This document shows, one piece after another, positions 1 to 64,000 of a DNA stretch of 64,000 nucleotides. The position numbers were made by a program, and so were the translations under genes. The stretch lies in assembly GCA_044868145.1 (NCBI GenBank), contig JBIOWE010000004.1, forward strand, positions 203,197 to 267,196. Reading direction: 5' to 3'. The first letter of the stretch is position 1. Every line of letters begins with the position of its first letter. Source of the stretch: Patescibacteria group bacterium. Its GTDB lineage: Bacteria > Patescibacteriota > Patescibacteriia > UBA10025 > JBIOWE01. The notes under the pieces were generated by a model that had not been told where the DNA came from, did no database searches, and worked only from the letters and a program-made list of their open reading frames with translations.

Positions 1-494
1 GCCTGCCACTTCTTTTGCAATTACCAATTTTGATCGCGCTTTATCAGGTATTCCTTGCTATAGCAAAAACTGACCCTGGAACACACATCTTGATTGATCA
101 GCAATTGCAGCATTTGTATGAACCGCTTCGAGCCCTCTATGTCAGTACGCCGATTCAACCGACTTTTTTTGGCATAATTGATTTGTCCGTAGGTAAAAAT
201 ATCATTCTCGCGTTGCTGACCGCGGGACTTCAATTTTGGCAGTCGCGTATGTTGATGGCACGCACGCCGCAAGTGAAAGATAAAGGCGCGCGCGACGAAA
301 GCATCGCCGCAGGCGTTAGCAAGCAAATGACGTACCTTTTTCCACTGCTCACGGGTTATATCACCTACCAATTTCCTGCCGGACTTGGCTTATACTGGGT
401 CGTGTCAACCGTCTTGACGATTGGGCAGCAGTACTTGGTGTTTCGTCAGATGAAGAAGCCAACGGATACAAAAACGCCCATTGCTCTATCGTAG
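1..494 (+). CDS. yidC: Membrane protein insertase YidC, C-terminal part (5' end lies outside the window)
   Basis: The ORF translation matches the conserved YidC/Oxa1 C-terminal core (LPILIALYQVF, IDLS, FPAGLGLYWVVS). It is open at the window start. Confidence 0.85.
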   Translation, partial: LPLLLQLPILIALYQVFLAIAKTDPGTHILIDQQLQHLYEPLRALYVSTPIQPTFFGIIDLSVGKNIILALLTAGLQFWQSRMLMARTPQVKDKGARDESIAAGVSKQMTYLFPLLTGYITYQFPAGLGLYWVVSTVLTIGQQYLVFRQMKKPTDTKTPIALS

Positions 495-497
495 TCT

Positions 498-788
498 ATG
501 ACCATAGGACGAAAAGATTTGAGTAAGTTGCCAGTTCAAACGCAAAGCGGGCAGAAACTTGGTCACGTCGTTGACTACGACATTGACGAAGGAACGCATC
601 GCATACTTCGTTACCACATCAAGAGCTCCAAGTTGCTCCAAGAATTATTTTCGGGTGAGTTGATTGTTCCAGTCGAGCGTGTGGTGTCTCTTACGCGTGA
701 CCGCATGATCATCGAGGACGCCGTAGTGAAGGAACAAACCGAGCAGAAGTCCGTGAAAGAAGGCGCGGCAATCCCATTCGCGGATTAA
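498..788 (+). CDS. Small PRC-barrel-like protein (YlmC/YmxH-like), hypothetical
   Basis: 96-aa ORF directly downstream of yidC. Its G-x-K-L-G-x-V-x-D and G-x-I pattern resembles a PRC barrel. The functional call is weak. Confidence 0.4.
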   Translation: MTIGRKDLSKLPVQTQSGQKLGHVVDYDIDEGTHRILRYHIKSSKLLQELFSGELIVPVERVVSLTRDRMIIEDAVVKEQTEQKSVKEGAAIPFAD

Positions 789-1219
789 CGCCGCGAAACA
801 AGAATCGTTCTCACGTCGTCGCGACGACTGCGCATAGTGACGTTGATGAACTGCCGCGGAGAAATAGCGGGTCGAATATTCCTTCCCCATTCAATTACAA
901 CAACGCAATCTCTTTTTCCGACAACGTCGCGAAGCCCCAACCGTATGCTCTGCGATGGTTTTTGCAGTCGGTAGACGTCTACATGGATAAAAAAACGCAC
1001 ACCGCCCTTTCGTGTGGGGTAGACTTTCACGTAGGTAAACGTCGGGCTTTTTATAGTTTTACGCACATTGAGCCCTCGACCTAACCCGCGGGCAAAGACC
1101 GTTTTGCCCACCCCCAGGTTACCATTGAGAATAATCGTTTCGCCACCGCGAAGCTTCTTGGCTAACGTGAGAGCAATTTTCATTGTCTCTGCCGGGTTTT
1201 TCGAGAGGTATTGTTCCAT
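785..1219 (-). CDS. tsaE: tRNA threonylcarbamoyladenosine biosynthesis ATPase TsaE (YjeE)
   Basis: P-loop GNLGVGKT, size about 144 aa, and typical TsaE motifs (TFTYVKVY, HVDVYRL). Confidence 0.8.
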   Translation of the reverse strand: MEQYLSKNPAETMKIALTLAKKLRGGETIILNGNLGVGKTVFARGLGRGLNVRKTIKSPTFTYVKVYPTRKGGVRFFIHVDVYRLQKPSQSIRLGLRDVVGKRDCVVVIEWGRNIRPAISPRQFINVTMRSRRDDVRTILVSRR

Positions 1220-1333
1220 AGTGCAACCTATACACTATAGCAAATATTGACCCCACACCAATTTTGCCGCTGGCTTTCTGGAAATGGATGAGAGGGTATT
1301 ACTGACTCTTTTACGGGCAAAGTTGATGCGGTG

Positions 1334-1362
1334 TTGACACAAAAACGCCGCCTCGTTATACT
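1334..1362 (+). promoter_or_regulatory. Sigma-70-like promoter upstream of the DHH phosphoesterase gene (TTGACA-17-TATACT)
   Basis: The sequence is TTGACAcaaaaacgccgcctcgtTATACT, about 40 nt upstream of the ATG at 1404. Confidence 0.5.
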
Positions 1363-1403
1363 AGTGAACTTATATTTGGCCATAGGTAGCAAGCTTTCTT
1401 ATT

Positions 1404-2546
1404 ATGGAAGATGAACAAACAAAAAAAGCCATCACGGAATTAATCGGAAAAAGCCGCAATGTTTTGATTGCATTGCCCCAAAACCCCTCGACAGACGCGG
1501 TTGCGTCCGGCCTTGGGCTGTATGCGGCACTCCAGAAAATCGGAAAAAAAGTCCGCGTTGTTTGTGCGGAGTTTTCTTTACCGCCTCACCATCAATTTCT
1601 TCCAAAGAGTAAAGAGATCGTATCCGATTTAACGGCATTGCGCAAATTTGTCATTACGCTCGATACGAACCGCACAAAGGTTGAAGAATTGAGCTATGAT
1701 ATGCATGAAGATAAGTTACATATTTATATCAAGCCGAAAGCTGGGTTCTTTGATCAGCGCGACGTTTCGACGTCGGCGACAGACTACGAATACGACCTCG
1801 TTTACGTTCTGGATGCGCAAACGCTCGAGTCGCTCGGCAAACTGTTTGACGAAAACGCGGAATTCTTTTACCAAACACCAATCATCAACGTAGACCATAA
1901 GCCGACCAATACCTACTTTGGGCAAATTAACATTATTGATCTGGTCGCAACCTCTACTTCTGAAATTCTTTTTGAGCATATTCGAGGTCTTGGACAAAAT
2001 GTTCTCGATGAATATATTGCGACGAATTTGCTTGCCGGCATCATATCCAAAACGAAGAGTTTCCAGAGCATGACGGTAACCCCGCGCTCGCTTGCCATAG
2101 CGAGCCACCTAATAGAGCAAGGCGCGCGTCGCGATGAAATAATCCGCAACCTTTATCAAACGAAGTCTATCGCCGCGCTCAAATTGTGGGGACGTGCGCT
2201 CGCGCGTCTGCGAACCGATCTTGATGGTCGACTCGTGTGGACCGAAGTCACGCGACAGGATTTTGAAATATCCGGCGCCGCAGAGCGCGACCTTGAAGGC
2301 GTAATCGATGAACTGATCATCAACACACCAGCCGCAGAGGTCATTGCCTTGTTCTCGGAGCGAGCGGGAGGCGAGGTTGGAGTCCTCGTAACAACCGTAC
2401 AAAAGGTTGACGCCCTACACCTTTTCCGCGATTATAAACCAACAGGAACAAAAAACTTTGCCAGAATGACGCTGCGTGGCACGACCATGCAGCAAGCACA
2501 GGATGCAATCATCCAGCGCGTTCGGGAATATTATCAAGCACATTAA
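1404..2546 (+). CDS. DHH-family phosphoesterase (NrnA-like oligoribonuclease/pAp phosphatase)
   Basis: DHH motif (NVDHKPTN) and DHHA1-like C-terminus. 380 aa. Confidence 0.75.
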   Translation: MEDEQTKKAITELIGKSRNVLIALPQNPSTDAVASGLGLYAALQKIGKKVRVVCAEFSLPPHHQFLPKSKEIVSDLTALRKFVITLDTNRTKVEELSYDMHEDKLHIYIKPKAGFFDQRDVSTSATDYEYDLVYVLDAQTLESLGKLFDENAEFFYQTPIINVDHKPTNTYFGQINIIDLVATSTSEILFEHIRGLGQNVLDEYIATNLLAGIISKTKSFQSMTVTPRSLAIASHLIEQGARRDEIIRNLYQTKSIAALKLWGRALARLRTDLDGRLVWTEVTRQDFEISGAAERDLEGVIDELIINTPAAEVIALFSERAGGEVGVLVTTVQKVDALHLFRDYKPTGTKNFARMTLRGTTMQQAQDAIIQRVREYYQAH

Positions 2547-2559
2547 ACCAGGAGGAAGC

Positions 2560-2775
2560 GTGGTAACAAAAGAAAGAACGCTCGCGTTGATGCAAAAAGC
2601 CGGCGCGAACGGATTGCACTACACGGACCAAGGTTGCCGTTACGCCGTCCTTGGTATTATGAGCATTCCAGATGTTTTGGAAGGAGATCAATTATTCCTT
2701 GTGGAACAATTAGGTAAGGCCGAGACACAGTACATACCTCTTGCATCGGCTTGCGAGGATCAGTTTTCCGCATAA
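2560..2775 (+). CDS. Small hypothetical protein (about 72 aa, GTG start after AGGAGG)
   Basis: ccaggaggaagcGTG sits at 2548-2562 with a good SD. The ORF continues to the stop at 2775 and overlaps the end of the upstream gene in a different frame. Confidence 0.35.
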   Translation: MVTKERTLALMQKAGANGLHYTDQGCRYAVLGIMSIPDVLEGDQLFLVEQLGKAETQYIPLASACEDQFSA

Positions 2776-2856
2776 TGTGTCAGGCGCTGCGCAATAATCA
2801 CGCGTAGCGCTTTTTCTATACGTGTTAAGGTTCATTTGATATACTGCATGCAGAAT

Positions 2857-4599
2857 ATGGCCAAAAACGAGGACACAATCCATCCAACAACCGATCAGGG
2901 AATTGCCGATCTCATGGGTGAAAACCACGCAAGCAAGCCAGCGGTTGCGTCCGAAGAGCAACAGCAGAAATTCAAAGAAAAGATGCAAGATATCGAGATT
3001 CGCGAAAAAGAGCGAATTGCGCGAGATCGTGCAAACGAACTTGGTATCGGTTATATCGATCTGAAAGGGTTTCCCATAGCGCCGGAAACTCTTTCCTTGA
3101 TTTCGGAAGAGCAAGCTCGAAAGTGTAGAACGGTAGCGTTTTTGCACAGTGGCAATGAGCTCCGGCTCGGCACCATAGATCCGGAAAACCCGGACGTTGT
3201 TGCGTTACTGCATGAACTGGTTGAGCGTGAGCATGTGAATGGCGCGCTGTATTATATTTCCGAACACAGTTTAGAGCATGCGCTGAAAAATTATGCACGT
3301 TTGCCAAAACATATGCAGCAGATCGGCGGTGTTGCAATAAGCGCCGCTGACTTGCAGAAGCACCAGGCGAAGATCGGTAACTTTCGCGACATAGCCGATA
3401 GCGTGTCACGTGTCTCTTTATCGGACGTGATGACCGTCATCATCGCCGGCGCGGTACAATCACGAGCGTCCGACATTCACATCGAGGCCGAGCAAGACGA
3501 CGTGAAGGTTCGCTACCGCATTGACGGCGTTCTCCATGACGTCGCTAGCATGCCGCATGACCAGTGGCCTAAAATTATTAGCCGGATAAAATTACTCGCC
3601 CATTTGAAAATTAATATATCGGACGTGCCTCAAGATGGTCGCTTCACCATTACGTTACCTAAGGAAGAAATCGACGTCCGCGTTTCATCGGTGCCAACTG
3701 CGTATGGCGAAAGCGTTGTGATGCGGTTACTCATGTCGTCGTCCGCACGCTTAACATATGATGATCTTGGCATACAGGGCGAAGCGCATCTTCTTCTCGA
3801 GCGCGAGTTAAAACGTCCGAACGGAATGATCCTTGCAACGGGGCCAACCGGATGCGGAAAAACGACAACGCTCTACGCGCTACTCAATAAACTCAACAGC
3901 CCGGAAACAAAAATCATAACTCTGGAAAACCCCGTCGAATACAAAATTAAAGGAATCAATCAAAGTCAGGTGGACACAAGTCGCGGCTATAATTTTGCAA
4001 AAGGACTACGTTCCATACTTCGTCAGGATCCGGACGTCGTGATGGTCGGCGAAGTGCGCGATCCGGAAACAGCCGAAATCGCGATCCAGGCAGCGCTCAC
4101 CGGACACCTACTGCTTTCGACCATGCATACCAACAGCGCGGCAGGAACAATCCCTCGCCTGCTCTCGATGCAAGTCAAACCCTTTCTGCTCGCACCCGCA
4201 CTCAATGTTATTATCGGCCAGCGGCTTGTCAGAAAGATATGCGAGCACTGTAAGGTTGAGAAAAAAATAGATAAAGAACAGTCATCCCGCGTGCAAGAGG
4301 TTATTGCATCGATGCCGGAACACGCAAAAAAAGAGGCCGAATCTAAACCATTAAAGTTTTACGAAGGGAAAGGCTGTCGAATATGCAGTGAAATCGGATA
4401 CCGAGGCAGAATCGGCGTTTTTGAAGTATTTGTGGTTGACGAAGACGTGGAAAAAATGATTCTCGCAGGACAAATATCCGAGCATGAACTGCAGGGCCTT
4501 GCTGTCAAAAAAGGGATGTTGACGATGGTCCAAGACGGCATCCTGAAAGCGATTGCCGGCGTAACGACCGTCCAGGAAGTGTTTAAAGTAACCGAATAG
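2857..4599 (+). CDS. pilB: Type IV pilus assembly / type II secretion ATPase PilB/GspE
   Basis: T2SSE_N-like N-terminal domain, Walker A GPTGCGKTTT, Asp/His boxes, and a C-terminal tetracysteine (CEHC...CRIC). The ORF track starts at 2836; 2857 (MAKNED) is the more likely start. Confidence 0.9.
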   Translation: MAKNEDTIHPTTDQGIADLMGENHASKPAVASEEQQQKFKEKMQDIEIREKERIARDRANELGIGYIDLKGFPIAPETLSLISEEQARKCRTVAFLHSGNELRLGTIDPENPDVVALLHELVEREHVNGALYYISEHSLEHALKNYARLPKHMQQIGGVAISAADLQKHQAKIGNFRDIADSVSRVSLSDVMTVIIAGAVQSRASDIHIEAEQDDVKVRYRIDGVLHDVASMPHDQWPKIISRIKLLAHLKINISDVPQDGRFTITLPKEEIDVRVSSVPTAYGESVVMRLLMSSSARLTYDDLGIQGEAHLLLERELKRPNGMILATGPTGCGKTTTLYALLNKLNSPETKIITLENPVEYKIKGINQSQVDTSRGYNFAKGLRSILRQDPDVVMVGEVRDPETAEIAIQAALTGHLLLSTMHTNSAAGTIPRLLSMQVKPFLLAPALNVIIGQRLVRKICEHCKVEKKIDKEQSSRVQEVIASMPEHAKKEAESKPLKFYEGKGCRICSEIGYRGRIGVFEVFVVDEDVEKMILAGQISEHELQGLAVKKGMLTMVQDGILKAIAGVTTVQEVFKVTE

Positions 4600-4627
4600 A
4601 CCTCACGGATAAAAGACCGCGTGCAAA

Positions 4628-5215
4628 TCAAGCGGCCTTTTGTTTTCCCTCTTGAAGCTTTTCGTAATGTATTTTATAGAGCTGCTCTTCCCCCACCTCG
4701 CCGGGTTGATCGCCGTGAACACGCAGCAGGAGCAGCCGAGCGTCTTTAGGGGAAATGTCGCCGCTGAGAATGAAATTCCCTTCTTGATATTCGAGCGCGC
4801 CTTCAGGTACGTCTTCGGCTGTCATTTTTGACTTCGCCGGCGTAACGCGCATGCGGCCTTCGCCCGGAAAAAAACCCAGCGCCGTGTTGGCAGGGAAGTC
4901 AGACTGTTCTTCGTAATAGGAAATAGCACGATCCGGATCAATCGTTGCGTTCGGCCACTCTGATTCCAGCCGGATGGGTGATGAATCGCCTATCAAGTTC
5001 TCAATGGATTCGCCGGCCATACCCCGCCACATCATTTTTTTCTGCTTCATTCGCTCCGCCTCTTCGCCGGTGAGACGTTCGAGCACGTCGCCATATTTTT
5101 GTTCAAACTCCTTCACCCAACGATCATACTCTTCTCGTGAGAGAGTAATGTGCTCCGGCCGCGGCACCTCATATTGTTTATGCGCGGGCATATTATTGAT
5201 TGGTAATGATCGCAT
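4628..5215 (-). CDS. Hypothetical acidic protein (195 aa) downstream of valS
   Basis: Long ORF co-oriented with valS and overlapping it by 23 nt. No recognisable motif. Confidence 0.5.
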   Translation of the reverse strand: MRSLPINNMPAHKQYEVPRPEHITLSREEYDRWVKEFEQKYGDVLERLTGEEAERMKQKKMMWRGMAGESIENLIGDSSPIRLESEWPNATIDPDRAISYYEEQSDFPANTALGFFPGEGRMRVTPAKSKMTAEDVPEGALEYQEGNFILSGDISPKDARLLLLRVHGDQPGEVGEEQLYKIHYEKLQEGKQKAA

Positions 5216-7586
5216 ACTGCAATTCCTCCAAGGAACCGTCCGGCTTCAGATCAGTATTGTTGACTATCTGAAGGCCCTGGAGGCGCGCCATAGTCTTTAT
5301 CCACGAACCGTTTTGTTGCACTAATCCAGCGTTTTTGCCCCAAACGGTAAGTGACACACTCGTCTCTTTACTAAGGTTACGTTCTTTGCGGTCGTTGCGC
5401 ACGCGAACAATCAATGCCTGCAAGATCGCCATTTGTTCCTCTGATTTTTCATCAAGTAGTTTTTTTTCGGACTTTGGCCAGGGTTGAATTAAGAGCAGTG
5501 TACTATCCTGTACGTTCCCCAGCCGCGACCAAAGCTCCTCCGTGACGTACGGAGCAAATGGATGCAGGAGCGTCAGAACGGTTTTGAGCGCATGGAGCGC
5601 CAGCCCAAAGTTCTGTTCAGACTTCGAAATCTCAACGTACCAGTCAGCAAATTCGTGCCAGAGAAATTCATAGATGCGCGTGCCCGCTTCCGAGAAGCGA
5701 AAACGCTCAAGATCTTCAGTCAATTCTCGAACTACAGTTTGCAGCCGGCTCATGATCCACTTGTCGGCAAGCGTATGAACTGACGGCGCTCTTTCCGCCC
5801 GTCCTTGGTCTTTGCTTACTACGAAACGGGCGACGTTCCAGAGTTTATTAATGAAATTGCGGTAGCCCGCGATTTTTTCTTCGAAGAGTCGAAAGTCCTG
5901 ACCCGGTTTTGTACCGAGCACGAGAGAGAGGCGTATCGCGTCCGTTCCGTATTTTTCCGTCATAGGGATCGGGTCAATGCCCGTGCCTTTGGATTTCGAC
6001 ATCTTTTTTCCGTCCTTGTCGAGAACGAGGCCGTGGAGATACACGGTACGGAACGGTACCTCTTTAAGAAGATATAAACTCATCATGATCATGCGGCTCA
6101 CCCAGAAAAAGAGAATGTCCCACCCTGTTTCCATAACCGACGTCGGGTGGAATATTTTCAGGTCCTTGGTTTTTTCCGGCCAGCCGAGCGTGGAAAATGT
6201 CCAGAGCCCGGACGAAAACCACGTATCTAGGGTGTCCTCGTCTTGGATAAATTCATGGGTCTTGCAGCGTGGGCATTGAGTCGGTTTTTCCGCAGAGGCA
6301 ATTGGTTTACAATTGTGCAGCGGTTTTTTGCAATACCAAATTGGAATTTGGTGGCCCCACCACAGTTGGCGCGAGATGCACCAGTCGCGAATATTCTCCA
6401 TCCAGTGAAAGTATACTTTTTCGAATCGCTCTGGGATGATGCGTATTTTCTTTTTTCTGACCGCCTTGATCGCGCGTTCGGCAAGTGGCTTCATTTTCAC
6501 GAACCATTGCAAGGAGACAAGCGGTTCAACCACCGCACCGCACCGATCGCATCGTTCGACATTATGAACATATGGCTGTTCTTTTTCAACAAATTCCCCC
6601 TCCTTCAGCTGGCGGAGTATGTTTTCTCTGCAGGCCTTTATGCTTTGGCCGAAGAATTCGCCTGCTTCTTTGGTCATTTTGCCGTCAAAGCCAATGACCG
6701 ACGTGATCGGTAATTTGTGCCTTACGCCAATTTCATAGTCGAGCGGGTCGTGGCCAGGTGTTACTTTTACTGCGCCAGTCCCAAAGTTCATATCCACCTG
6801 TTCGTCGGCAATAATGGGTATTTCTTTTTCCTTGATAGGCAAGAGAACTTTCTGGCCGACAAGATGGCTGTAGCGCTTGTCATGCGGGTTGACCGCAACC
6901 GCCTCATCGCCGAGCATAGTTTCCGGACGCGTTGTCGCAACGGTAAGATATTTCGTTGTGCCAAAGAGCGGGTAGCGAAGGAAGTACATCTTACCTTGTT
7001 CTTCTTGGTGCTTTACTTCCAAATCAGAAAGCGCCGTACGGTCATGCGGACACCAGTGGATGATCCGATTGCCGCGATAAATTAATCCATCGTTGTAGAG
7101 TTTGATAAATGCGGTCTGCACGGCCTTCGTTAATTTCGGATCCATGGTGAAATGTTCACGCGACCAGTCGCACGATGCGCCAAGTTGGCGGATTTGTTTT
7201 GTAATATGGGATCCGTATTGCTCCTTCCATTCCCAGACTTTTTCCAGGAATTGTTGCCTCCCAAGTTTGTGACGATTCATTCCCTCTTTTGCGATCATCT
7301 TCTCTACCATGATTTGTGTCGAGATCCCAGCATGGTCCGTGCCCGGCAGAAATAGTGTTTTATCGCCCGTCATCCTATGCCATCGCGTCATAATGTCTTC
7401 AATGGTCAAACCCGTGGCGTGCCCCAGATGCAAATCGCCAGTCACGTTTGGTGGCGGCATGCTTATGGAAAAGGACTTTTTCCGTTTGCCAGGTAGTTTA
7501 TCAGGATTAAAAAAACCGGACGATTCCCAGCGTTCGTAAATATTCTGCTCCACTGCCTTTGGATTGTAGGCTTTTTCAAGATCCAT
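5193..7586 (-). CDS. valS: Valine--tRNA ligase
   Basis: HIGH-type motif (PNVTGDLHLGHA), KMSKS motif (KMSKSKGT), and editing domain. 797 aa, a short form lacking the long C-terminal coiled coil. Confidence 0.95.
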   Translation of the reverse strand: MDLEKAYNPKAVEQNIYERWESSGFFNPDKLPGKRKKSFSISMPPPNVTGDLHLGHATGLTIEDIMTRWHRMTGDKTLFLPGTDHAGISTQIMVEKMIAKEGMNRHKLGRQQFLEKVWEWKEQYGSHITKQIRQLGASCDWSREHFTMDPKLTKAVQTAFIKLYNDGLIYRGNRIIHWCPHDRTALSDLEVKHQEEQGKMYFLRYPLFGTTKYLTVATTRPETMLGDEAVAVNPHDKRYSHLVGQKVLLPIKEKEIPIIADEQVDMNFGTGAVKVTPGHDPLDYEIGVRHKLPITSVIGFDGKMTKEAGEFFGQSIKACRENILRQLKEGEFVEKEQPYVHNVERCDRCGAVVEPLVSLQWFVKMKPLAERAIKAVRKKKIRIIPERFEKVYFHWMENIRDWCISRQLWWGHQIPIWYCKKPLHNCKPIASAEKPTQCPRCKTHEFIQDEDTLDTWFSSGLWTFSTLGWPEKTKDLKIFHPTSVMETGWDILFFWVSRMIMMSLYLLKEVPFRTVYLHGLVLDKDGKKMSKSKGTGIDPIPMTEKYGTDAIRLSLVLGTKPGQDFRLFEEKIAGYRNFINKLWNVARFVVSKDQGRAERAPSVHTLADKWIMSRLQTVVRELTEDLERFRFSEAGTRIYEFLWHEFADWYVEISKSEQNFGLALHALKTVLTLLHPFAPYVTEELWSRLGNVQDSTLLLIQPWPKSEKKLLDEKSEEQMAILQALIVRVRNDRKERNLSKETSVSLTVWGKNAGLVQQNGSWIKTMARLQGLQIVNNTDLKPDGSLEELQYAIITNQ

Positions 7587-7679
7587 GCCACTATTGTAAC
7601 ATGTAATCCGTTACCCGTAACCGGTAGTACGAACATTGACACACATTCATGCTACAAGCTACCAGCTACAGGTTACGAG

Positions 7680-8753
7680 TTACCGTCCAATCTCCCAATT
7701 CGGATCCGCGCTTAAGGTTTCGAGTCGTGCGAACCTTTTCGGTTTGTAAGCGAATGAACCGGCCATCGCAATCATTGTTGCGTTGTCCGTGCATAACGGC
7801 AGAGGCGCAACATGGAGCGTGATTGAGCGATTGAGTTTAGACATGTTCGTCTTGAGCGTCGTTCGGAGTAAGTCGTTTGCGGCCACGCCACCAGCAAGCA
7901 GCACGGAGCGCACTTTTTCTCGTTGCGCAGCGCGAAGGGTCTTGGCGACGAGGACGTCAACCACGGCTTGTTGAAACGACGCACAGAGGTCAGCCAGAAA
8001 ACGCTTATTGCTTATGGCGTATTGTTTATTGTTTTGTAAAAAGTAGAGTACCGATGTTTTGAGCCCAGCGAAGCTGAACTCGAGATTCGGCTTGTCAATC
8101 ATTGGCCGGGGAAAACGCAATGCGGTCGAGTTGCCGTGCTTTGCGAGTTTTTGTATTATTGGTCCGCCGGGGTATGGGAGCTTGAGCATCTTGGCAACCT
8201 TATCAAACACTTCGCCAGCGGCGTCGTCGCGCGTGGATCCAAGGAGTTTGTATTTGTTCCACCCGTGCACATGCAAGAGCTCCGTGTGTCCGCCAGACAC
8301 GATTAAAGCCAGCGCCGGAAATTTTGGCAGACTTACGTTGCGAAAGCCAGGACCCTTCACTGGCCATGTCGAGAAAATATGCCCCTCGATATGATTGACA
8401 GCTATCAGGGGTTTGTTCCACCCGAACGCTAGCGCCTTGGCCGTTTCGACGCCCACCACCAGGGCAGTCATAAGTCCCGGGCCGGCAGTAACTGCGATAG
8501 CATCAATGTTGTTGTGCGCCACCTTTGCCTTTTGCATCGCAAAGGCAATCGTAGGTATAATTGTTATCGCGTGCTCGCGGCCGGCAACTTCCGGCACGAC
8601 GCCGCCATGCTTTCGGTGAGTCGGAATCTGTGTTGCGGACAGATGGCTACGCGCAACAAAATGGTCGCCGGTTCGCTCTACAACGCTTACCGCGGTTTCA
8701 TCACACGACGTTTCAATAGCAAGAAGCTTCATTTTATGTTGACTAACAGCCAA
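7680..8753 (-). CDS. tsaD: tRNA N6-adenosine threonylcarbamoyltransferase TsaD (Kae1/YgjD)
   Basis: N-terminus MKLLAIETSCDETAVS and His/ASKHA motifs. The likelier start is the ATG at 8732 (MKLL); the track ORF extends to 8753. Confidence 0.92.
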   Translation of the reverse strand: MAVSQHKMKLLAIETSCDETAVSVVERTGDHFVARSHLSATQIPTHRKHGGVVPEVAGREHAITIIPTIAFAMQKAKVAHNNIDAIAVTAGPGLMTALVVGVETAKALAFGWNKPLIAVNHIEGHIFSTWPVKGPGFRNVSLPKFPALALIVSGGHTELLHVHGWNKYKLLGSTRDDAAGEVFDKVAKMLKLPYPGGPIIQKLAKHGNSTALRFPRPMIDKPNLEFSFAGLKTSVLYFLQNNKQYAISNKRFLADLCASFQQAVVDVLVAKTLRAAQREKVRSVLLAGGVAANDLLRTTLKTNMSKLNRSITLHVAPLPLCTDNATMIAMAGSFAYKPKRFARLETLSADPNWEIGR

Positions 8754-8873
8754 TTTTCAGTTACAATCGCACTGTAAGTTTGAGAGCGTTGAATAATTAT
8801 GAAACGCTCTCATCCCGAGCAAAGCGAGGGATCTCATGGGCTGACCTAACAGACCCCTCACTGCGTTCGGGGT

Positions 8874-8900
8874 GAAACTGTTGAATGATTCAACAGTTTC
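8874..8900. repeat. Perfect 12-bp inverted repeat with 3-nt spacer (GAAACTGTTGAA-tga-TTCAACAGTTTC), in the tsaD upstream region just before tRNA-Glu
   Basis: Read directly from the sequence. Candidate operator or hairpin. Confidence 0.6.
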
Positions 8901-8915
8901 AGTTTAGTCATTTTC

Positions 8916-8993
8916 GCCGCCATCGTCTAGGCCGGTCTAGGACGCCAGGTTTTCATCCTGGTAACCCGGGTTCAAATCCCGGTGGCGGTACCA
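8916..8993 (+). tRNA. tRNA-Glu (anticodon TTC), CCA encoded
   Basis: Manual cloverleaf: acceptor GCCGCCA/TGGCGGT, anticodon stem CCAGG/CCTGG, loop TTTTCAT, T-arm CCGGG-TTCAAAT-CCCGG. Confidence 0.85.
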
Positions 8994-9135
8994 AACATCG
9001 TATCAGCTTTTTGACCCAGCGGGTCATCCTCCGATGGAGGACAATTCCCCGCGCGTCGTCCTAATAGCCTAGTTACAGCAGCTTGAAAAGTCAGGATAGA
9101 CGAAGAGTAGCCACTTATGATAAACTAATTTTCGT

Positions 9136-9411
9136 ATGCCAAGATATCTTGTTGAGGTTCAACACGAAGACACGGTGGGTGAGTGTGATCGAGCGGCGAG
9201 ACTGCTGCTTGAACGAGGATCACATTTTCTGACGAACGCTGATTTCGGCTGTGAGGATGGGGTACACTGTGCGTGGATTATTTTTGAAGCGAAAGATAAA
9301 GATGAGGTACGCAACACGCTGCCGCCGATCTACCGCCCCCAAGCCAAGATTATTGCGTTGAACAAGTTTACACTTGAAGAAGTAGACCGACTCAAAAAGA
9401 AACACACATAG
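9136..9411 (+). CDS. Small hypothetical protein (91 aa)
   Basis: ORF between tRNA-Glu and a degenerate copy of the tRNA-Glu 3' end. No recognisable domain. Confidence 0.4.
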   Translation: MPRYLVEVQHEDTVGECDRAARLLLERGSHFLTNADFGCEDGVHCAWIIFEAKDKDEVRNTLPPIYRPQAKIIALNKFTLEEVDRLKKKHT

Positions 9412-9496
9412 GCCGACTTCAGAAAAGATCTCTACGGGAATGGAGAAACTTTTTGTTGGCCGATATTAGTTGTTTCTGCGGTGTGCCGGGGAACGT

Positions 9497-9569
9497 CCGC
9501 CGACCTGGTCCTAGACAAGACCCAGGATGACTGGTTGGCGCTGTCAGGACCAAATCCAGGTGGCGGTAA
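9497..9569 (+). pseudogene. Degenerate tRNA-Glu-like remnant ending in a 17-nt copy of the tRNA-Glu 3' end
   Basis: AAATCCaGGTGGCGGTA at 9553-9569 matches AAATCCcGGTGGCGGTA at 8974-8990. The upstream part has a D-arm-like GGTC...GACC but cannot fold into a full cloverleaf. Confidence 0.5.
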
Positions 9570-9610
9570 TGAGGAAAAACGTTGGCCGCAAGGGTAAATT
9601 TTAGGACTCT

Positions 9611-9973
9611 ATGTCCAATAAAGTCTTTCTTAACCAGCAGGGATTTATTGAGGTTCACTCCATCGGAGATCAGACCCCCGATGTGGTCACCAGTACGAAG
9701 CAGGAGTTGGCAGTGTTGGCCAAGACACTCAGTGCCAGGGGCAAGACAGTTAACATCCTGACTGATCTTCGAAGGATTGGAAAGCAGACGGGCGCCTCGC
9801 GTGCACTGGCTAAGGATATTATGGATACCATACCGTTCCGCAAAATCGCCATCTTTGGTGCCAACCGATTCCTGAAGTATGTCGTGAACTTCATTATCAC
9901 AGGTTCTGGCCACGGCCACCATGTTCGGTACTTCAATGACCATCAATCTGCCGAGACGTGGTTAAAGACATAA
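9611..9973 (+). CDS. STAS/SpoIIAA-like small protein (paralogue of 11579-12007)
   Basis: 120 aa. The C-terminal half (IFGANRFLKYVVNFI...ETWLK) aligns with the other copy (LCGGSRFIKYLGNYFL...FAWLRE). The STAS-like fold is my assignment. Confidence 0.6.
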   Translation: MSNKVFLNQQGFIEVHSIGDQTPDVVTSTKQELAVLAKTLSARGKTVNILTDLRRIGKQTGASRALAKDIMDTIPFRKIAIFGANRFLKYVVNFIITGSGHGHHVRYFNDHQSAETWLKT

Positions 9974-10107
9974 GTCCTCCCCTGACGTTCTTCTGTAGCC
10001 TGGGCAAGGAGGAATCCCGTTCGTGCTACCAGCCAGTCTTACTTCATTATAGTGGGCACATGAATCCTTTCTGAAACGTTTTTTGTTTTTTAACGGTTTA
10101 ATAATAA

Positions 10108-10647
10108 ATGATATCTGAAGACGATATTCAGGCCATTGTTGCTTCCGCACAAGGAGGTGACGCAGACAGCGTGGCAAAGCTCTTTGAACTGTTCAGTGAT
10201 AGGATTTTTCGATTTTTTCGGGTACGCATCTCGGATACTAAAACCGCCGAAGACCTTACACAAACGGTTTTTCTTGAAATGATTCAGGCCTTGAAACGGT
10301 ATAAGAGACAGGAAGCAAAATTTTCTACATGGCTATTTCAAATCGCACGCTTTCGCCTGATTGACGAGTATCGAAAAAATCCGCCACCCCTCTCTATCGA
10401 TGAATCGTTGCAGAATCATCCATCATTAATCGTTGATCCTCCGGGCGAAATCAGCTTGCCACGCAACATTGATAGCGCATTTGCAAAACTCCCAGAGCGC
10501 TATCAGACAATACTCCATTTGCGGTTTCGTGAGGATTTTTCCTATCGAGAAGTAGCCTATAGCATGAATATTTCGGAAGTGCATGTACGCGTCTTACAGC
10601 ACCGTGCGCTCAACGCCCTTCGCAAATTATTAAACGAACATCATTAA
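10108..10647 (+). CDS. ECF-type RNA polymerase sigma factor (sigma-70 regions 2 and 4)
   Basis: Region 2 motifs (FRFFRVRI...DLTQTVFLEM...STWLFQIARFRLIDEYR) and a region 4 HTH (SYREVAYSMNISEVHVRVLQHRALNALR). Confidence 0.85.
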   Translation: MISEDDIQAIVASAQGGDADSVAKLFELFSDRIFRFFRVRISDTKTAEDLTQTVFLEMIQALKRYKRQEAKFSTWLFQIARFRLIDEYRKNPPPLSIDESLQNHPSLIVDPPGEISLPRNIDSAFAKLPERYQTILHLRFREDFSYREVAYSMNISEVHVRVLQHRALNALRKLLNEHH

Positions 10648-10657
10648 TAAATAACGT

Positions 10658-11368
10658 ATGACCTTATTTCGCCCACAAGTAAAAAAAAGCGAGGAACTGA
10701 TTGCAGCCATTCGCAAGTCCGGAACGCATACCCTCAATCCAGATTCAAGAATGAATATACGCTCTGTTGTGTTGCAAACAAACCACACCGTAACAAAGAG
10801 CGACCCCGTTCGGTATAAGAAGCACCCAATCATGGGGATATTAACTCTTAAACTTCGACCTATGACCTTAGTGCTTATTATCATGGCGCTTATTGCGCTC
10901 ACCGGAGGCACGGTGATAGCAGCTGACGCAGCGAAACCCGGTGACTCGCTTTTTGGCATCGATCGCGCTGTCGAACGTGTCCAGCTCAATTTAAGCTTAT
11001 CCGATGTCGCTAGAGCTCGAACACAGGCGGAAATTGCCGAGGAACGCTTGCGCGAACTCCAGGAGCTCCAATCTGGGGAGGATACGGACGAAGAAGATAT
11101 TGACACCGCGGAAAACGAGGCGGACACGGCGTTAAATCAAGCGCAAGATACGCTGGATGATGTCATTGAGAATATGGAATCAAAGGATAATGAACAAGCG
11201 CAGGAACGATTAGAACAAGTTCGGCAAAAATTAGAAGATCTTGATCAGGAACGCGATACTTCCCCCCACACAAATACAGAGGAACCAACCGAAACAAATA
11301 CGGAAAACGATCCATCTTCTTTCCACTCAAACGTGAACGCTCACCAGGAAAACTCAAACAGTCGATAG
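10658..11368 (+). CDS. Putative membrane-anchored anti-sigma factor (one TM, acidic coiled-coil C-terminal domain)
   Basis: It starts 11 nt after the sigma factor stop. It has a single TM helix (LVLIIMALIALTGG) followed by an acidic, coiled-coil-rich extracytoplasmic tail. The call rests on position and topology only. Confidence 0.5.
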   Translation: MTLFRPQVKKSEELIAAIRKSGTHTLNPDSRMNIRSVVLQTNHTVTKSDPVRYKKHPIMGILTLKLRPMTLVLIIMALIALTGGTVIAADAAKPGDSLFGIDRAVERVQLNLSLSDVARARTQAEIAEERLRELQELQSGEDTDEEDIDTAENEADTALNQAQDTLDDVIENMESKDNEQAQERLEQVRQKLEDLDQERDTSPHTNTEEPTETNTENDPSSFHSNVNAHQENSNSR

Positions 11369-11578
11369 GCAACTAAAGAAGGCAGTGTGCAAACTGCACG
11401 GTTAACAATACCTGAACATTACAAAGAAGTAAGAAAAAAGCAGAACATTTTAGAAGGAATATTCCGCGTACCTAGAAAACGGCGCTTGCGCCGTTTTTTA
11501 GATCCTCGACTACATGTCGTTGCAAAAGGAGTCGGGATTTTTTACTTGTGCTAGACAGTTCCTTTTATTATACTGACT

Positions 11579-12007
11579 GTGTCTCCCAACAAAAAACATA
11601 TGCCCAACGATGTGAACGCCAATAACAAAACAAACGCTGAAGTCCAGGAGAACAAGATTTATCTTGGGGACGAAGATATTATCTATGTAGAATATCATGG
11701 ACCCCAGACCTACGAAACCATACATCGCAATTTTGTAAAAATCGAAGAGATAGCAAAGGAGTTGAGGAAAGCTGGAAAGCCAGTAAAACTTTTGAATAAT
11801 ATTGGCGGTGTTACCACGCAAACGATCGGTGCGCGTAAAGCAGGGTTGGAAACCGTACGAAAGATGAAGATAGATGCCATCGCACTGTGTGGAGGCAGTC
11901 GATTCATCAAATACTTGGGCAACTACTTTCTCAAAGCAATTGGTCATCCGAACTCTCGTTCGTTCGACACCCAAGACGAGGCATTCGCATGGCTACGAGA
12001 GGTTTAA
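11579..12007 (+). CDS. STAS/SpoIIAA-like small protein (paralogue of 9611-9973)
   Basis: 142 aa. Homologous to the ORF at 9611-9973 over the C-terminal 90 aa. Sits immediately upstream of the histidine kinase. Confidence 0.6.
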   Translation: MSPNKKHMPNDVNANNKTNAEVQENKIYLGDEDIIYVEYHGPQTYETIHRNFVKIEEIAKELRKAGKPVKLLNNIGGVTTQTIGARKAGLETVRKMKIDAIALCGGSRFIKYLGNYFLKAIGHPNSRSFDTQDEAFAWLREV

Positions 12008-12011
12008 TACT

Positions 12012-13403
12012 ATGGCCCCGCAGTCAAAGCAACTGCCCGCAGAGGAATATCGTAGCTATGTCGTTCGCAGATTGGCTGGCTTAGAGCATTTATTCACGAG
12101 AGCTTCGATCGGCGATTTTTCACAAGACGTCCAATTGCCAAAAGAAGACGATGAGTTCACGACGCTCTATGCAGGTGTCCAAGTGATGATCGAAGCCGTA
12201 CGTGAAAAAGTTGGCGAGCTACAAGAGCTCAACCGACAGTTAACGGGCAAGGTTGGTGAATTACGAGAATTAACAACTCGACTCCGCACAGAACAAGCGC
12301 GGGATCGGGCAATACTGCTCGGGATGGGTGAAGGCTTGGTTGTTGTTGATGAACGCGGGATAATAACCATGGCCAATCAGGCCTTTGAAAGCATGATGGG
12401 TTGGACCAGTCAGGAAGCGATGGGAAAATACTTACCCGACGTGTTACCAGCCCAAGATGAATCTGGCCAGCGTATTCCAAATACTGAGCGGCCATTATCA
12501 AAAGCGTTCAAGATGCACGAAACGATTATGACGGGCGTAGGCGTGAATCCGTATTATTACGTCCGCCGCGATGGGACAAGATTTCCTGTCGCAATTACCG
12601 TCAGTCCATTCATGAGCCGGGGCCGCGTGATTGGCTCCATCAATGTTTTTCGTGATATCACCCGCGAACAGGATATCGACCGAGCGAAGAGTGAATTTGT
12701 GAGCTTAGCGTCGCATCAGTTGCGAACCCCCTTGACCATTATTCGTTGGTCAGCGGATATTTTAAAACGGTATGCCGGAAAATTAAGCCCTCAACAAGAA
12801 AAATACGTCACTGCGGTTGAAGAGGCGGGCCGACAAATGGTTAATCTTGTGGATGCGCTCTTGAATGTTTCTCGAATTGAGGCAGGCAGTCTTCGAATCG
12901 AGCCAAAACCCGTTGACGTAAAAAAACTTGTTGACGGCATTTTACGAGAACTCCAGCCACTGATTGATACGCAACAACTGCGCATGCGAACGCGAGTAGC
13001 AGCGGACCTTCCGAAACTACAGGTCGACCCTGAACTCACGCGTGTCGTCATTCACAATCTCATCACGAATGCCATAAAATATACCAAGCAGCGCGGTCAA
13101 ATTTTCATTACCGTGGCGCGCGACGCCGCAAACATTAAGGTTAGCGTCCGAGATACGGGAGTCGGCATACCGGTCGAGGACCAGCCAAAGATTTTTTCCA
13201 AGCTTTATCGTGCTGAAAATGTTATGCAACTCGAGCCACACGGCACCGGGCTTGGCCTTTATATCGCAAAAGCGGTGGTTGAACAATCAGGCGGCCGCAT
13301 CTGGTTCGAGTCAAAAGAAAATTCTGGGACAACGTTTACCTTCACCTTACCGCTTCGTGGCGTGCAGAAAAAGACTGGAACAAAAATAATCTCTCCGGGC
13401 TAG
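12012..13403 (+). CDS. Cytoplasmic sensor histidine kinase (coiled-coil repeat, PAS, HisKA, HATPase_c)
   Basis: No TM segment. Internal duplication KVGELQELNRQL/KVGELRELTTRL, a PAS-like segment (LVVVDERGIITMANQAFESMMGW), an H-box SHQLRTPLT, and N/G boxes (GTGLGL). The likely start is the ATG at 12012 (MAPQSK); the track ORF starts at 11874 and overlaps the upstream gene. Confidence 0.85.
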   Translation: MAPQSKQLPAEEYRSYVVRRLAGLEHLFTRASIGDFSQDVQLPKEDDEFTTLYAGVQVMIEAVREKVGELQELNRQLTGKVGELRELTTRLRTEQARDRAILLGMGEGLVVVDERGIITMANQAFESMMGWTSQEAMGKYLPDVLPAQDESGQRIPNTERPLSKAFKMHETIMTGVGVNPYYYVRRDGTRFPVAITVSPFMSRGRVIGSINVFRDITREQDIDRAKSEFVSLASHQLRTPLTIIRWSADILKRYAGKLSPQQEKYVTAVEEAGRQMVNLVDALLNVSRIEAGSLRIEPKPVDVKKLVDGILRELQPLIDTQQLRMRTRVAADLPKLQVDPELTRVVIHNLITNAIKYTKQRGQIFITVARDAANIKVSVRDTGVGIPVEDQPKIFSKLYRAENVMQLEPHGTGLGLYIAKAVVEQSGGRIWFESKENSGTTFTFTLPLRGVQKKTGTKIISPG

Positions 13404-13445
13404 CAAGCTGTTGCCCACTGCTTGTAGCTTTGGTATTATAATAAC

Positions 13446-13832
13446 ATGAAGGACAATGGGAGCAAGTCAATATTGATCGTGGAGGACGAGGTCTCACTGC
13501 TTCAGGCATTGGTTGACGTCTTTACCCTGGAAGGGTTCCATGTGTTAAGTGCTGCGAATGGGGCGGAGGGCGTAGAGATAGCAAAACAAAAGCACCCAGA
13601 TTTGATATTGCTCGACATTGTCATGCCAAGACTCGACGGGCTGGGCGTGTTGAAGAAACTTCGCGAAGATTCATGGGGCAAAACCGTACCGGTTATTATG
13701 TTAACGAACCTCTCCGATTATAAAAGCGTCGCTGACGCGCTGAAACACGGCGTGCACGACTTCCTTGTAAAAAGCAATTGGGAGATCGATAAGGTGGTTA
13801 AACTTGTCAAAAGAAAACTTCACACAGGGTAA
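13446..13832 (+). CDS. Single-domain response regulator (CheY-like receiver only)
   Basis: Receiver signature EDE, phospho-acceptor Asp (LILLDIVMP), and a T/K pair. 128 aa with no output domain. Confidence 0.85.
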   Translation: MKDNGSKSILIVEDEVSLLQALVDVFTLEGFHVLSAANGAEGVEIAKQKHPDLILLDIVMPRLDGLGVLKKLREDSWGKTVPVIMLTNLSDYKSVADALKHGVHDFLVKSNWEIDKVVKLVKRKLHTG

Positions 13833-13861
13833 GTGCGTCTAAAACATTAACCTCTATACAT

Positions 13862-14080
13862 ATGGACAACCAACCAGCACAACAAAATCAAGCGCCGCCG
13901 CAGGAGTATCAGACTCCCAAGAAGGGCTATGGCAAGCGCCCGCTATGGCAGTGGATTCTCATTTATGTCGTCGTCGGGGGTATTATCTACGCCGCAATCT
14001 ATTACTTCGTCATTGCTAAAAACGGCAGCTACAATTCGTCAAACACAAATTACAACTACACTACGAACAGCAATTATTAG
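13862..14080 (+). CDS. Small membrane protein (1 TM, N/Y-rich tail), hypothetical
   Basis: 72-aa ORF with the TM segment WILIYVVVGGIIYAAIYYFVI. Confidence 0.4.
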   Translation: MDNQPAQQNQAPPQEYQTPKKGYGKRPLWQWILIYVVVGGIIYAAIYYFVIAKNGSYNSSNTNYNYTTNSNY

Positions 14081-14128
14081 CACAGCCGGAAATATTTGAC
14101 CGAGAGGAAAACTTTGAACAGAGAAAAT

Positions 14129-14590
14129 ATGCCAAAGAAGAAAATAACCATTGATGCGACCGCGGCGACGAGAGAGATTGCTGATGATGTCATGCAGTCG
14201 CCAGACCCGATCCGCGATGTTCAACAGGAAAGCGATTGGATGGACGAGGACTTCTCCGGCCAGCTTGCGGTTGACGTGTACCAGTCGAAAAACAGTATCG
14301 TCATTCGATCAACGATCGCTGGGGTGCGACCTGAAGATATTGACATTGCCATTAATAACGACATGGTAACGATTCGCGGCGTCAGACAGGTAGATGATGA
14401 AGTATCCGACGATCAATACTATTATCGTGAGTGTTACTGGGGCGGATTCTCACGCTCCATTATTCTTCCGGTGGATATCAAAGCCGACGAAGTACGTGCG
14501 CATATGAAGAATGGCGTGCTCACGATTGTGCTCCCGAAAGCCGAAAAGGTCAGCAAGGTGCGCGTCGTGAAAGTACAGGAAGACGAATAG
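14129..14590 (+). CDS. Hsp20/alpha-crystallin family small heat-shock protein
   Basis: Alpha-crystallin domain motifs (AVDVYQS, GVLTIVLPK). The likely start is MPKKK at 14129; the track ORF starts at 14096. Confidence 0.8.
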   Translation: MPKKKITIDATAATREIADDVMQSPDPIRDVQQESDWMDEDFSGQLAVDVYQSKNSIVIRSTIAGVRPEDIDIAINNDMVTIRGVRQVDDEVSDDQYYYRECYWGGFSRSIILPVDIKADEVRAHMKNGVLTIVLPKAEKVSKVRVVKVQEDE

Positions 14591-14597
14591 CAAACAA

Positions 14598-14832
14598 TAT
14601 GACTGGCGAGGGGCAGTACTCACTCAACGTGCGGTTTGTTCGCTACGATGGTTCCTTTGCAATTTTGGAAACCGAGGGCAAGCTTGAATTCCGTTGGCCA
14701 ATTAAAAACCTGCCAGAAAACCTCATGGAGGGCGCAACCGTGCGACTGGTCCTCTCAACCGAGCAAACGGAACAGGCCGAGCGCGAATTGATCGCGAAGA
14801 CACTGATCAACCAGCTGCTCGAGTCAAAGTAA
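14598..14832 (+). CDS. Small DUF3006-like protein
   Basis: 78 aa beginning at the ATG at 14598. The pattern (YDGSFAILETEG...PIKNLPENLMEGATVRL) resembles DUF3006 by memory. It is immediately upstream of the VanW-family gene. Confidence 0.45.
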
Positions 14833-14834
14833 TT

Positions 14835-16652
14835 ATGCCAAGAAAAAAGAAAACACCTGAAGTCCATCATCCGCGAGGTCCGCTCATCGCGGGCGGCGTT
14901 GTTTTTCTCTTGGGTTTGCTCGTTCTTGGTTTTGCATTAGGGCTGCATGCAGTGTATGCAGGTCGAATCCCTCCGGGCGTGGTCATGGGAGATGTAAAGC
15001 TCGCAGGCATGGGATACGATGATGCGCGCAGCGCAATCGAGAAGCGCATGAATGAGATCGTGAACCATGGGCTCGTGTTTTCCTACCAGGGAAAAACATT
15101 TACCGTTCCTTCGACCGACGAAGATCCCGCGAACCCGGAACTCTCGGTCCGAATCTTTTCCTATGATGTTGACGCAACAATGCAAACATTGCAAGAATTC
15201 GTTGAACGTCGCGACGCATTCGATTCGTTGATGGCATCGTTGGCCGGAGCGCAGATGCCGGCAATCGTGCAAGTGGACACGCAGCGTCTTGCCGAAGCAA
15301 TCCAGCATGAGGTAGGCCAGTATGAACAGCATGCGGTCAACAGCCAGCTCATAGTCCATGACGACAACAACACAATATCTCTCACGCCGGAAAGATACGG
15401 AGTCGCGTTCAATTATGACGCGATTGTATCTGATGCGATTAAAAATCTTGTCAGTTTCGTTAACACTCCATATGTGTTGGTACTTGAACAAGACACCCCG
15501 ACCATCTTCGCCGCCGACGCACAGCGGCATCTTGAAGTTGCGAAAACAATACTGAAACAAGCACCCTACACTATTCATTACGAAGACAAAATGTGGGAGA
15601 TTACCTTGGAGAATGTGCGTTCGTGGCTGGGGTTTCGGTACGCCGGCGACCCGCCGCGCCTCATCGCCGGGTTTGCCGAGGAACCGTTGCAAGCATTTCT
15701 CAAAGCGATCGCCCAAGAGGTGAATGTCGAGAAAAAGGAAGTAAAATTCGAAGTCGTAGACAGTCGCGTGGCGAGCTTCCAGCTTCCAACGTCGGGCCTT
15801 ACTGTCGATATCAATGAAACGAGTCAGTTGGTCAACGAGAAAATCCGCCAAGTGGGCATTAAGGAAATTGATCTTATTGTGAAGCGTGATGATCCAGCAA
15901 CAAACGCCGGCGACACGAACGACCTCGGCATCCGCGAGCTTATCGGCGTCGGACAAACGAATTTCAAGGGCAGTCCGAAAAATCGTCGCCATAACATCGC
16001 GGTCGGCGCAAATTCCCTGAACGGGATTCTCATAAAACCCGGCGAGGAATTCTCGCTGCTGAAAGCGCTCGGAAAAATTGAGGCATCAACCGGTTATTTG
16101 CCGGAACTCGTTATCAAAGGCAACCGAACAATTCCGGAGTATGGCGGCGGCCTTTGCCAAATCGGTACGACGTCGTTCCGCGTCGCGCTCAACGCCGGTA
16201 TGCCCATTGTCGCGCGCAGGAACCACTCGTATCGCGTTTCGTATTATGAACCACCGGTTGGGATGGACGCAACGATCTACGATCCCGCGCCGGACTTTAA
16301 GTTTTTGAACGACACGGGCCATTATATTTTGTTCCAAACGGAAATCAAAGCCGACGACTTGATCTTTCGATTCTATGGCACAAAAGATGGCCGTACAGCC
16401 GAAACAACAACACCTCGGGTGTATAATGCGGTGCAACCCGGGCCGACGAAATACATTGAATCAACGGACATACCGGTCGGCACGCAAAAGTGTGTAGAAA
16501 AAGCGCACGTCGGTTCTGACGCGGAGTTTACGTATACGGTAACGTACAGCGATGGCCATCAGAATGTGCAAACATTCACCAGCCACTATAAACCCTGGCA
16601 AGCGGTATGCCTCGTCGGTGTTGAAAAACTTTCCGAGGATCAGGTAAATTAA
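14835..16652 (+). CDS. VanW-family protein (N-terminal TM anchor, C-terminal VanW domain)
   Basis: N-terminal TM helix. The C-terminus carries a VanW-like block (NIAVGANSLNGILIKPGEEFS...GGGLCQIGTTSFRVALNAGMPIVARRNHSYRVSYY). Confidence 0.8.
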   Translation: MPRKKKTPEVHHPRGPLIAGGVVFLLGLLVLGFALGLHAVYAGRIPPGVVMGDVKLAGMGYDDARSAIEKRMNEIVNHGLVFSYQGKTFTVPSTDEDPANPELSVRIFSYDVDATMQTLQEFVERRDAFDSLMASLAGAQMPAIVQVDTQRLAEAIQHEVGQYEQHAVNSQLIVHDDNNTISLTPERYGVAFNYDAIVSDAIKNLVSFVNTPYVLVLEQDTPTIFAADAQRHLEVAKTILKQAPYTIHYEDKMWEITLENVRSWLGFRYAGDPPRLIAGFAEEPLQAFLKAIAQEVNVEKKEVKFEVVDSRVASFQLPTSGLTVDINETSQLVNEKIRQVGIKEIDLIVKRDDPATNAGDTNDLGIRELIGVGQTNFKGSPKNRRHNIAVGANSLNGILIKPGEEFSLLKALGKIEASTGYLPELVIKGNRTIPEYGGGLCQIGTTSFRVALNAGMPIVARRNHSYRVSYYEPPVGMDATIYDPAPDFKFLNDTGHYILFQTEIKADDLIFRFYGTKDGRTAETTTPRVYNAVQPGPTKYIESTDIPVGTQKCVEKAHVGSDAEFTYTVTYSDGHQNVQTFTSHYKPWQAVCLVGVEKLSEDQVN

Positions 16653-16662
16653 CGAATAAAGA

Positions 16663-16696
16663 AATCCAGCTTCTTTTTGAAAGCTGGATTTATTAT
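16663..16696. terminator. Bidirectional intrinsic terminator (10-bp stem AATCCAGCTT / AAGCTGGATT)
   Basis: A hairpin flanked by T-runs on both strands, lying between the convergent genes ending at 16652 (+) and 16717 (-). Confidence 0.7.
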
Positions 16697-16716
16697 ACTT
16701 AAGAGAACGTGCCTCC

Positions 16717-17115
16717 TTATTTTCCGAATAGTTGTTTTACAAGCATGCCGAGATCGGAAAATGAAAAAAATAGAAATATAAACGCAATAGTAAATGGAAC
16801 AGTCCGATTCGGGACAACGCGTGGAAACTTATACGCTAAGAGATAGCAAGCGCCGGCTAGTCCTAAGAAGAATAAGCCTGATAGCAAGTGGGGGTCAAGC
16901 ATTCTTAGGGCGCTGAATGCATGAAAATCAAACATACTACCAGTGCGTTCGTATGAGCGTCCCCAGAAGAAGACGGCGAGGCAGAGTGGCACGAATGTTA
17001 ATGCGGTGTAAACTGGGCCCGTGGCTTTTGGGAACCTTGCAGGTACGGCCCAAGCAAGAAATGCAATGGTTAAAGCAAATAGTTGCGCAATTGGATTCAG
17101 CATGAAATCCAGCAT
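16717..17115 (-). CDS. Hypothetical integral membrane protein (132 aa, about 4 TM)
   Basis: ORF with several hydrophobic helices. No recognisable motif. Confidence 0.5.
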   Translation of the reverse strand: MLDFMLNPIAQLFALTIAFLAWAVPARFPKATGPVYTALTFVPLCLAVFFWGRSYERTGSMFDFHAFSALRMLDPHLLSGLFFLGLAGACYLLAYKFPRVVPNRTVPFTIAFIFLFFSFSDLGMLVKQLFGK

Positions 17116-17291
17116 AACTCCCTCCTCATTTATTGGTTTTGAGTTTTCTTCGTGTAGCTAAAGATTGTCAGAATTTCAACGTAATCTGCGTACGTTAGTT
17201 TCTATTGGGTTTCCTCCTTTGTTATTGGTTGATGTCAAAGATCGCTATTGCAAGGATAGAGAAAAAAATACGTTTTGTCCAGAAATCTGCT

Positions 17292-17560
17292 CACCCACCA
17301 TTTCTCAATTTTCGTCAGCACCAAACCCTCGCAATATCTGCAGTCAAGAGAGTTATTCTAAGGTACGGTTAAGGGATGAGCCTGAATCGTCCTCGGAATA
17401 ACGCCCATGCTTGTCGTGACTGCAGGTAATTGAAAGGGTTGTTTTTAAAGAAATGGTGGGTGGGTTTGTCGTGCCTGTCCGCCGCAGCGTAAGCAGTGGC
17501 GGAACTGCAGGTTTACAAACAAAACGCCTCGGAGTTCATTTCAAGGGCGTTTTTTATTTG
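17292..17560 (+). ncRNA. Candidate structured ncRNA: nested long hairpin of about 171 nt (6S-like architecture), an extra hairpin, and a terminator-like end
   Basis: Nested complementary pairs read from the sequence: 17292-17305/17449-17462 (14 bp), 17338-17346/17417-17425 (9 bp) and 17352-17358/17396-17402 (7 bp). There is a further hairpin at 17474-17512. A GC stem (AACGCC/GGCGTT, 17523-17552) is followed by TTTTTTATTTG. The surrounding 525-bp gap has no convincing ORF. Strand and RNA class are uncertain. Confidence 0.35.
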
Positions 17561-17641
17561 TATTTTTGTCGAACAAGACATCGTATCATACAATAATTAT
17601 CTTGTCAAGGGTTAAGAGGAATGGTACGATGATGGCACGCT

Positions 17642-19138
17642 ATGACCGTCATATTGGAACAATTGAAGAAACGCGTAGACGCTGGCAGTCTTTTTTTTCC
17701 ATTGTTTGAAAAAGAAAAGCCTGAACAAGCAAGCGCATGGCAGATTCTTGACCGAGACGCTCGTCTTGCGGTCAAACGGTCGCTTGGCCATCATTTCACC
17801 GGAAAGCTCGGGGAATCGCACGACATTTTTCTGCGTAGCAAGCGACCCGAAGCTGTTGTTCTTATTGGTCTTGGCCAAAAGAAAGATTGGACCACGCGAC
17901 GGTTTATTCTCATCAGCCGTAAACTCGTCGCGCTCGCAAACAAAAACAAGCAACAAGAAATCGCGGTTCCATTCGATCCAATGGTTCCGGCGAGCGCAGA
18001 GCAAGCTCGCGCCGTACAGTCCTTTGTCGAAGCTCTCCTGATGGCGCAATACGATTTTCGAAGCTATAAAGAACTGCCAAAGCACGGTTGGCCGGACGTT
18101 CGTCGTGTTCGCATATTGTCCGATCACCTCCATAAAGACCGTAAAGCTCAAAGCGCGGTGAAGATGGGAGCAGTGATTGCCAGTGCGGTTAATCATTGTC
18201 GTGACCTTGCGAATACGCCTGGCGGCGACATGACGCCCCGCTTGCTCGCCGAGGACGCACTCAAGACGGGCAAGGCAGCGGGCTTTCGCATCAAAGTACT
18301 TGGCCCAGCGGAGATGAAACGTCTAAAAATGGGCGCCATTCTCGGCGTGGCACGCGGCAGCGTGGAACAAGCGCGGTTCATTATCATGGAATATCGCCAT
18401 GGCGGGTCACAATCACCCATCATATTCGTCGGCAAGGGCGTAACCTTTGATACAGGAGGTCTGAATATTAAGCCGGAGAACTCCATGCTCGATATGCACA
18501 TGGATATGAGCGGTGGAGCAGCAGTGATCGGTGCGCTCGAAGCCATTGCGAAGCTCCGACTCCGCGTGAATGTCATTGGACTGGTGCCAGCAGTGGAAAA
18601 TATGCCCTCAGGGTCGGGTTATCGGCCTGGTGACCTGTTACGATCCATGTCCGGCAAGACAATTGAAGTGAAAAACACCGACGCGGAAGGCCGGGTTATT
18701 CTCGCCGACGCCTTGACCTATGCAAATCGATACAAACCCTCGCACGTCGTTGACCTCGCAACCCTGACTGGCGCGGCAATGGTCGCGCTTGGGCAGCACG
18801 CGGCCGCGTTGCTCACATCCGATGAGCGCTTCGCCAGCCTGTGCCAGGAAACCGGTGAGACGAGTGGCGACTATCTGTGGCGATTACCTTTGTGGGAAGA
18901 ATACGAGGACGAGGTAAAGGGAACATTCGGCGACGTGTCTAATACTGGCAAGACACGATACGGTGGCGCGATTACCGGCGCGATGTTTCTCAAGCAATTC
19001 GTCGGCAAGTACGTATGGGCGCATCTCGACATCGCGCCAACGATGACATCCGTAGATGGCCAGAATCTTGCGAAGGGCGCGACTGGCACGGGCGTTCGCT
19101 TCCTTGTTGAGCTTGCATCGAGACTGAGCCTCAAGTAA
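17642..19138 (+). CDS. pepA: Leucyl aminopeptidase (M17 family)
   Basis: M17 catalytic-domain motifs (VGKGVTFDTGG, NTDAEGRVILADAL). Confidence 0.92.
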   Translation: MTVILEQLKKRVDAGSLFFPLFEKEKPEQASAWQILDRDARLAVKRSLGHHFTGKLGESHDIFLRSKRPEAVVLIGLGQKKDWTTRRFILISRKLVALANKNKQQEIAVPFDPMVPASAEQARAVQSFVEALLMAQYDFRSYKELPKHGWPDVRRVRILSDHLHKDRKAQSAVKMGAVIASAVNHCRDLANTPGGDMTPRLLAEDALKTGKAAGFRIKVLGPAEMKRLKMGAILGVARGSVEQARFIIMEYRHGGSQSPIIFVGKGVTFDTGGLNIKPENSMLDMHMDMSGGAAVIGALEAIAKLRLRVNVIGLVPAVENMPSGSGYRPGDLLRSMSGKTIEVKNTDAEGRVILADALTYANRYKPSHVVDLATLTGAAMVALGQHAAALLTSDERFASLCQETGETSGDYLWRLPLWEEYEDEVKGTFGDVSNTGKTRYGGAITGAMFLKQFVGKYVWAHLDIAPTMTSVDGQNLAKGATGTGVRFLVELASRLSLK

Positions 19139-19142
19139 ACGT

Positions 19143-19502
19143 ATGCATAAAGGTTTATTGATTATTCTTATCACCTTTGGCCTTATTGGTACGGGGATTC
19201 TTGGATTTTTTCTTTTGCAGTCGCCAACCCAGCAATCAACGACAACGAACACCAACGGAAACACGTCCACACAGTTTACGGCATGTGCGACGGACGCGGA
19301 CTGTGTCCTTGTCAATGAAAGTTGTTGTTCATGCGAGAATGGCGGATCAAAAACATGCATTCAGAAGGATTTACAGGCAGAGTGGGAGCGCCGCTTGAAC
19401 TGCGACGCTGCGCAGCCTTACTGTATTACATTGTATCGTTGCGATAGCCAACCAACGTCATGCGACTGCATACAAAACACATGTCAGCCCAAAACAACCT
19501 AA
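19143..19502 (+). CDS. Small secreted or membrane-anchored cysteine-rich protein (12 Cys), hypothetical
   Basis: N-terminal TM/signal segment ([21 protein letters not shown]) and a Thr/Asn-rich linker. The C-terminal 80 aa contain 12 cysteines. Confidence 0.5.
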
Positions 19503-20521
19503 AACCCGAACGAATTGTCCTTGGCAATGAAGGTCAGGAAGATACCGTTTTAGATGTGACGCTTCGGCCAAGCAGCCTGAACGAATTTGTCGGTCAAAGC
19601 AAACTCAAAGAAAATTTGCGTATTTTTGTTGGCGCAGCAAAGAAACGGAAGCAATCACTTGAGCACGTGTTGTTTTATGGCCCCCCAGGAATAGGCAAAA
19701 CAACGCTCGCCCATATCATCGCCCATGAGATGGGTAAAAGCATTCGTGTCACGAGCGGCCCGGCTATAGAACGCGCCGGCGATCTAGGCGCCATCCTGAC
19801 AAACTTGGAGGACGGCGACATCTTGTTTATCGACGAAATCCACCGTCTGAATCGTCTTATCGAAGAGGTGCTGTACCCCGCTATGGAAGAATACTCGCTC
19901 GATATTATCACCGGCAAAGGCCCGGCCGCGGATACTGTACGACTCGACCTGCCGCATTTCACGCTGGTTGGTGCAACAACCAAACCGAGCTTACTGTCGT
20001 CGCCACTGCGCGACCGGTTCGGTATGACCTATAGAATCGATTTTTACGATGATGCCGACATTGAGCAGATTCTGGATCGGTCGAGCCATATTCTTGGTAT
20101 CTCGCTCGGCTCAGGCGCTTCCGAGGAGATCGCCAAACGCTCGAGAAAAACGCCGCGCATCGCAAACCGTTTACTCAAACGCGTGCGCGACTTCGCAGAA
20201 ATGAAGCATGGCGGCGCTGTAACCGCTGCCGTGGCGCAGGACGCCTTGGCGCGCCTGGAAATAGATGAGCGAGGACTTGATGACCTTGACCGAAAAATCC
20301 TTCGCACGATTGTTGAAAAATTTGGCGGTGGGCCCGTTGGTGTCACGACAATAGCGCAGTCCGTTGCCGAAGACCGTGCCACCATTGAAGACGTCTATGA
20401 GCCGTTTTTAATGCAGCTAGGGTTTTTGGCGCGCACCTCGCGCGGCCGCGTGGTCACTGAATCTGGTTATCGGCATATCGGTAAGGAATCGCCCGGAGAT
20501 TTGCAAAAACGATTGATATAA
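19460..20521 (+). CDS. ruvB: Holliday junction branch migration helicase RuvB
   Basis: AAA+ Walker A ([15 protein letters not shown]), sensor motifs and a winged-helix C-terminus. The start may be the second ATG at 19481 (MSAQNN). Confidence 0.93.
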
Positions 20522-20524
20522 AAA

Positions 20525-20560
20525 ACGCCAGAATGAATTATTATGTTCTGGCGTCTTGGT
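20525..20560. terminator. Bidirectional intrinsic terminator (ACGCCAGAA...TTCTGGCGT), strongest on the minus strand
   Basis: GC-rich 9-bp stem with AAAAA on one side and CTTGGTT on the other, between ruvB (+) and the minus-strand ORF ending at 20580. Confidence 0.7.
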
Positions 20561-20579
20561 TACGAGCCGCGACTATTTT

Positions 20580-20918
20580 TCACTTTACGGTCCATGTCCT
20601 CTTCTCCATGTGCCCTCCTTTGTATAGTAGGCTGTTTAAGACTACTGGGAGACGTGGGAATTGGAAATGCGCACACGTGGCGTCTTCGCAGATAGAGATC
20701 AGCACTTCTTTGCCTTCAGCAATAATGTACCCAAAAAGAAGTTGCCGTTTATCGTTTTCGCAGTGCACGCACTTCGGTGGAACGAATGTAACCGCAAATA
20801 TCTCGTGCGGTAACGTTCGGACTACTTGATTGTTGGGTAGGCCTCCATTGTAGACCACTGCAATGAATCTCAGCGATTCTTCAACGGTCATTTTCTCCTG
20901 CTTTATCATGGTGACCAC
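20580..20918 (-). CDS. Hypothetical protein with two Cys pairs (CVHC...CEDATC), possible zinc ribbon
   Basis: 112-aa ORF followed by a terminator on its own strand. Confidence 0.45.
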   Translation of the reverse strand: MVTMIKQEKMTVEESLRFIAVVYNGGLPNNQVVRTLPHEIFAVTFVPPKCVHCENDKRQLLFGYIIAEGKEVLISICEDATCAHFQFPRLPVVLNSLLYKGGHMEKRTWTVK

Positions 20919-21123
20919 CTCTTTCTCTCACGCGGCTCGTATCTTTCTATTATGAAAGAGCATATTCAACAGTACTCCTAGACCATCATCATTGTCAAAC
21001 ATACATAGTGGATAACTGGAAAGTGCTCATTCTTGTTATTGTGGCCCAAGAGGCGAAAGTTGCATCTTGTATTCAACCAGCATTCGTTTCCAACGCAACG
21101 TGCGTTTGCTATACTGAAGCCGT

Positions 21124-21372
21124 ATGACCATTGCCTATTCCGTTTTTCTGATCATCTACCTCGCGATCGTGGCGTTTTTTTTATTGTTTTCTACGTTTAA
21201 TATCTATAATATCGTCCGGTTCGGCTACATGCAGCGCACTGCCGTGATGGTTACGCTCGCTTACCTTCTCCTCGTCGCGGGCATCATGGTTGCTACATGG
21301 GGATTGTTACGTGAGATCAACTGGACGAATACATTAGAAATCGGATCACCATTCACGCAAATAACTGAGTAA
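21124..21372 (+). CDS. Small membrane protein (2 TM), hypothetical
   Basis: 82-aa ORF with two hydrophobic helices. It sits directly upstream of the PH-domain membrane protein and may form a pair with it. Confidence 0.5.
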   Translation: MTIAYSVFLIIYLAIVAFFLLFSTFNIYNIVRFGYMQRTAVMVTLAYLLLVAGIMVATWGLLREINWTNTLEIGSPFTQITE

Positions 21373-21374
21373 CT

Positions 21375-21944
21375 ATGGAATTTCCCGGCCAATTACCGAA
21401 TGAGCGCGTGATTCTGCTGGTGCGAAGGCACACCTTCGTTCTTATTCGTCAGGTGCTCCTTTTAGTTATCGCCATGCTACTTCCCTTGGTCGTGTCTTAT
21501 TTCTTACAGAACTATACGACCGTTACACAAGATCCAACGAGTCTCTTGTATCTTTTGATCGTGCTCGGGGGCAGCGTGTATTATTTATTTATTATCTTAT
21601 TTTTATTCTCTTCGTGGGTTGATTACTACCTCGACATTTGGGTTGTCACGAGCGACCGTATTGTCAGCATTGAGCAGAAAGGCCTGTTTTCGCGAACCGT
21701 CGGAGAGCTGAAGCTGTATAGAGTTCAAGACGTAACGTCAAACGTCCGCGGGTTTTTACCCACCATGTTTCGGTATGGGGACGTGCGCATAGAAACCGCG
21801 GGCGAGCAAAGCCAGTTCACTTTTGAGCAGGTGCCGCATCCTGAACAAGTCGCAAAAATCATTATGGAAGCGCATGACCGATCTATGCAAGAAAAAGGCA
21901 TACAGGTTGATGGCATGGCGCAGGTTCAACAAACAAAAAAATAA
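21375..21944 (+). CDS. Bacterial PH-domain (bPH_2, YdbS/YdbT-like) membrane protein
   Basis: Two TM helices followed by a PH-like segment (DRIVSIEQKGLFSRTVGELKLYRVQDV...FRYGDVRIETAG). Confidence 0.65.
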   Translation: MEFPGQLPNERVILLVRRHTFVLIRQVLLLVIAMLLPLVVSYFLQNYTTVTQDPTSLLYLLIVLGGSVYYLFIILFLFSSWVDYYLDIWVVTSDRIVSIEQKGLFSRTVGELKLYRVQDVTSNVRGFLPTMFRYGDVRIETAGEQSQFTFEQVPHPEQVAKIIMEAHDRSMQEKGIQVDGMAQVQQTKK

Positions 21945-22015
21945 TGCGAAGAGTCACCGCAAACGTCGCTTAGCGTCTTTATTCTTCCAAAAGCGTCTTC
22001 ATCCGACTGGCATGG

Positions 22016-22046
22016 GTCGCCCCGCCACATCGGCGGGGCCTATTTG
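22016..22046. terminator. Hairpin GCCCCGCC-acatc-GGCGGGGC downstream of the repeat-protein gene
   Basis: 8-bp GC stem followed by an A/T-rich stretch, lying between convergent genes. Confidence 0.5.
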
Positions 22047-22076
22047 GTATATTGAAGGTTATTTCGTCGAGAGAGC

Positions 22077-22748
22077 TTAATCTTCCAGTAAGGTTTTCAT
22101 GCGACTGGCCTGGGCGGCAAACGCGCCCCAGTAATTTTTGTCGCGTTTTGCCTGTAATTCTTGTGCTATTTGTTCCCAGTCCCGGGCAGTTAAGCGCACG
22201 GCTCGAAACTTCTTCGGATCGATATGTTTCATATTCGCTGCGTGTTTCGTAAACTTGCCGGTAATATCCTGGTCTTTGAGGTCATTGAGCTTGCCAAGCA
22301 TGCCTTTCCATTCTTTTTCGCCGATAGTAATTGTTTGAAAACGCTCGGGGTCAAGTCGTTTAAGATGCGTTGCGTGCGCAGCGTAATTTTGCCAGTTACT
22401 GAACACTGCGAATTTTTTTAAAGCGACCATCATTTCTTTCCAGTCGTTTTCCGCGATGGTAATGTTGGCGAACCGTTGTTCATCAATCGGTTTCATGCGT
22501 GCGGCGCGCGCAGTGAACGCGAACCAGTCCTTGTTGGCTTTGTATTTTTCTAACTCGCGCGTCATTGCGTTCCATTGGTCGTCGGTAATGGTAATGTCTT
22601 TGCGAAAACGTTCCGGATTAATGTTCGCCATGCGCGCGGCATGCCACGTGAAATCACGCCAAAACCTGCCTCGAAGGTAATTCTCCGCCTCGGTTTTCAT
22701 GTTTTGCCAGTCCTTTTCCGTGATGTTGAATACGCTTGGTTGCGACAT
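22077..22748 (-). CDS. Tandem-repeat protein: five consecutive 44-aa repeats (I-T-I-x-E-x-D-W ... H-A-A-x-M-K-x-I-D-P-E-R-F), hypothetical
   Basis: The translation divides cleanly into 5 units with conserved W, W/F, HAA, MK and DPERF positions. No family recognised. Confidence 0.6.
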   Translation of the reverse strand: MSQPSVFNITEKDWQNMKTEAENYLRGRFWRDFTWHAARMANINPERFRKDITITDDQWNAMTRELEKYKANKDWFAFTARAARMKPIDEQRFANITIAENDWKEMMVALKKFAVFSNWQNYAAHATHLKRLDPERFQTITIGEKEWKGMLGKLNDLKDQDITGKFTKHAANMKHIDPKKFRAVRLTARDWEQIAQELQAKRDKNYWGAFAAQASRMKTLLED

Positions 22749-22887
22749 ATCTTGTATTATACCTGTCCTGGCAGATCTTTTGAACTGCCGTGCCTGGGTA
22801 CAGATGCGGTATCTATAAAATCAACCCAGAAGGTACTTGCCTTGCCTGGGGTGAGATTGCCGATGACCGAAGCGATCCCTCGTAACT

Positions 22888-23133
22888 TCAGATGCTTGAT
22901 AAGGTTGGCGGAGAGACGGACTCTCCAGGCGCAAGTGAAGCAGCGCCGTATGAGCCAACAAAGCCGGTTTGTATGAGCACGGTCGGTGTTTGCGTATTCT
23001 GATATGATTCGCTTCGAGCTGCTCCGTCTGGGTTATCGGAAGAATACGCGCCTTCTTGGTTCAAGAGAATGAAGGCAGCGACAAGGAAGACCATCATAAC
23101 GGTAAGGAGTGGGCTAATGTGCTTTTTGCGCAT
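22888..23133 (-). CDS. Small putative secreted protein (81 aa), hypothetical
   Basis: N-terminal hydrophobic segment. No SD. Low support. Confidence 0.25.
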   Translation of the reverse strand: MRKKHISPLLTVMMVFLVAAFILLNQEGAYSSDNPDGAARSESYQNTQTPTVLIQTGFVGSYGAASLAPGESVSPPTLSSI

Positions 23134-23393
23134 AAAAACGAAAAAAGTGTTTATCGATCCCCATAGATATAAACACCTTCATATCTGAAGTTATTCGTGC
23201 TGGTTTTTGTTTTGTGTTTTTGAGACCGCTTTGGTCTGAAAACTCCGTTGAAGGTCTTGGGAGTCGATTTTTATTTTTGTTTGTGGAACAACAAGTGTTC
23301 TACTATGTATGATAGCAAATTTTTTCCGCGTTGTCAATGGCATCGAAACATGATAGCATACAGAAATAGAGACGCCAGCTGTCATAGGATAGA

Positions 23394-24863
23394 TTGCGTC
23401 TCTCGTTTTTCTCAAGGACCATGTCGTATACACGACGAATTGCGCATAATACAATCATTCAGATTATTGGTAAGGCGATTAGTACAGCAATCGGCGTTTT
23501 TGTTATTGCACTCCTGACCAGATATCTCGGTCGCGCCGGCTTTGGGCAGTACTATACGATTCTCGCTTTCCTCCAGATTTTCGGAGTCATCGTCGACATG
23601 GGGTTGTATATTATATTGATAAAGAAAATGTCAGAGCCTGGTACCGATCGCGACGTTCTGGCGAGCAACATCTTCACGCTCCGATTCATTTCCGCTTTTG
23701 TCTTGCTCGGACTCGCACCACTTGCCGTTTTATTTTTCCCTTACCCGGCAATTGTAAAAACCGGCGTGCTTATCGCAACGCTTTCCTATTTTGCCATTAC
23801 GCTCAATCAAACACTCACGGGTGTTTTTCAGGTTCATTTACAAATGTATAAGACGGCCACTGCTGAAGTGGTCGGCAGGATAGTTCTTCTGCTCGGAACC
23901 ATTTACGTCATTCGACAAGACGCCGGGCTTCTATGGGTGATGGTTGTCGTCGTACTCGGTAGCCTTCTGAATTTTTTCATAACATTTGCATACGCCAAGA
24001 AACTCGTGCGCATTCGCCCACGTTTCGACCTTCACCTTTGGAAGGATATTCTGCGTGAGTCATGGCCTATCGCGCTTTCGATTATCTTTAATCTTGTTTA
24101 TTTTAAAGCAGATACGATCATCCTCTCTCTTTACAAAGGAGCGGACGAGGTTGGCATCTATGGCGCAAGCTATCGAGTGCTTGAAGTACTCATCACGTTT
24201 CCCGCCATGTTTGCCGGGCTGGTGACGCCACTGCTCGCCTCGAGCTGGGCTGCGCAGGACCGCGAACGATTCAAGCGAGTGTTGCGTAAGGGATTCGACT
24301 TCATGGCCATGATCGCAATTCCACTCGTCGTTGGCACGATCTTTCTCGCCACACCCGTGATGAATCTCGTTGCACCATCATTTACGAATGCAGATAAAGT
24401 CCTACGCATCTTGATTGTAGCGACCGCTACCATTTTTATCGGAAACTTATTCGGGAACACCGTTGTGGCGCTCAATAAACAAAAAACAATGATGTGGCTG
24501 TATATTGTCGTGGCAGTGGTGTCTCTCGTCGGCTATTTAGTGCTTATTCCACGTTTTTCCTATTTCGGAGCGGCAGCGATGACCGTTGCTTCAGAGCTGA
24601 TGGTAACGATTGCAGCGCTCGTTATCGTTGGCGTCACGTCGCGCATCTGGCCATCATTTGTTTTATTCGGTAAATCGTTGATTGCCGCGGGCGTCATGGC
24701 GATTGCTCTGTCGTTCCTACAATCGTGGAATCTTTTCCTTTTGATTGTTATTGCATTAGTCGTGTATTCCGTTATGCTCTTCCTGCTTCGAGCAATTTCA
24801 AAAGAAACAATCTATGAAATCTTGCGACTGCGTGGTGGTGATAACCAGGCGACGCCCGTATGA
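23394..24863 (+). CDS. Polysaccharide biosynthesis flippase (Wzx-like, MOP superfamily)
   Basis: About 12 TM helices with an N-terminus typical of oligosaccharide flippases. The true start may be at 23421 (MSYTRR). Confidence 0.75.
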   Translation: MRLSFFSRTMSYTRRIAHNTIIQIIGKAISTAIGVFVIALLTRYLGRAGFGQYYTILAFLQIFGVIVDMGLYIILIKKMSEPGTDRDVLASNIFTLRFISAFVLLGLAPLAVLFFPYPAIVKTGVLIATLSYFAITLNQTLTGVFQVHLQMYKTATAEVVGRIVLLLGTIYVIRQDAGLLWVMVVVVLGSLLNFFITFAYAKKLVRIRPRFDLHLWKDILRESWPIALSIIFNLVYFKADTIILSLYKGADEVGIYGASYRVLEVLITFPAMFAGLVTPLLASSWAAQDRERFKRVLRKGFDFMAMIAIPLVVGTIFLATPVMNLVAPSFTNADKVLRILIVATATIFIGNLFGNTVVALNKQKTMMWLYIVVAVVSLVGYLVLIPRFSYFGAAAMTVASELMVTIAALVIVGVTSRIWPSFVLFGKSLIAAGVMAIALSFLQSWNLFLLIVIALVVYSVMLFLLRAISKETIYEILRLRGGDNQATPV

Positions 24864-26002
24864 TGAACGTTCTTATCTTAAAATTTCCCTACCAGTCACT
24901 ATTTGGCGGTGGCGAATGGCACACGTTGAAACTCGTGGAAGGGTTGCAACTCAAAGGCTACCGATTCTTCCTTGCTTCATCGTGTCCGGTGTTGTTGCGG
25001 GAATTCGCGAAGCGCCGCTGGCCGACAAAACGCTTCTGGGCTGGCAAAGAGCCGGTCAGCATGGGCGCGCTCATCTTGTTTCCGTTCACGCTACCATTCG
25101 TCGTTATTGCGCTCTTTGCTCTGCTTTTATATTACCGTGTGGCCAAGCGGGTCAAGGTGGTGTACTGTATGCAACTAACGGAAAAAATATTACTGGCGCC
25201 GTTCGCGCGAATGCTCGGTATGCGTGTTATTTGGATTGAGCACGTGACCCCTGGTCGTTGGTTTAGGGCAAATCCCCTCAAAGCACTCTATCGACGGTGC
25301 GCGCGTCTTGTAACCATTGTTGTTATCTCTGATATTATCAAAAAAGAGTATGCCGATCTGGGCGTGCCTGCGGATCGCATGGTCAGAATTTATCCGGGCG
25401 TGGATAGCGCGCACATCAAACAAAAGCAAGTTTATTGGGACAAGCCCAATCGTTTGATCGTGGGCGTGGTCGCTCGCCTTGTGCAAGAAAAGGGCATTGA
25501 ATTTTTCTTGCAAGCGCTAAAAATCGTCCGCGACATTATTCCGAATGCTCAAGCCATTGTCGTGGGTGACGGACCGGAACGAGAAAAACTTGAATGGCTA
25601 AGTCGCCAGCTGCAGTTGAAAGAGCATGTGCAATGGGTAGGCTACCAGCAGGACGTTGAGCAATGGTATAGTTATTTCGATATGTTCGTGTTGCCATCGG
25701 TCGTGCGCGAGTCGTTCGGCATTGTGCTTGTTCAGGCGATGGCAGCGGGCGTGCCAGTCATCGGCTCTCGCCTTGGGGGCATACGTGAAATTATCGATGA
25801 TGGCAGCACAGGCCTTCTGGCGGAGCCCGGCTCGAGCCAGTCGATAGCGGATTGCATCATGCGTTTGTATACAGACAAAGCGCTGACGCAGTCAATCGTG
25901 TCTGCGGCACATGAAAAGGTTCAGCAATCATTTAGTATAGATTCAATGCTTCGCGATTTTTCGATTATTTTTTCAGGCAAACACCATGGACCACGCGATT
26001 GA
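24860..26002 (+). CDS. Glycosyltransferase family 4 (GT-B fold)
   Basis: GT4 C-terminal motif (ESFGIVLVQAMAAGVPVIGSRLGGIREIIDDGSTGLL). Start overlaps the flippase stop by 4 nt. Confidence 0.85.
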   Translation: MMNVLILKFPYQSLFGGGEWHTLKLVEGLQLKGYRFFLASSCPVLLREFAKRRWPTKRFWAGKEPVSMGALILFPFTLPFVVIALFALLLYYRVAKRVKVVYCMQLTEKILLAPFARMLGMRVIWIEHVTPGRWFRANPLKALYRRCARLVTIVVISDIIKKEYADLGVPADRMVRIYPGVDSAHIKQKQVYWDKPNRLIVGVVARLVQEKGIEFFLQALKIVRDIIPNAQAIVVGDGPEREKLEWLSRQLQLKEHVQWVGYQQDVEQWYSYFDMFVLPSVVRESFGIVLVQAMAAGVPVIGSRLGGIREIIDDGSTGLLAEPGSSQSIADCIMRLYTDKALTQSIVSAAHEKVQQSFSIDSMLRDFSIIFSGKHHGPRD

Positions 26003-27458
26003 ACTTCCGCATAAACAAAAGTATCTCTTGGTCGGTGCTGCGCTTCTGGCCGCTCTGATGCTTAGTGTGCTTAACGCGTTTACGCCCCCATTATTTTTTC
26101 TCGCGGGACTGGCGTTTATCGCGCTTGCCGTTCTGATATTCCGTTCGCCTCTTTTTGGCATCGCAATCGTTGGCTTTTTGCTGCCGTTTGAGCGTATAGG
26201 CGCATACGAACTTGGTAGAACGACAGTTCGATTAAGCCAGGTTTTTCTCATTGTTACTATCGCAGCGTTTCTTGCGTACGTAGTACGTAAGCGTGATCGC
26301 TTCATTGGCTCGAACCCGCTGCTCATCGCGCTACTTTTGTTTATCGCGGCGAACGTGTTGTCATTGGTGAATACCGTCAACCTTACTCGGTCCGTTTTTG
26401 TGCTCATATTTACTGCTTTCACGGTGGTTCTTGCCTGGCTTGTGCCGGCTATCGTCAAAACGCAGAGATCCATTCGAACAATCATTCTCGTGTTGCTCGC
26501 AAGTTGCTTCTTGGTAAGCGCGTTCGGTATTTTTCAATTTTTTGGAGACATGGTTGGCCTGCCGACGTCCATCACCGGCCTGCGTGATCTCTATACAAAA
26601 GACGTGCTGGGGTTCCCGCGTGTGCAATCCACGGCGTATGAACCACTGTATTTTGCCAATTACCTTTTACTGCCTCTCAGTCTCGCATTCGCACTTTTTT
26701 TATCGAAACGACAGCAATTGAAATCATCCTGGCTCCTGATCATACTTATTCTCGGAACGGCGAGCTTTGTCCTTACCGTATCGCGCGGGGGCTACATCGC
26801 GTTTACTGTCTCCATGCTCGTGATTTGTATCGCGTATTTTCGTAAAGTGTTTCGGCTGCGCAACATCGTCATATTTGTGGCTGCCACGACCTTCCTTTGG
26901 TGGTTTGTGGTGAAAGCGCTCGGTTTTGGCGGCGGCCTCTTTACTCTCGATACGTTTAAAGAACATGTGGGCAATGTGTTTTATGGCGCCTCATTTAATG
27001 AGCGCGTGTATACGCTCGAGCAAGCCCAAACTGCATTTCGCGAGCACCCCCTTGTTGGTATCGGCGTCGGCGCGTTTGGTCCGTATGTTGCGCCCCATCC
27101 ATATTACATGCCGAAAGATGGCTGGAAAATCGTGAACAACGAGTTCGTTGAGATTCTTGCGGAAACGGGCTTGCTCGGTTTTCTTACGTTTTTTCTTGTT
27201 GTGCTCGTTCTCATCGTGCGCTCGATTAAGGCGATTTTGAGATCACGTGACCCGTACTTGAAAGCTATTATGGTTGCGTTGTTCGCGGCATTTATCGGCG
27301 TGCTCGTACAATACCAAACATTCTCCACGCTCTATATTATGCATGTATGGTTTTTGATTGGTTTGATGGTGGCGGCGCAGAATATAATCCTGGAAGGGGC
27401 AACCCTTCGGGTTTCCCCTTCCCACGCCTCCCCTTCCTCTCCCGAGATGAAAGCTTGA
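25986..27458 (+). CDS. O-antigen ligase/polymerase-like membrane protein (Wzy_C domain), copy 1
   Basis: Polytopic membrane protein with a Wzy_C-like motif (LTVSRGGYIAFTVSML). Confidence 0.7.
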   Translation: MDHAIELPHKQKYLLVGAALLAALMLSVLNAFTPPLFFLAGLAFIALAVLIFRSPLFGIAIVGFLLPFERIGAYELGRTTVRLSQVFLIVTIAAFLAYVVRKRDRFIGSNPLLIALLLFIAANVLSLVNTVNLTRSVFVLIFTAFTVVLAWLVPAIVKTQRSIRTIILVLLASCFLVSAFGIFQFFGDMVGLPTSITGLRDLYTKDVLGFPRVQSTAYEPLYFANYLLLPLSLAFALFLSKRQQLKSSWLLIILILGTASFVLTVSRGGYIAFTVSMLVICIAYFRKVFRLRNIVIFVAATTFLWWFVVKALGFGGGLFTLDTFKEHVGNVFYGASFNERVYTLEQAQTAFREHPLVGIGVGAFGPYVAPHPYYMPKDGWKIVNNEFVEILAETGLLGFLTFFLVVLVLIVRSIKAILRSRDPYLKAIMVALFAAFIGVLVQYQTFSTLYIMHVWFLIGLMVAAQNIILEGATLRVSPSHASPSSPEMKA

Positions 27459-27679
27459 TTGGCTCGTTTCGGGCACCCACGAGACCCGAAACATCGCGTG
27501 GTATGTTCACGCTTGTCAGCTCGATTCATGCAGCAGAAAATAAATTTTCTGCTACGCGACATGACGCTTGTTACGCAATCCATCCGTAGACGAAGATTTA
27601 TCTTCGTCTTTGTAAACCCGTGGCTGATTTTGTCGATTAACCGATTAACTGATTAACAAGATCGTGTTACAATTCAACC

Positions 27680-28939
27680 ATGTTTGAAACGATTTTGATT
27701 ATCATTTTTACTCTGTTCTTCTTTTGGGTTGCTTGGTGGAAGCTCGATTGGGCGATTGCGCTCACCATAGTATTCCTTCCTACCTATCTTTTGCGCTTCC
27801 AAGTATGGTTCGTACCGATGACGATTTTGGAGATCATGCTGCTCGCGGTATTCGTCGTTTGGCTTATTCAATCCTTGTTACGTAAAATACCGATTCAATT
27901 TCCTTGGCGCTTCCTAATAGCATTGTTCGTATTGGCCGGCGTAGCCGCTATTGTGGTCTCGCCAGACACACGCCAGGCGCTTGGTTTATGGAAGGCATAT
28001 ATCCTAGAGCCCGTATTGTTTTTTATAGCGTTCGTCAATACGATAAAAACCGAACAACAGGTGCGAACGGTGATCTGGGCGCTTGGTGCGCTCGCCGTGC
28101 TCGTTGGCTATGGTACGTTCATACAATATCTCGGGCTCGCGCCGATTCCCGAACCGTATGGCCTCGAAATACCGATACGCGCCACGTCGGTATTCCCCTT
28201 TCCAACGGCAGTTGGCAAGCTTATTGGTCCATTACTTGGTTTGTTCTTGGGCCTTGCGTTTGTCAGAGGTACATTAGAAAGCGAACCGTGGCGACGAAAA
28301 ATGTTCCTTTGGGGCGTGATCGCGTTTTCGATCATTGCCTTAGTGTTGTCTTTCTCGCGTGGGGCGCTCATCGGTGCGTTTGTTGCTTTAATCTTCGTTA
28401 GCTTCTTCAGTCAATGGAAAAAATGGCTGTGGTTAGGAATTGTCGGACTAATAGTGCTGACACTCGTTTTTCCATTTACGAGGAATGAGCTTGTGTCCGT
28501 GTTCAATGTGCGTGACACGTCTGCAGATGTGCATCGTGTGCTCTGGAAAGGCGCAATCCGTATCGTGAAAGCTAATCCAATTACCGGCACGGGGCTTGCG
28601 AGCTTTCCTATTGTGTATGAAAAGTATAAAGAAGCGTCGCATACTGAATTTTTTCCGAACCCGGACCACCTTATTCTCACGCTCTGGATTGAGATGGGGC
28701 TTGCTGGCCTGATTATTTTTGCTTGGCTTGTCGTGAAATTTTTCCGCGCGGGCTGTCTCGCGCTCAGAAATGCGCAGCCATGGCAGCGCTCCCTTGTGGT
28801 CGGCTTGATGGCCGCGATGGTGGCGATCATTGTGCACGGATTTTTTGATACGCCGTATTTTAAGAATGACTTGGCTGTCGAGTTTTGGGTGTTGGTGGGG
28901 TTGATGGTACTTATACGACGTTTACCAACATCCTCTTGA
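27680..28939 (+). CDS. O-antigen ligase/polymerase-like membrane protein (Wzy_C domain), copy 2
   Basis: Polytopic membrane protein with motif LSFSRGALIGAFVALIF, paralogous in architecture to the gene at 25986-27458. Confidence 0.7.
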   Translation: MFETILIIIFTLFFFWVAWWKLDWAIALTIVFLPTYLLRFQVWFVPMTILEIMLLAVFVVWLIQSLLRKIPIQFPWRFLIALFVLAGVAAIVVSPDTRQALGLWKAYILEPVLFFIAFVNTIKTEQQVRTVIWALGALAVLVGYGTFIQYLGLAPIPEPYGLEIPIRATSVFPFPTAVGKLIGPLLGLFLGLAFVRGTLESEPWRRKMFLWGVIAFSIIALVLSFSRGALIGAFVALIFVSFFSQWKKWLWLGIVGLIVLTLVFPFTRNELVSVFNVRDTSADVHRVLWKGAIRIVKANPITGTGLASFPIVYEKYKEASHTEFFPNPDHLILTLWIEMGLAGLIIFAWLVVKFFRAGCLALRNAQPWQRSLVVGLMAAMVAIIVHGFFDTPYFKNDLAVEFWVLVGLMVLIRRLPTSS

Positions 28940-29019
28940 CGGCTACATTATTTCTTTGCTAAGGTGTGAATATATGGATCTTTTAGAAGAAGCAACTTAA
29001 CAAGAAAAAAGGAGGAAGT

Positions 29020-29442
29020 ATGGCAGGAGCAGATGGTGGCGGTTTTTTTAACGTGTACGACACCGAATTGCCTTTTACGCTCGAACGCGATGAAGTAGAA
29101 GAGCTGCAAGATGTTGATACGCAGCTGCAACTTCTTCAGGAGGAGAGGATTCAACTGAAAGTCCGATTGGCCTATAAGAAAGGATTTGCCTCGAAAGACC
29201 TTAAGGCATTAAAAACGATTGATGGCAGCTCATTCATTAGGATAAAGACAAATCCTTGTTATGCAACTGCTTCAAATGGAGACAAGGCGTATCTCTGTTG
29301 TGACGAATTCTCCCAGGTCGTCCGTTGTGGCTGGGTTAAGGGTGAACCAAATACTTCAAGATATGCAGAAGCACTTCTCCGAAATAATGAGTCACGGCAT
29401 TGTGTACTTTGTTGGAAAACCGTCAAGGCCATGATACGGTAG
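29020..29442 (+). CDS. Hypothetical protein (140 aa) with a cysteine cluster
   Basis: Strong SD (aaaaggaggaagtATG). Followed by an intrinsic terminator. No family recognised. Confidence 0.55.
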   Translation: MAGADGGGFFNVYDTELPFTLERDEVEELQDVDTQLQLLQEERIQLKVRLAYKKGFASKDLKALKTIDGSSFIRIKTNPCYATASNGDKAYLCCDEFSQVVRCGWVKGEPNTSRYAEALLRNNESRHCVLCWKTVKAMIR

Positions 29443-29452
29443 CAGTTTAAGC

Positions 29453-29492
29453 CCCCGCATTTCGTCAACTGACTTTGCGGGGTGTTTATTTT
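29453..29492 (+). terminator. Intrinsic terminator (CCCCGCA...TGCGGGG + TGTTTATTTT)
   Basis: 7-bp GC stem and a T-run, 10 nt after the stop of the ORF at 29020-29442. Confidence 0.7.
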
Positions 29493-29522
29493 CCACTGTT
29501 CCACTGTCATCTCGAATAAAAA

Positions 29523-29553
29523 AGCCGCTCGGTTCATTACCGCGCGGCTTTTG
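29523..29553 (-). terminator. Intrinsic terminator for the minus-strand ORF at 29556-29951 (AAGCCGC...GCGGCTT, T-run on the minus strand)
   Basis: Hairpin followed, on the minus strand, by TTTTTTATTCG. Confidence 0.65.
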
Positions 29554-29555
29554 GT

Positions 29556-29951
29556 TTATACAATGTCATTGCTTCCGACAGGAATTTTTCTCGGGTCAAT
29601 TTGAATCTGCAAAAGGGGCGACCCGTCTTTCGTAATGAAGATGAGCGCTCGGTCGTTCTCGGTTTTGTCGAGGATACCCGTTTTGTATGGTACTAATGAA
29701 GCGCCATACGTTTTCCCTAGAATATCTTCCGTCAGTCCAAGCGGCTCAAGGGTAATAATGAGGCGGTGACTCACCAAATCGCTAAATTCCAGCTTTACGC
29801 CGTTTGGAACGAACTCATATGATTGCAGCACGTACACTGTTATTGCGTCACCCTGAATGGGCATCACAAAGAAAATGTAGAGCGTAAACAGCAGACAAAT
29901 ACATGTTAACAGAACAATGACGATGTTTTTAAGGTTCAAGAGCTTCTTCAC
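29556..29951 (-). CDS. Small membrane-anchored protein (131 aa), hypothetical
   Basis: GTG start preceded by aaaaaggaggagg. N-terminal TM helix. Confidence 0.55.
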   Translation of the reverse strand: MKKLLNLKNIVIVLLTCICLLFTLYIFFVMPIQGDAITVYVLQSYEFVPNGVKLEFSDLVSHRLIITLEPLGLTEDILGKTYGASLVPYKTGILDKTENDRALIFITKDGSPLLQIQIDPRKIPVGSNDIV

Positions 29952-30019
29952 TGCCTCCTCCTTTTTAGTTTTTATTTTTGAACTTACGATTGTAGCAAAA
30001 AGGAATCTTTTGTCAAGGG

Positions 30020-30727
30020 TTATGAAAGTTCGTATGTCATATCCTTTCGCTCCACCACAATAGTCCAGCCGCGGCGTTTTGCTATTTGGTACAAACTTGC
30101 GTTCGGGTTAAAAGCTATTGGTTTATCGACGAGCGTGAGAAAACTCGCATCCGGCACCGTGTCGCCGACGCCGATTGAATGGCGTAAGCTGTGCCCGGAC
30201 GTTTTGATGTATGATAAAAGAAATTGTTTTTTCACCTTTCCAAGGTCAAGGAGCACTTTACCTGTGTAGAGCCCATTCTTTCCCACTTCATACATGGAGC
30301 CGAACGCATGGTTGAATCGCCAGTGTTTGTTGAATTCTTCCACAATTTCTTGCGGTGAACCAGAAATCGCGACCAGATGATACTTGTCGCGCAACGAATG
30401 AATCAAATCACGCGTGTAACGATACACGCGTTTTTTCATAGTGAGTATGACGCTCCGTGCCACACGGCGCACGTCGACAGCTCTTTTCCCCCGAATCGTC
30501 TTAGTAAATTGCCGAACAGCAGTTAGAATGTATTCTTCATAGCTTCCTTCGCGGTCCATCCAGGCGCGCTGTTTTCTTTTGATCGGTTGCAGGATGTTCC
30601 GCGGCAATACGCCCGCTCCCACAAGCGCAAAGCAAAGCTCCAAGGTTAAGCTCGAGCGAAAAATGGTACCATCAATGTCGAATATAGCAAGGGGTGGCTT
30701 CTTATGTTGTTTGCCGTTTGCTTCCAT
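30020..30727 (-). CDS. HAD-superfamily hydrolase (subfamily IB-like phosphatase)
   Basis: HAD motif I (LAIFDIDGTIF), motif II/III equivalents, and a C-terminal GDT/D. Confidence 0.75.
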   Translation of the reverse strand: MEANGKQHKKPPLAIFDIDGTIFRSSLTLELCFALVGAGVLPRNILQPIKRKQRAWMDREGSYEEYILTAVRQFTKTIRGKRAVDVRRVARSVILTMKKRVYRYTRDLIHSLRDKYHLVAISGSPQEIVEEFNKHWRFNHAFGSMYEVGKNGLYTGKVLLDLGKVKKQFLLSYIKTSGHSLRHSIGVGDTVPDASFLTLVDKPIAFNPNASLYQIAKRRGWTIVVERKDMTYELS

Positions 30728-30737
30728 AGATGCGCAA

Positions 30738-30809
30738 TGGGCGAGGATGGAGTCGAACCATCGCCCCCGTGTTTATAAGACACGTGCTCCACCGTTGAGC
30801 TACTCGCCC
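30738..30809 (-). tRNA. tRNA-Ile (anticodon TAT, i.e. UAU, decoding AUA). Unusual for bacteria. No CCA encoded
   Basis: Manual fold of the minus strand: acceptor GGGCGAG/CTCGCCC, D-arm GCTC-AACGGTG-GAGC, anticodon stem CGTGT/ACACG with loop CTTATAA (U33 and A37 present), T-arm GATGG-TTCGACT-CCATC. Confidence 0.7.
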
Positions 30810-30815
30810 TCGATA

Positions 30816-31475
30816 TTATTTATTATAATGATCTGCAATTGATTGTATAGTCATTATAATTTCTTCTTTAAGCCTTGCATCTCCAATTCCGATACCACAC
30901 GTTCCGTGGTGAAATCCCTTATGCGTCACCTTGATCATTTGACTAGATTTGATATAAGGTTTAGCAAATTGTGACCTGGGCATCCTTAACACTCTACTCC
31001 AAAATACTATCTCCCTTTCAATATCCATGTCTTGATAAAGATGAAGATCTATTTTAATCTTTTTTCTAGGAATTTTTAAAACCTTTACCAGCCAATAGAT
31101 GAAGAACTTTACTACATTTGGATCGGTATTATTAAGGTGAACGGAGCTATCAAATCCCTTTTTACCTTCCCCCCAATAAAGAAATAAACCCGCTAAAAAT
31201 AATTCTCTTGCAGATAGTGGCAGCCAGCGCTCCCTCGATTTTTCATAGGTTTTGGCAAGACGTTTAGTTTTTTTAAGCTCCATTGTCTGTCTAAATTTCT
31301 CAATACGTACGGAATTCCAATCTCGCAGAGTACGCATTTGGTTTTTGCTAAGTGGGTATTTTTGTAACCATCGACTCAAAGTACTTTTACTGACACCTAA
31401 AAGCGCCTTTATTTGATTGAAGCTCATACCCTCTAAACGATGTTTTATCGCCTTCTCGCGAATGTCTTTTTTCAT
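30816..31475 (-). CDS. AT-rich foreign-looking gene: N-terminal HTH (resolvase/transposase-like) plus LAGLIDADG-like (LAGLFLYWGEG) homing-endonuclease-like domain
   Basis: GC is clearly lower than in neighbouring genes. HTH segment MSFNQIKALLGVSKSTLSRWL. The LAGLIDADG-like motif is degenerate, so the domain call is tentative. The gene abuts tRNA-Ile(TAT). Confidence 0.45.
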   Translation of the reverse strand: MKKDIREKAIKHRLEGMSFNQIKALLGVSKSTLSRWLQKYPLSKNQMRTLRDWNSVRIEKFRQTMELKKTKRLAKTYEKSRERWLPLSARELFLAGLFLYWGEGKKGFDSSVHLNNTDPNVVKFFIYWLVKVLKIPRKKIKIDLHLYQDMDIEREIVFWSRVLRMPRSQFAKPYIKSSQMIKVTHKGFHHGTCGIGIGDARLKEEIIMTIQSIADHYNK

Positions 31476-31647
31476 ATTATAGAACTAATAAGTTGATTTC
31501 CAGGGAGCTTAATTCAATTGTACTACTTTTATCATTTTTTTCAAGTTACAAAAGTGGGGTCTTTTACAACACGACGTCCTGTAAAATTTCAACCAAAAAA
31601 AGCCTACGTCACAAGCAGGCTGTTAGGGCCCAAAGGTGAGCTATCCT

Positions 31648-32655
31648 TTACTTTTTTGAAAAGTATCCCGCTGCTTGCGTGAGAACGCGGACGATTTTGC
31701 TTGGCGCTTTTTGTTCAACAAGCTTGAGGAAGAGAAGCGTCCACGCGGAATATTGGAATGTTGCAAATGCGGCACCGAACACGCCGAGAAGAATGGTCAG
31801 TAGTAGGAGGCCGGCAACAATAACGGCAATGAAACCTGCTTGAGCCGCAAGGTAGAGAGAGATGAAGGCTAAGAGAACGAAAGGAATCGCAATGATTCCC
31901 GCGGCGAGGATAAGGCCAAGTCCGGCGATGAGGCCGATCGCCAAGACGAGAATCGCCATTTCAATGCTTACGAGCCAGTTTTGCAGAAACAACTTCCAGC
32001 CGTTTGCTAACGCTTCCCAGAACGTACTGCCCTTGACTACAATATATGCAGCCGCATATTTCACGATAAAGGAAATCATGACCGTGATGGGGACCAGCAC
32101 CAAAAATGCTACCAGCGTATAGAGGAGCGCGCCAGTTACGTTATCCTGCACAAGAAATACCGTGAAGAGTGGCAAGGCGATGACGAGATAGATTGCCCAG
32201 ATGAGAACTCTCCCGACGATGTTCACGCCCAAGACTGGCCCAAAGTAATGCATGCCGGCCTTATACGCGATATCCAAAGTCGTTTTTTGCCCGCGCTTGA
32301 GTTTATACGCGCTGTCGATGATCGCAGTCAGCGAGACAACCGTAAGCCAAACGACCGTAATAACGATGACCAGAAAAACAAAAAAGAGCAGAATGCCTTG
32401 AAACGGATATGCCTGAAAAACGTCCTTTATGTTCGCAAGGACGGTGTTAATGAACCCAGTTTTATATAAATCTTGTAAAGTAAATAACGTATCGGACGGC
32501 GTGGAGATATTCGTATAGTTGCGGAACAGAACTTCTGCTTCGCCGCCGTTGCCCGCGAGCGCCGCGAAAAAACCGAAAATCCAAAGATATTTATTGCGCC
32601 AGGTTAATTGCCACGCCTCTCTTAAAACAGTACGATAAAGCGGTTTGTCTGCCAT
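31648..32655 (-). CDS. Polytopic membrane protein (about 336 aa), hypothetical
   Basis: The likely start is MADKPLYR at 32655. The track ORF extends upstream across the ftsH 3' end. Confidence 0.55.
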   Translation of the reverse strand: MADKPLYRTVLREAWQLTWRNKYLWIFGFFAALAGNGGEAEVLFRNYTNISTPSDTLFTLQDLYKTGFINTVLANIKDVFQAYPFQGILLFFVFLVIVITVVWLTVVSLTAIIDSAYKLKRGQKTTLDIAYKAGMHYFGPVLGVNIVGRVLIWAIYLVIALPLFTVFLVQDNVTGALLYTLVAFLVLVPITVMISFIVKYAAAYIVVKGSTFWEALANGWKLFLQNWLVSIEMAILVLAIGLIAGLGLILAAGIIAIPFVLLAFISLYLAAQAGFIAVIVAGLLLLTILLGVFGAAFATFQYSAWTLLFLKLVEQKAPSKIVRVLTQAAGYFSKK

Positions 32656-32701
32656 ACTTTCCTTCCTCCTTTCGTCCTTTAGTATACCACAGATCGCGGC
32701 C

Positions 32702-34564
32702 TTAGGCAGCCTGGGGTTTGAAGAGCGCTTCGAACTCCTCTTGTTCAAGCGTTTCCTTTTCCAGCAGTTTCTTAACGATGAGTTCAAGTTTCGGGCGCAT
32801 GGTGCGAATGACCTTCCGGGCTTTTTCGTATGACTGCTTGATAAACGTCGAGACTTCTTGGTCAATCGCCTGCGCAACCTTCTCGCTGTAATCTCGCTGC
32901 TCGGTGATTTCCCGGCCAAGGAAGATTAGCTCGTCGTGGTCGCCGAATGTGCGGGGGCCCAAACGTTCGCTCATGCCATATTCCGTCACCAGTTTTCTCG
33001 CGAGCACGGTCGCTTGTTTCAAGTCGCTCGACGCACCCGTGGTGATGTCATGGAAAATCTCCTTTTCCGCAGCGTGGCCCGCCAAGAGAACAGAAATATT
33101 GTCGAGAAAATCCGCCTTGGAGTGCATGTGCTTGTCCTCTAGGGGAAGTTTGAGCGTGTAACCACCCGCCTGCCCGCGCGCGACAATGGAGACTTTGTGC
33201 ACGGGATCTGAATGCGGCAGGATGTGCGCGACAAGTGCATGGCCTGCTTCATGATATGCGGTAATCTTTTTTTCTTTTTCATTCAACAACCTGCTTTTTC
33301 GCTCTGGACCGAGCATCACTTTCTCAACGCTGTCGAAGCACTCTTGCAAGCTGATAGTTTTTTTATTCCGCTTCGCCGCGAGAATTGCCGCTTCATTCAG
33401 AAGGTTTGCGAGGTCTGCGCCTGAGAAGCCCGGTGTTCGCTGGGCGATTTTACGAAGGTCAACGCTCGTATCAAGCGGCTTCTTCGTCGAGTGCACTTTC
33501 AGTATAGCTTCACGATCCTTGATGTCTGGCTCGTCGAGAAACACGCGTCGGTCGAACCGGCCGGGACGCAAGAGCGCCGGATCGAGCACGTCTGGTCGGT
33601 TCGTTGCGGCCATGATAATGACGTTTGTATCCGTGTCAAAGCCGTCCATTTCCACAAGGATTTGGTTCAACGTCTGTTCTCTTTCGTCGTGGGAGCCGCC
33701 CAAGCCCGCGCCGCGCCGGCGGCCTACTGCGTCGATTTCATCAACAAACACAATGCACGGTGCGGATTTTTTCGCGCGACGGAACAGATCCCTGACGCGG
33801 GACGCGCCCACGCCGACGAACATTTCGACGAATTCTGACCCGGAAATGTTGAAGAACGGAACGTCGGCCTCGCCGGCCACGGCTTTTGCCAGCAGCGTTT
33901 TTCCCGTTCCTGGCGCGCCGATCAGAAGGACGCCTTTCGGAATGCGCGCGCCTAATGCGAGGAATTTACGGGGATTTTTGAGGAAATCAACCACTTCCTC
34001 AAGCTCGGATTTCGCTTCTCTGACCCCAGCCACGTCTTTAAAAGTGACTTTATTTTTGTTCGTGTCGTTCCGGACTTCACGCGCACTGCTCTGGCCAAAG
34101 GAAAGCGCGCGCGTATTCGCTCCCTGCACTTGCCGCATCATAAACCAAATAAAGAGTCCGATCAGGAGAATCGGGATGAGGAATGGTAGAATCGCGCCAG
34201 CCCAAAACGCGAAGGCGGATTCGCGTGCCACTTGAATTTGCACGACTTTCAGTTGATCCGGGGTCACCCCATAGTTCGAGAGTAACGTCGGCAGGGAATC
34301 GGTTTGTTCCTTCCGGGAGTGCAGTACCTCGCCGTTCGTCAGTGTAATGACCAGATCTTCGCCGTTGATCACAATTTTTTGCACTTCTCCTGCTTCAACC
34401 TTTTGCACCATTTCGCCGATGTCAATTTCCCTTGGCTTATTGAGCGAGGTGTTAAACAACGAAAAAACGCCCATCAAAATCAGGATAAAAAGAAAAAAAA
34501 TGATGAAATTTTTTGCAATATTGCGCATAGTGCGACGATCTTCTTTTGCAAAAAAATTATACAA
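32702..34564 (-). CDS. ftsH: ATP-dependent zinc metalloprotease FtsH
   Basis: Two N-terminal TM helices, Walker [22 protein letters not shown] region, zinc motif HEAGHALV. 620 aa. Confidence 0.96.
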
Positions 34565-34619
34565 CAGTCGCCCCTCTCCTGCAACAGAGGGATGACTGTT
34601 TGATTGACCGAAGGTTTGG

Positions 34620-35783
34620 CTACGCGCTCTTTGGCTGCCCTTGCGGGATCGCTCCTTCCGCTGGAAGCTGTTCCTGTTTTTCCTGCTTTACGTTCGCTGC
34701 TTTGAGCGAGAGGCCAAGCCGATGATGATCCGGGTCTATGTTCAAAATTTTGAACTTGAGAATATCGCCAACGCGCACGAGTTCGGAAGGGTTTTGAACC
34801 TTTTTGTCTGCCAATTCCGAAATATGCGCGAGCCCGTGAATTTCTTTGTCCAGTTCCACAAACAAACCGAACGGGTTAATTTTCATGACCTTCCCTTTCA
34901 CCACTTGACCCACACGATATTTTTCAATCGCCTTTTTCCATGGGTCTTCTTTCAGGGCTTTCATGGAAAGAGAGAATTTCGATCTGTCGATGTCGATAAT
35001 TTTTGCGGTCACGCTGTCTCCGGTTTTAATAACATCGCGCGGATGGTCGATACGTTGCCAGGCAAGCTCAGATATGTGAACAAGGCCTTCAAGGTTTTCG
35101 CCAAATTCTACGAATGCACCAAAGTCCGCTACGCCGCTCACGCGACCCTCGATCGTGTCACCAATTTTGTAGCCGGCAATAACGCCTTGCTGCGACTCCT
35201 CCCACGCGGCGCGCTCGGAAACAATGAGTTTTTCTTCAGCTTCATCCACGTCGAGCACTTTCACGCGGAATTCTTTTCCCATGTAACTTTTGAGAATTTC
35301 AAGAATACGGTTTTTGTCGCCTCCTTCGACGCGTGGATAGTGTTCAACGGTCAATTGCGATACAGGGAGGAATCCTTCAACCTGGCCGATGCGAATAATA
35401 AGACCGCCTTTGTTCGCATCGAGAATGGGTACATTCAAAACCTCGCCGGTTTTTTTGAGTTCATTCAAACGATTCCAGGCCGCGACGTGCCCAGCTTCGC
35501 GAATCGAAAGTTCGAGTTCGCCGCGCTCATTCTCGAGTTCCAAAACCGTGGCTTGCACTGTGTCAGCAACACGTAACCCGCCGGCGTTCGCCGATTCATC
35601 GATGATTTCTTTTCCGCGCACGACACCGGTCATCATGCCATCTATATCGAGGTGAATTTCGTTTTTAGAAACGTTGAGCACCGTGCCCATCACAATATCC
35701 CCAACCTTGGGAATCTTTGGTTGGTTCGGCGTTTCGAGGAGAAGCGCTAGCTCATCTTTTTGTTTATTCGGTTTCTTTTTCAT
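34620..35783 (-). CDS. rpsA: 30S ribosomal protein S1 (four S1 domains)
   Basis: Repeated S1 OB-fold motifs (GxxVxGxVxxIxxfGaFVxl). 387 aa. Confidence 0.88.
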   Translation of the reverse strand: MKKKPNKQKDELALLLETPNQPKIPKVGDIVMGTVLNVSKNEIHLDIDGMMTGVVRGKEIIDESANAGGLRVADTVQATVLELENERGELELSIREAGHVAAWNRLNELKKTGEVLNVPILDANKGGLIIRIGQVEGFLPVSQLTVEHYPRVEGGDKNRILEILKSYMGKEFRVKVLDVDEAEEKLIVSERAAWEESQQGVIAGYKIGDTIEGRVSGVADFGAFVEFGENLEGLVHISELAWQRIDHPRDVIKTGDSVTAKIIDIDRSKFSLSMKALKEDPWKKAIEKYRVGQVVKGKVMKINPFGLFVELDKEIHGLAHISELADKKVQNPSELVRVGDILKFKILNIDPDHHRLGLSLKAANVKQEKQEQLPAEGAIPQGQPKSA

Positions 35784-35922
35784 AATTCATTCTCTTGCGG
35801 GGAATAACAAAAAAGCTCCATTTGTTGCTTTCCCTTCTTTCTTCCTTATCCTACGCCCATGGTAGAAAAAAATCAAGGATTGACCGTTCTACCCTTGAAA
35901 TGTGCTATAGTAAAGCCAGAAT

Positions 35923-36966
35923 ATGGCGGCCTATAGTTCAAAAATTCGAGCCGGAACGCTCCGTGAGCACGCACGCAAAATGATCCAAACGAAGTACGGC
36001 GGCAAGGTGAGCAAGGAGTCGTTCCAAAAATTCCTACGGCAGGACAAGGACCTGAAAGGTTACGCGTACAAAGGCGGCCAATCGTCTATCTCAAAATACA
36101 AGGCAACCAAGGCGCTTGGTCAGATTGCGCGAAAAGCGGCCGCAAGCGGGAAGTACAAACTAAGCTACGAGGCGCGCAGGATGGGAGTAAAAGTGAACTC
36201 AAAAGGCACGATCAGCGATATTGCCACGAAGCGAGCGTTTGAACGAGCTGCGCAGCAAGAAGCGCTGGCAACGCAAAAACCCACCGGTCCGACAAAAGAG
36301 GAGCAAGCGCGTGAAACGCGGCGGGGCGAGATGCTCAAGTCGTTCCACAAACGTGAGCGTGCCGATGAAGTGCGTAAAGAACAGCAAATAAAGCAAGATC
36401 CGCGCGAGCCCGGCATCCGTCAGTCAGTTCCTACGACGCAGATATCCAGCGTGGGCCGAGGCGGTCCGTCGTTGAGTTCTCTCGGGGTGCAAGAAGCCAG
36501 CCCGCGTATCCGACCAGCAGTGGAGAAGCCCGAACAGCCAGCAGGCACCTGCGCCGTGTTGCCATTTTGCATAAAGTTTCGCGATGATCAGCTTCTTGAC
36601 CTTTCGCAGAAACTGACAAGCAGGGCTATGAGCGCGCTTGGTGGGGCCGTTTCGCTTCGGGTTATGACAAAGGACGAGCTCGTTTATCATGCAAAACATC
36701 TTGGCCGAGAGATGCCGGACATTGGTGACTATGAAGAGATGGAGGAGTTTGCGTCTTCACTGCCCTGCACGTTCGTTTTGATCGGTGAAATAAGGAAAGA
36801 CGTGAGTAAGATTCAGGTGCTTGTATCAACGCTTAATCCAAAAACCAATCAAAAAATTCGTATCGCGGAACTTGCTGGAAGGGTCGAGAACGCGTTCGAA
36901 CTCCAGCAACGTTTGGCATGGGAATTGACCGAGTTTTTTCACAGGGGAAAAGCGAGAAAAACCTAA
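35923..36966 (+). CDS. Hypothetical protein with a Lys/Arg-rich disordered N-terminal half and a C-terminal TolB_N/CsgG/LpoB-like alpha/beta domain (AVLPF...)
   Basis: 347 aa. The C-terminal AVLPFxxxF...LS motif is reminiscent of periplasmic lipoprotein-activator folds. Weak call. Confidence 0.45.
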   Translation: MAAYSSKIRAGTLREHARKMIQTKYGGKVSKESFQKFLRQDKDLKGYAYKGGQSSISKYKATKALGQIARKAAASGKYKLSYEARRMGVKVNSKGTISDIATKRAFERAAQQEALATQKPTGPTKEEQARETRRGEMLKSFHKRERADEVRKEQQIKQDPREPGIRQSVPTTQISSVGRGGPSLSSLGVQEASPRIRPAVEKPEQPAGTCAVLPFCIKFRDDQLLDLSQKLTSRAMSALGGAVSLRVMTKDELVYHAKHLGREMPDIGDYEEMEEFASSLPCTFVLIGEIRKDVSKIQVLVSTLNPKTNQKIRIAELAGRVENAFELQQRLAWELTEFFHRGKARKT

Positions 36967-37006
36967 GAAAATAGGGTACTTTTTCACTTTACGGAGACCC
37001 GAAATT

Positions 37007-37678
37007 ATGGTACACTTGGAGTGTACGATTTTTATTTTTATGCAGATTACATGGCTTGGGCACGCCTGTTTTAAAATACAGGCAAAGGACGTGACAATCA
37101 TTACCGATCCCTATGACAAAGAGATCGGATTCGCCATGCCACGGGTTACTGCAGACATCGTGACCGTGAGCCATGACCACCACGACCACAATAATGTGGG
37201 GGCGGTGTCCGGCAGCCCATTCGTCATTGCGAGCCCCGGCGAATACGAGGTGAAGGGCGTGTTTATTTACGGCATTCCCTCCTGGCACGATGAGCGTGAA
37301 GGCAAAGAGCGCGGTCCGAACACCATATTCCTTGTTGAGATGGAAGGAATGCGTATCGCTCATTTGGGCGACCTCGGCACCAGCTTGAATAACGAGCAAC
37401 TGGAGAAGCTTGAAGGAGCGGACATTGTGTTGATTCCCGTCGGAGGCAAGTATACGATTGACGCAAAGAAAGCCGCGAACGTCATTAGCCAAATTGACCC
37501 CTCAATCGTTGTCCCGATGCATTATAAGCTGCCCGGCTTGAAGTTGCCGATTGATGGACTCGATGCGTTTGCAAAAGAGATGGGAGTGCGTGACCGGCAG
37601 GGAGTTGAAAAGCTGAAAATAACCAGGAAAGATTTGCAAGAAGAACAAACGAACGTCATCATTCTTCAAAAAGTCTAA
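37007..37678 (+). CDS. Metal-dependent hydrolase of the MBL fold (UPF0173 family)
   Basis: Motifs ITWLGHACF, SHDHHDHNN and HLGDLG. Confidence 0.8.
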   Translation: MVHLECTIFIFMQITWLGHACFKIQAKDVTIITDPYDKEIGFAMPRVTADIVTVSHDHHDHNNVGAVSGSPFVIASPGEYEVKGVFIYGIPSWHDEREGKERGPNTIFLVEMEGMRIAHLGDLGTSLNNEQLEKLEGADIVLIPVGGKYTIDAKKAANVISQIDPSIVVPMHYKLPGLKLPIDGLDAFAKEMGVRDRQGVEKLKITRKDLQEEQTNVIILQKV

Positions 37679-37684
37679 ACGCAT

Positions 37685-38074
37685 ATGAATCCAATGGACA
37701 GCGTTCAGCCTGCGAAAAGTCAAAAGAAAGTGGCCAGAAAAACTGCGCAAACGACGCGCCCTGTTTCGATGCCTGCTCAATCACCAACCGCATGGGCCGA
37801 CCCAAAACGACGGAAGCTTGTCATGCTTGTGACAACAGTCATGGCGGTTATTGTGATTGGATGGCTTATTTTATTGAAAACCAACGCGATTTTTACTGAC
37901 GGAGAAAGCGGGTCTGGATGGCTGAGAGTACGTACCAGTTTTGAACGTCTCGTGAATACTGTGAAGACCAATGTTCTGAAAATTTCTCCTCCCCAAGATT
38001 CGTCCAAAAGCGACGAGGAACGTATACAAAATCTTGAACAGCAGGTGTTCCCTGAGTTCACGAATCAAGAATAA
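37685..38074 (+). CDS. Small single-TM protein upstream of gyrA, hypothetical
   Basis: 129-aa ORF with a basic N-terminus and one TM helix. Confidence 0.5.
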
Positions 38075-38076
38075 GC

Positions 38077-40545
38077 ATGGCAGAGCAAGAAACAAAAAAA
38101 CCCGACCACATAGGAATGGTTGAGCCGCGGCCTATTACGAAAGAAATGGAGGAGTCGTATTTGGACTACGCAATGTCCGTTATTATTAGCCGGGCGTTGC
38201 CGGACGTGCGAGATGGTTTGAAACCCGTGCATCGCAGGATTTTGTATGCGATGTGGGATATCGGTCTTCGGCCTGGTGCAAAATTTCGCAAGTCCGCGAC
38301 TGTGGTCGGTGAGGTTTTGGGCAAATACCACCCGCACGGTGACGCGGCGGTCTATGACACGCTCGTTCGTCTCGCGCAAGACTTTGCAATGCGCTACCCC
38401 TTGGTTGACGGCCAGGGCAACTTTGGGTCCATGGACGGCGACGCTGCTGCAGCCATGCGATATACGGAATCGCGTCTCGCGAAAATTTCCGAAGAAATGC
38501 TCCTTGATATTGATCGCGATACGGTTGACTTCATGCAGAACTACGATGGCACCCACAAAGAGCCGACGGTTCTCCCGGCAAAGTTGCCGAACCTGCTCTT
38601 GAACGGCACGGTAGGCATCGCGGTTGGTATGGCGACGTCCATCCCGCCGCACAACAGTCGGGAAATCTCCGACGCCATTATTCACTTGATTGACACACCG
38701 CAAGCGACCGTCGAAGATTTGATGAAGTTTGTCAAAGGTCCGGATTTCCCTACCGGCGGAACGATCTACGATCAAAATGAGATAAAGCAGGCCTATGCCA
38801 CCGGCAAAGGTTCTATTGTGATACGCGGAACCGCGGAGATCGTTGAAGACAAAGTTGGTCAATTCCGCATCGTGATCACAGAAGTTCCCTATCAGGTAAA
38901 CAAAGCTGCATTAATCGAGGACACGGCGAATCTCATTCGTGACGGCAAGCTTGAAGGGATTCGCGATTTGCGCGATGAATCGGACCGCGAAGGAGTTCGT
39001 GTTGTCATCGAGCTTAAAAAAGATGCGTATCCAAAGAAGGTGCTTAATAAGCTGTACACGCTTACGAATTTACAGACGACATTTCACGTCAACACGCTCG
39101 CGCTCGTCGACGGTATTCAGCCACGCGTCTTGACGCTTAAGATGGTCCTTGAAGAGTATATTAAGCATCGAAAAACCATTGTTGAGCGCCGCACAAAATT
39201 CGACCTTGAGCGCGCCAAAGAGCGAGCCCACATTTTGAAAGGACTCAAGATCGCCGTTGATAACATCAACGCGGTGGTGCGCCTCATTCGTCAGTCAAAA
39301 GATCGCGAGGAGGCGAAGCGTCAATTGATGAAGAGCTTTAAACTGACGGAAATTCAGTCGAACGCGATTCTTGATATGAAACTCTCTCAGCTCACGAACC
39401 TTGATCGCATGAAAATCGAAAACGAACTCAAGGAAAAACTCGAGCTTATCAAAGAGCTTGAAGCAATTCTCGCCTCGCCAAAGAAAATTTTAGGTGTGGT
39501 GAAGAAAGAGCTCGAAGAGCTAAAGCAAAAATACGGCGACGACCGAAAGACAAAAGTGAATCCGAACGCCGTAGGAGAATTCAGGCAGGAAGATTTGATT
39601 CCGAACGAAGCGACCATTCTCATGGTCACACGTGATGGATACATCAAGCGCGTGCCGCCGGAAACCTTCAAAACACAAAAGCGAGGTGGGAAAGGCGTCA
39701 TTGGCCTAACGACGAAAGAGCAGGATGCAGTTGAGCAGCTCATTTCCACCATGACGCACGCCGACCTTCTCTTTTTCACGACAAAAGGCCGCGTGTTCCA
39801 ATTGAAGGCATACGACGTGCCCCAAGCGTCGCGCACTGCAAAAGGTCAGGCGATTGTGAACCTGCTGCAGCTCGGGCCGAATGAAAAAGTGACTGTGGCA
39901 ATGTCCATGCGGGAACTCGGTGACTATAAGTTCCTCGTGATGCTTACGCGCAAAGGGACAATTAAAAAAGTGGACATTAGTGATCTCCGAGACGTGCGCC
40001 GTTCTGGTTTGATCGCGATCAAATTAAAGGGTGACGACAGTCTTGAATGGGTAAAGCCTTCGACAGGGAAGGACGATATCATGCTGATAACCTCGCAAGG
40101 TCAGTCCATTCGATTCAAAGAAAAATCAGTGCGCGTCATGGGCAGAAACGCGGCTGGCGTGCGTGGTATGCGCCTCAAAGGCAGCGATACAGTGGCGGGC
40201 ATGGATATCATTAATGAAGGCAAGGCGGAAGAATTTGAGCAACTTCTCGTCGTCATGGAAAATGGATACGGTAAACGTACGCCGTTGAAAGAATATCGCG
40301 TGCAAGGTCGGGGCGGTTCCGGTATACGCACGGCAAAGATTACGCCAAAAACCGGCAAAGCAATCGCCGCATTCATCGTAAACGCAAAGCTCGAAAAGGA
40401 AGACCTTGTTATTATTTCGAAAAAAGGTCAGGTCATTCGCCTGCCTTTAAAAACAGTGTCTGTCCTTGGCCGAGCAACTCAAGGCGTGCGGCTGATGAAA
40501 TTTTCGGAAGCTGGGGATGGTGTCGCAAGCGTGACGTTTGTATAA
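38077..40545 (+). CDS. gyrA: DNA gyrase subunit A
   Basis: N-terminal GyrA signature ([28 protein letters not shown]), active-site Tyr region, and C-terminal beta-pinwheel repeats. 822 aa. Confidence 0.97.
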
Positions 40546-40578
40546 CGCTAGGCCGTAGTGCTTATGACAATAAAAAAC

Positions 40579-40603
40579 GACCCATGGGTTTAGGCCATGG
40601 GTC
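40579..40603. terminator. Hairpin GACCCATGG-(7 nt)-CCATGGGTC 34 nt after the gyrA stop (putative terminator or processing hairpin)
   Basis: 9-bp stem. There is an A-run upstream but only a weak T-run downstream. Confidence 0.4.
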
Positions 40604-40611
40604 AAAGGAGG

Positions 40612-40636
40612 TGTTTAGTTAACGTTTAACTAAACA
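40612..40636. repeat. Perfect 11-bp inverted repeat TGTTTAGTTAA-cgt-TTAACTAAACA
   Basis: Read directly from the sequence. Lies within the 700-bp gyrA-rpmF intergenic region. Candidate operator. Confidence 0.6.
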
Positions 40637-40828
40637 GACTGTAAAGAACTATTTAGTTGAACCATCCGCGGGCTGAGTCAAGGAGCGATCCTCTGCTCAA
40701 GTTCCTCTACCTCTAAGATGAGTTCTTTCATGTGCATTCTCACCTCCCTTCTTGGCTCAGTATACTCAACCTTGGGAGATATGTGAAGACGTTTTGTCTG
40801 ATGTAATATGCATAGGCTTAAAAATACT

Positions 40829-40924
40829 TGTCATTTCGAGGAGGCCGAGTTTGTCGAGGCCGACGAGAAATCTCCTTGCCGGCATTCGCTAGGAGATTTC
40901 TCCTCCCTACGGTCATCGAAATGA
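40829..40924. repeat. Nested inverted repeats (outer GTCATTTCGA/TCGAAATGAC, inner 12-bp GAGAAATCTCCT/AGGAGATTTCTC) with an internal direct repeat GAGGCCGA x2. Candidate structured RNA or protein-binding element
   Basis: Complementarity read from the sequence. No ORF of meaningful size covers it. Confidence 0.5.
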
Positions 40925-41254
40925 CAACAGTAGGGCGAAGGTAATAAAACAGGACAGAAATTCATTTCCGCCCTGTTATGACATGTTGTTGGCGTTCGCC
41001 AACTAAACTCCTATTTGGTGAGAGAGAACTTTTTTTGTAATACTTGGTTAACTACCTCAATGAACTTCTTTCCATTCAGCGCTTGTAGGCTATAGATATG
41101 CCAACACGTTTTCCGTGGCTTTCCATAGGATGGTTCCCTCACTCCCCGTCCTTTTTTGCTTTCTGGCGCTTGATTAAGATTGGACACGTCCCCCTCCTCT
41201 TTTTTAGTTTGCTTTTTTTGTGCAATAGAGGCTACTGTACCATAATAAGAATCC

Positions 41255-41283
41255 TTGTCAAGTGCCCGTGAGTCATTTATAAT
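41255..41283 (+). promoter_or_regulatory. Promoter for rpmF-nusB-rnc (TTGTCA-17-TATAAT). The ATG follows about 10 nt after the -10 box, so the mRNA is near-leaderless
   Basis: The sequence is cTTGTCAagtgcccgtgagtcattTATAATggagcttgctATG. Confidence 0.5.
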
Positions 41284-41293
41284 GGAGCTTGCT

Positions 41294-41530
41294 ATGGGCC
41301 TTCCCGGACAAAAACGAAGCAAATCATCAAAGCGTCGGCGCGCGGCTCACTTTGCGTTGAAAAAAATTCAATTTTCGAAATGCCCGAATTGCAAGAAGCC
41401 GTCCTTGCCTCATCGCGTTTGTCCTTTCTGCGGGTATTACAAGGGCCGCGACGTTCTGCAAATGGGCGCGAAAGAAGCGCGTAAACGCAAAAAGCAAAAA
41501 GAACAGGAACAAAAAACTAAAAACGTTTAG
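41294..41530 (+). CDS. rpmF: 50S ribosomal protein L32 (with a basic C-terminal extension)
   Basis: MGLPGQKRSKSSKRRRAAHFAL... plus a zinc ribbon (CPNC...CPFCGYYKGR). The track ORF extends upstream to 41255. Confidence 0.85.
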   Translation: MGLPGQKRSKSSKRRRAAHFALKKIQFSKCPNCKKPSLPHRVCPFCGYYKGRDVLQMGAKEARKRKKQKEQEQKTKNV

Positions 41531-41536
41531 GTTGTT

Positions 41537-42028
41537 ATGTCCAATCGCCATCTCGCACGTACGATTGCCATGCAGTCGCTCTATGAGTGGGACTTCAACA
41601 AGCTCACAGAGCAGCAATTACTGAAACTCGTTGATTACAATGTCCGGGAGTTTGCACCCGGTCTCGACGATCATGGGTTTATTTTGCACCTCGTGAAGGG
41701 CGTGCTGCGCCATTTACCAGAGATCAACGCGCTCATTACGAAGTACGCGCCTGAATGGCCGCTTGAGCAGATCACGGTTGTTGACCGCAATGTGCTCCGG
41801 ATTGGCATTTTTGAATTGAAACTTTCAAGCGGTGCAATCCCTCCGAAAGTGGCTATTAATGAAGCGATTGAACTCGCGAAGACTTTTGGCGGCGAATCAT
41901 CCGGTAAGTTCGTCAACGGCGTACTCGGTACTATTTATAAAGAGATGGTTGGGAAGGGCGAAATTGCGGCCACGGACGGTAACGCTCAAACGTCCCAACA
42001 ACCAACGCCGCCAGTGACGCAAAACTAG
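41537..42028 (+). CDS. nusB: Transcription antitermination factor NusB
   Basis: Motif [17 protein letters not shown]. About 140-aa NusB fold plus a C-terminal tail. Confidence 0.85.
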
Positions 42029-42046
42029 TAATCGTCGTTTTTTTGC

Positions 42047-42739
42047 ATGAAAGATTTTTCTCAACTGGAAAAGAAAATTGGAGTGAAGTTTCAAAATCCT
42101 GATCTTTTGAAACAAGCACTCGTCCACCGTTCGTATTTAAATGAGCATCCGACCTTTGCTTTGCATCATAACGAGCGGTTGGAGTTTTTAGGTGACGCGG
42201 TCCTTGAACTGATCGTCACCGAATATTTATATACGCATTTTAACAATCCGGAAGGCGAACTAACGAACTGGCGCGCGAGTCTTGTTAATGCCAACGCGCT
42301 CGCTGAAATCACCAAACAGCTTGATCTTGAGGATTACTTATTTCTGTCCCGAGGAGAATCGAAGGACGCGAACTCCAAAGCACGGCACTATATTCTCGCG
42401 AACGCGCTCGAAGCGCTTATCGGTGCGATGTACCTCGATGGCGGATGGGACACGGCAAAGGCATTCGTTACAAAGCACATTTTGTCGAAATTGGATTACA
42501 TTATCGAACACAAGCTTTACCTTGATCCGAAAAGCCGTTTTCAGGAAGAATCCCAGGAGCGATATGGTATTACGCCGACCTATCGAGTGCTGTCGGAAAC
42601 CGGACCGGATCATTCAAAACAATTCGTTGTTGGATTGTATCTTGGCGACGAAGAGGTGGCTCGCGGCAGAGGTTCTTCCAAACAGGAAGCGCAAGTTGAT
42701 GCTGCGGCCAATGGATTGAAGGTCAAAGGGTGGGATTAG
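42047..42739 (+). CDS. rnc: Ribonuclease III
   Basis: RNase III signature ERLEFLGDAVLELIVTEYLY and a C-terminal dsRBD. Confidence 0.95.
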   Translation: MKDFSQLEKKIGVKFQNPDLLKQALVHRSYLNEHPTFALHHNERLEFLGDAVLELIVTEYLYTHFNNPEGELTNWRASLVNANALAEITKQLDLEDYLFLSRGESKDANSKARHYILANALEALIGAMYLDGGWDTAKAFVTKHILSKLDYIIEHKLYLDPKSRFQEESQERYGITPTYRVLSETGPDHSKQFVVGLYLGDEEVARGRGSSKQEAQVDAAANGLKVKGWD

Positions 42740-42843
42740 CGCTTGACATTAAGTAGGCTTTTTGCTAGATTGGCTCATTAGCCCTTTTATAAAATAAACA
42801 AGGAACATAGTGGCCAAGTAATTTCTACATGTAAGGAGGACGC

Positions 42844-43182
42844 GTGAAAAACATCAAACGGCAGTTTTTTCGCCAACAAGGATATAACTGTGAGAACTCG
42901 GGCTGCGGATATTCTGCTCTTGCTGATCGTCGTACACTTCAATCGATAAGAAGTCGAGACACCATCCCAGCTCTTTGGGTTGATGTTCAGCAGGAGAAAG
43001 TGTACTGCTATCAGTGCAAACGACAGCTTGAATATCTCATCGGGAGAGAGCTCATTGCGCTTGTTGTCATTCTTGTTGAACAAGAAAAGATCCCGGCCGA
43101 AAAACGCCGACAAGTCAATGACGCAATTCACGTCAGAAACGGAAAGCATATTTTTTACCCATTCGCCTCAATGCGGCGATAA
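42844..43182 (+). CDS. Small Cys-containing hypothetical protein (GTG start after AAGGAGGA)
   Basis: taaggaggacgcGTG gives a strong SD. CxxxxC...CxxC pattern. Followed by an intrinsic terminator. Confidence 0.55.
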   Translation: MKNIKRQFFRQQGYNCENSGCGYSALADRRTLQSIRSRDTIPALWVDVQQEKVYCYQCKRQLEYLIGRELIALVVILVEQEKIPAEKRRQVNDAIHVRNGKHIFYPFASMRR

Positions 43183-43257
43183 AGTGCCTTACAATAAGTA
43201 TATGCCCAAGAAAAATTCTTGGGCATTTTATTATCAAATCCCGTTTTTTCAACCAAA

Positions 43258-43292
43258 AAGCTGAAGCGAAAAACCTCTTCAGCTTTTTTGTA
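43258..43292 (+). terminator. Intrinsic terminator (AAGCTGAAG...CTTCAGCTT + TTTTTTG)
   Basis: 9-bp stem and a T-run. Confidence 0.8.
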
Positions 43293-43392
43293 TGTTTCGT
43301 CCCTTGACAGATTTTCTGTTCCTGCGGTAAGATACACCACTAACCCAAAAACCTAAACAATGGTACGGAATAGCGTACCTAAGGAGGAATTA

Positions 43393-44088
43393 ATGAGGGA
43401 TAGCACTTTGACAGAGCAATCGTCAGAAAAGGGAGGAGGGATGAGACCGTTTACAACTATTTTTGCATGCCTGGGTATTTGTATAGCCTTGCTCGCCATT
43501 GCATGGTTTGCAATCCTCGGCCCATATATTGTCCGAGTAGAAAAGCACGTTATGGACAGGATTGATCAGGCGAGTGATTCAAGCCAGGCAGCAATCAAAG
43601 CTGTTTCCACCTCTCTCACAGAGTCTTGGAAAATGTTTGACTCTACCGCAGTAAAAAAGTCGGTACGGATGCTTACCAGCAAGGAATTGTCACATGATAC
43701 GGCACTGGTTTCACTGCAGATGCAAAACAACACATTCACACAGAGTGTCCAACAAGCTGAAACGACTTTAGCGAAGCTTGAAAGGGCAGTTACCGATTCT
43801 AGCAAGGCTGTTCGCGACTATTTCCTCGGGTATCTCGACATGATGAGTCGCAGTCTCGAAAATCGTTTTGATAATTTGTTCCAGCTTGTCTACAATGTCG
43901 GAAAGGACCAGGAGACAATGAAAGCCGATATCCATGGATTGGCTAAGTACAGCAGCTCATCACTCCATCATTTCTGGCCATTCAGCTTAGCGCAGGGAAG
44001 CTATAAACCCAAATCGTCGAAGCAAGACACGACAAAGTTTCGTACACTTCCATCTCCCCAACCTCTTCAAACAGCTCCTTCAGATTGA
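43393..44088 (+). CDS. Membrane-anchored coiled-coil protein, hypothetical
   Basis: Start MRDSTL after aaggaggaattaATG. One TM helix (FTTIFACLGICIALLAIAWFAIL). Confidence 0.55.
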   Translation: MRDSTLTEQSSEKGGGMRPFTTIFACLGICIALLAIAWFAILGPYIVRVEKHVMDRIDQASDSSQAAIKAVSTSLTESWKMFDSTAVKKSVRMLTSKELSHDTALVSLQMQNNTFTQSVQQAETTLAKLERAVTDSSKAVRDYFLGYLDMMSRSLENRFDNLFQLVYNVGKDQETMKADIHGLAKYSSSSLHHFWPFSLAQGSYKPKSSKQDTTKFRTLPSPQPLQTAPSD

Positions 44089-44153
44089 CCCTCTCCAGAA
44101 CCCATCGTCTGTATATGACGGTGGGTTTTTCTTTCTGGTATAATAGGTATTGC

Positions 44154-44516
44154 ATGGAACTCACGAAAAAAAAGTGCATACCCTGCGAGGGAGGAACTCC
44201 CCCGCTTACACCGGAACAGTACAAGCCCTTTCTTGAACAAGTGCCAACGTGGCGCGTGCAGAAGATCACCGTTGATGGGCAATCCGTTGATACGTTGCAA
44301 AAAAATTTTTCGTTTAAGAATTTCCAGAAATTGATGGATTTTCTCGTCGAAGTCGGCAAACTCGCAGAGGTAGAAGGACACCATCCTAATTTTTACGTAC
44401 ATGACTACCGATTCGTTGATTTTACACTCTACACGCATGCGATTAAAGGGCTTCACGACAACGACTTTATTTTGGCCGCGAAAATAGACGAAACCTACCG
44501 GCAGCCCAGCAAGTAG
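44154..44516 (+). CDS. Pterin-4-alpha-carbinolamine dehydratase (PCD/DCoH family)
   Basis: Motifs CIPCEGG...EGHHP...H. The likely start is MELTKKK at 44154; the track ORF starts at 44085. Confidence 0.7.
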   Translation: MELTKKKCIPCEGGTPPLTPEQYKPFLEQVPTWRVQKITVDGQSVDTLQKNFSFKNFQKLMDFLVEVGKLAEVEGHHPNFYVHDYRFVDFTLYTHAIKGLHDNDFILAAKIDETYRQPSK

Positions 44517-44664
44517 GTTTCTTTCATCGATCTTTTCCTTTCCAGAGCGGGAACTGGCAGGAATTTTTTTGTTCGGTCGCATATCTATTGACAAAGATTC
44601 ATATGTTCTTTAAGATGACGCGAGCTGAACTTTGACAAAAAATAACATAAACAATGGAGGGAAA

Positions 44665-44973
44665 GTGACACAAGAGAAAGAACGCGCAGAGTTTACGGCA
44701 AAGGTGGAGTTTTGGAGTCGTTGCTTGAGCCATATTGAACGTAAGCGTCCAAATCAAAATACACCTGTCTTGCGCAGGTTTAAGGCGCTGTTACAACGCA
44801 TAGCGTGCGAAAAAATACCTGACTGGCTTGCGTTGAGTGTTGATCCCAGCGATGAAGATCTCTATGACAAGGTATCGCACTTGCAAATAGCAGCAAGGCA
44901 GGAACTGGGCTTCATAAGCGTACCAGGCGTTTCCATTGCAGAACTGGAGGCACAGTATGCCTACGTTTCTTGA
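44665..44973 (+). CDS. Hypothetical protein (about 102 aa)
   Basis: GTG start after aatggagggaaa. Overlaps the pyrF start. No motif recognised. Confidence 0.45.
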   Translation: MTQEKERAEFTAKVEFWSRCLSHIERKRPNQNTPVLRRFKALLQRIACEKIPDWLALSVDPSDEDLYDKVSHLQIAARQELGFISVPGVSIAELEAQYAYVS

Positions 44974-45811
44974 GAAGTTGAAAGCAGCACAGGAAAAGAA
45001 CAACAGTTGGGTGTGCGTAGGGCTTGATCCGGATATAAGGAAATTGCCTAACTATCTGGAAAGATATCTCGATCGCGAGAACGCAATCTTCACCTTCAAC
45101 AGGAAAATCATTGACGCCACCCGCGAACTCGTTTGCGCTTATAAGCCCAATATCGCATTCTACAGCGCCGAAGGTTTACCAGGGTTGACCGCTCTCATGA
45201 GAACCGTCCAGTATATCGCCAGTACATACCCGGAAATCTGCATCATTCTTGACGCAAAACGAGGCGATATTGGTCCTACTGCAGTGCAGTATGCAAAGGA
45301 AGCGTTTGAGGTGTTCGGCGCAGACGCTGCTACGGTCAATCCCTACTCAGGTTTTGACACGCTGGAAGCCTTTTTTAACTATCCGAATAAAGGCACGATT
45401 GTCCTTTGCAAAACATCGAACAAAGGGTCGAGTGACATGCAGGATTGCTGGGTAACGACAAAGAAAGGCTTTGTGCAGCTCTTCCACATTGTCGCCGAAA
45501 AAATACGAGAGCAATTCAAACGTACCGGCAATGTCGGTCTTGTAGTAGGCGCTACGTACCCAGCGGAGCTTAGGCAGGTTAGGGAAATTGTCGATTCTTA
45601 TATGCCTATACTCATCCCAGGCATTGGTACTCAAGGTGGCGATTTGGCAGCGACCATGAAAGCGAATTGTGGCGGGCTCGCTCTCATCAATTCTTCCAGC
45701 GGCATTTTGTATGCTTATCAAAAAGTTCAAAGCGGCGATGAGTATAAGTTCGCCGAGTACGCAGCAGCTGAAGCGGAGAAGCTACGAGATCAGATCAACC
45801 AATTGAAATAG
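44936..45811 (+). CDS. pyrF: Orotidine 5'-phosphate decarboxylase (long type-2 form)
   Basis: Motifs VCVGLDPD and DAKRGDIG plus a C-terminal block. The start is possibly at 44957 (MPTFLEK). Confidence 0.85.
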   Translation: MQNWRHSMPTFLEKLKAAQEKNNSWVCVGLDPDIRKLPNYLERYLDRENAIFTFNRKIIDATRELVCAYKPNIAFYSAEGLPGLTALMRTVQYIASTYPEICIILDAKRGDIGPTAVQYAKEAFEVFGADAATVNPYSGFDTLEAFFNYPNKGTIVLCKTSNKGSSDMQDCWVTTKKGFVQLFHIVAEKIREQFKRTGNVGLVVGATYPAELRQVREIVDSYMPILIPGIGTQGGDLAATMKANCGGLALINSSSGILYAYQKVQSGDEYKFAEYAAAEAEKLRDQINQLK

Positions 45812-45938
45812 CATCTTTATGAAAGCCAGACGTTTTTGTCTGGCTTTTTTATTGCTTGACCCCGCCAGAGCTCTCATGCTACTGTGTTAATAATTTAGTC
45901 AATTGAACGTTCACAATAAAAACTTAGGAGGCCATCCG

Positions 45939-46619
45939 ATGAATTGGAAAGAGAGATTTGAGCACGAAGGATTGACCAAAGATGGACACTTTGTCCTTCA
46001 TGGGGGGATTCACGCCCCGAAGTATTTCGATTCCGCGGTCCCAACGACCCGGAATCACCCCCTATTTAACGAGATCGTGGACGCCCTGTGTCAACTCGTG
46101 CGTCCAAACATCGCACAACGGGTAACCGTGCTTGGTTGTGGAAAGGCTGCTTTCTATGCCCATCAAGTCGCCATGCGATTGCCCGGGATGCGCAATATTC
46201 GGACAAGATTTGCGTTTTTAACCCGCGAGCTGCACGGCCCGTTGTTGCTTTCGTATGATCAAGGGAGTCTCTTGCGAGACGAACGAGATCCGAGGAAAGG
46301 GGCGGATGTGATTTTCGTGGATGACGTACATACGACCGGCGCGACCCTCGACAGCGTTATCGATGTTACGAATCGGCGCGGTGCCAGTATTCGTCAGTAC
46401 ATCACCATCGTGAATCGTTCCAAAGAGCAGATACACAATTACACGTCAGAATACAACCTCTTGATTGAGTCATTAGTGAACCTTTCTGACATGAAGTTGT
46501 GGGAAAGTCGTTCTGTGTGTGAACTCTGCGCAAAAGGCATCCCGATCAGCACGGAATATGGGATGGGCCGCCAAGAATTTTCGCTCCTAGGTCAGCCAGT
46601 GGCAAAGGTAAGAAAATAG
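45939..46619 (+). CDS. pyrE: Phosphoribosyltransferase, probably orotate PRTase
   Basis: PRPP-binding motif VIFVDDVHTTGATL. Adjacent to pyrF. Start MNWKERF after ttaggaggccatccgATG. Confidence 0.65.
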   Translation: MNWKERFEHEGLTKDGHFVLHGGIHAPKYFDSAVPTTRNHPLFNEIVDALCQLVRPNIAQRVTVLGCGKAAFYAHQVAMRLPGMRNIRTRFAFLTRELHGPLLLSYDQGSLLRDERDPRKGADVIFVDDVHTTGATLDSVIDVTNRRGASIRQYITIVNRSKEQIHNYTSEYNLLIESLVNLSDMKLWESRSVCELCAKGIPISTEYGMGRQEFSLLGQPVAKVRK

Positions 46620-46628
46620 CACATTATG

Positions 46629-46664
46629 CCGCCGATTTATATACAAAAGTCGGCGGTTTTTCTT
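46629..46664 (+). terminator. Intrinsic terminator after pyrE (CCGCCGA...TCGGCGG + TTTTTCTTTG)
   Basis: 7-bp GC stem and a T-run. Confidence 0.75.
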
Positions 46665-46769
46665 TGCGAAAATGCTAAAATTTGCTAAACTACATAAACG
46701 TAACAAGGGTTTTTACCTTTACTTATTCATATCTGATTAGACGATTAGCGAATCAACCGATTAACTAAG

Positions 46770-49424
46770 ATGTATCTGCAGAAACTCGAAATTCAAGGGT
46801 TTAAGTCCTTTGCGACCAAAGTACATTTGGAATTTACCGAGGGTATTACCGCGGTGGTCGGTCCGAATGGTTCAGGGAAGTCCAACATCGCTGACGCAGT
46901 TCGTTGGGTGCTCGGAGAACAGAGCATGCGCCTTTTGCGCAGTAAAAAAGCCGACGACGTGATCTTCGCAGGGTCCGACAAGAAAACCAGGCTTGGGTTC
47001 GCCCAGGTCGATTTGCATTTCAATAACGAGGACCACAAAGCGCCCCTCGATTATCCCGAAGTGGTCATTTCGCGGCGCGTGTATAGGTCCGGCGAGGGAG
47101 AATATTTCATTAATAAGAATAAAGTACGACTCCAAGATGTCTTGCTCTTGCTTGCAAAATCAAGCGTGGGCCAGCGCACCTACTCCATCATCAGCCAAGG
47201 GATGGCTGATATGATTTTGAATCTGACGCCCGCGGAGCGGAAGAATTTCTTCGACGAGGCCGCCGGCGTTCGCGAATTTCAGATAAAAAAAGATCAAGCC
47301 GAGCATAAACTTGACGCGACAACCGAGAATATCAAGCAGGCCGATCTGCTCATTCACGAAATTGCGCCGCGACTTCGGTCTCTCACGCGCCAAGTCCATC
47401 GGCTTGAACGCCGCGGTGAAGTGTTGGCCCAATTGAAGGAATCACAACACCGGTATTACGCTTGGACTTGGCATGATCTCGCAAAGCACATCAGCGAACA
47501 GGAACGCAAACAAACCGACGCAACGAGCGCGCAAGAGGCGATTGCCAAAACCGTCAATACGCTCAAACAGCAATTGGAGGCTTTGAGTCAGGGGGGGTCG
47601 CGCACGCAAGCGTTTCAAAAACTTGAGCGCGAATATCGCGTGCTCACCGAGGAAAAAAGTAAATTGCTCCGCGATGAAGCGCGCTTGAAGGGTAAAATGG
47701 ACGTCGAATTGGAGAAAACCGGGCATGCGAATCTTGGTTGGCTCGAGCGCCGTCTAGAAGAGTTGGAGGGTCGCCGCACGCAACTCGAGGAGGAGCACGC
47801 ATCACTCGAAACCGAGCGCAAGGGCATGGCTCAAAAACAAGACGTGATAACGCGGGAATTGCAAGGCGTCATTCGAACAATCGAGCAGCTCAATAGCCAA
47901 ATCGAGCAGCAGAAAAATAAAGTACACAGCCAGCGGTCAACCGCGGTTCGCGAAATGGCGAATGACGTCGCGCAGTTATATGAACGTCAGGAGGCGTTCT
48001 ACGAAAAATTACGCGCAGCCCAGTCTACCGGCGACCTGAAACAACTGCAAGCGGAGGCGAAGAATATCACGGACGGCCTCAAAGACCTTTCGTTTAAACT
48101 CCGCGATCAGGAAACAATGAGCCCGGAAGAAGCGCTCGCGTTGCAAGCGAAGCTTACTGAACTGTATCAGCAGAAAGATCGCTTGACGCAGACGTTGCAT
48201 GAGTGGAACATGAAGACGCAAGCGGTAGACGAACGCCTTTCGTTTGCCCGTGAAGAACTCGACGAAACGGAAACCGAGCGGGAACGCGCCAGCGGCGAAT
48301 ACACGGCTGCAAAGAGTCAGGCCGGACCGGGTGGACAAGGGGTATTGCGTGAAGAAATTGAAAAAATCGTTCAGCACATAAAAAAGGTTGATGCGCAGAT
48401 ACTGGATCTTTCGCAGCAGCTCGCGGCTTTCCATGACCAAGAGGAAAAGAAAAAAACGGAAATTGTGCGCATCCAGCGAGCGCTCTCTGACGCTCAAACA
48501 AAGCTCGCCGGCGCAATGACGGTATCGAACGATATCAAAGTTGAGCTTGCGCGACTGGAAACGCGCCGGGAAGATTTGTTACGCGAAATGCGTGACGAAT
48601 TGTTACACGAAGAAATGGATCGAGCAAAAAATGTTCGCGAGGCGTCGCCGATCAAGGAGGATGCGTTCCAAGAGATTCAACGCCTCAAAGCACAGCTTTC
48701 GCAAATCGGCGGTATAGATCCGCAAATTGAAAAAGAATACACGGAAACAAAAGAACGCCACGATTTTCTTACAACGCAAGGCAAGGACTTGAAGAAAGCG
48801 ATGGAGGATTTGGAAGTGACGATCGAGAACCTCGATAACCAGATGAAATTGCGATTCAACAAATCTTTTGAAGCTATTAATGAGCAGTTTGGTCAATATT
48901 TCAAAATACTTTTTAATGGTGGCAGCGCAAAGCTGGGCCTCATTAAAGAAGTACCCCAGGAAGATGTGGTCATGGATGAGGAACAGGGAGAGAGTCCCGA
49001 AGAAACGGAAGAGGACCTAGAGGAAGAGCAGAAGCCAAAAGGTGAAAAAATTATTACTGGTGTAGAAATTATCGCACAGCCACCGGGCAAGCGTCTCAAA
49101 GGGATCAGCATGCTTTCCGGGGGCGAGCGCGCGCTCACGTCCATCGCACTCATTTGCGCGATTATTCATAACAATCCCTCGCCGTTTATTATTCTTGACG
49201 AGGTGGACGCAGCGCTTGATGAATCAAACTCTATTCGTTTTTCCTCGATTTTAGGGCAGCTCTCCAAAAAAACACAATTTATTGTGGTCACGCACAATCG
49301 CGCAACCATGCAAAAGGCGAATATTCTCTATGGCGTGACTATGGGCGACGACGGCGTTTCAAAACTTCTTTCAGTGAAAATGGAAGAAGCGGAACGCGTG
49401 ATTGAGCGAGGGACGAGGGGTTGA
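46770..49424 (+). CDS. smc: SMC-like chromosome segregation ATPase (884 aa; SMC head halves and coiled coil, no recognisable hinge)
   Basis: N-terminus MYLQKLEIQGFKSF...GPNGSGKSNI. C-terminal signature LSGGERALTSIALICAI...ILDEVDAALDE. The central region is entirely coiled-coil-like, with no Gly-rich hinge and no CxxC hook. No SD precedes the ATG. Confidence 0.8.
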   Translation: MYLQKLEIQGFKSFATKVHLEFTEGITAVVGPNGSGKSNIADAVRWVLGEQSMRLLRSKKADDVIFAGSDKKTRLGFAQVDLHFNNEDHKAPLDYPEVVISRRVYRSGEGEYFINKNKVRLQDVLLLLAKSSVGQRTYSIISQGMADMILNLTPAERKNFFDEAAGVREFQIKKDQAEHKLDATTENIKQADLLIHEIAPRLRSLTRQVHRLERRGEVLAQLKESQHRYYAWTWHDLAKHISEQERKQTDATSAQEAIAKTVNTLKQQLEALSQGGSRTQAFQKLEREYRVLTEEKSKLLRDEARLKGKMDVELEKTGHANLGWLERRLEELEGRRTQLEEEHASLETERKGMAQKQDVITRELQGVIRTIEQLNSQIEQQKNKVHSQRSTAVREMANDVAQLYERQEAFYEKLRAAQSTGDLKQLQAEAKNITDGLKDLSFKLRDQETMSPEEALALQAKLTELYQQKDRLTQTLHEWNMKTQAVDERLSFAREELDETETERERASGEYTAAKSQAGPGGQGVLREEIEKIVQHIKKVDAQILDLSQQLAAFHDQEEKKKTEIVRIQRALSDAQTKLAGAMTVSNDIKVELARLETRREDLLREMRDELLHEEMDRAKNVREASPIKEDAFQEIQRLKAQLSQIGGIDPQIEKEYTETKERHDFLTTQGKDLKKAMEDLEVTIENLDNQMKLRFNKSFEAINEQFGQYFKILFNGGSAKLGLIKEVPQEDVVMDEEQGESPEETEEDLEEEQKPKGEKIITGVEIIAQPPGKRLKGISMLSGGERALTSIALICAIIHNNPSPFIILDEVDAALDESNSIRFSSILGQLSKKTQFIVVTHNRATMQKANILYGVTMGDDGVSKLLSVKMEEAERVIERGTRG

Positions 49425-49459
49425 CACGGCGGGCCGCGTGCTGTACCATCAACAATACT

Positions 49460-49900
49460 ATGTTAATGATCCGCTTGGCAAAAATCGGAAAAAAGAAGTA
49501 TCGCACGTTCCGCGTGGTCGTGTCTGAAAAATCGCGTGACGTGTTTGGGCCGGCGAATGAAATCCTCGGTTACTACGATCCGCACAAGAACGAGTTGAAA
49601 GTGAACGCTGAACGCGTGCAACACTGGATTTCCGTTGGTGCAAAGCCATCCCCTACTTTGCATAATCTTTTTGTAAGCCAAAATATCATCAAGGGAAAGA
49701 AGGTTGCGTTTGTTCGGGCAAAAAAGAAGAAGCAGGAAGAGGGAACGCCGGAAGCAAAAGCAGCGGAACCAACAAAGGAAGCAAAGGAAGAGCCTAAGCC
49801 GGCTGTACCGAAAGAAAAGAAGGAAGAACCGAAGGCTGTCAAAGCGGAAACGCCAAAAACTGAGGAGCCCGTGGACAAACAGAAGGCGAGAGCCGCATAA
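49460..49900 (+). CDS. rpsP: 30S ribosomal protein S16 with a Lys/Glu-rich C-terminal extension
   Basis: MLMIRLAKIGKKKYRTFRVVV...YYDP is the S16 core. The track ORF begins earlier, at 49421. Confidence 0.85.
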   Translation: MLMIRLAKIGKKKYRTFRVVVSEKSRDVFGPANEILGYYDPHKNELKVNAERVQHWISVGAKPSPTLHNLFVSQNIIKGKKVAFVRAKKKKQEEGTPEAKAAEPTKEAKEEPKPAVPKEKKEEPKAVKAETPKTEEPVDKQKARAA

Positions 49901-50035
49901 AATTGACAACAGATATTTGGTATGATAGGCTCTTTTGTAGAAGTAGCCTCTTCCTTGACGCAAAGAAATATTATCAAATCTAAAGGTCGGCAGGCTTGAA
50001 AGGCTATCTTTTTTAGAGAAACTACTTAAGAATTC

Positions 50036-50392
50036 TTGAAGACTATGGTTGCACGAGCAAGCGCTGGTACGCCAGCTGGAAAAGATCAAGAGTTCGTCGA
50101 GTACGTGGTAAAAGGGCTCGTTGACCGCCCCGAGGACGTCAAAGCCGAACGGACCGTTGACGAGATGGGCGTCTTGATTACGCTCAAGGTGAATCCGGCC
50201 GATCTCGGCCAGGTCATTGGCCGCCAAGGCCAAACAGCCAAAGCGATTCGAACATTGCTTCGCGTTGTTGGCGCAAAGAACCACGCTCGCGTGAACTTGA
50301 AGATCCACGAACCGGAAGGGTTCCGCAAAGGGCCCGCTCCGCGAGAACAAGTGGCTGAAGACACCTCAGCCGTTGACGATTTGAAGATTTAA
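50036..50392 (+). CDS. KH-domain RNA-binding protein (YlqC/UPF0109-like)
   Basis: KH GxxG loop (VIGRQGQTAKAIRTLL). Canonical position between rpsP and trmD. Confidence 0.7.
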   Translation: MKTMVARASAGTPAGKDQEFVEYVVKGLVDRPEDVKAERTVDEMGVLITLKVNPADLGQVIGRQGQTAKAIRTLLRVVGAKNHARVNLKIHEPEGFRKGPAPREQVAEDTSAVDDLKI

Positions 50393-50456
50393 TTCGACTA
50401 ATAGACAAAAGCCGCGACCTTTGTGATATACTTCACTCGCGGTTTTTGATTTACCT

Positions 50457-51122
50457 ATGCGCATCGATATTCTCACAATTTTTCCCCACATTTTCGATTC
50501 TTATTTCCAAGAAAGTATTTTGAAGCGCGCGGTCGCGAAAAAAATTCTCTCGTTTCATATTCATGATATTCGTCGCTTCGCTCGCGATAAGCACCGCACC
50601 GTGGATGACCGTCCGTATGGCGGCGGGCCAGGGATGATTTTGAAAATCGATCCACTCTATCGGTGTTTGCAGGCAGTGCCAAAAAAGAAGAACCGTCGTG
50701 CGATTTTGCTCACTCCCGGAGGAAAGATATTGCATCAGGGGTCCGTGAAGCGGCTAACGCGTTATGATCAATTGATATTAGTGTGTGGGCGCTACGAAGG
50801 GTTTGACGATCGGATTCGACCATATGTTGACGAAGAAATTTCCATCGGTGAATATGTACTTACCGGCGGTGAATTGCCCGTCATGGTTGTTGTGGATGCG
50901 GTGAGCCGGCACATTCCCGGCGTCCTTGGCAATGAAGCGTCTTCGAAAGATGAAACGTTCTCCAAGGGCAATACCTTGGCTGAATATCCGCAATACACCC
51001 GACCTGAAAAATTCCTTGGGAAACGCGTTCCACCCGTGCTCTTGAGCGGTGATCATAAGAAAATTGAGGCGTGGCGCGAGCAACACCGGCGCAAGCGGCC
51101 GATTCGTCGGCACAATCCTTGA
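50457..51122 (+). CDS. trmD: tRNA (guanine37-N1)-methyltransferase TrmD
   Basis: N-terminus MRIDILTIFP plus SPOUT-knot motifs (GRYEGFDDR, LTGGELP). Confidence 0.93.
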   Translation: MRIDILTIFPHIFDSYFQESILKRAVAKKILSFHIHDIRRFARDKHRTVDDRPYGGGPGMILKIDPLYRCLQAVPKKKNRRAILLTPGGKILHQGSVKRLTRYDQLILVCGRYEGFDDRIRPYVDEEISIGEYVLTGGELPVMVVVDAVSRHIPGVLGNEASSKDETFSKGNTLAEYPQYTRPEKFLGKRVPPVLLSGDHKKIEAWREQHRRKRPIRRHNP

Positions 51123-51147
51123 CAAAGTCCACTTTTCGGTATACAAT
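51119..51147 (+). promoter_or_regulatory. Consensus sigma-70 promoter (TTGACA-17-TACAAT) overlapping the trmD stop codon
   Basis: ccTTGACAaagtccacttttcggtaTACAATacg. The -35 is perfect and the -10 near-perfect, with a 17-nt spacer. Confidence 0.65.
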
Positions 51148-51260
51148 ACGCGTGCCAAGATCGATAGGTTGAAATTGGCTAATTTAAAAGGAAAAGGAGA
51201 CAAAAACTTAGCGGAGCAGACGATTATATACATCATAAATTAACGGTTTCGTCATTGTTT

Positions 51261-51292
51261 GAATCCCGCTTAAGTTCTGGGATTCTTTTTTG
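51261..51292 (+). terminator. Intrinsic terminator (GAATCCC-gcttaagttct-GGGATTC + TTTTTTG) about 110 nt downstream of the promoter
   Basis: Canonical hairpin plus a U-tract. The intervening 51154-51260 has no start codon after its AAGGAGA. Confidence 0.7.
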
Positions 51293-51411
51293 TCCCTTAA
51301 GTGACCTTTGACAATGAACATGTGACAGGAACCTGGTATGTAACCCATACCAGTCGGGAACGTCATAGTTGAAGCAATGAGCGATGGTGAATGCCATCCT
51401 TATTGTTTCTT

Positions 51412-52921
<1,510 letters not shown>

Positions 52922-53115
52922 AGGGAGAATAATGATTGTTTGTCGACATCAGCTCTGCTGATGACTTTAGTTCGTGGGCGTTCCCATTCTTGTCACATTT
53001 TCATTGCCAAAACCTCGACACGTTCGAGGTAAACCAAAACACATTGGCTTTACAATGCCAATGTTTTTTGTTAGCATGGAACAGTAATTGGCAAAATGAC
53101 CCCGCATAAAAATTT

Positions 53116-53190
53116 GGGTGCGTAGCTCAGTGGTAGAGCACGTCACTGATAATGACGGGGTCGGAGGTTCGATCCCTCCCGCACCCACCA
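53116..53190 (+). tRNA. tRNA-Ile (anticodon GAT), CCA encoded, in the 16S downstream spacer
   Basis: GGGTGCGTAGCTCAGTGGTAGAGCACGTCACTGATAATGACGGGGTCGGAGGTTCGATCCCTCCCGCACCCACCA. Anticodon loop CTGATAA. Confidence 0.9.
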
Positions 53191-53196
53191 ACCCCA

Positions 53197-53440
53197 AATT
53201 TTGTACGGGGCAAGTAATGACGAGGTTTAAGGTCTCAGGCCTGTCCCGTAAAAACGAGCATAGCGAATTTTGTGCGGGATTCGAATCCTGAGCCGCCCAC
53301 CGAGGGTGAAAAGAGCGCGCTTGCCCCGCAGGCGAGCGACGTAAAGTCGCGTTGCGACCACGTCGCTCTACGCGAAGCGAATTGTGCGGGGTCACTGATA
53401 ATGACGAGGTCGTCCCGCCAAGGCGGACCGTACCCACCAG
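53197..53440 (+). repeat. Three tRNA-Ile-derived degenerate repeats (AATTTTGTRCGGGG...TAATGACGAGGT) flanking a stem-loop-rich 150-nt insert that contains a GGATTCGAATCC T-loop-like palindrome
   Basis: Copies start at 53197, 53266 and 53379. The third reproduces the tRNA-Ile anticodon arm (GTCACTGATAATGAC) and 3' terminus (ACCCACCA) but has a non-tRNA hairpin in place of the T-arm. Strong hairpin GAGCGACG...CGTCGCTC at 53325-53369. Confidence 0.5.
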
Positions 53441-53467
53441 TGAGGATTATTATAAAAACCACAAAGT

Positions 53468-53539
53468 GCCGAGGTAGCTCAGTGGTAGAGCGCTGCCCTG
53501 AAGAGGCAGGCGTGGCCAGTTCGATTCTGGCCCTCGGCA
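53468..53539 (+). tRNA. tRNA-Phe (anticodon GAA), no CCA encoded
   Basis: GCCGAGGTAGCTCAGTGGTAGAGCGCTGCCCTGAAGAGGCAGGCGTGGCCAGTTCGATTCTGGCCCTCGGCA. Anticodon stem CTGCC/GGCAG, loop CTGAAGA. Confidence 0.85.
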
Positions 53540-53646
53540 CTTTGTGGTTCTTTGTTTAAGTAAGCATCTTCTCAATTCTGGCAGTTCATTGGGTCGAGGA
53601 GGCACCCCGACGTAAGGAGGGTAGCTTCGCAACTGTATAACAAAAA

Positions 53647-53676
53647 AGAGTGGGACTTTCCACTCTTTTCTTTATT
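53647..53676. terminator. Bidirectional intrinsic terminator (AGAGTGG-gacttt-CCACTCT) ending the 16S-tRNA transcription unit. No 23S gene follows
   Basis: A-run upstream and TTTTCTTTATTC downstream. The next feature is a convergent minus-strand CDS. Confidence 0.7.
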
Positions 53677-53678
53677 CT

Positions 53679-54167
53679 TTAGAGAATTTCCATTTTAACG
53701 TATCGCGCGCCCCACTGTTTGGCCTGCTCTCGCGATGGCATCCAAATGTCTGCCATGTGATTATGTTTCGGAGCCATACGATCCGCCACCACAAAGATTT
53801 TATCCCCAAAGTTATCTGGAAAGCGGACGCGCGTGCCGAACGGCAAGGAGTTTGCCGCGATAATGCCGTCGCGAACCTTTTGACCGGATGCGGTCGTAAA
53901 TGGGTCGCCATCAGTTTGGTCCTTGGTCGATGAGTACGCCGTGACAGTCAGGCGAATACTCCGTTTTGCCTCCGGACGCGGTATGCTTGGAATTTCCGGC
54001 AATCGTCCAGGTGCTTGATCGGTACGCTGCTCTGCGAACCTCACAAAAGAGGGGTTCACGGCCAACTCTACTGCGGCAGCATGCTGCGGGAAGCCAAATT
54101 CCCATAATACAATGACCGCCACCAGGAAGGCGACTTTTTGCATATCAATTTTGAGATGTTTTGGCAT
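53679..54167 (-). CDS. 3D-domain protein (MltA/YabE-like cell-wall-binding DPBB domain) with signal/TM anchor
   Basis: N-terminal hydrophobic segment. 3D-domain motifs: VTAYSS...DGDPFTTASG...GIIAAN.LPFGTRV...VVADRM...DIW. Confidence 0.7.
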   Translation of the reverse strand: MPKHLKIDMQKVAFLVAVIVLWEFGFPQHAAAVELAVNPSFVRFAEQRTDQAPGRLPEIPSIPRPEAKRSIRLTVTAYSSTKDQTDGDPFTTASGQKVRDGIIAANSLPFGTRVRFPDNFGDKIFVVADRMAPKHNHMADIWMPSREQAKQWGARYVKMEIL

Positions 54168-54457
54168 AATTTCCCTATTATTAGCCTAAAATTCCAATCA
54201 AAAAGCACCCTATCACAGGGTGCCAGGTTGGAATGGGCTATCTTAGCAGATAGCTATATTTTGTCAACCCATCGACAAGCTCACTTCGGGTCTGAGCCTC
54301 AGGGTCGAAGACAGGATTTCCTAGGCTAATTGTTACAGTATTGTCTAGTAGTTAGTTTTTTGATCCTGAACGAGGCGAAAAGCCGAGCTGAAGGATCAAC
54401 CGAAGAGCTATAAAATAAAAAAAGCCACTGTTGCAGACTTATTTTATGGACTATTGA

Positions 54458-55195
54458 TTACAAAGCTGCGCCAACGAGAGATTTGAGCGCAAAACCGACA
54501 ACGTATGCAACCACCGCCGCGATGCCGCCCACGAAAAGCACTTTGAGACCGCTTGTAAACCAGCGCGCGCCAGTGACAACAGTACGTAAACTGCCGACGG
54601 CAAATAACGTGATAGCTGTTAAAATAGTTGAAGCTGCGAATTTGTTTTCAAGTGATGGAACAAGGTATGGGAGTAACGGGATGAGTCCAGCGACTGCAAA
54701 TGCTACGAATGTGGTCGTACCATGCTTTAAAGCGCTTTTTTGCTCGCCGGGGATAATACCAAGTTCATGGATCATCATTTCATCCACCCAAACCTTCTTA
54801 TTCGTTGTAATAGTTTGGACGATCTTCTCCAATTGCTCTCCAGAAAACCCTTTCTTTTTGTAGGCGCTGCGGATTTCTGCTTTCTCTTCTTCCGGCCACT
54901 CCTCCGCTTCTTTTTCTTCAACCAATCGTTCAAACGTTTCATAATCCTGCCGTGACTTTGTGCCTAGGTAATTTCCCGATGCCATGGAAAAGCCATCAGC
55001 CAAAAGGTTGGCAAAGCCGAGAATAATAACGATCGAGCTCGCCAGCTCCGCGCCTGCGACGCCAGATACGACGGCAAACGTTGTGACAATGCCGTCATTT
55101 GCGGCGAATACCATGTCGCCAATGTAGCCGCCGGCAACGCGTCGGTGCAGCTCGCGCCTTGAACGAACGTCATGATGAGATTGCGGTTGTTTCAT
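54458..55195 (-). CDS. VIT-family (CCC1-like) Fe/Mn transporter
   Basis: N-terminal ferritin-like region with conserved D/E, followed by 5 TM helices typical of VIT1/CCC1. Confidence 0.75.
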   Translation of the reverse strand: MKQPQSHHDVRSRRELHRRVAGGYIGDMVFAANDGIVTTFAVVSGVAGAELASSIVIILGFANLLADGFSMASGNYLGTKSRQDYETFERLVEEKEAEEWPEEEKAEIRSAYKKKGFSGEQLEKIVQTITTNKKVWVDEMMIHELGIIPGEQKSALKHGTTTFVAFAVAGLIPLLPYLVPSLENKFAASTILTAITLFAVGSLRTVVTGARWFTSGLKVLFVGGIAAVVAYVVGFALKSLVGAAL

Positions 55196-55486
55196 TTACG
55201 ATTTTATTTGCACGTTGCCCCCATCGATAATAATCACGCGCGCAGACAAAGGTTCTTCCGCCGGCCCTTCTTTCACAGAGCCATCGGGGTAATATTGTGA
55301 GCCATGGCACGGGCATTGCCAATTTTTATCGTCGCCGTTCCATTCAATTTCGCACATTTCATGCGTGCATAGCGGAGAAAAACCATGCAGTTCGCCTATT
55401 TCATCCCGGTAAATTGCAACATACTCGCCATTGACGTCGAGTATTTTGCCTTCGCCTTTTTGCGGGAGGTCGTTTGGTGAAGTCAT
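55196..55486 (-). CDS. Small Rieske [2Fe-2S] domain protein
   Basis: Box I CTHEMC (CxH) and box II CPCH (CxxH), 16 residues apart. 96 aa. Confidence 0.8.
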   Translation of the reverse strand: MTSPNDLPQKGEGKILDVNGEYVAIYRDEIGELHGFSPLCTHEMCEIEWNGDDKNWQCPCHGSQYYPDGSVKEGPAEEPLSARVIIIDGGNVQIKS

Positions 55487-55504
55487 ATCTTTCTTGGAGC
55501 GGGT

Positions 55505-55578
55505 AGGGGGAATCGAACCCCCGGCAACAGCTTGGAAAGCTGTGGTATTGCCATTATACGATACCCGCCCGCCCGATT
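55505..55578 (-). tRNA. tRNA-Gly (anticodon TCC), CCA encoded
   Basis: Minus strand: GCGGGTATCGTATAATGGCAATACCACAGCTTTCCAAGCTGTTGCCGGGGGTTCGATTCCCCCTACCCGCTCCA. Confidence 0.85.
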
Positions 55579-55644
55579 TTTCGAAAGTTCACCTTCATCT
55601 TTATTTCGAGCTTGACCCGAAAAATAAATTTGATGATGTTTAGA

Positions 55645-55667
55645 AAAATTGGGAGGACACGCCACTC
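55645..55667 (-). promoter_or_regulatory. Conserved leader box (GAGTGGCGTGTCCTCCCAATTTT on the minus strand) upstream of tRNA-Gly(TCC). A near-identical copy lies upstream of tRNA-Gly(GCC)
   Basis: About 22 of 24 nt identical to 60721-60748. Both copies sit 70-100 nt 5' of a minus-strand tRNA-Gly gene. Confidence 0.5.
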
Positions 55668-55702
55668 TATTTTCTAATGAATTTGAAATAGTGACGTAAC
55701 GT

Positions 55703-55930
55703 TTAATCAATATATCTTTTTCCCCAACCGCTTTTGATGTACTTTTCTCTCGCAATGGCATCTTCCTTCACAACATACGCCTCATAATAAATCAACTTCC
55801 ATGGGCGCCAGGGTTTTGTGTACCTGACGAGCCCATCATTATGTTCCCGCAGTCTTTTCTTTAGGTCCCCAGCGAAGCCTTTATATAGTCGACTATCCTT
55901 CTTACTTTGTAAAACGTACACATAGTACAT
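55703..55930 (-). CDS. GIY-YIG nuclease-family small protein (UPF0213-like)
   Basis: MYYVYVLQSKKDSRLYKGFAGDLKKRLREHN is a classic GIY-YIG motif. 75 aa. Confidence 0.75.
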   Translation of the reverse strand: MYYVYVLQSKKDSRLYKGFAGDLKKRLREHNDGLVRYTKPWRPWKLIYYEAYVVKEDAIAREKYIKSGWGKRYID

Positions 55931-55997
55931 AACTTGTCGTTTATTATATCATATACTTCATAATAAAAAGTGGGAGTTTTTAGGCTCCCACTCGATC

Positions 55998-56228
55998 TTA
56001 TGTTGCCAGCAATGCTGGCTGTACTGCGCCAATGGGCGGGAACTTACGGAAGTTGACTGGCCTACGAATGTTTCGCCGGTATTCTTCCATCTGCCTATTA
56101 AATTCTTCTATTTCTTCCTTGGTAGGCATTTTGATCTTAGTGAGATCAAATTGAATTTTCAACTTCGCGTCTGATGATTTTTGAATAAGTTCCCTATCCT
56201 GCTCGGCCTGAACCTTCTTTTTTTTCAA
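55998..56228 (-). CDS. Small hypothetical protein (76 aa, Lys/Glu-rich)
   Basis: ORF only. Good SD-like aaggaggtg on the minus strand upstream. Confidence 0.4.
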   Translation of the reverse strand: MKKKKVQAEQDRELIQKSSDAKLKIQFDLTKIKMPTKEEIEEFNRQMEEYRRNIRRPVNFRKFPPIGAVQPALLAT

Positions 56229-56251
56229 GAGTACACCTCCTTTTCACTAAG

Positions 56252-56602
56252 TTAAGGTTGCCACAAATACTTTTGTAAGTCAATCCAATATGTGCTGCTC
56301 CGTTCTGCGACCTTGATGCCCTCATGTTCAAGCACGCGTTTTTGAAGCTCGCGCGTGTGCTCTTCGCAGGTTGTGCTGATCATGCCCTGCCGATTAATCA
56401 CGCGATGCCAGGGGATCTCTCTCAATCGATCTTCTTTCAGGACATGCAAAGCCCAACCAACCATACGAGCCCCTCGGGGAGAACCGCAGAACGCAGCAAT
56501 CTGGCCGTAGGTCGCCACGCGGCCTCGGGGAATGCTCCTGACCATCGTATATACTCGTTCATAGAACGATGGCTGAGCTGTTTTTTGCGGTCGCTTTAGC
56601 AT
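56252..56602 (-). CDS. Alkyltransferase-like protein (ATL). MGMT/Ogt DNA-binding domain with Trp replacing the active-site Cys (PWHRV)
   Basis: IPRGRVATYGQIA...IPWHRVINRQG. The canonical motif is PCHRV; the W substitution defines the non-catalytic ATL proteins. Confidence 0.75.
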   Translation of the reverse strand: MLKRPQKTAQPSFYERVYTMVRSIPRGRVATYGQIAAFCGSPRGARMVGWALHVLKEDRLREIPWHRVINRQGMISTTCEEHTRELQKRVLEHEGIKVAERSSTYWIDLQKYLWQP

Positions 56603-57825
56603 TCAGACCCAAGTCCGCCAACGCAATTTTCAGTAGGCGGAGATCCCCGTTCAGGGCATTTTTCGGAATAGATACACGCCTCGTCAGAAACACTTTTTGC
56701 TTGCTGTTGTATTTTTTCGTCCGCTTCCGAGCCATACGTGATGAGAATGCGGTCCAGGTCATGCGGCTTGTAATCAGCAAATTGGTCGTTCGCAGCGCCG
56801 TTTACCATAAGGCGTAGAATGTTCCCATTGCCCGTGCAATATTGTTTCCCGTCATCCAGCGTGAGACAGAGCGGGTCGAGTTTCATCCCGATTGATGTCA
56901 GAAATTGGCCAATGGTTACGTCTGCCGCGTGGATATGGACAATGTCTCCATTGCCGTCATGCACGTGAATTTCGGGGTCAAGCTCCGCTTCCTCGGTGGA
57001 TTGGTATTTTGCTTGCGTCAGGTCAACTGTTTTTCCGTTGACGTACATCTTGAAGCCGAAGTGGGCGTGTACGGATCCGTCTGAAGAATGGATTGGGGCG
57101 TTTTGAGCCGCCTCATCAATCAGTTTTTTGAAGTCCTCAAGGGATCGCGGATTTTGAATTTTTACACCTTGAAGGAAAAATGACGGCGTCGCGTTTACTT
57201 TTAACGCTGTGCCGGATGCAATGTCTTCTTTCACGAGATCATTGATTTCCGAAGATTGCATATCCGTTTTAAATTGCTCGACGCTCAGGCCGATAGACTG
57301 CGCATAATTCGTAAACAGTTCGACCTCATTTGGCGCTGTTGACCATTCGGATTGTTTCTCGAATAATATGTCGTGAAACGCAAAGAATTTATCTTGCTTG
57401 CCTGCGGCTTCCGCGGCTCGTGCAGCCGGCATTGCGTTTGGATGGATGTTTACGAGCGGATAATGACGATAGACGATAGCGATCGTGTCGCCATAGGCCT
57501 CGCTGAGTTGTTTTACGACAGGATAGTATGCACCACACGCAGGGCATTGGAAGTCAGAATATTCAATAAGAACAACGTTCGCGTCGGGGTTTCCTTTTAC
57601 CCAGTCGCCTGACTCAACTTTTGTTGATGCCGTATTTGTGTTTTGAGTAGAATTTCCGCCCCATATGACAAGTCCCCAAACGGCAAGACCGATCGCCGCA
57701 ATCACGGCAACCCAGATGACGATTATTTTCGTGCGTTTTGATTGTTTTGTTTGTTGTTGTGAAGCGGCCTTTTCTTGTTTTTTTAACTCTCGACGCTGAC
57801 GTTTTGTGAGGTGTTGTTCATCCAT
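56596..57825 (-). CDS. Membrane-anchored DsbA-like thiol:disulfide oxidoreductase (CPAC) with a C-terminal His-rich extension
   Basis: TM helix (IIVIWVAVIAAIGLAVWGLVIW), thioredoxin-fold motif FQCPACGAYYP, then a domain of about 130 aa with HAHFGF...HVHDGNGDIVHIH and a terminal Cys pair. Probable start MDEQHL at 57825; the track ORF extends to 57981. Confidence 0.7.
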   Translation of the reverse strand: MDEQHLTKRQRRELKKQEKAASQQQTKQSKRTKIIVIWVAVIAAIGLAVWGLVIWGGNSTQNTNTASTKVESGDWVKGNPDANVVLIEYSDFQCPACGAYYPVVKQLSEAYGDTIAIVYRHYPLVNIHPNAMPAARAAEAAGKQDKFFAFHDILFEKQSEWSTAPNEVELFTNYAQSIGLSVEQFKTDMQSSEINDLVKEDIASGTALKVNATPSFFLQGVKIQNPRSLEDFKKLIDEAAQNAPIHSSDGSVHAHFGFKMYVNGKTVDLTQAKYQSTEEAELDPEIHVHDGNGDIVHIHAADVTIGQFLTSIGMKLDPLCLTLDDGKQYCTGNGNILRLMVNGAANDQFADYKPHDLDRILITYGSEADEKIQQQAKSVSDEACIYSEKCPERGSPPTENCVGGLGSEC

Positions 57826-58116
57826 AGTAGTTTGTATTTTACCACACGCCAAGCAACGAAACAAATGAAAAAAGGCCATTTCAGTGATCAATGGCCGTTT
57901 TTCTGGTCGGCCTTCGTGGAACACGTTAGAACCTGGTGTAAAGAAAATGCTGGAAAATTTGAGGTTCCGATTATTGGCCAAAATACTCCTTAAGTGTATC
58001 AGGTGGCTTGTCCACTTTTAAGGTGGAAAAATTGCACATATGAGCAAGAACCCTAAAAGAGATGCCTTATTTCTTTTTGGCCACTGCTGACTTGAATGCC
58101 AGCAAAGCTGGCGTTT

Positions 58117-59532
58117 TTAATCAAACATGGTTAGTAACCGCCAGGTAGCAAAACCAAAAAAACTATATGCTGCACCACGTAAGGCTAAAATGTATACAGG
58201 AAAATCTATCCTTTCTTTAAAGTAAACAGAATCGTAACTTTGTTCTAATTTTGAATACAAAAGTGCAAGCTCGCCCAAATTAGACCCCCGCCATTTCACA
58301 ATTTTATCAATCATTGCAATCAGGCTGTGCTTGATATTATCTTCTTCGTTGTTCTCCAGGTCCTTTTTAACAAACGGCAAAATCAATTCACCCAGTTGTT
58401 TCGTTTTATTTTTATTGGCTGAAGAGTCATCACTCCTTAGACCGTGAATCAAATTAAATACGCCCGTATTGAAGAGTTTTTCTAAATTAGCATTTTGCTG
58501 TTTCTTTAACACCCCAATCGCCTTGACTATTCTAACTTCATTGGAAACCAGTTCCTCTTCTAAGCCAATTAGAGGAAATTCCGACCTAATTTTTAAAATG
58601 ATGTCTAGGCACCGGACAAAGACTTTTCGGGCTATAGGAAGATGGTGCCTATGGCCCTTTTTGCCTTCTGGGTGAATATATAGCAGTGGCTCTGGTTTAA
58701 TGTCACCGTGAACGATTGAATTCCTCAGCTTCCAAAATTTATCAAGCCACAAACTTAAGTTTTTTGAATGGCCAAGGACATTCAACAAAGCCGTTTTTAT
58801 CTGGGCCTTTACTCCACGCTCTTCTTCCTCTGGTCTTAATAATGCCTCAAGTGCTGTATGAACATTTAGAATTGCCTCACTTAAATCTACACCTCGCCCA
58901 TAATGTGAATAAGAACGGTTGAACCACTCAATAGACCGTAAGATTCTTTTGTCTTCATCGTGTTTAAGAAGAAAGTTTCCGTAGAGATAAAAAGCTTTAA
59001 AGTAGTCATTTTCTTTTATTTGATTGGTTGTTAAGACCAATGAGTGCACCTCGGTTTGGGGCATGTAAGGATGGTTTGTTTTCCCTTTATGTAAATGGAA
59101 ATTAAATGCACTTTCGTTATTCAAAATACCTTGATAATAAATGAAATCATCGCCTCCATTTAATTGCTCGCCAGTTATTTTAAATACAAAATAATTGAAA
59201 TGGTCAAATTTACTGTTTTCTTTTAAATCGCTTAGCTGGGAAAATCTTAAAACAGCCGATATCTTTTTTAATTTATCTTTGAGGTTTTCCCATTGTTTGA
59301 GACTAGCCACATAAGTAATTGCATAAGACCATTGAAATATCTGTTGGCTTCTCCCAAATCTGAACAACTTTGCAATATTGAGTAGATGGCTTCCAACGTC
59401 CTCTATTTCTTTATCTACATTTTCTCTGTAGGAAGGTTTAATGCTGAAACCATCAATTTCAATTCCGTCCTTTTCATATATGAAAAGATATGGAAAAATG
59501 ATTATCATTAAATGTTTAGGCCGCTTCCTCAT
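58117..59532 (-). CDS. AT-rich, foreign-looking 471-aa protein with an Rx4H (RNSIVH) HEPN-type motif. Candidate abortive-infection/defence (Abi-like) gene
   Basis: GC is far below that of flanking genes. No TM helix. Central motif KLRNSIVHGD fits the HEPN Rx4-6H signature. Located between a thiol-oxidoreductase gene and a tRNA cluster. The family assignment is inference. Confidence 0.45.
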   Translation of the reverse strand: MRKRPKHLMIIIFPYLFIYEKDGIEIDGFSIKPSYRENVDKEIEDVGSHLLNIAKLFRFGRSQQIFQWSYAITYVASLKQWENLKDKLKKISAVLRFSQLSDLKENSKFDHFNYFVFKITGEQLNGGDDFIYYQGILNNESAFNFHLHKGKTNHPYMPQTEVHSLVLTTNQIKENDYFKAFYLYGNFLLKHDEDKRILRSIEWFNRSYSHYGRGVDLSEAILNVHTALEALLRPEEEERGVKAQIKTALLNVLGHSKNLSLWLDKFWKLRNSIVHGDIKPEPLLYIHPEGKKGHRHHLPIARKVFVRCLDIILKIRSEFPLIGLEEELVSNEVRIVKAIGVLKKQQNANLEKLFNTGVFNLIHGLRSDDSSANKNKTKQLGELILPFVKKDLENNEEDNIKHSLIAMIDKIVKWRGSNLGELALLYSKLEQSYDSVYFKERIDFPVYILALRGAAYSFFGFATWRLLTMFD

Positions 59533-59665
59533 TGTTTTCTTTACTTTTGGAAATGGGATAGCCCACCCCTATCTTCGGAACTGTCGCTCGTTAATAATCA
59601 GGAGTGTTTATTAGAAATCCCAGTTTATGATTAAAAAATACCTTTGCTTCTACTCCGTGTCAAGC

Positions 59666-59695
59666 TAACATGGTGAGGTCATATCATTGACCTCA
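59666..59695. repeat. Perfect 12-bp inverted repeat ATGGTGAGGTCA-tatcat-TGACCTCACCAT in the divergent promoter region between the AT-rich gene and a small + ORF
   Basis: Read from the sequence. Candidate operator. Confidence 0.6.
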
Positions 59696-59701
59696 CCATT
59701 T

Positions 59702-59905
59702 ATGTTACCTCAAAAAGCAATCGAGGACCTCAAAGAGACTTACCGGAAAGAGTTCAGACAGGAACTCTCCGACAAAGAGGCCTGCGAAATGGCATATCGT
59801 CTCTTGAGCTTCTTTGAGATTGTTCTCCGGCCGGTCCCCCAAGACAGTGAAAAGAAGGGGCCAGGGAAGAGTGAAGGGGCTGGCCAGCTTCCCCTATTCT
59901 CCTAG
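59702..59905 (+). CDS. Small hypothetical protein (67 aa) immediately downstream of the palindrome
   Basis: ATG at 59702 (the track ORF starts at a TTG at 59687). Followed by a terminator-like hairpin TGGCTC...GAGCCA + TTTTTAG at about 59985-60010. Confidence 0.35.
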   Translation: MLPQKAIEDLKETYRKEFRQELSDKEACEMAYRLLSFFEIVLRPVPQDSEKKGPGKSEGAGQLPLFS

Positions 59906-60059
59906 CAGAGGTTCTAACCTCTCACTTCCCCTGTGGATAGATAGAAAATCTTATCTCTCTGCGCAACTTTTCATCTACCAAAAAATGGCTCTTGGGTGAG
60001 CCACTTTTTAGACATTTCCACAGCCTGGTTGGAAAAATTGCGCATCTGGATAAACTATT

Positions 60060-60131
60060 TCGGGGAGACAGGATTCGAACCTGCGACCCCTCGCTCCCAA
60101 AGCGAGTGCGCTACCGCTGCGCCACTCCCCG
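60060..60131 (-). tRNA. tRNA-Pro (anticodon TGG)
   Basis: Minus strand: CGGGGAGTGGCGCAGCGGTAGCGCACTCGCTTTGGGAGCGAGGGGTCGCAGGTTCGAATCCTGTCTCCCCGA. Confidence 0.85.
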
Positions 60132-60240
60132 ATGTTCCTTAATGCCGCCGGTCGTAATCCCCGCCTGCACGACGTTTCGGCGGGGGAACGTATATTTTCA
60201 CGTTCCGGGGCAAGCGAACCGACGTTATTTGTCACCGAAA

Positions 60241-60324
60241 TGCCGAGGGTGGGAATCGAACCCACACGACCTTGCGATCACGGGATTTTAAGTCCCGCGC
60301 GTCTGCCTGTTCCGCCACCCCGGC
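60241..60324 (-). tRNA. tRNA-Leu (anticodon TAA), long variable arm
   Basis: Minus strand: GCCGGGGTGGCGGAACAGGCAGACGCGCGGGACTTAAAATCCCGTGATCGCAAGGTCGTGTGGGTTCGATTCCCACCCTCGGCA. Confidence 0.85.
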
Positions 60325-60395
60325 TTGTTCTATCTGAGCGTGTATCTAGTGGAGTTCACCCAGCACATGGAGTGAAAACGAAATGGTGCCGGGCA

Positions 60396-60415
60396 TGGAG
60401 CGGGAGACGGGATTC
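60396..60415 (-). repeat. 20-nt duplicate of the tRNA-Gly(GCC) 3' end (TGGAGCGGGAGACGGGATTC), 155 bp from the intact gene. att-like scar within a hairpin-rich 250-bp spacer
   Basis: Identical to 60571-60590. Neighbouring hairpins: GCCCCGCC-aac-GGCGGGGC and GACTGCC-acc-GGCAGTC. Confidence 0.55.
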
Positions 60416-60570
60416 CTTCTCCCCTGTCGCCCCGCCAACGGCGGGGCTCCTCCTCCGAAGCCCGGGTCTCTCATCGACTGCCACCGGCAGTCGCTTCGAG
60501 TACCCTGCGAATCCCAAATAATGTTTAGCGAATCGCCTTTGTGCTAGTTATTATCTTTGTGCCAAAGGTC

Positions 60571-60645
60571 TGGAGCGGGAGACGGGATTCGCACCCGCGA
60601 CCTCTTCCTTGGCAAGGAAGCGTTCTACTGCTGAACTACTCCCGC
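60571..60645 (-). tRNA. tRNA-Gly (anticodon GCC), CCA encoded
   Basis: Minus strand: GCGGGAGTAGTTCAGCAGTAGAACGCTTCCTTGCCAAGGAAGAGGTCGCGGGTGCGAATCCCGTCTCCCGCTCCA. Confidence 0.85.
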
Positions 60646-60748
60646 CCTCCCAAATTTTCGAAATATCACGGTTGACCTTTTATCGGTAAAACTCGATTTT
60701 ACTTCGAACGTTTTTTCTACTCGAAAATTTGGGAGGGCACGCCACTCA
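60646..60748 (-). promoter_or_regulatory. Structured leader of tRNA-Gly(GCC): inverted repeat CCTCCCAAATTTTCGAA (60646-60663) / TCGAAAATTTTGGGAGG (60721-60738), plus a conserved box shared with the tRNA-Gly(TCC) leader
   Basis: Complementarity and inter-locus conservation read from the sequence. Confidence 0.45.
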
Positions 60749-60806
60749 ATTATTGATGACGTCGCGAATAATGTTTTTATTTTTTGCCTCGATTTCTTCG
60801 AAATTT

Positions 60807-60881
60807 TGGAGGCCACGAGGGGAATCGAACCCCTGAATAGAGGTTTTGCAGACCTCTGCCTTCCCACTTGGCTACGTGGCC
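60807..60881 (-). tRNA. tRNA-Cys (anticodon GCA), CCA encoded
   Basis: Minus strand: GGCCACGTAGCCAAGTGGGAAGGCAGAGGTCTGCAAAACCTCTATTCAGGGGTTCGATTCCCCTCGTGGCCTCCA. Confidence 0.85.
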
Positions 60882-60918
60882 GTAAAGCATACACTCCACC
60901 ATATCAGAAGTTTGTTGT

Positions 60919-61698
60919 TTATTCAAGCCGTTGTAATTCTTTAATCAGTGATGTATGAATCTTGCCGTTTGATGCCACAACGTCCGGGCTTTTTACGGTC
61001 CATGGTTTGCCTTGCCAATCAGTAACGACGCCCCCCGCCTCGCGCGTAAGGAGAACGCCGGCGACCACGTCCCACAGGGTAGTGGGACCCGAGATCGCAG
61101 TAGCTTCAATGCCACCGGTAAGCAGAAAATAATAGCCAATTGCTGCCGAACCGAACAGACGTACGTTGCGTACTTTTGGAAATAGGTGTAAGAATCCAGC
61201 GAGAATCGTCTGCATGGGCTCACGTTTATGCATCGCTGAGAGGTTAACAATGGATTTTTTCAATTCTTTCGTTTGATTGACGCGCACTCGTTTGCCATCG
61301 AGAAACGCGCCTTTGCCCTTTTCTGCGTAAAGGGTTTTATGAAAGACTGGCAAGTAAATAGCCGATGCGAGAATGTCGTCCCGATGTACGAGACTTACCA
61401 TAACGCCAAAATACGGGCTGCCCATCACGTAGTTCGTCGTGCCATCGATCGGGTCAACAACCCACAGGTAATCGGAAGATTTTTTTGATCGTCCGCGCTC
61501 CTCACCCAGTATCGCGTGGTTGGGGAATTGTTGATAGATGAGCGTTCTGATCATTTGTTCGGTCGCCACGTCTACATTCGTTGCGATGGATTGTTTCTTT
61601 TGTCGAATAGTAATCAGCGCTCGCTTACCGAAGCTTTTCATGATGAGTCGTCCGGCTTCATGGCTAGCGTGAATCGCGAGCTTGGTGTAGTCATTCAT
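60919..61698 (-). CDS. Inositol monophosphatase-family phosphatase (SuhB/ImpA-like)
   Basis: Motifs WVVDPIDGTTNY and ILGEERG, plus a C-terminal GG/D block. Confidence 0.85.
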   Translation of the reverse strand: MNDYTKLAIHASHEAGRLIMKSFGKRALITIRQKKQSIATNVDVATEQMIRTLIYQQFPNHAILGEERGRSKKSSDYLWVVDPIDGTTNYVMGSPYFGVMVSLVHRDDILASAIYLPVFHKTLYAEKGKGAFLDGKRVRVNQTKELKKSIVNLSAMHKREPMQTILAGFLHLFPKVRNVRLFGSAAIGYYFLLTGGIEATAISGPTTLWDVVAGVLLTREAGGVVTDWQGKPWTVKSPDVVASNGKIHTSLIKELQRLE

Positions 61699-62201
61699 AA
61701 AGTCGCTGCCTCAATTATTTCAAGCGAATCGTTTGACGTATTATACAACCCAAATGACGCGGGGTATTTTAGGTCCGCAAGGTTCCCAGGATTAGCGAGC
61801 AGCGTTCTGCCGATCTTTTTTTGCGCCTTCAGATGGTCGTGGCCATAGAACACGAGATCGTAGTCCCCGCTTTTCGCGAGTTTCTCAGCGATGATCGGAT
61901 AATGAGTAATGGCAACTTTTTTACCAGCAATCTCAAATTCACCAATATCTTTGTACGGTTTGACATTTGCTGCATCACCTTCATAGATCCGTTTCATGAT
62001 GAGGTACGGGTCCCCGTCCACATTACCAAAAATGTAGTGAATCGTGCCTGGGAATTGTTTTGCGATTTCGACAAGCGTTGCTGGTGCGCACACGTCGCCA
62101 CAGTGAATGAGTATGTCAATGCCCTGGCTGTGAATGTATGTCAAAGCCTTTTGTATATTAGGCAAATGATCGTGGGTATCGGAAATGACGGCAAATTTCA
62201 T
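61695..62201 (-). CDS. Metallophosphoesterase (YfcE/MJ0936-like phosphodiesterase)
   Basis: Motifs MKFAVISDTHD...HCGD...GHDH. 168 aa. Confidence 0.8.
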   Translation of the reverse strand: MKFAVISDTHDHLPNIQKALTYIHSQGIDILIHCGDVCAPATLVEIAKQFPGTIHYIFGNVDGDPYLIMKRIYEGDAANVKPYKDIGEFEIAGKKVAITHYPIIAEKLAKSGDYDLVFYGHDHLKAQKKIGRTLLANPGNLADLKYPASFGLYNTSNDSLEIIEAATL

Positions 62202-62205
62202 ATGA

Positions 62206-62841
62206 TTAACTATATCCTAAGAGTATGTAAAGGATGGTTGCGCCGTATTCGCGGGCAATGGCTATAAAGCTATCCAATTTGTCACGAGTAGACGTTTGGT
62301 CGACAAGCGTCGAGTCAGCGGCAACGCACGTGATGTCAACACGCTGCGTGCGAAATACGCCGCATGCCCGCTTTGTGTGAAAGTCAGAGGTGACCACGAT
62401 GGCGCTTTGCCAGTGTCGTTCCGGCATGCTTTCTTTTGTGAATAAGGCATTGCCGTGCGTGTCGGTTGAATGAACTTCCGTGAAAATTTCTTTATCGGAA
62501 ACGCCATGCGCTAAGGCAAATTGTTTCATAACGGTGCTCTCAATATAGGACGTACCTGCCACCGGTCCACCACTCATCAGCAAACTGGGAGCCCAGCCGT
62601 CACGTAAAAGTTTTATGCCTGTAAGCACGCGTTCCTGCGCTTTTTTCGGGAGGGAACCCGTATCTTTATCTACCCCTGATCCAAGCACGACAATGATGTC
62701 GGCTTTTTTTGGCTCCTCGCTGATCGTGAGCGGTTTTGCGAGTGTTTCATTCAAGTTTGTTTTGAGAATGGAGACGTAGAGCGCTGCGATCACAATGACC
62801 AGAATTATGCCAAATCGTATGGAAAAAGATTTAATTCTCAT
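62206..62841 (-). CDS. DUF218 (YdcF/ElyC/SanA-like) domain protein with an N-terminal TM anchor
   Basis: Conserved block ADIIVVLGSG...LLMSGG...TSDFHTKRA. Confidence 0.7.
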   Translation of the reverse strand: MRIKSFSIRFGIILVIVIAALYVSILKTNLNETLAKPLTISEEPKKADIIVVLGSGVDKDTGSLPKKAQERVLTGIKLLRDGWAPSLLMSGGPVAGTSYIESTVMKQFALAHGVSDKEIFTEVHSTDTHGNALFTKESMPERHWQSAIVVTSDFHTKRACGVFRTQRVDITCVAADSTLVDQTSTRDKLDSFIAIAREYGATILYILLGYS

Positions 62842-63676
62842 CGCGCAGTTTTTTTAGCAGTTGAATATCCTTTCGTTCTTTTCCATCCTTCGGGGTTTCC
62901 AAAACGAAGTCGACGTTTTTTAGATCCGGGGATGTCAATAATGCACGAAACCCCTCTGTTCCGATTTTTCCTTCACCAATATGTTCGTGTCGATCGATAT
63001 GCGTGCCTATGTCCGTTTTTGAGTCGTTTGCGTGGACAAGTGCAAGTTTTTCTTTACCAAGAACGCGATCAAGCAAGTGCAAGACTTTGTCCGCGCCCGC
63101 TTTTGTCCGTAGGTCATAGCCAGACGTAAACGCATGGCACGTATCGAGGCAAACGCCAATCTGTTTGGCCACCTTCGGCTTGATGAGTTTGAGTATAGCA
63201 GCAATTTCTTCAAATGTATCGCCGATGATTTTACCAGCACCCGCGGACATTTCAATGAGGAATTGCGTTGTCCCTTTATAGTCGGTTAAAATTTTCGTAA
63301 TAGCTTCCGCAACTTTTTTTAGCGCCGTGGCATCGCCAAGTTCGCGAGCCGATCCAAGGTGGGTCATTAACGCTCGGACCCCGATTTTTGAACCGCGCTC
63401 AAGATCATCGCGAATCACAGATATTGAGCCGTAATAAATGCGGTTGTTCGTTGAGGCGAGGTTAATGTAATACGGCGTATGGACGTAATAGTGCGAGAAA
63501 TTGTACTGCTTGCACGCATCGGCAAACGAGGCGACGCTGGCGGGCGTGAGGGGCGACGGCTTGCCACCGTGCGGCGAGCGCATGAACATTTGAAAACATT
63601 CGCACCCCGCCTCTGCCGCGTTATGCGGCGCATTCTGTATACCCCCGGCAATGGAGACGTGGGCACCTATTTTCAT
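62831..63676 (-). CDS. nfo: Endonuclease IV (AP endonuclease, Nfo)
   Basis: MKIGAHVSIAGGIQNA..., with xylose-isomerase-like TIM-barrel metal ligands (HxxY, HANDSK). Confidence 0.9.
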   Translation of the reverse strand: MKIGAHVSIAGGIQNAPHNAAEAGCECFQMFMRSPHGGKPSPLTPASVASFADACKQYNFSHYYVHTPYYINLASTNNRIYYGSISVIRDDLERGSKIGVRALMTHLGSARELGDATALKKVAEAITKILTDYKGTTQFLIEMSAGAGKIIGDTFEEIAAILKLIKPKVAKQIGVCLDTCHAFTSGYDLRTKAGADKVLHLLDRVLGKEKLALVHANDSKTDIGTHIDRHEHIGEGKIGTEGFRALLTSPDLKNVDFVLETPKDGKERKDIQLLKKLRDEN

Positions 63677-63682
63677 AATAGA

Positions 63683-64000
63683 TTATGCATTGACTCGTTC
63701 TAAAAATTCGAACACTTTTTGGCTTACGAGGATATTCTTCAGATACTGCATATAATCATTCGACATCACATACTGTAACTCATCGCGATTCGCGCCACTG
63801 CGCTCGATTTGCCGTTTACGCTCGCTCTCGACTTCTTCTTCGGGCACAGAGATTGATTCGCGCTTGGCGACCTCCCGTAAGATCAACGCGGTTTGAATCC
63901 TTTTTTGAGCCGCTGGACGCAATTCCTGCTCAAATGTTTTACGCGTCTTGTTGCGGTGCGCGAGATAGTCTTCAAACTTCATACCTTGTTGGGCTACTTC
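63683..64000 (-). CDS. tig: Trigger factor, C-terminal domain only (gene continues beyond the window end)
   Basis: VAKRESISVPEEEV and surrounding helices resemble the trigger factor C-terminal arm. The ORF is open at the window edge. Confidence 0.6.
   Translation of the reverse strand, partial: EVAQQGMKFEDYLAHRNKTRKTFEQELRPAAQKRIQTALILREVAKRESISVPEEEVESERKRQIERSGANRDELQYVMSNDYMQYLKNILVSQKVFEFLERVNA

Follow-up and report, generated by a model that had tools for sequence, protein, structure and literature searches.

A STAS-fold protein, soluble histidine kinase, and receiver-only regulator as a probable signalling module of candidate-phyla-radiation bacteria

Small STAS-fold proteins encoded close to a sigma factor raise the question of which signalling partner they serve. 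In a 64,000-nucleotide stretch of a Patescibacteria group genome (contig JBIOWE010000004.1, hereafter the window), two such proteins (paralogues A and B) accompany an ECF sigma factor, a membrane protein, a histidine kinase, and a receiver-only regulator (Table 1), an arrangement that a preliminary description took for a partner-switching layer feeding both the sigma factor and the phosphorelay. The kinase arm of that proposal is strongly upheld by gene adjacency, translational coupling, and STAS-HAMP fusions, while little speaks for the sigma arm. We therefore favour, with a probability of roughly 60%, a three-part two-component module in which the STAS protein or proteins act as a detached kinase subunit and the sigma pair stands apart.

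The ORF list and Pfam agree with the six genes, their identities, and their common + strand as originally listed, although that description spoke of seven. Spacing is not uniformly minimal either, ranging from 4 nt to 231 nt: 134 nt separate A from the sigma gene, 10 nt the sigma gene from the DUF5667 gene, 231 nt the latter from B, 4 nt the stop codon of B from the kinase start codon, and 42 nt the kinase from the regulator. A strong, GC-rich hairpin (AAAACGGCGC-TT-GCGCCGTTTTTT) with A and T runs on its flanks is placed between the sigma/DUF5667 unit and B, and sigma-70-like promoter matches occur upstream of B and of the regulator gene. Given the two long gaps (134 and 231 nt) and the hairpin, the cluster likely comprises three transcription units instead of one operon. 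An adjacent tRNA-Glu had been credited with a duplicated 3' end and the cluster with a possibly accessory nature. A second copy does exist, but it is full-length and decayed (~9490-9570), and the two copies bracket just a 91-aa ORF and leave the cluster outside; with housekeeping flanks and no integrase seen, an accessory island finds no support.

Table 1. Genes and terminator-like element of the signalling cluster, in window coordinates
Feature	Size	Position	Strand	Evidence
Paralogue A, STAS-fold, SpoIIAA-like (PF11964)/DUF7793	120 aa	9611..9973	+	ORF, Pfam, AF2, Foldseek
ECF-type sigma factor	179 aa	10108..10647	+	Pfam Sigma70_r2 + r4, TIGR02937
Single-pass membrane protein, DUF5667	236 aa	10658..11368	+	DUF5667 match, hydropathy
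Terminator-like GC-rich hairpin		11474..11499	.	Sequence, inverted repeat I1
Paralogue B, STAS-fold	135 aa from ATG	11600..12007	+	Pfam, 48% identity to STAS-like protein of locus L008
Soluble histidine kinase	463 aa	12012..13403	+	Pfam, orthologue alignment, hydropathy
Receiver-only response regulator	128 aa	13446..13832	+	Pfam Response_reg

By profile and model, A and B are STAS-fold proteins, as first suspected. Both exceed the Pfam cut-offs (A: PF11964 31.3 bits, cut-off 25, and DUF7793 26.5 bits, cut-off 26; B: 28.6 and 28.5 bits, respectively), and a high-confidence AF2 model of A (pLDDT 96.7) had as its top Foldseek matches 2q3l (DUF3478), SpoIIAA, RsbS, and RsbV at a TM of ~0.65, with 1tid, 1thn, 1h4z, and 6m36 as matches of the SpoIIAA/RsbV type. 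Their paralogy (28% identity across 118 residues, E 3e-16) and common C-terminal block (RF[LI]KY..N.....GH..R.F....A..WL) were likewise recovered. The family consensus residues are kept in A; B represents a divergent subtype (DAIA[LV]CGG) common to the related locus L008, and the public gene call starts it at ATG 11600, with GTG 11579 as the alternative. At E<=1e-3 the family comprises 1,070 representative clusters, of which 377 remain at E<=1e-10.

The kinase contains a HAMP-like N-terminal module that is conserved in an alignment of orthologues (~nt 12048-12209), a coiled coil (~12207-12290), and PAS (12300-12662), HisKA (12684-12887), and HATPase_c (13026-13358) domains, and its soluble nature holds, with no transmembrane segment and a maximum 19-residue hydropathy of 1.29. 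What had been seen as an internally duplicated coiled coil reflects 14 residues (two heptads) inserted relative to four orthologues; KVGELQELNRQLTG and KVGELRELTTRLRT have 8 of 14 residues in common, and no tandem repeat exists at the DNA level. Response_reg (95 bits) is the sole Pfam domain of the regulator, which is thus a receiver without output domain, and residues D14, D57, T87, and K109 are all present in its translation.

The expected link between the small proteins and signalling genes is conserved in related genomes. A family member lies directly 5' of a PAS kinase and a receiver-only regulator in the window and in L003, L004, L005/L006, L007, L008, L023, L063, and L088, frequently with a 4-nt overlap between STAS and kinase genes, and stop and start codons overlap in several lineages. 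An HMM of the kinase N-terminal module matched 12 loci, every one HAMP-first, and a STAS gene was immediately upstream in nine of the 11 whose upstream region was visible; the same was true of only 3/80 generic PAS-kinase loci and of none of 80 receiver-anchored metagenome loci. Two HAMP-first modules (L009 and L081) have no STAS gene, so it is dispensable or replaceable. In four family clusters (P0074, P0051, P0077, and P0122), moreover, STAS and this HAMP-like module (E 4e-15 to 1e-13) are naturally fused in that order; P0077 extends into a PAS domain, and its AF2 model (pLDDT 54) was too poor for a STAS-HAMP interface. These contexts were drawn from about six independent lineages, with a minority of the 1,070 family clusters placed on contigs. 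Conserved adjacency, translational coupling, and fusion support a functional link between B and the kinase, and the position of STAS before the kinase gene or at the kinase N-terminus suggests that it acts as an input. Paired STAS units, either tandem genes preceding the kinase (L007) or two-domain proteins (P0010, P0152), would fit A and B acting together. In the window, A is not adjacent to the kinase, which counts against our preferred explanation.

The ECF sigma factor possesses sigma-70 regions 2 and 4 only (TIGR02937 94.5 bits, cut-off 42.9), and its neighbour combines an extracytoplasmic DUF5667 domain (E 3e-14) with one hydrophobic segment (~residues 71-89) and a short cytoplasmic N-terminal segment in which a recognised anti-sigma domain is absent. 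Both assignments agree with the earlier annotation, and the DUF5667 protein is presumed to be the cognate anti-sigma factor. Gaps, hairpin, and promoter matches mark the pair as a unit separate from the kinase module. Sigma/DUF5667 adjoins the kinase module only in a small clade (the window, L008, and L009), and L009 has no STAS gene. The pair nevertheless occurs beside kinase and regulator throughout this trio of related genomes, with two different gene orders, which hints at a link that our preferred explanation leaves unaccounted for.

Such a link could consist in the kinase and receiver-only regulator controlling the ECF sigma factor post-translationally, with the phosphorylated receiver binding the anti-sigma or sigma factor in a PhyR-like manner without sigma mimicry, and STAS merely tuning the kinase. 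Single-domain response regulators require protein targets, and in L008 and L009 kinase, regulator, sigma, and DUF5667 genes are contiguous in this order, which differs from that of the window. In 9/80 genome loci a sigma gene also lies no more than 6 kb from a related PAS kinase, a raw count that does not by itself imply enrichment; in several of the loci (L013, L014, L026, L082) it is directly adjacent, with receiver-only regulators and no obvious anti-sigma factor. On the other hand, sigma and DUF5667 proteins of the window and L008 are only 28% and 26% identical, compared with 66% for the regulator, 52% for the kinase, and 48% for B, so that the pairs may not be orthologous. Furthermore, none of the 80 receiver-anchored metagenome loci has a detectable sigma gene, and it is absent near most STAS-kinase modules (e.g. 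L003, L004, L005, L007, and L023). Joint encoding of ECF sigma, anti-sigma, histidine kinase, and receivers is shared with PhyR-NepR-EcfG (ECF15, the alphaproteobacterial general stress response) and with the two-component-linked groups ECF39 and ECF234 (PMC8999054). However, the receiver described here has neither a PhyR-like sigma-mimic domain nor, unlike CseB, a DNA-binding domain, the kinase is HisKA instead of HWE/HisKA2, and the anti-sigma candidate, unlike NepR, is a membrane-bound DUF5667 protein. We consider receiver control of the sigma factor unlikely.

Quite unlikely, in our view, is the idea that A and B are anti-anti-sigma-like partner switches, A releasing the ECF sigma factor by antagonising the DUF5667 anti-sigma protein and B doing the equivalent on the kinase, so that one input drives both arms. 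It can draw on the fold common to SpoIIAA, RsbV, and RsbS, on the position of A directly 5' of the sigma gene, on the sigma/DUF5667 neighbourhood of the clade, and on Thr60, the N-cap residue of helix alpha2 in both A and B, which structurally corresponds to the phospho-serine of SpoIIAA. The layout also resembles SpoIIAA-SpoIIAB-sigmaF and RsbV-RsbW-sigmaB in that the gene of a small single-domain protein lies beside that of a GHKL-fold ATPase, with a sigma gene near. Yet the GHKL protein of the window is a genuine HisKA histidine kinase that has a receiver as its substrate and is not a serine-kinase anti-sigma factor, and the sigma factor, of ECF type, is paired with a candidate anti-sigma factor in the membrane. 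STAS antagonists are known to pair with GHKL kinases and are not known to pair with DUF5667 membrane proteins. Pfam scans of window ORFs from ~100 to 58,000 revealed neither a serine kinase of the RsbW/SpoIIAB type nor a PP2C phosphatase, family position 60 (D39/T30/N16/S8 in 101 members) is not a conserved phospho-site, and sequence similarity to SpoIIAA was undetectable (hhalign probability 0.7%). Relatives of A adjoin kinases (the more distant L023 and L063) or, as on the 3-kb contig of its closest homologue P0003 (66% identity), neither kinase nor sigma gene; sigma and DUF5667 occur without STAS in L009; and the 134-nt gap and the hairpin set the sigma unit apart from A and B. Apparently, A is no partner switch acting on the sigma/anti-sigma pair. 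Two-component control of a STAS antagonist is known from B. cereus (RsbK/RsbY-RsbV). It has also been described in M. smegmatis (RsfS/RsfR-RsfB; PMC10950880), and both likewise unite histidine kinase, receiver, and STAS protein in one sigma-ending pathway. There, however, an RsbW-type anti-sigma factor is present and the receiver bears a PP2C phosphatase dephosphorylating STAS, whereas the receiver of the window lacks an output domain, and STAS is encoded ahead of the kinase or forms the N-terminal part of a fusion with it.

That A and B are small-molecule or lipid carriers without direct kinase contact, adjacent only through shared physiology, is suggested by their PF11964 membership and by the JCSG proposal that 2ook and 2q3l carry ligands in a CRAL-TRIO-like manner and associate weakly with membranes (PMC2954212), but is very improbable given the covalent fusions to HAMP(-PAS) in four clusters, the stop/start overlaps with kinase genes in several lineages, and the specificity for HAMP-first kinases, and ligand binding is in any case compatible with a detached subunit. 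The DUF3478/PF11964 proteins (Shewanella 2ook and 2q3l; 3bl4, which among solved structures matches the family profile best in sequence, E 3.5e-4) share Pfam family and fold with A and B, and their phospho-serine is replaced too, mostly by Asp or Glu (PMC2954212). They differ in their UspA and TonB neighbourhoods and proposed role as ligand carriers, where the family described here accompanies HAMP-first kinases and is sometimes fused to them.

In our reading, B and probably also A serve the kinase as detached input or regulatory subunits and are not classical anti-anti-sigma factors, with partner-switch enzymes missing among the scanned ORFs and the phospho-serine position unconserved. Small proteins of this kind have precedents in the kinase-binding regulators Sda, KipI, and FixT. 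A further one is MlaB, a STAS domain reported to act as a non-phosphorylated regulatory subunit on the MlaF ATPase (PMC7367683). All would share with the proposed subunit the modulation of an ATPase or kinase through direct binding by a small protein that is itself unphosphorylated; Sda, KipI, and FixT are not known to be related to the family of A and B, and MlaB shares its fold. No HAMP fusion is known among the four families.

In the detached-subunit reading, a soluble HAMP-like-first kinase (coiled coil-PAS-HisKA-HATPase) would form a unit with a stand-alone receiver and with a small STAS-fold protein or two such proteins. We infer that the kinase is the docking site of B and, going by homology, probably of A as well, with the N-terminal HAMP-like module or its immediate vicinity as the likeliest point of contact, and that a ligand or partner bound by the STAS fold triggers a shift in the kinase/phosphatase balance. 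The kinase would phosphorylate Asp57 of the regulator, which would have to act via protein-protein contacts. The ECF sigma/DUF5667 pair between both STAS genes would be an ordinary combination of sigma factor and membrane anti-sigma factor with a terminator of its own, possibly coupled to the phosphorelay, for example with the phosphorylated receiver as connector. Since module-bearing MAGs are nearly all labelled Patescibacteria/CPR, this conserved three-gene signalling module probably belongs to candidate-phyla-radiation bacteria, in which the STAS protein would fill the place held by the transmembrane sensor in membrane kinases.

The cluster is best read as a two-component module assisted by STAS proteins. 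Of the two small STAS-like paralogues, B and probably also A would bind the histidine kinase and set its output, and the kinase would phosphorylate the stand-alone receiver. The sigma factor and the DUF5667 membrane protein would form a unit of conventional type with its own terminator, placed between A and B; in the related locus L007 the two STAS genes are adjacent. A keeps the family consensus, which in other lineages is encoded immediately ahead of kinase genes. STAS-kinase binding and its site, the ligand and the receiver target are inferred. The genes named in the preliminary description were all found on the + strand at the coordinates it gave (see the table); it had spoken of seven genes and listed six.

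Genes of the signalling cluster, with positions in the window
Gene	Position	Strand	Product
A	9611-9973	+	120 aa; SpoIIAA-like PF11964 and DUF7793 (PF25056), both above Pfam gathering thresholds
ECF sigma	10108-10647	+	179 aa; Sigma70_r2 and r4 only; TIGR02937 ECF superfamily cut-off passed
Membrane protein	10658-11368	+	236 aa; DUF5667 (E 3e-14); one hydrophobic segment at ~residues 71-89
B	11579/11600-12007	+	142/135 aa; DUF7793 and PF11964, both above Pfam thresholds
Kinase	12012-13403	+	463 aa; PAS, HisKA, HATPase_c; no membrane segment
Regulator	13446-13832	+	128 aa; receiver domain only

The proposal that A and B are STAS proteins held in profile searches, with PF11964 at 31.3 and 28.6 bits, respectively (threshold 25), and DUF7793 at 26.5 and 28.5 bits (threshold 26). 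The two proteins are 28% identical across 118 residues (E 3e-16). An AlphaFold2 model of A, built from a 101-sequence alignment, has beta-alpha STAS topology at a pLDDT of 96.7, and Foldseek matched it in the PDB to DUF3478 (2q3l), SpoIIAA, RsbS, RsbV and other STAS structures (probability 1.0, TM 0.59-0.68). PDB sequence searches with the single proteins gave only noise, and hhalign against SpoIIAA returned a probability of 0.7%. Searching a word-indexed protein database with A, with B and with the family alignment found just 1, 2 and 12 proteins; it was an exhaustive profile search that revealed the family, which counts 1,070 representative clusters at E<=1e-3 and 377 at E<=1e-10, almost every one ~120 aa long. 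Conserved positions are N3, G19, Q21(T22), L50, D52, R64, K78, A80, G83, F108, A114, W117 and L118, but no stretch of 7-10 residues is conserved in the family alignments, and related loci were therefore anchored on the kinase and the receiver.

The kinase and regulator are a two-component pair, with an H-box and HATPase_c in one protein, the Asp pocket, Thr and Lys of a receiver in the other, and adjacent genes. HisKA scored 62 bits (H235 invariant), HATPase_c 105 bits and the receiver 95 bits, with D14, D57, T87 and K109 read off the sequence. The coiled coil of the kinase had been called internally duplicated, and it does carry a 14-residue two-heptad insertion relative to four orthologues that resembles the neighbouring stretch at 8/14 residues; Tandem Repeats Finder detected no DNA repeat beneath it. 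A 72-aa ORF for a single-pass membrane protein, its tail rich in Q, N and Y, begins 29 nt past the receiver gene (13862-14080, +); it has no significant family match and was not seen after the receiver in related loci.

Kinases encoded behind STAS genes have a common N-terminal module (L..L.P.F..AS.GDFS.DV.IP...DEF..LY.GVQ.MLD.IREK) with a HAMP-type helix-connector-helix pattern, which we name HAMP-like because its Pfam HAMP match reaches just E 0.027. An HMM of this module matches 12 loci at E<=1e-5, and in all 12 it occupies the extreme N-terminus or an ORF of its own, never following a membrane segment. Upstream sequence is visible in 11 of these loci, and in 9 of the 11 the gene immediately upstream is a STAS gene, a count in which L003 and L008 were corrected by hand for overlapping genes. 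The module occurs without STAS in L009 and L081. In L081 (5390-7431) a DUF2378 protein gene takes the place of STAS immediately upstream of a HAMP-first kinase. L008 and L009, sister loci in a small clade to which the window also belongs, are otherwise syntenic, with tRNA-Pro and tRNA-Arg upstream; the STAS gene of L008 (4351-4755) corresponds in L009 to an unrelated reverse-strand ORF (4108-4690), and no STAS pseudogene or remnant was found at that position. In L008 (4760-7272), L009 (4691-7236) and L063 (4716-7143) the HAMP-like/coiled-coil part has a small ORF to itself, 110-117 aa long in the first two and 316 aa in L063, whose end overlaps the beginning of a gene for a membrane kinase. 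The downstream kinase is MASE1-PAS-HisKA-HATPase in L008, a similar 731-aa protein in L009, and, in L063, PAS-HisKA-HATPase with a hydrophobic N-terminus. Such an arrangement is the window kinase in split form.

On readable contigs, all members of the STAS family lie in a signalling context except two A-type cases, namely A in the window, where the sigma gene comes next, and P0003 (66% identical to A), which is preceded by a PadR gene and a 455-aa gene and followed by a convergent gene. The context evidence comprises about six independent lineages. STAS, PAS kinase and receiver-only regulator follow one another in L003, L004 and L005/L006, genes overlapping by 4 nt in L003 and in L005/L006; L007 has two tandem STAS genes before kinase and regulator. 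In L023, a MAG labelled Saccharimonadales, the STAS gene precedes a 597-aa kinase and two receivers; a truncated STAS precedes the split kinase in L063, and STAS precedes a kinase N-terminus in L088. In L008 a STAS gene whose product is 48% identical to B is followed in turn by the 110-aa HAMP/coiled-coil ORF and the genes for the MASE1-PAS kinase, the regulator, sigma and DUF5667. Four further short contigs have a STAS gene with an overlapping co-directional downstream gene. The family is not tied solely to the HAMP-PAS kinase, as is evident from L089 (228-1649), where STAS is overlapped by an upstream LytTR regulator gene and followed by a protein that is GAF-like by eye and has no Pfam match. 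With the entire kinase as anchor, a STAS gene was present in just 3 of 80 genome loci, and nearly all of the 80 were Patescibacteria/CPR MAGs. STAS, sigma and DUF5667 were each found in 0/80 metagenome loci anchored on the receiver, so that scan served only as a negative control.

Fusions together with translational coupling are the strongest evidence that the STAS protein acts with the N-terminal end of the kinase. In P0074, P0051, P0077 and P0122, cluster representatives of the family, STAS, a short linker and the same HAMP-like module (E 4e-15 to 1e-13) form a single chain, which in P0077 runs on into a PAS domain. The AlphaFold2 model of P0077, from a 4-sequence alignment, reached a pLDDT of 54, with the HAMP region below 50. 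P0010 and P0152 are STAS-STAS tandems. The STAS protein would be, in effect, a detachable first domain of the kinase, and fusions and tandems suggest that STAS units are able to act in pairs.

A different view, close to that of the preliminary description, is that the STAS proteins form a partner-switching-like layer feeding both the ECF sigma and the kinase. In one form of it, a phosphorelay would be wired to the ECF sigma in an undescribed way, with non-phosphorylated A and B and the receiver-only regulator as diffusible connectors from the soluble HAMP-PAS kinase to the DUF5667 anti-sigma; if true, such wiring would combine features of partner switching with two-component signalling, without serine kinase, PP2C phosphatase or PhyR-type sigma mimic. 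We consider it improbable. The two arms do adjoin in the window, L008 and L009, in differing gene order, and the sigma protein has regions 2 and 4 only, with a single-pass membrane protein encoded 10 nt downstream, as in ECF/membrane anti-sigma pairs. The sigma-DUF5667 pairing is kept in these three loci, which supports reading the two as cognate sigma and anti-sigma factors. No Pfam match to the zf-HC2 or RskA class I anti-sigma domains was obtained at E<=1 in the cytoplasmic N-terminal part of the membrane protein, and the only N-terminal feature it shares with L008 and L009, by eye, is a short helix, L[TN]x[DS][ED]R...L. Identity between window and L008 is 28% for sigma and 26% for DUF5667, against 66% for the regulator, 52% for the kinase and 48% for B. 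Across loci, the presence of sigma is uncorrelated with that of STAS: both occur in the window and L008, sigma without STAS in L009, L013, L014, L026, L030, L042, L073 and L082, and STAS without sigma in L003, L004, L005, L007, L023 and L063. L013 (4617-7778), L014 (3749-6809), L026 (41-3183) and L082 (5164-7541) combine an ECF-like sigma with a soluble coiled-coil PAS kinase and 1-3 receiver-only regulators; the sigma of this type, from Patescibacteria, is often ~205 aa with an N-terminal extension, and no anti-sigma gene is obvious in these four loci. No convincing common motif emerged when the regions ahead of the window, L008 and L009 sigma genes were compared for a shared ECF-type promoter, and the idea was dropped. 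The spacing had been described as minimal; the gaps from A to the regulator are 134, 10, 231, 4 and 42 nt, so that tightness is uneven. A GC-rich hairpin with flanking A and T runs lies past the DUF5667 gene (11474-11499), and sigma-70-like promoter matches lie ahead of B and ahead of the regulator. The earlier interpretation was partly right: a partner-switch-like layer applies loosely to the kinase arm, as a STAS fold with a GHKL-fold partner, and is unsupported for the sigma arm.

Classical SpoIIAA/RsbV partner switching resembles A and B in fold, but its defining features were not found here. The phospho-serine of SpoIIAA lies at the start of helix alpha2 (PMC2954212). Among 101 family members no conserved phosphorylatable Ser was found there: the N-cap at position 60 (helix from 61 in the A model) is D39/T30/N16/S8 and position 61 is S28/L16/A16/T10. 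This resembles DUF3478, in which Asp or Glu predominates at the phospho-serine position; the Shewanella DUF3478 proteins share their Pfam family with A and B and differ in genomic context (PMC2954212). The family is not built around a phospho-switch. Since A and B both have Thr60, these two proteins themselves may be phosphorylated. Pfam scans found neither an RsbW/SpoIIAB-type serine kinase anti-sigma in the cluster or the larger window ORFs at ~100-58,000, nor a PP2C/SpoIIE match (SpoIIE/RsbU/RsbP-type phosphatase) among those ORFs. The RsfSR-RsfB (PMC10950880) and PhyR-NepR-EcfG (PMC8999054) systems share components with the window and differ from it in receiver output domain and wiring direction. 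The latter needs a receiver with a sigma-like domain, an HWE/HisKA2 kinase and NepR, whereas the window regulator is receiver-only and the kinase is HisKA; the only PhyR_sigma-like Pfam match was on the ECF sigma (E 0.1). An RsbRST stressosome needs RsbT and an RsbR/RsbS pair; no RsbT-type (HATPase_c_2) protein was found, and HATPase_c_2 matched only the window histidine kinase, as a weak secondary match.

That the cluster might be an accessory island beside a tRNA-Glu with a duplicated 3' end did not hold, given housekeeping flanks, a GC content of 0.44-0.50 against 0.48, nothing marking an island, and a tRNA-like repeat that brackets only a 91-aa ORF (9136-9411; no Pfam or NCBIfam match). 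The duplication itself exists as a decayed full-length tRNA-Glu copy at ~9490-9570, uncalled by ARAGORN and Rfam, 578 nt downstream of the intact gene (8916-8993), the last 18 nt agreeing at 17/18 positions. The cluster is flanked by TsaD, LeuRS, tRNA-Glu, HSP20, a VanW-like protein, M17 peptidase and RuvB, with FtsH, S1, GyrA, NusB, RNase III, SMC, S16, TrmD and the 16S rRNA gene farther along. Judged by the nearest relatives of its kinase, regulator and STAS proteins, the window is probably of Patescibacteria/CPR origin. A surface-polysaccharide cluster (23394-28939, +) encodes a Polysacc_synt/MatE-like flippase, a GT4 glycosyltransferase and two paralogous, O-antigen-ligase-like Wzy_C membrane proteins. 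ARAGORN called a tRNA-Ile with a UAU anticodon (30738-30809, -), which is unusual in bacteria, where a modified CAU anticodon is normal. After a complete 16S rRNA gene come tRNA-Ile(GAU) and tRNA-Phe (51410-53540), and as no 23S rRNA was found in the remaining ~11 kb of the window, the rRNA genes appear unlinked.

In the literature searched, PF11964 and DUF7793 have a structural-genomics description only, with a signalling role nowhere proposed; nothing relevant on DUF5667, DUF7793 or PF11964 was found beyond JCSG papers. No description of a STAS-HAMP kinase association was found either, in a literature coverage that was incomplete, which makes its novelty provisional. CPR genomes are small and encode few regulators, and our literature searches found no study of CPR signalling; the loci that point to the STAS-kinase role are almost entirely MAGs labelled Patescibacteria/CPR. 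A STAS gene near a sigma gene is insufficient to infer partner switching. The module would give a family of ~1,000 clusters a specific, testable role as a detachable STAS-type input subunit of soluble HAMP-first histidine kinases, and would offer a natural split-or-fused system for how HAMP is driven without a membrane sensor.

Follow-up and report, generated by a model that had tools for sequence, protein, structure and literature searches.

Canonical 6S RNA is a rod of 160–200 nt in which an outer closing stem leads to a large 5′-central bulge, where the product RNA starts, and then to an apical stem (PMC8414754). Known product RNAs have GG at positions 4/5 or 5/6, an A lies directly 3′ of the template start, and the neighbourhood of the 6S gene is conserved at family level (PMC8414754). 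A literature search returned no paper tying 6S RNA to the CPR/Patescibacteria. To our knowledge almost no regulatory RNAs have been described from these bacteria, which have tiny genomes. Here we set beside 6S RNA an element from a 64-kb window (the whole stretch of DNA analysed), which is placed in the Patescibacteria (CPR) by its pepA gene. As judged from its conservation, the element is a real structured RNA that is uncatalogued in Rfam and comes so far from one Patescibacteria clade. We propose tentatively, and with clearly less than even confidence, that it is a single-copy structured-RNA gene, probably on the minus strand, whose rod acts as a 6S-type RNA.

The hairpin and the gap upstream of pepA

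The hairpin lies in an intergenic gap next to pepA (Table 1), which had been described as free of ORFs and is very nearly so, as it holds nothing but short ORFs that are unconserved and have no Pfam match. The original prediction had drawn one long hairpin from three nested complementary pairs between 17292 and 17462; all three are present and the hairpin folds far beyond shuffled sequences. The minimum free energy of this stretch on the plus strand is −74.5 kcal/mol versus −40.6 ± 4.1 kcal/mol in dinucleotide shuffles (z = −8.3, 0/200 shuffles), and that of the 269 nt from 17292 to 17560, with both 3′ hairpins included, is −119.2 kcal/mol (z = −9.6). With z values of −8.3 to −9.6 in the suggested folding check the fold is exceptional, and the observation of a hairpin well beyond chance is confirmed. 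The reverse strand of 17292-17560 reaches −102.5 kcal/mol (z = −7.7), the plus-strand fold of the window being 17 kcal/mol better than that of the minus strand.

Table 1. Features of the pepA locus, in positions of the window
Feature	Position	Strand	Description
Gap between flanking genes	17116-17641		526 bp; minus-strand ORF on one side, pepA on the other
Hydrophobic ORF	bordering the gap at 17115	minus	132 aa; no family match
pepA	17642-19138	plus	M17 leucyl aminopeptidase
Rod-shaped hairpin	17292-17462	probable sense minus	171 nt; from folding
Closing stem	17292-17305 / 17449-17462		perfect, 14 bp
Nested stem	17336-17346 / 17417-17427		9-11 bp; ATCTGCAGTCA / TGACTGCAGGT
Shorter stem			7-8 bp; GTTATTC / GGAATAAC
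Conserved core of rod	17323-17440		covariance model R2, 109.9 bits on plus; R3, 103.6 bits on minus
Invariant bulge	17407-17416		minus 5′-CGACAAGCAU-3′ (ATGCTTGTCG on plus); one-sided, 10 nt, identical in 7/7 loci
Invariant helix	17417-17426 (5′ arm, minus) with 17337-17346		CCUGCAG(Y)CA / UG(R)CUGCAG
Second hairpin	~17474-17512		window-specific
Terminator-like stem	17521-17553		followed by TTTTTTATTT; plus-strand T-run 17554-17563
Predicted RNA promoter	17608 to 17580	minus	−35 TTGACA 17608-17603; 17-nt spacer ending TGa; −10 TACGAT 17585-17580
pepA promoter	17602-17630	plus	TTGTCA-17-TGgTACGAT; −10 box ends 11 nt before ATG 17642

The additional hairpin that had been placed next to the rod is likewise present in the window. 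It appears to be a duplicated arm of the rod (TTGTCGTG..CTGCAGGT) with a GC hairpin inserted: 17411-17427 corresponds to 17466-17477 plus 17504-17512, the arm reading TTGTCGTG(A/C)CTG...ACTGCAGGT. It is absent in 6/6 homologous loci. The terminator-like stem folds on both strands, and neither it, in its strong form, nor the second hairpin is conserved as such in the relatives. At the position equivalent to 17521-17553 a small hairpin with the motif CCCUUGAAA occurs in loci L001 and L172 and not in the other loci.

Searches for known RNA families gave little. At gathering scores an Rfam 15 scan of the window reported rRNA and tRNA only, and the same scan of seven related loci yielded nothing relevant and no 6S RNA. 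At the permissive threshold of E ≤ 10, both strands of 17050-17700 gave three chance-level matches, with no 6S, SRP, RNase P or riboswitch among them; a weak His_leader match corresponds to the terminator-like stem alone. In L001 and L174, too, neither strand gave a relevant Rfam match at E ≤ 10, to 6S or to any other family. The Rfam test that had been suggested for the 6S assignment therefore went against it (no 6S match on either strand of three homologues at E ≤ 10), and the scans bear out the earlier remark that the sequence carries no signatures of RNase P, SRP or tmRNA. For lack of an Rfam match or of the neighbour genes they require, T-box, retron and omega-RNA elements were ruled out along with SRP, RNase P and tmRNA. 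In a scan of a viral collection the invariant 23-mer found no match.

Some features elsewhere in the window may be recorded here. Genes for tRNA-Ile(GAU) and tRNA-Phe(GAA) come after a 16S rRNA gene at 51410-52919 (region 51410-53540), and a 23S gene is absent from the whole 64-kb window. Because the 16S gene is in the window with no 23S gene within 64 kb, the rRNA genes of this genome seem to be unlinked. In other CPR lineages (L168, L170) pepA and pilin genes are closely followed by a 23S gene. ARAGORN also predicts a tRNA-Ile with anticodon UAU on the minus strand (30738-30809), an uncommon means of reading AUA codons in bacteria.

Conservation, synteny and covariation within one clade

The nearest pepA proteins in genome, metagenome and 5.8-billion-protein collections are just 47–59% identical to that of the window, and because of this the intergenic DNA is not plainly alignable. 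Homologues of the element were sought by folding of pepA-upstream regions, then with a covariance model and then with a clade-specific pepA profile. The folding step led to a Kerfeldbacteria contig (L001, PEXW01000041) with the same hairpin, which shares long identical stretches with the window: ATCTGCAG(Y)CAAGA ... CCCATGCTTGTCGTG(R)CTGCAGGT. A covariance model of the core (R2) detected no further element among ~160 pepA loci; R2 matches were obtained via the contigs of individual pepA proteins (L162/L163 and L164). A profile built from four pepA proteins set apart a distinct clade (P0121-P0138) that scored 758–837 bits, all other proteins scoring 706 bits or less, and the three further clade loci retrieved (L172, L173 and L174/L175) all carried the element. 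The core of ~100–120 nt was thus found at 55.8–115.8 bits in 7/7 distinct clade loci retrieved (the window, L001, L162, L164, L172, L173 and L174), whose pepA proteins are 47–56% identical to that of the window. It was absent from ~165 pepA loci of other lineages in a covariance-model search.

The surroundings are conserved in the order VanW, minus-strand gene, element, pepA, RuvB (the L173 contig ends before the VanW position), and the element lies between the minus-strand gene and pepA in 7/7 loci. In other CPR lineages the region upstream of pepA holds tRNA genes in place of the element. A pattern search and a seven-sequence model (R3) found one copy in the 64-kb window. The minus-strand gene encodes a 220–235-aa family with a hydrophobic N-terminus after the RNA in L001 (2687-3343), L162 (1955-2632), L173 (242-946) and L174 (1924-2589), all on the minus strand; the window lacks this family and has an unrelated hydrophobic protein of 132 aa in that position, and searches of Pfam and NCBIfam gave no match for any of the proteins encoded downstream on the minus strand. 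Two other stretches were recorded during the comparison: a very GC-rich, strongly folding insert of ~250 nt between RNA promoter and rod in L164 (2740-2900), and a structured-looking stretch of ~300 nt between a tRNA gene and pepA in L168 (360-660), a different CPR lineage, which has no Rfam match at gathering score.

The original prediction had named a lack of compensatory changes in orthologous regions as evidence against the hairpin. In the seven-sequence core alignment such changes were found under both strand models. With the plus-strand structure 90.9–95.9% of the cells are paired and 9–19 pairs have changes on both sides; with the minus-strand structure 94.1% of the cells are paired and 16 pairs have double changes. 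Not one of 500 column shuffles reached the observed values, and sliding the partners by 1–3 columns reduced pairing to 27–53%. As the element passed this test of compensatory change, the hairpin is, by the evidence of the alignment, a genuine structured non-coding RNA element.

Read on the minus strand, the rod consists in order of the 14-bp closing stem, a basal loop, middle stems, the invariant helix, the bulge, a G.U-rich helix and an apical stem-loop. It is 171 nt long in the window and 145–200 nt in the relatives, and the layout of closing stem, bulge and apical stem-loop is kept in 7/7 loci. The terminal stem is conserved in its pairing and not in its sequence, and the apical stem-loop covaries with no conservation of the apical sequence. 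By contrast with these parts a stretch of 20–25 nt is invariant across the seven loci. In the invariant helix eight of nine pairs are unchanged and one covaries, C-G in six loci becoming U-A in the window. Beyond the bulge, U/C changes opposite G preserve pairing in the G.U-rich helix (GGGGG / UCUUC). The bulge CGACAAGCAU is unpaired in the minus-strand consensus fold and in each individual minus-strand fold, and is a candidate protein-binding site or product-RNA template.

Promoters, strand and competing readings

In the window the minus-strand promoter is a 10/12 match with TG and takes first rank in a generic promoter scan; the RNA is predicted to start at ~17574-17573 (conserved G/UUC). 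A minus-strand TTGACA-N14-TGnTAnnnT sequence aimed at the rod is found at the same relative place in 7/7 loci, with a spacer that is 17 nt long in all seven and not conserved in sequence. The −10 box is TAAGNT in five loci, which matches TATAAT at 3/6 positions and goes uncalled by the generic promoter scan. The strict pattern occurs four times in the window versus 0.02 expected. The other three sites are at 23309-23337 (minus), 42743-42771 (plus) and 49903-49931 (plus); no long ORF is obvious after the two plus-strand sites, from which further unannotated RNAs might be transcribed. A relaxed pattern, TTGnnn-16/17-TGnTAnnnT, occurs 20 times in 128 kb (both strands of the window) and exactly twice in each of the seven gaps of ~400–540 bp, once on the minus strand towards the rod (with a perfect TTGACA) and once on the plus strand directly before pepA. 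The pepA promoter is on the right-hand side of the RNA promoter and diverges from it, the −35 boxes of the two overlapping in the window. It lies 6–49 nt before the start of pepA or overlaps the called start in 7/7 loci, the end of its −10 box falling between 49 nt upstream of the called start and 10 nt inside it. In the window and in L162 pepA is nearly leaderless; the ATG of the window's pepA, 11 nt past the −10 box, has no ribosome-binding site. The pepA start of the window is overlapped in another frame by a short ORF (ATG 17629, stop 17709) that has a good AAGAGGA site.

A relaxed-pattern promoter on the plus strand to the left of the rod was found in 0/7 loci; the best candidate there by eye in the window is TTGCAA-15-TACGTT, with a short spacer. 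Because the sole conserved promoter from which the hairpin could be transcribed lies on the pepA side, we consider it probable that the RNA is read from the minus strand, opposite to the earlier proposal. The plus-strand unit of hairpin, hairpin and terminator put forward there had probably been read backwards, as the conserved promoter faces it from beyond the ‘terminator’. That terminator (17523-17560) does have its stem and T-run on the plus strand; it is not conserved, and on the minus strand it becomes a 5′-proximal hairpin. On the minus strand a terminator is called by the tool directly after the rod in L173, and U6 (L001) and U7 (L172) directly follow the closing stem, with no such U-run in the window and L164; terminator-like hairpins on the plus strand lie to the right of the rod in the window, L001 and L172. 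It should be noted that where a hairpin is nearly strand-symmetric, even a convincing terminator on one strand is compatible with a gene on the opposite strand.

Structure alone does not decide the transcribed strand. The window has the lower free energy on the plus strand, L001, L164 and L173 have it on the minus strand, and the other three loci show about equal values; the RNAalifold consensus is −52.7 kcal/mol on the minus versus −49.9 kcal/mol on the plus strand. In the inner helices cells with G.U (which pair on the plus strand only) number 7 versus 6 with A.C (G.U on the minus strand). G.U pairs give the minus strand the better pairing in the outer stem and in L164's middle helix.

The opposite strand sense, as a plus-strand small RNA made of the rod, the second hairpin and an intrinsic terminator or as a plus-strand leader of pepA, is very unlikely on these grounds. 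The better plus-strand fold of the window speaks for it, as do the stem at 17521-17553 with U6AU3, which makes a good terminator, a weak hairpin followed by U5-6 to the right of the rod in L001 and L172, and the constant position of the rod beside pepA; against this, the second hairpin and the strong terminator are confined to the window, no plus-strand promoter is conserved upstream, and the conserved minus-strand promoter sits between rod and pepA. A count of 21 G.U versus 6 A.C cells in the core also favours the plus strand, but it comes from an alignment fitted to the plus-strand model and falls to 7 versus 6 when three loop-adjacent pairs are dropped. The leader version, already raised in the original prediction, is disfavoured further by the divergent promoter that pepA has of its own at its start in 7/7 loci. 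A leader peptide on this strand, AUG CUU GUC GUG (MLVV...) with a stop at codon 9 in 4/7 loci, was rejected: it has no ribosome-binding site and no synonymous changes in seven sequences, its frame runs for 11 to >60 codons in the other three loci, and the strand is probably wrong. That the two strands fold almost equally well across the homologues, and that a perfect 14-bp terminal inverted repeat closes a long imperfect palindrome, would also suit an element acting as DNA or a mobile repeat, such as a MITE, a REP-like palindrome or a cruciform or operator between the divergent promoters. This seems to us highly improbable, since the element is single-copy in 64 kb with no target-site duplication or flanking direct repeat, keeps a fixed syntenic position in seven genomes whose flanking pepA protein is just ~50–60% identical, has a terminal repeat conserved in pairing and not in sequence, and shows RNA features in its invariant one-sided bulge and G.U-tolerant covariation; a repeat or DNA palindrome was rejected on its single copy, synteny and invariant asymmetric bulge.

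If the minus strand is the sense strand, the element might be a cis-acting 5′ leader (riboswitch or protein-binding attenuator) of the small membrane protein gene that follows it, the promoter giving one mRNA in which the rod, with a U-run in several relatives, would be a conditional terminator or control translation. A minus-strand gene does follow the rod in 7/7 loci at a distance of 31 to ~176 nt, no second promoter of the TGnTAnnnT type lies between rod and gene in the seven loci, the rod of L164 ends ~20 nt before the GAGGAG ribosome-binding site of the gene, a U-run follows the rod in L001, L172 and L173, and the invariant bulge could accommodate a ligand or a protein. The downstream genes, however, fall into at least three unrelated groups (the 220–235-aa family in four loci, unrelated genes in the window, L164 and L172), and their lack of Pfam or NCBIfam matches means that no functional coherence is demonstrable; moreover, the U-run is missing in the window and L164, the terminator-like signals vary by locus and strand, and there is no conserved anti-terminator pairing, a candidate alternative pairing with the duplicated CTGCAGGT arm occurring in the window only. 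We therefore hold such a leader to be unlikely. Slightly less unlikely, though still improbable, is a minus-strand RNA acting in trans in some other way, as a protein scaffold or sponge or through CGACAAGCAU as a seed against AUGCUUGUCG-like translation starts. It shares the structural and promoter evidence of the 6S-like reading, the absolute conservation of 20–25 nt suits sequence-specific recognition, and the complement of the bulge contains AUG. On the other side, the window has 5 complementary sites with no more than one mismatch versus 5.2 expected, none of which falls at the start of a gene, the locus is linked to no candidate partner protein, and small-RNA seeds usually lie in less elaborate structures.

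A possible 6S-type role and comparison with known RNAs

For the 6S-type RNA that we tentatively prefer, three things are observed directly (the conservation of the structure, that of the divergent promoter pair, and the lack of an Rfam match), and from the start of transcription at the promoter onward, strand included, we infer the following. The sigma70-type extended −10 promoter at 17608 to 17580, back-to-back with the pepA promoter, would start transcription at ~17574, and its TTGACA −35 box together with the extended −10 suggests strong expression. The predicted minus-strand transcripts are ~190–340 nt long; that of the window would begin with an A-rich leader and pass through the 5′-proximal hairpin and the window-specific hairpin into the rod (17462 to 17292), to end at the U-run after the closing stem in some relatives or to continue into the next minus-strand gene in others. 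The rod would then mimic an open promoter and bind the housekeeping RNA polymerase holoenzyme, as 6S RNA does, and the 5′ bulge with the helix 5′ of it could serve as the template for a short product RNA, 5′-GUCGUGGCUGCAGG-3′, the synthesis of which would free the polymerase. Product RNAs of 13–20 nt beginning GUCGUGGCUG or AUGCUUGUCG are predicted.

Several details can be compared with the known product RNAs. The proposed template start of the element is directly followed on its 3′ side by an A, and the predicted product RNA has GG at positions 6/7, not at 4/5 or 5/6. When the template arm was blocked in folding, the AGC of the bulge re-paired with the GCU of the freed arm in 6/7 sequences, which loosely recalls the rearrangement of 6S RNA. 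The bulge is on the 5′ arm solely in the minus-strand reading, where the adjoining G.U-rich helix could open; as the plus-strand reading puts the bulge on the wrong arm, the 6S layout fits a minus-strand RNA alone. The family is seen in one narrow clade, where a housekeeping 6S RNA would be expected more widely, and this narrow range could reflect rapid divergence. That the element is a 6S RNA, or an RNA polymerase-sequestering analogue, of a CPR lineage, diverged beyond the reach of standard models, with a minimal one-sided bulge and an invariant product-RNA template, is less likely than not. If true, it would mean that even reduced cells dependent on a host retain an RNA decoy for the global control of RNA polymerase. 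The RNA may be the missing 6S-type regulator of the CPR or a new class with an invariant recognition site of 20–25 nt, and either outcome would give a testable handle on transcription control in organisms not yet grown alone.

Among known systems, the bacterial small SRP (4.5S) RNA is also a single long hairpin with conserved internal loops that is encoded once per genome; the element differs from it in having no GNRA tetraloop or domain IV loop motifs and an unconserved apical sequence, and it does not match the Rfam SRP models. Riboswitch and attenuator leaders likewise place a conserved structure between promoter and gene, in some members as a hairpin with a U-run, whereas the element has non-homologous downstream genes, no alternative pairing, no Rfam match, and no multi-helix junction or recognisable aptamer. 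From 6S RNA (ssrS; RF00013) it differs in that the Rfam model is unmatched on either strand, in a bulge of just 10 nt that is one-sided, and in an invariant stretch of 20–25 nt that exceeds the usual conservation of 6S RNA at comparable divergence; in known 6S RNAs the bubble is larger or the bulge faces a hairpin. Because the model is unmatched and the bulge is short and one-sided, we do not file the element as a member of the 6S family. What stands of the earlier 6S assignment is the size and the bulged rod shape: like 6S RNA, the element is a rod of ~170 nt with an apical stem-loop and small loops in its outer closing stem, and it has a conserved bulge on the 5′ arm if read from the minus strand. 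It further resembles 6S RNA in a strong housekeeping-type promoter, in family-level synteny and in its single copy (B. subtilis has two 6S RNAs). The element is thus 6S-like in form, and a 6S-like function is plausible.

Follow-up and report, generated by a model that had tools for sequence, protein, structure and literature searches.

The interval between trmD and the 16S rRNA gene of this genome from the Patescibacteria (candidate phyla radiation, CPR) is probably a cis-acting leader of the 16S transcript, in which a terminator and an antiterminator form alternative structures and which would act as an attenuator; we put the probability of this reading at about 0.6. On the best reading of the data the leader represents a new attenuator-type RNA family, outside Rfam and with an unusual target, a 16S gene. 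The sequence-only reading of the same DNA had put forward a discrete small RNA of about 135 nt or, failing that, an attenuated 16S leader. The former fits the promoter and the terminator, and such an RNA would indeed be made upon termination, but the evidence favours the latter, on account of the linkage of the element to 16S, a leader-trailer helix with no other promoter to supply it, and a conserved antiterminator. The short terminated RNA would then be a by-product, possibly with a second function. We know of no other rRNA gene preceded by a conditional intrinsic terminator, and a search of the full-text literature turned up no attenuator or riboswitch described for an rRNA leader; the placement would be unprecedented, which calls for caution.

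In the window, by which we mean the whole 64-kb stretch of DNA analysed, the genes run in the order SMC (46770-49424), rpsP, a KhpA-type KH protein gene, trmD, the leader interval and 16S, followed 3' of the 16S rRNA gene by tRNA-Ile(GAT) and then tRNA-Phe, as identified by ARAGORN. The two genes which border the leader are as follows.

50457 to 51122, + strand: trmD, encoding the tRNA m1G37 methyltransferase (open reading frame; Pfam PF01746, E=4e-58; homologues).
51410 to 52919, + strand: 16S rRNA gene, the putative controlled gene (Rfam RF00177, 1417.8 bits).

The best database relatives of TrmD, at 55-67% identity, are found in Patescibacteria, Kerfeldbacteria and Uhrbacteria assemblies, and trmD is the last gene of an SMC-rpsP-KH-trmD block. 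The absence of rplS downstream of trmD, remarked on from the sequence, extends to the entire 64-kb window, in which tblastn found nothing below E=2; it carries no special significance, however, as in this clade trmD is normally followed by 16S. No 23S gene was detected within the window using Rfam. Patescibacteria have one rRNA operon and minimal regulatory repertoires.

A comparison with other genomes in which 16S follows trmD had been proposed as a check on the element. It revealed six further distinct Patescibacteria loci with the promoter, the 5' domain, the box and the terminator, making seven with the window.

Locus L081 (also L082 and L093): unit present.
Locus L102: unit present.
Locus L083 (also L084, L085 and L096): unit present.
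Locus L091 (also L094): unit present.
Locus L100 (also L099): unit present.
Locus L089 (also L097): unit present.

The order of elements is the same in each locus: an 11/12 promoter, the start RCCAA, a hairpin enclosing GGUYGAAA, the sequence GCUAAAUUAACA, an A-rich segment with AAGGARA at its end, then the box YUAGCGGARCA, roughly 40 nt of AU-rich spacer, and a hairpin followed by U5-6. The loci were found via the contigs of the closest TrmD proteins and one metagenome pattern scan, five of the seven being reached by the TrmD look-up and thus independently of the motif search, and the seven sequences amount to three or four lineages. The pattern scan returned eight matches, three of which were false, and contributed one new sequence carried on two contigs (L091 and L094). 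No further homologues were found in a viral-contig scan, in phage records or in plasmid records, and a covariance model built from the seven sequences recovered one copy in the window, with none elsewhere in the window and none in 28 other loci. A divergent version of the leader unit is present in L088. The unit is absent from two other trmD-16S loci, L001 and L086, where a consensus promoter stands directly before boxA.

The leader unit goes with the 16S gene and not with trmD: L081 has a polyprenyl synthase gene, ending in a strong terminator of its own, inserted between the two, and in all seven loci the unit is directly followed by a boxA-like motif and 16S.

Transcription of the unit would be driven by a promoter whose overlap with the trmD stop codon and closeness to the consensus had been recognised from the sequence.

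51119 to 51147, + strand: sigma-70-type promoter TTGACA-17-TACAAT (11/12 match; same position in 7/7 homologous loci).

The -35 element TTGACA occupies 51119-51124, with the trmD stop codon TGA (51120-51122) inside it, and the -10 element TACAAT occupies 51142-51147. With its 11/12 match this is the top-scoring site in a 10-kb scan, and it is the sole strong promoter upstream of the 16S gene. Sites scoring at least 11/12 number six in the window, both strands included, compared with 0.78 expected from Markov-1 random sequences, and are thus real features of the genome. Judging by the spacing from the -10 element, transcription probably starts at about G51154, and the corresponding presumed 5' ends across the seven loci read RCCAA, 7-8 nt past the -10. 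The distances given by the sequence-only reading proved accurate: the end of the -10 is separated from the terminator stem by 113 nt (about 110 nt had been claimed), the presumed start at G51154 from the end of the T-tract by 138 nt (a transcript of about 135 nt had been claimed; the unit measures 131-138 nt across the seven loci), and the T-tract from the 16S start at 51410 by 119 nt (about 120 nt).

Further downstream, two strands flanking the 16S gene bear on where its precursor begins.

51305 to 51332, + strand: boxA-like motif CCTTTGACAAT together with the 5' strand of the leader-trailer helix (51307-51332) (recurrence; duplex).
52980 to 53012, + strand: 16S trailer strand, pairing with leader positions 51307-51332 (duplex prediction).

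The boxA of E. coli reads UGCUCUUUAACAA; the boxA-like sequence here, CCUUUGACAAU at 51305-51315, lies downstream of and outside the terminator unit, and motifs resembling (G)AUCUUUAACAA occur in ten CPR 16S leaders, with or without the terminator unit. The leader-trailer duplex has a predicted energy of -33.8 kcal/mol, compared with -19.3 +/- 3.4 for shuffled trailers, and likewise forms in L081 and L083. It starts at 51307, which is 16 nt past the end of the T-tract (51291), and since this is the start of the usual processing helix, the 16S precursor must begin upstream of 51307. The 15 nt which remain between the T-tract and the helix are too short for a promoter. A second promoter before 16S was rejected as a candidate, as no site of at least 9/12 is present between the terminator and 16S in the window, L081, L083 or L091, the only exception being a single weak 9/12 match in L089 (4310-4338). 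Weak promoter matches were also seen inside the spacers of L081 and L089, and these are not conserved.

Because the leader-trailer helix begins at 51307 and there is no other strong promoter, 16S transcription would start at the 51119-51147 promoter and have to read through the terminator. The same two observations indicate, indirectly, that the terminator and the 16S gene share one transcript, as is expected of an attenuator. For annotation, the modest reading is that the strongest promoter near trmD would be the 16S gene's own, and that the 16S primary transcript would start about 256 nt upstream of the mature 5' end.

The core of the argument lies in two structures which compete for the same RNA.

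51261 to 51291, + strand: intrinsic terminator, comprising GAATCCC, an 11-nt loop, GGGATTC and T6 (sequence; kept in 7/7).
51207 to 51218, + strand: conserved box CTTAGCGGAGCA (YUAGCGGARCA), the 5' strand of the antiterminator (alignment, duplex analysis, pair counts).
51253 to 51277, + strand: 3' strand of the antiterminator, which is formed by the 5' flank, 5' arm and loop of the terminator (RNAduplex).

The terminator had been described as a textbook example with a 7-bp GC stem and six U residues. The 7-bp stem, in which GAATCCC (51261-51267) pairs with GGGATTC (51279-51285), and the T6 tract (51286-51291) stand, but of the seven pairs in the stem four are G-C and the other three A-T, the loop is 11 nt long, and the hairpin, at -8.6 kcal/mol, is the weakest of six compared, the others ranging from -11.2 to -17.1 kcal/mol. 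The length of the loop is also the reason why the terminator was missed by a scan limited to loops of no more than 8 nt. The conservation of the hairpin, on which the original proposal had staked itself, was borne out, with a hairpin and a U5-6 tract present in 7/7 homologues and a stem of the CCCGC/GCGGG type.

In 7/7 sequences the upstream segment which pairs best with the terminator 5' flank, arm and loop is the box, CUUAGCGGAGCA, whose full pairing region spans approximately 51204-51225. In the window the pairing of 51253-51277 with 51204-51225 has an energy of -18.6 kcal/mol in RNAduplex and the helix is present in the minimum free energy fold of the full transcript, whilst across the seven sequences the box-terminator duplexes reach -11 to -22.5 kcal/mol as against -6 to -9.3 for the terminator hairpins. 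The helix occupies the terminator 5' arm, so that the hairpin cannot form alongside it, and it is this arrangement of alternative helices that defines an attenuator. Shuffle tests of the antiterminator in the individual sequences are significant in only four of the seven. The terminator loops vary by lineage yet complement the nucleotides just 5' of the box: the window loop AACUUAG complements CUUAAGUU, the loop GCCUAG of L083 and L100 complements CUAGGC, and in L089 CUAGCGG.ACA complements UGU.CCCGCUA. One antiterminator pair changes from G-C to A-U between L081 and L102, and the covariation in all is weak, comprising two double-change pairs, with a score of 0.122 compared with 0.078 for shuffles, in seven sequences from three or four lineages. 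Neither the terminator nor the helix between segment 1 and the box (helix 1:2, described below) shows covariation, because both sides of each are conserved.

When folding was computed for transcripts ending at the 3' arm, the probability of the terminator at equilibrium was 0.001-0.045 in six of the seven sequences, the value for the window being 0.045; five ordinary terminators of the window, treated alike as a control, gave 0.44-0.84. The exception is L081, in which the terminator is favoured (P=0.95), although this is not so in its close relative L102. On these models the antiterminator is predicted to outcompete the hairpin in the six sequences.

This prediction sits poorly with the unit being, in its main role, an independent gene for a trans-acting sRNA of about 138 nt, with 16S expressed by leakage of the terminator and the conserved motifs serving as seed or protein-binding regions, since the terminator of a stable sRNA should not lose to an upstream helix as it does here in six of the seven (P<=0.045). 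Such a gene would suit a full promoter-terminator unit of well-kept length in seven loci, as well as the conserved sequence motifs and the lack of an open reading frame, and its absence from relatives which still express 16S (L001 and L086) would be readily understood; against this, the unit is always fused to the 16S leader with no space for a second promoter, each locus has a single copy with no other in the 64 kb, and no recurrent complementarity to 16S rRNA was found. We regard an independent sRNA as unlikely, albeit the alternative to be taken most seriously, and return to the attenuator, for which the remaining parts of the unit are listed here.

51154 to 51179, + strand: hairpin P1, in which GCCAA (51154-51158) pairs with TTGGC (51175-51179) (minimum free energy fold; alignments).
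51167 to 51174, + strand: conserved apical motif GGTTGAAA in P1 (alignments).
51175 to 51189, + strand: segment 1 and linker, TTGGCTAATTTAAAA (GCUAAAUUAACA in relatives) (invariant GCTAA and TTAA columns).
51188 to 51200, + strand: Shine-Dalgarno-like purine tract AAGGAAAAGGAGA, with no start codon after it (sequence, alignment).
51219 to 51252, + strand: AU-rich spacer (identity comparison).

Hairpin P1 begins at the presumed transcription start. In the L083 group its 5' arm is shifted, the pairing being GCG..CGC for L083 and GCA..UGC for L100, and because the register of P1 differs between lineages no single consensus fold of the sensor domain is established. Segment 1 has two possible partners, namely the 5' arm, to give P1, or the box, to give helix 1:2. 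As UU(U)NGCUA on the 3' side of P1 it pairs with the box better than any other upstream segment does in six of the seven sequences, and helix 1:2 is the RNAalifold consensus of the 5' domain; the shuffle tests of this helix are individually not significant. The leader can thus be drawn as a chain of mutually exclusive helices: P1 joins the 5' arm to segment 1, helix 1:2 joins segment 1 to the box, the antiterminator joins the box to the 5' arm of the terminator, and in the terminator that arm pairs with its own 3' arm. The AU-rich spacer keeps its length (38-42 nt from the box to the terminator arm) and not its sequence, identity between distant pairs being 0.30-0.42 in the spacer versus 0.51-0.78 in the 5' domain. 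A helix between the P1 loop and the spacer was also considered and rejected as not significant (p 0.12-0.84).

If the unit is indeed an attenuator, RNA polymerase would start at about G51154 from the near-consensus promoter which overlaps the trmD stop codon, and would transcribe the 5' domain, consisting of P1 with its GGUYGAAA loop, GCUAAAUUAACA, the purine tract and the box YUAGCGGARCA. The AU-rich spacer of about 40 nt would come next, after which the weak intrinsic terminator would be reached. With the box free, the antiterminator would form first and the hairpin would be blocked, so that polymerase could continue into boxA, the leader-trailer helix and 16S; with the box sequestered, the hairpin would form and transcription would end, leaving an RNA of about 138 nt. 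Sequestration of the box might come about by pairing with the segment UUGGCUAA when P1 is absent, or by a bound factor. As P1 would be formed first, read-through is the predicted default state. Such a default suits an rRNA gene. From the whole of this arrangement we infer that the choice between the helices is regulated and is not a fixed leak.

A more specific proposal is that the leader is a sensor for direct feedback control of ribosome production in these bacteria with reduced genomes, in which an effector bound to the 5' domain or the box would block the antiterminator, so that transcription of the single 16S gene would end at the leader terminator. We consider this unlikely; candidate effectors would be free 30S subunits on the Shine-Dalgarno-like tract 11-13 nt before the box, a nucleotide or alarmone, or a protein, either a ribosome-assembly factor or one with a KH domain. 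Most of what a ribosome costs to make goes into rRNA synthesis, which in model bacteria is controlled at initiation (by ppGpp/DksA, the initiating NTP and Fis), with elongation protected by the boxA/Nus complex. Were the sensor reading true, it would be the first riboswitch-like attenuator known for an rRNA gene. A real switch would also mean that Patescibacteria have a different way to set ribosome output, and that there is a new family of structured RNAs, for which standard in vitro assays could identify the ligand or partner.

Alternatively, the leader may be constitutive and unregulated, a fixed partial terminator or pause which ends trmD-operon transcripts and damps a very strong promoter, so that the complementarity between box and terminator only sets a constant level of read-through or helps rRNA folding. 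The window hairpin does also end the trmD operon, because there is no terminator between trmD and the promoter, but in L081, L083 and L100 a separate terminator or a structured spacer stands between the upstream gene and the promoter, and insulation is therefore unneeded in these loci. That read-through is the predicted default, and that neither an aptamer-like fold nor an effector was identified, would be in keeping with a passive leader; the approximately 70 nt conserved upstream of the box, however, would be unneeded for a fixed leak, and switches typically show the kind of three-way complementarity seen here among segment 1, the box and the terminator arm. On balance an unregulated leader seems improbable, and the regulated attenuator is retained as the preferred reading.

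The purine tract contains AAGGAGA at 51194-51200, and the sequence and the list of open reading frames both confirm the earlier remark that no ATG, GTG or TTG lies within initiation range. It is separated from the box by 11 nt in six of the seven sequences and by 13 nt in the window. The duplex predicted between the tract and the anti-Shine-Dalgarno sequence has an energy of -9.6 kcal/mol, which is within the top 1.6% of 14-mers and is of ordinary Shine-Dalgarno strength; the idea of an unusually strong anti-Shine-Dalgarno site was rejected on this ground. A coding interval was likewise rejected, with no ATG, GTG or TTG after the tract and no frame conserved in the homologues. A leader-peptide attenuator, in which the tract drives a very short reading frame over the box and the position of the ribosome picks the helix, is very improbable because the would-be start codon varies (AAA in the window, ACG in L081, CUG in L083 and L091, AUG only in L089) and neither the length of the frame nor the position of its stop is conserved, the window frame continuing through the terminator and the tract lying only 2-4 nt from the would-be start, all of which outweighs the AAGGA(R)A found 11 nt from a UAG in six of the seven sequences and the AUG of L089 just 5' of CCU AGC GGA ACA UAA.

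Known families were searched for in 51050-51409. The Rfam scan which had been suggested gave no match to any family of Rfam 15 in this region, the T-box, L19 leader, 6S, SRP RNA, EAR, Bacillaceae-1 and known riboswitches among them, either at the gathering score or at E<=10 with permissive filters, and ARAGORN found no tRNA or tmRNA there. Sensing of tRNA in the manner of a T-box was rejected, as UGGN is present in the box of one lineage only (L083) and there is no Rfam T-box match, and so was a remnant of an L19 (rplS) leader, for there is no Rfam match and the unit accompanies 16S, not trmD. Mimicry of rRNA by the 5' domain was discarded when local alignment to the organism's own 16S scored no higher than shuffles in three genomes, as was a conserved leader-16S duplex, the best sites for which vary between genomes.

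Some resemblance to known non-coding elements can be found. The Bacillaceae-1 RNA motif in Rfam is a structured non-coding RNA which is sometimes found beside rRNA operons. The leader described here is similarly a non-coding RNA near an rRNA gene; however, it has no Rfam match at E<=10, and both architecture and taxon differ. In the STAB-SD of the B. thuringiensis cryIIIA leader, a Shine-Dalgarno-like sequence with no start codon binds 30S subunits and stabilises the mRNA. The two share a conserved Shine-Dalgarno-like purine tract in an untranslated leader without an initiation codon, but STAB-SD is not known to be linked to a terminator switch, and the affinity of the present tract for the anti-Shine-Dalgarno is only ordinary. 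The rimP leader and other "orphan" premature terminators (Naville & Gautheret 2010, PMC2965389) are comparable in that a conserved premature terminator, with a conserved stem sequence, precedes a gene of the translation apparatus. There is no sequence relationship with the rimP leader, however, and in contrast to the latter, which has no visible antiterminator, a strong one is predicted here.

Attenuators with a terminator and an antiterminator are familiar from riboswitch expression platforms and from the pyr/PyrR and trp leaders. A protein-dependent example is the L20-dependent infC leader of B. subtilis (PMC1865079). As in riboswitches and protein-dependent attenuators, the 16S unit is a non-coding leader that lies close to its promoter and has a conserved upstream region, the putative sensor, and one of its segments pairs either upstream or with the terminator 5' arm, giving a helix chain which may be written 0:1, 1:2, 2:3, 3:4. 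It differs in preceding an rRNA gene and not an mRNA, and in having no recognisable aptamer or protein-binding motif (the Rfam search being negative).

The rrn leaders of E. coli and other bacteria, in which antitermination depends on boxB-boxA-boxC and on NusB/NusE/SuhB (PMC10250234, PMC4807359), occupy the corresponding position. The 16S unit is likewise situated between an rRNA promoter and the 16S gene, its hairpin stands before boxA in the position of boxB, a boxA-like sequence, CUUUGACAA, follows, and a leader-trailer helix is present. Unlike boxB, however, the hairpin has a U5-6 tract and is a bona fide intrinsic terminator, and because it lies upstream of boxA the Nus complex could not yet protect polymerase when the hairpin is reached. 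The leader also differs from the rrn leaders in having about 110 nt of extra conserved RNA before the hairpin, whilst the relatives without the unit, L001 and L086, have the ordinary promoter-boxA layout.

Placing a promoter inside the end of the previous gene appears to be habitual in this genome rather than peculiar to trmD, since two further TTGACA-17-TAnnnT promoters are embedded in the same manner in the gene block upstream, one overlapping the SMC stop and the rpsP start (window 49421-49449) and the other overlapping the end of rpsP, upstream of the KH gene (49903-49931).

Downstream of the 16S rRNA gene, the 16S gene and the tRNAs of the window may belong to separate transcription units, because a terminator-like hairpin (ACATTGGC..GCCAATGT followed by T6, -11.2 kcal/mol) lies between the 16S gene and tRNA-Ile at 53041-53077 and is overlapped by a promoter-like TTTACA-17-TAGCAT site with a TG. 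No 23S gene follows the 16S gene anywhere in the window. The spacer from tRNA-Ile(GAT) to tRNA-Phe is 280 nt long (53190-53467) and contains, at 53391-53412, a 22-nt copy of the tRNA-Ile anticodon arm (53142-53163) that is 95% identical, together with three copies of the short repeat TAATGACGAGGT and ACCCACCA-like ends; these repeats look like decayed duplicates of tRNA-Ile. A different tRNA-Ile, with anticodon TAT, was called by ARAGORN on the minus strand at 30738-30809; the reading of AUA codons by such a tRNA is rare.

In L090 and L100, two contigs related to each other, a GC-rich segment of approximately 150 bp, absent from the window, lies between trmD and the 16S promoter (L090 4651-4803; L100 2253-2410), in opposite orientation in the two (alignment score 129 as the reverse complement against 68 forward). 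It is flanked by the inverted repeats ACCCCGC..CACTTTTGC and GCAAAAGTG..GCGGGGT and may represent either a segment capable of inversion or an extended palindrome. At two other Patescibacteria loci, Rfam matches to group-II-intron D1-D4 were found immediately 3' of the 16S genes (L001 6667-6746; L031 8341-8440), and in a further locus, L083, a 16S gene length of approximately 1,680 nt suggests an insertion.

Follow-up and report, generated by a model that had tools for sequence, protein, structure and literature searches.

The described systems closest to the locus reported here are PrrC/RloC and the other HEPN clades predicted by Anantharaman et al. 2013 (PMC3710099), in which a protein with an Rx4-6H motif sits inside or beside a restriction-modification operon. 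PrrC, embedded in a Type I hsd operon and associated with Type I systems only, is a latent RNase forming a second line of defence, and both PrrC and RloC have an N-terminal ABC-type ATPase fused to the HEPN domain. ApeA is reportedly a single-gene defence system, said to go back to Gao et al. in 2020. By description, ApeA (Pfam HEPN_Apea PF18739) is a single polypeptide of ~600 aa, with an uncharacterised, beta-rich N-terminal domain of ~300 aa and a C-terminal HEPN domain with an R-N-x3-H motif, and in some bacteria the Apea clade, too, is known from within restriction-modification operons. HEC-08/DUF3644 (EC042_2821-type HEPN) was found via 'guilt by embedding' in restriction-modification and Hma systems, and mutation of its Rx4-6H histidine abolishes defence (bioRxiv 10.1101/2024.01.29.577857). 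Finally, in HepT-MntA and RnlA-RnlB a HEPN fold with a single Rx4H motif, for which dimerisation is needed, is paired with a cognate antitoxin.

The gene studied here encodes a 471-aa protein of an unnamed family, absent from Pfam, PADLOC and NCBIfam, and sequence conservation together with the structural model lead us to predict that it is a HEPN RNase. Like PrrC, it would be a latent second-line enzyme; in contrast to PrrC/RloC, the family has no ABC-ATPase, its flanking domains differ, and its members attach to Type IIG, II, III, I and DUF1156 systems, whereas the copy in the window (the whole 64-kb stretch of DNA analysed) has no restriction-modification partner. It shares with ApeA the R-N-x3-H motif, the single polypeptide with an uncharacterised N-terminal domain and a recurrent similarity, below the gathering threshold, to HEPN_Apea, the only Pfam family of which this can be said, but its layout is another one: a 185-aa alpha/beta domain comes first, HEPN is central, and a further, helical domain of ~140 aa follows at the C-terminus. 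As with HEC-08, the HEPN protein was spotted through embedding in defence operons, although the N-terminal HEPN and zinc-ribbon domains of HEC-08 are unlike those of this family. HepT-MntA and RnlA-RnlB have in common with it the fold, the single motif and a (predicted) need for dimerisation, but the family lacks a conserved cognate antitoxin gene and its proteins are three to four times larger, with two extra domains. The gene and its surroundings are as follows:

58117..59532, minus strand: HEPN-family gene, 471 aa, an intact open reading frame with all family-invariant residues present
60059..60881, minus strand: cluster of tRNA-Pro(TGG), tRNA-Leu(TAA), tRNA-Gly(GCC) and tRNA-Cys(GCA), predicted by ARAGORN and scoring 57-69 bits with Rfam
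58024..58042, plus strand: left copy of an imperfect 19-nt direct repeat (TGGAAAAATTGCACATATG) flanking the AT-rich segment
60030..60048, plus strand: right copy of the direct repeat, 11 nt past the 3' end of tRNA-Pro and outside the tRNA

A preliminary description of this DNA had reported the 471-aa ORF, called it far more AT-rich than the housekeeping genes and proposed that it was acquired horizontally beside a four-tRNA cluster; the ORF (on the minus strand) and the cluster are both where they were said to be. The GC content of the gene, 0.359, is the minimum among all 1416-nt segments of the 64 kb (mean 0.482, sd 0.029, ~4 sd under), and codon-position deviation agrees with it, GC3 being 0.347 in the gene versus ~0.48-0.56 in the adjoining ones. 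The gene also lies below its own flanks in GC in 16 of 20 homologue loci. Given this foreign composition, and given that the closest homologues (72-76% identical) are found on unrelated contigs of lower GC, the gene likely came in by horizontal transfer, as had been proposed, from a lineage of lower GC. tRNA-Pro points with its 3' end towards the acquired gene, and tRNAs were the only Rfam matches in the region. The two copies of the direct repeat agree at 17 of 19 positions (written with its variable position, TGGAAAAATTGC(A/G)CAT), an equally good repeat appeared in 4 of 300 shuffles, and the pair, a possible att or target-duplication scar, at most suggests integration at the tRNA site. 'Island', the earlier term, was an overstatement for a single gene with no integrase at the locus. 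With the DsbA-like neighbour as query, the best genome match was 41-45% identical and the best protein match 52%; around these DsbA-like relatives no conserved synteny was seen and the HEPN gene was absent. A tblastn search with all partner proteins of the relatives found no restriction-modification gene or remnant in the window. The window copy is therefore an orphan, a single-gene islet beside tRNA-Pro, and it is the sole clear horizontally acquired defence-type gene in the 64-kb window.

The AF2 model of the protein (pLDDT 88.7) points to three domains, of which the N-terminal one is alpha/beta with a new fold, the middle one HEPN and the C-terminal one helical:

58978..59532, minus strand: N-terminal alpha/beta domain, residues 1-185, with conserved FPYLF, E42 and N138 and a fold without a solved relative
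58573..58965, minus strand: predicted HEPN core of the AF2 model, residues ~190-320, made of helix 1 (193-206, EWFNRS), helix 2 (217-232, with E229), an insert helix (241-253), helix 3 (257-275), a beta-hairpin (283-296) and helix 4 (297-318)
58708..58725, minus strand: RNSIVH, a catalytic-type Rx4H motif (R270...H275) at the C-terminal end of helix 3
58120..58545, minus strand: C-terminal all-helical domain, residues ~330-471, with conserved SNEVR and WRL, from model and alignment

The N-terminal domain is presumed to be a sensor or regulatory domain. Its identification as a PD-(D/E)xK nuclease was considered and rejected, as its only invariant residues are E42 and N138 and no structural match was obtained. 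For the C-terminal domain, a PDB profile search returned designed helical repeats only, and the PDB matches are low-complexity helical ones.

The assignment of the central domain started from the sequence KLRNSIVHGD (residues 268-277), which the preliminary description had read as a HEPN motif. By itself, R.{4,6}H is uninformative, being present in 27 of the 37 window ORFs of at least 200 aa, eight of which also carry the stricter R[NHD]x3-5H form; RNSIVH thus becomes meaningful only through its conservation and its structural position. R270 and H275, as well as E229 in helix 2, are invariant across 35 homologues, and the three residues are conserved at 90% or more in alignments of 26 and of 99-105 distant relatives, at identities of 16-22%. 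HEPN proteins are described as four-helix up-down bundles in which an insert separates the second helix from the third, and the conserved Rx4-6H motif, in which N, H or D commonly follows R, is placed at the end of helix 3 (PMC3710099). The model fits this description: its helices form a bundle of four, RNSIVH ends the third of them, and an additional helix separates it from the second, so that the early reading of the motif gains both an invariant family core and a predicted four-helix core around it. The acidic residue that HEPN domains conserve in helix 2 near the motif would be E229. Among the Foldseek results, all compact matches are HEPN proteins (2hsb, prob 0.72, TMt 0.52; 5yep_C), the HepT structures 5yep and 7ae2 being among the top ones. 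At the profile level, HEPN_Apea was the only recurrent Pfam match and always stayed under threshold. The window protein scored 13.6 bits where the cutoff is 24.4; matches came from 24 of the 35 close members, with E 0.0026 at best, and from 13 of the 99 distant ones, where the best E was 2.8e-5 and one member spanned profile positions 24-121 of 136. DUF3644 gave one marginal match in the 99 distant relatives (E 0.016), and no PADLOC candidate model was matched. The relationship to Abi_2 or AbiU2/Swt1 that had been envisaged earlier was not borne out: neither these nor any other HEPN models matched the window protein significantly, PADLOC (E<=1), NCBIfam and PHROGs yielded nothing for it, and PDB gave no informative sequence match. 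Pfam and PADLOC searches with the distant relatives (PADLOC at E<=1 on 10 of them) likewise reached no curated family, PDB profile search and hhalign gave no support for a curated HEPN family, and hhalign found no relation to the AbiU2 HEPN protein encoded next to one relative (L037).

In total, 52 homologues of ~470 aa were found, and the family comprises 565 representative clusters at E<=1e-3, patchily spread across phyla and in unrelated gene contexts. No match was obtained in viral contigs or in phage and plasmid collections (queries: the window protein and, for the latter collections, two distant relatives), and there is therefore no evidence of phage or plasmid carriage. In 13 of ~22 distinct homologue loci, the gene lies beside or inside a Type IIG, II, III, I or DUF1156/DUF499 system, the overlap with the restriction-modification gene often being 4 bp; the other ~9 have no such neighbour. 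In six lineages it follows directly 3' of a full-length Type IIG restriction-methylase gene with an ATGA overlap, and the nearest relatives belong to this group, translationally coupled to an enzyme of 1072-1103 aa. The Type IIG partners match the PADLOC model REase_MTase_IIG at E 1e-275 to 1e-287, and pairwise identities of HEPN proteins and of their partners correlate (r = 0.82, 10 pairs). The remaining arrangements place the gene after a Type II methylase and endonuclease pair (L027, L031), between a Type III Mod gene and a BPTD_3080 endonuclease gene (L010-L012), next to a DUF1156 methylase and a HEPN_Swt1-DUF499 gene (L053) and, in the presence of the AbiU2 HEPN gene mentioned above, between hsdM and hsdS (L037), which is exactly the place of prrC. 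In the ancestral setting, as shown in these relatives, the gene closes a restriction-modification operon with translational coupling, or is embedded between restriction-modification genes. Orphans exist as well: intact copies stand alone at L004, L007 and L051, and at L041 an intact gene is found next to a mod remnant with an internal deletion. The defence function proposed in the preliminary description is supported by this sequence context: at least four kinds of restriction-modification system harbour or adjoin the gene in relatives.

Our preferred reading, held with moderate confidence and built largely on analogy, is that the gene is a stand-alone copy of this family and encodes a latent PrrC-like back-up RNase for defence. 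The RNase activity, the trigger and the phage phenotype, all of which we infer, would combine as follows. Going by established HEPN biology, the HEPN domain would be a metal-independent RNase, with R270 and H275, and probably E229 and N271, as its predicted catalytic residues, and homodimerisation would be needed to form the active cleft, as in other single-HEPN enzymes. The flanking domains would hold the RNase silent until an infection cue, possibly the failure or inhibition of a restriction enzyme, and once activated it would cut cellular or phage RNA and stop phage production, as a latent second-line or abortive-infection effector by analogy with PrrC. The window copy is likely a foreign gene inserted just downstream of tRNA-Pro, and given that the window holds no restriction-modification gene or remnant, the PrrC-like logic, borrowed from the relatives, may not hold for this orphan. 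A more specific and distinctly tentative proposal is that of an undescribed, portable 'restriction guard', whose N-terminal domain would sense when the enzyme to which it happens to be coupled (Type I, II, IIG, III or DUF1156/DUF499) fails or is inhibited, and which could also act as a stand-alone abortive-infection gene after loss of the partner, as here. If the prediction of a back-up RNase holds, several hundred clusters join the RNA-targeting back-up effectors that ride with restriction-modification systems. Since one effector occurs with five unrelated modification systems and also as intact orphans, the family offers a convenient test of two questions, namely whether it is the restriction partner or, directly, the phage that such effectors sense, and which signal the N-terminal domain of new fold picks up. 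Moreover, small-genome, candidate-phyla-radiation-like bacteria could then carry such predicted effectors without a restriction system.

The same operon context could be read as that of a non-RNase accessory subunit of restriction-modification systems, the bundle binding nucleotides or DNA, or regulating or assembling the enzyme, and the orphan being decaying baggage. The 4-bp overlaps and the co-divergence with the Type IIG enzymes would fit such a subunit, HEPN was originally described as a nucleotide-binding domain, the RNase role is itself a prediction, and at least one relative is frameshifted (L046). Nevertheless we consider this unlikely: the same protein accompanies five mechanistically unrelated modification systems, as a subunit dedicated to any one enzyme would hardly do, conservation of the catalytic-type R, H and E is superfamily-wide, and several intact orphans persist, one with a decayed mod gene, with all invariant residues kept in the window copy.

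Another improbable alternative to the back-up RNase is a divergent single-gene defence protein of the ApeA family, a direct sensor RNase whose adjacency to restriction-modification genes would reflect defence-island clustering. The ATGA overlaps and the Type IIG co-divergence exceed such loose clustering, and the architecture, judged from descriptions of ApeA, is unlike, although the family does have orphan copies. HEPN_Apea is indeed the sole recurrent Pfam match, but every such match is under threshold, and PADLOC-DB 2.0, which we take to contain an ApeA model, gave none at E<=1. What remains is a resemblance between RNSIVH and the RNKITH motif of ApeA, whose sensor domain is uncharacterised and which likewise works as a single gene (bioRxiv 10.64898/2026.03.20.713152).

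The region upstream of the gene bears on a third alternative, a toxin-antitoxin module:

59635..59663, minus strand: candidate sigma-70-like promoter, TTGACA-17 nt-TATTTT, which matches the consensus at 10/12 positions in a scan and precedes the start codon by ~100 nt
59670..59699: perfect 12-bp inverted repeat, ATGGTGAGGTCA-6 nt-TGACCTCACCAT, with a 6-nt spacer
59702..59905, plus strand: 67-aa ORF with its ATG at 59702, divergent from the HEPN gene

On this view the product of the 67-aa ORF would neutralise or autoregulate a toxic HEPN protein, and the palindrome would be their shared operator. The palindrome does lie between both divergent ORFs and directly upstream of the promoter-like site, and HEPN toxins with small partners are known, HepT-MntA being among the structural matches. 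We regard this module as very unlikely all the same. Among 5.8 billion proteins the 67-aa ORF matches just itself, it has no family match above noise (Pfam, PADLOC, NCBIfam, PHROGs), and its composition is host-like (GC 0.515, GC3 0.60 versus 0.35 in the HEPN gene); without homologues and with such a composition, an antitoxin role is unsupported, and nothing shows that the ORF belongs to the system or codes for a protein. The ~22 homologue loci hold no conserved small neighbour gene, the other loci fetched lack the palindrome, the other orphans share no conserved upstream operator, and the nearest relatives are coupled to the Type IIG enzyme instead. Of the earlier account of this region, the 67-aa ORF itself is present, while its part as an antitoxin-like or autoregulatory partner finds no support; the palindrome exists and is perfect, but 4 nt to the right of the 59666-59695 claimed for it.

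That the gene is an ordinary lineage-specific housekeeping or RNA-processing gene of incidentally low GC is barely credible, some homologues (L004, L007, L051) lying among housekeeping genes but the family being patchily spread across phyla in unrelated contexts, strongly associated with restriction-modification systems, below its flanks in GC in most loci and absent beside the relatives of the DsbA-like neighbour.

As for the expression of the predicted RNase, the gene is probably transcribed from its own promoter; the candidate listed above is weak evidence for this, since such sites are no more numerous in the region than in shuffles. About 0.04 inverted repeats of the 12-bp kind would be expected in 64 kb by our own calculation, and the hairpin formed by the palindrome has a folding energy of -32 kcal/mol (z = -6.7). 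The finer GC profile puts it where AT-rich composition gives way to host-like composition, and it precedes the -35 candidate by 6 nt; it may serve as an operator or be a hairpin marking the edge of the insertion.

The neighbor genes were identified at the fetched loci of homologs (~22 distinct loci), and it is this gene context in relatives that changed the picture of the AT-rich HEPN gene the most. About 13 of the 22 are linked to restriction-modification systems, and the gene is repeatedly coupled to, or embedded in, such systems, with an unusually broad range of partners for one family.

Restriction-modification contexts of the family (L numbers are homolog loci on other contigs)
L024, L001/L003, L028, L029, L030, L005/L006 (six lineages): Type IIG, HEPN gene directly 3'
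L027, L031: Type II, HEPN gene after a methylase and endonuclease pair
L010-L012, L038, L039: Type III, HEPN gene flanked by a Mod gene and a BPTD_3080-family endonuclease
L037:699-5011: Type I, in the order hsdM, 469-aa family member, 206-aa HEPN_AbiU2 (E 1.5e-8), hsdS
L053:1-13419: DUF1156/DUF499, HEPN gene adjoining a DUF1156 methylase and a HEPN_Swt1-DUF499 protein

In the Type IIG loci, the upstream gene (1072-1103 aa) shares an ATGA stop/start overlap with the HEPN gene and aligns over its full length with PADLOC's Type IIG restriction-methylase model (E 1e-275 to 1e-287). The HEPN proteins and the Type IIG enzymes coupled to them show correlated pairwise identities (r = 0.82), and given this co-divergence, the two genes move as a module. 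Of the three homologs nearest to the window protein, two are found in Type IIG loci (76% and 72% identity) and the remaining one in the Type II locus L027 (72%). The gene order of L037 places two different HEPN genes side by side within an hsd operon. The Type III Mod gene is split (755 + 94 aa). As a side observation, L001:1-6004 carries two Type IIG/IIL-like restriction-methylase genes in tandem, the HEPN-coupled one being split into ORFs of 304 and 746 aa that jointly match the 1072-aa single-chain enzymes. L053 is a dense defense cluster, with an SNF2/ResIII helicase, a 1374-aa HATPase_c_3 protein, MqsR/MqsA and SecB as further neighbors.

Intact family copies without a methylase also exist. 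The HEPN gene is solitary amid housekeeping genes in L004, L007 and L051, and other copies lie in different mobile contexts, for example with RadC and MNT/HepT (L008), in an integrase island (L013) or with MazEF (L043). At L041:1591-3212 (also L042), the Type III mod gene is cut to an 86-aa internal-deletion remnant joining its N- and C-terminal ends, next to an intact HEPN gene, and at L046:446-2034 (also L047) the HEPN gene is frameshifted and a C-terminal remnant of mod is kept; the two look like snapshots of a decay going both ways. Since the HEPN gene stays intact where the methylase has decayed, this argues against a DNA endonuclease that requires methylation for self-protection. Neither a restriction-modification gene nor a remnant of one can be detected across the whole 64 kb; the window copy is an orphan.

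Features around the window copy
56596-57981 (-): DsbA/thioredoxin-like gene
58024-58042: direct repeat, left copy
58117-59532 (-): HEPN gene, 471 aa
59670-59699: palindrome
59702-59905 (+): 67-aa ORF
59986-60003 (+): terminator-like hairpin
60030-60048: direct repeat, right copy
60059-60881 (-): four tRNA genes (Pro, Leu, Gly, Cys)

The preliminary description of the HEPN gene as an AT-rich ORF carrying KLRNSIVHGD beside a four-tRNA cluster was borne out, with the motif at residues 268-277. Its GC content of 0.359 is the minimum over all gene-length segments of the 64-kb stretch (mean 0.482, sd 0.029), its GC3 is 0.347 versus ~0.48-0.56 in the neighbors, and its composition is foreign to the host genome; GC is below that of the flanks in 16 of 20 family loci. 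The gene is flanked by a 19-nt direct repeat (17/19 identical), of a quality reached in 4 of 300 shuffles, which ends 11 nt off the 3' end of tRNA-Pro. No integrase is present, and the nearest available relative of the adjacent DsbA-like gene (52% identity) is not syntenic.

The palindrome is indeed a perfect 12-bp inverted repeat but is shifted rightward by 4 nt from the position first assigned to it. It forms a hairpin of -32 kcal/mol (z = -6.7), coincides with the change from AT-rich to host-like composition, and is followed just downstream by a candidate promoter on the HEPN-gene strand (TTGACA-17-TATTTT). Absent from the other fetched loci and unique to the window sequence, it may serve as an operator, mark a boundary as a hairpin or act like a terminator. 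The 67-aa ORF exists on the opposite strand, but its proposed role as antitoxin or autoregulator is unsupported, as it matches only itself in the database, without any family, is host-like or GC-richer in composition, and has no similar gene beside any homolog. Between this ORF and tRNA-Pro, the terminator-like hairpin TGGCTCTTGGGTGAGCCA, followed by CTTTTT, overlaps the stretch that borders the right copy of the direct repeat on its left.

The motif RNSIVH alone is no evidence for HEPN, because R.{4,6}H matches 27 of the 37 long ORFs of the window. The ORF is intact and conserved; in it, an R...H pair is invariant and a glutamate is conserved. Among 5.8 billion proteins searched, 52 were homologs, almost all of 460-480 aa, with no named protein or Pfam domain among them, their sources being Nitrospirota, Nitrospinae and uncultured candidate-phyla-radiation-like contigs; searching 1.84 billion cluster representatives with a profile gave 565 relatives at E<=1e-3 (301 at E<=1e-10), mostly of ~470-540 aa and most strongly conserved at residues 190-355. 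Invariant positions in 35 close homologs include W203, F204, S207, D216, E229, W262, R270, H275, G276, R302, C308 and N331, and R270, H275, E229, W203 and W262 are conserved at >=90% in alignments down to 16-22% identity.

Domains in the confident AlphaFold2 model built from the family alignment (pLDDT 88.7, pTM 0.77)
Residues 1 to ~185: alpha/beta domain
Residues ~190-320: central helical bundle
Residues ~330-467: second helical domain

The predicted helices of the central bundle span 193-206, 217-232, 241-253, 257-275 and 297-318, with E229 in the second and RNSIVH closing the C-terminal end of 257-275. The published HEPN fold is a four-helix bundle in which helix 2 carries a conserved acidic residue, an insert separates helices 2 and 3, and Rx4-6H ends helix 3 (PMC3710099); the modeled bundle fits on each point. 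In Foldseek, the only compact matches were the HEPN proteins 2hsb and 5yep, at non-significant E-values. Thus, conservation and predicted topology leave the HEPN assignment well supported, though not proven, with weaker backing from databases. The N-terminal alpha/beta domain, as modeled, is a new fold.

No match to the window protein was found in sequence searches of PADLOC, NCBIfam, PHROGs and PDB. HEPN_Apea is the sole recurrent Pfam match, in 24 of 35 close and 13 of 99 distant members (best E 2.8e-5, one alignment spanning profile positions 24-121 of 136), the window protein reaching 13.6 bits where the cutoff is 24.4. The family does not qualify as ApeA by architecture or by model scores, although the core of its HEPN domain could be a remote Apea-like branch. 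Pfam DUF5557 gave weak matches in 9 of 99 distant relatives (P0053-P0184, alignment A5; best E 3.8e-4), and no paper mentioning it was found.

The closest concept is that of restriction-modification-linked HEPN RNases, of which PrrC is the studied case and at least 16 clades were predicted by Anantharaman et al. (PMC3710099). The family lacks an ABC ATPase and is therefore not PrrC/RloC, and it is absent from PADLOC, "guilt-by-embedding" candidates included; it is a new, unnamed family within this class. A HEPN gene in a defense context will not surprise specialists, and the window copy is without the partner that gives the family its interest; it is a good, testable defense candidate. By analogy with HepT and ApeA, a homodimer would build a composite RNase site, which the flanking domains would hold latent until infection, perhaps via inhibition of the restriction enzyme as for PrrC and Stp, triggers it; the activated enzyme would then cleave RNA, stopping translation or destroying phage RNA.

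Some minor observations concern the surroundings. The DsbA-like protein has a C-terminal extension of ~150 aa, for which an archaeal contig (L021, residues 250-379) gave a separate match, and its ORF can be extended upstream by 52 codons to a TTG start. A 75-aa GIY-YIG protein (55703-55930, -) adjoins tRNA-Gly(TCC) (55495-55568), and similar small genes lie directly downstream of the HEPN homologs in L008 and L032, which may be coincidence or reflect mobile GIY-YIG elements. ARAGORN predicts a tRNA-Ile(TAT) at 30738-30809 (-), and a second tRNA-Ile, (GAT), lies at 53116-53190.
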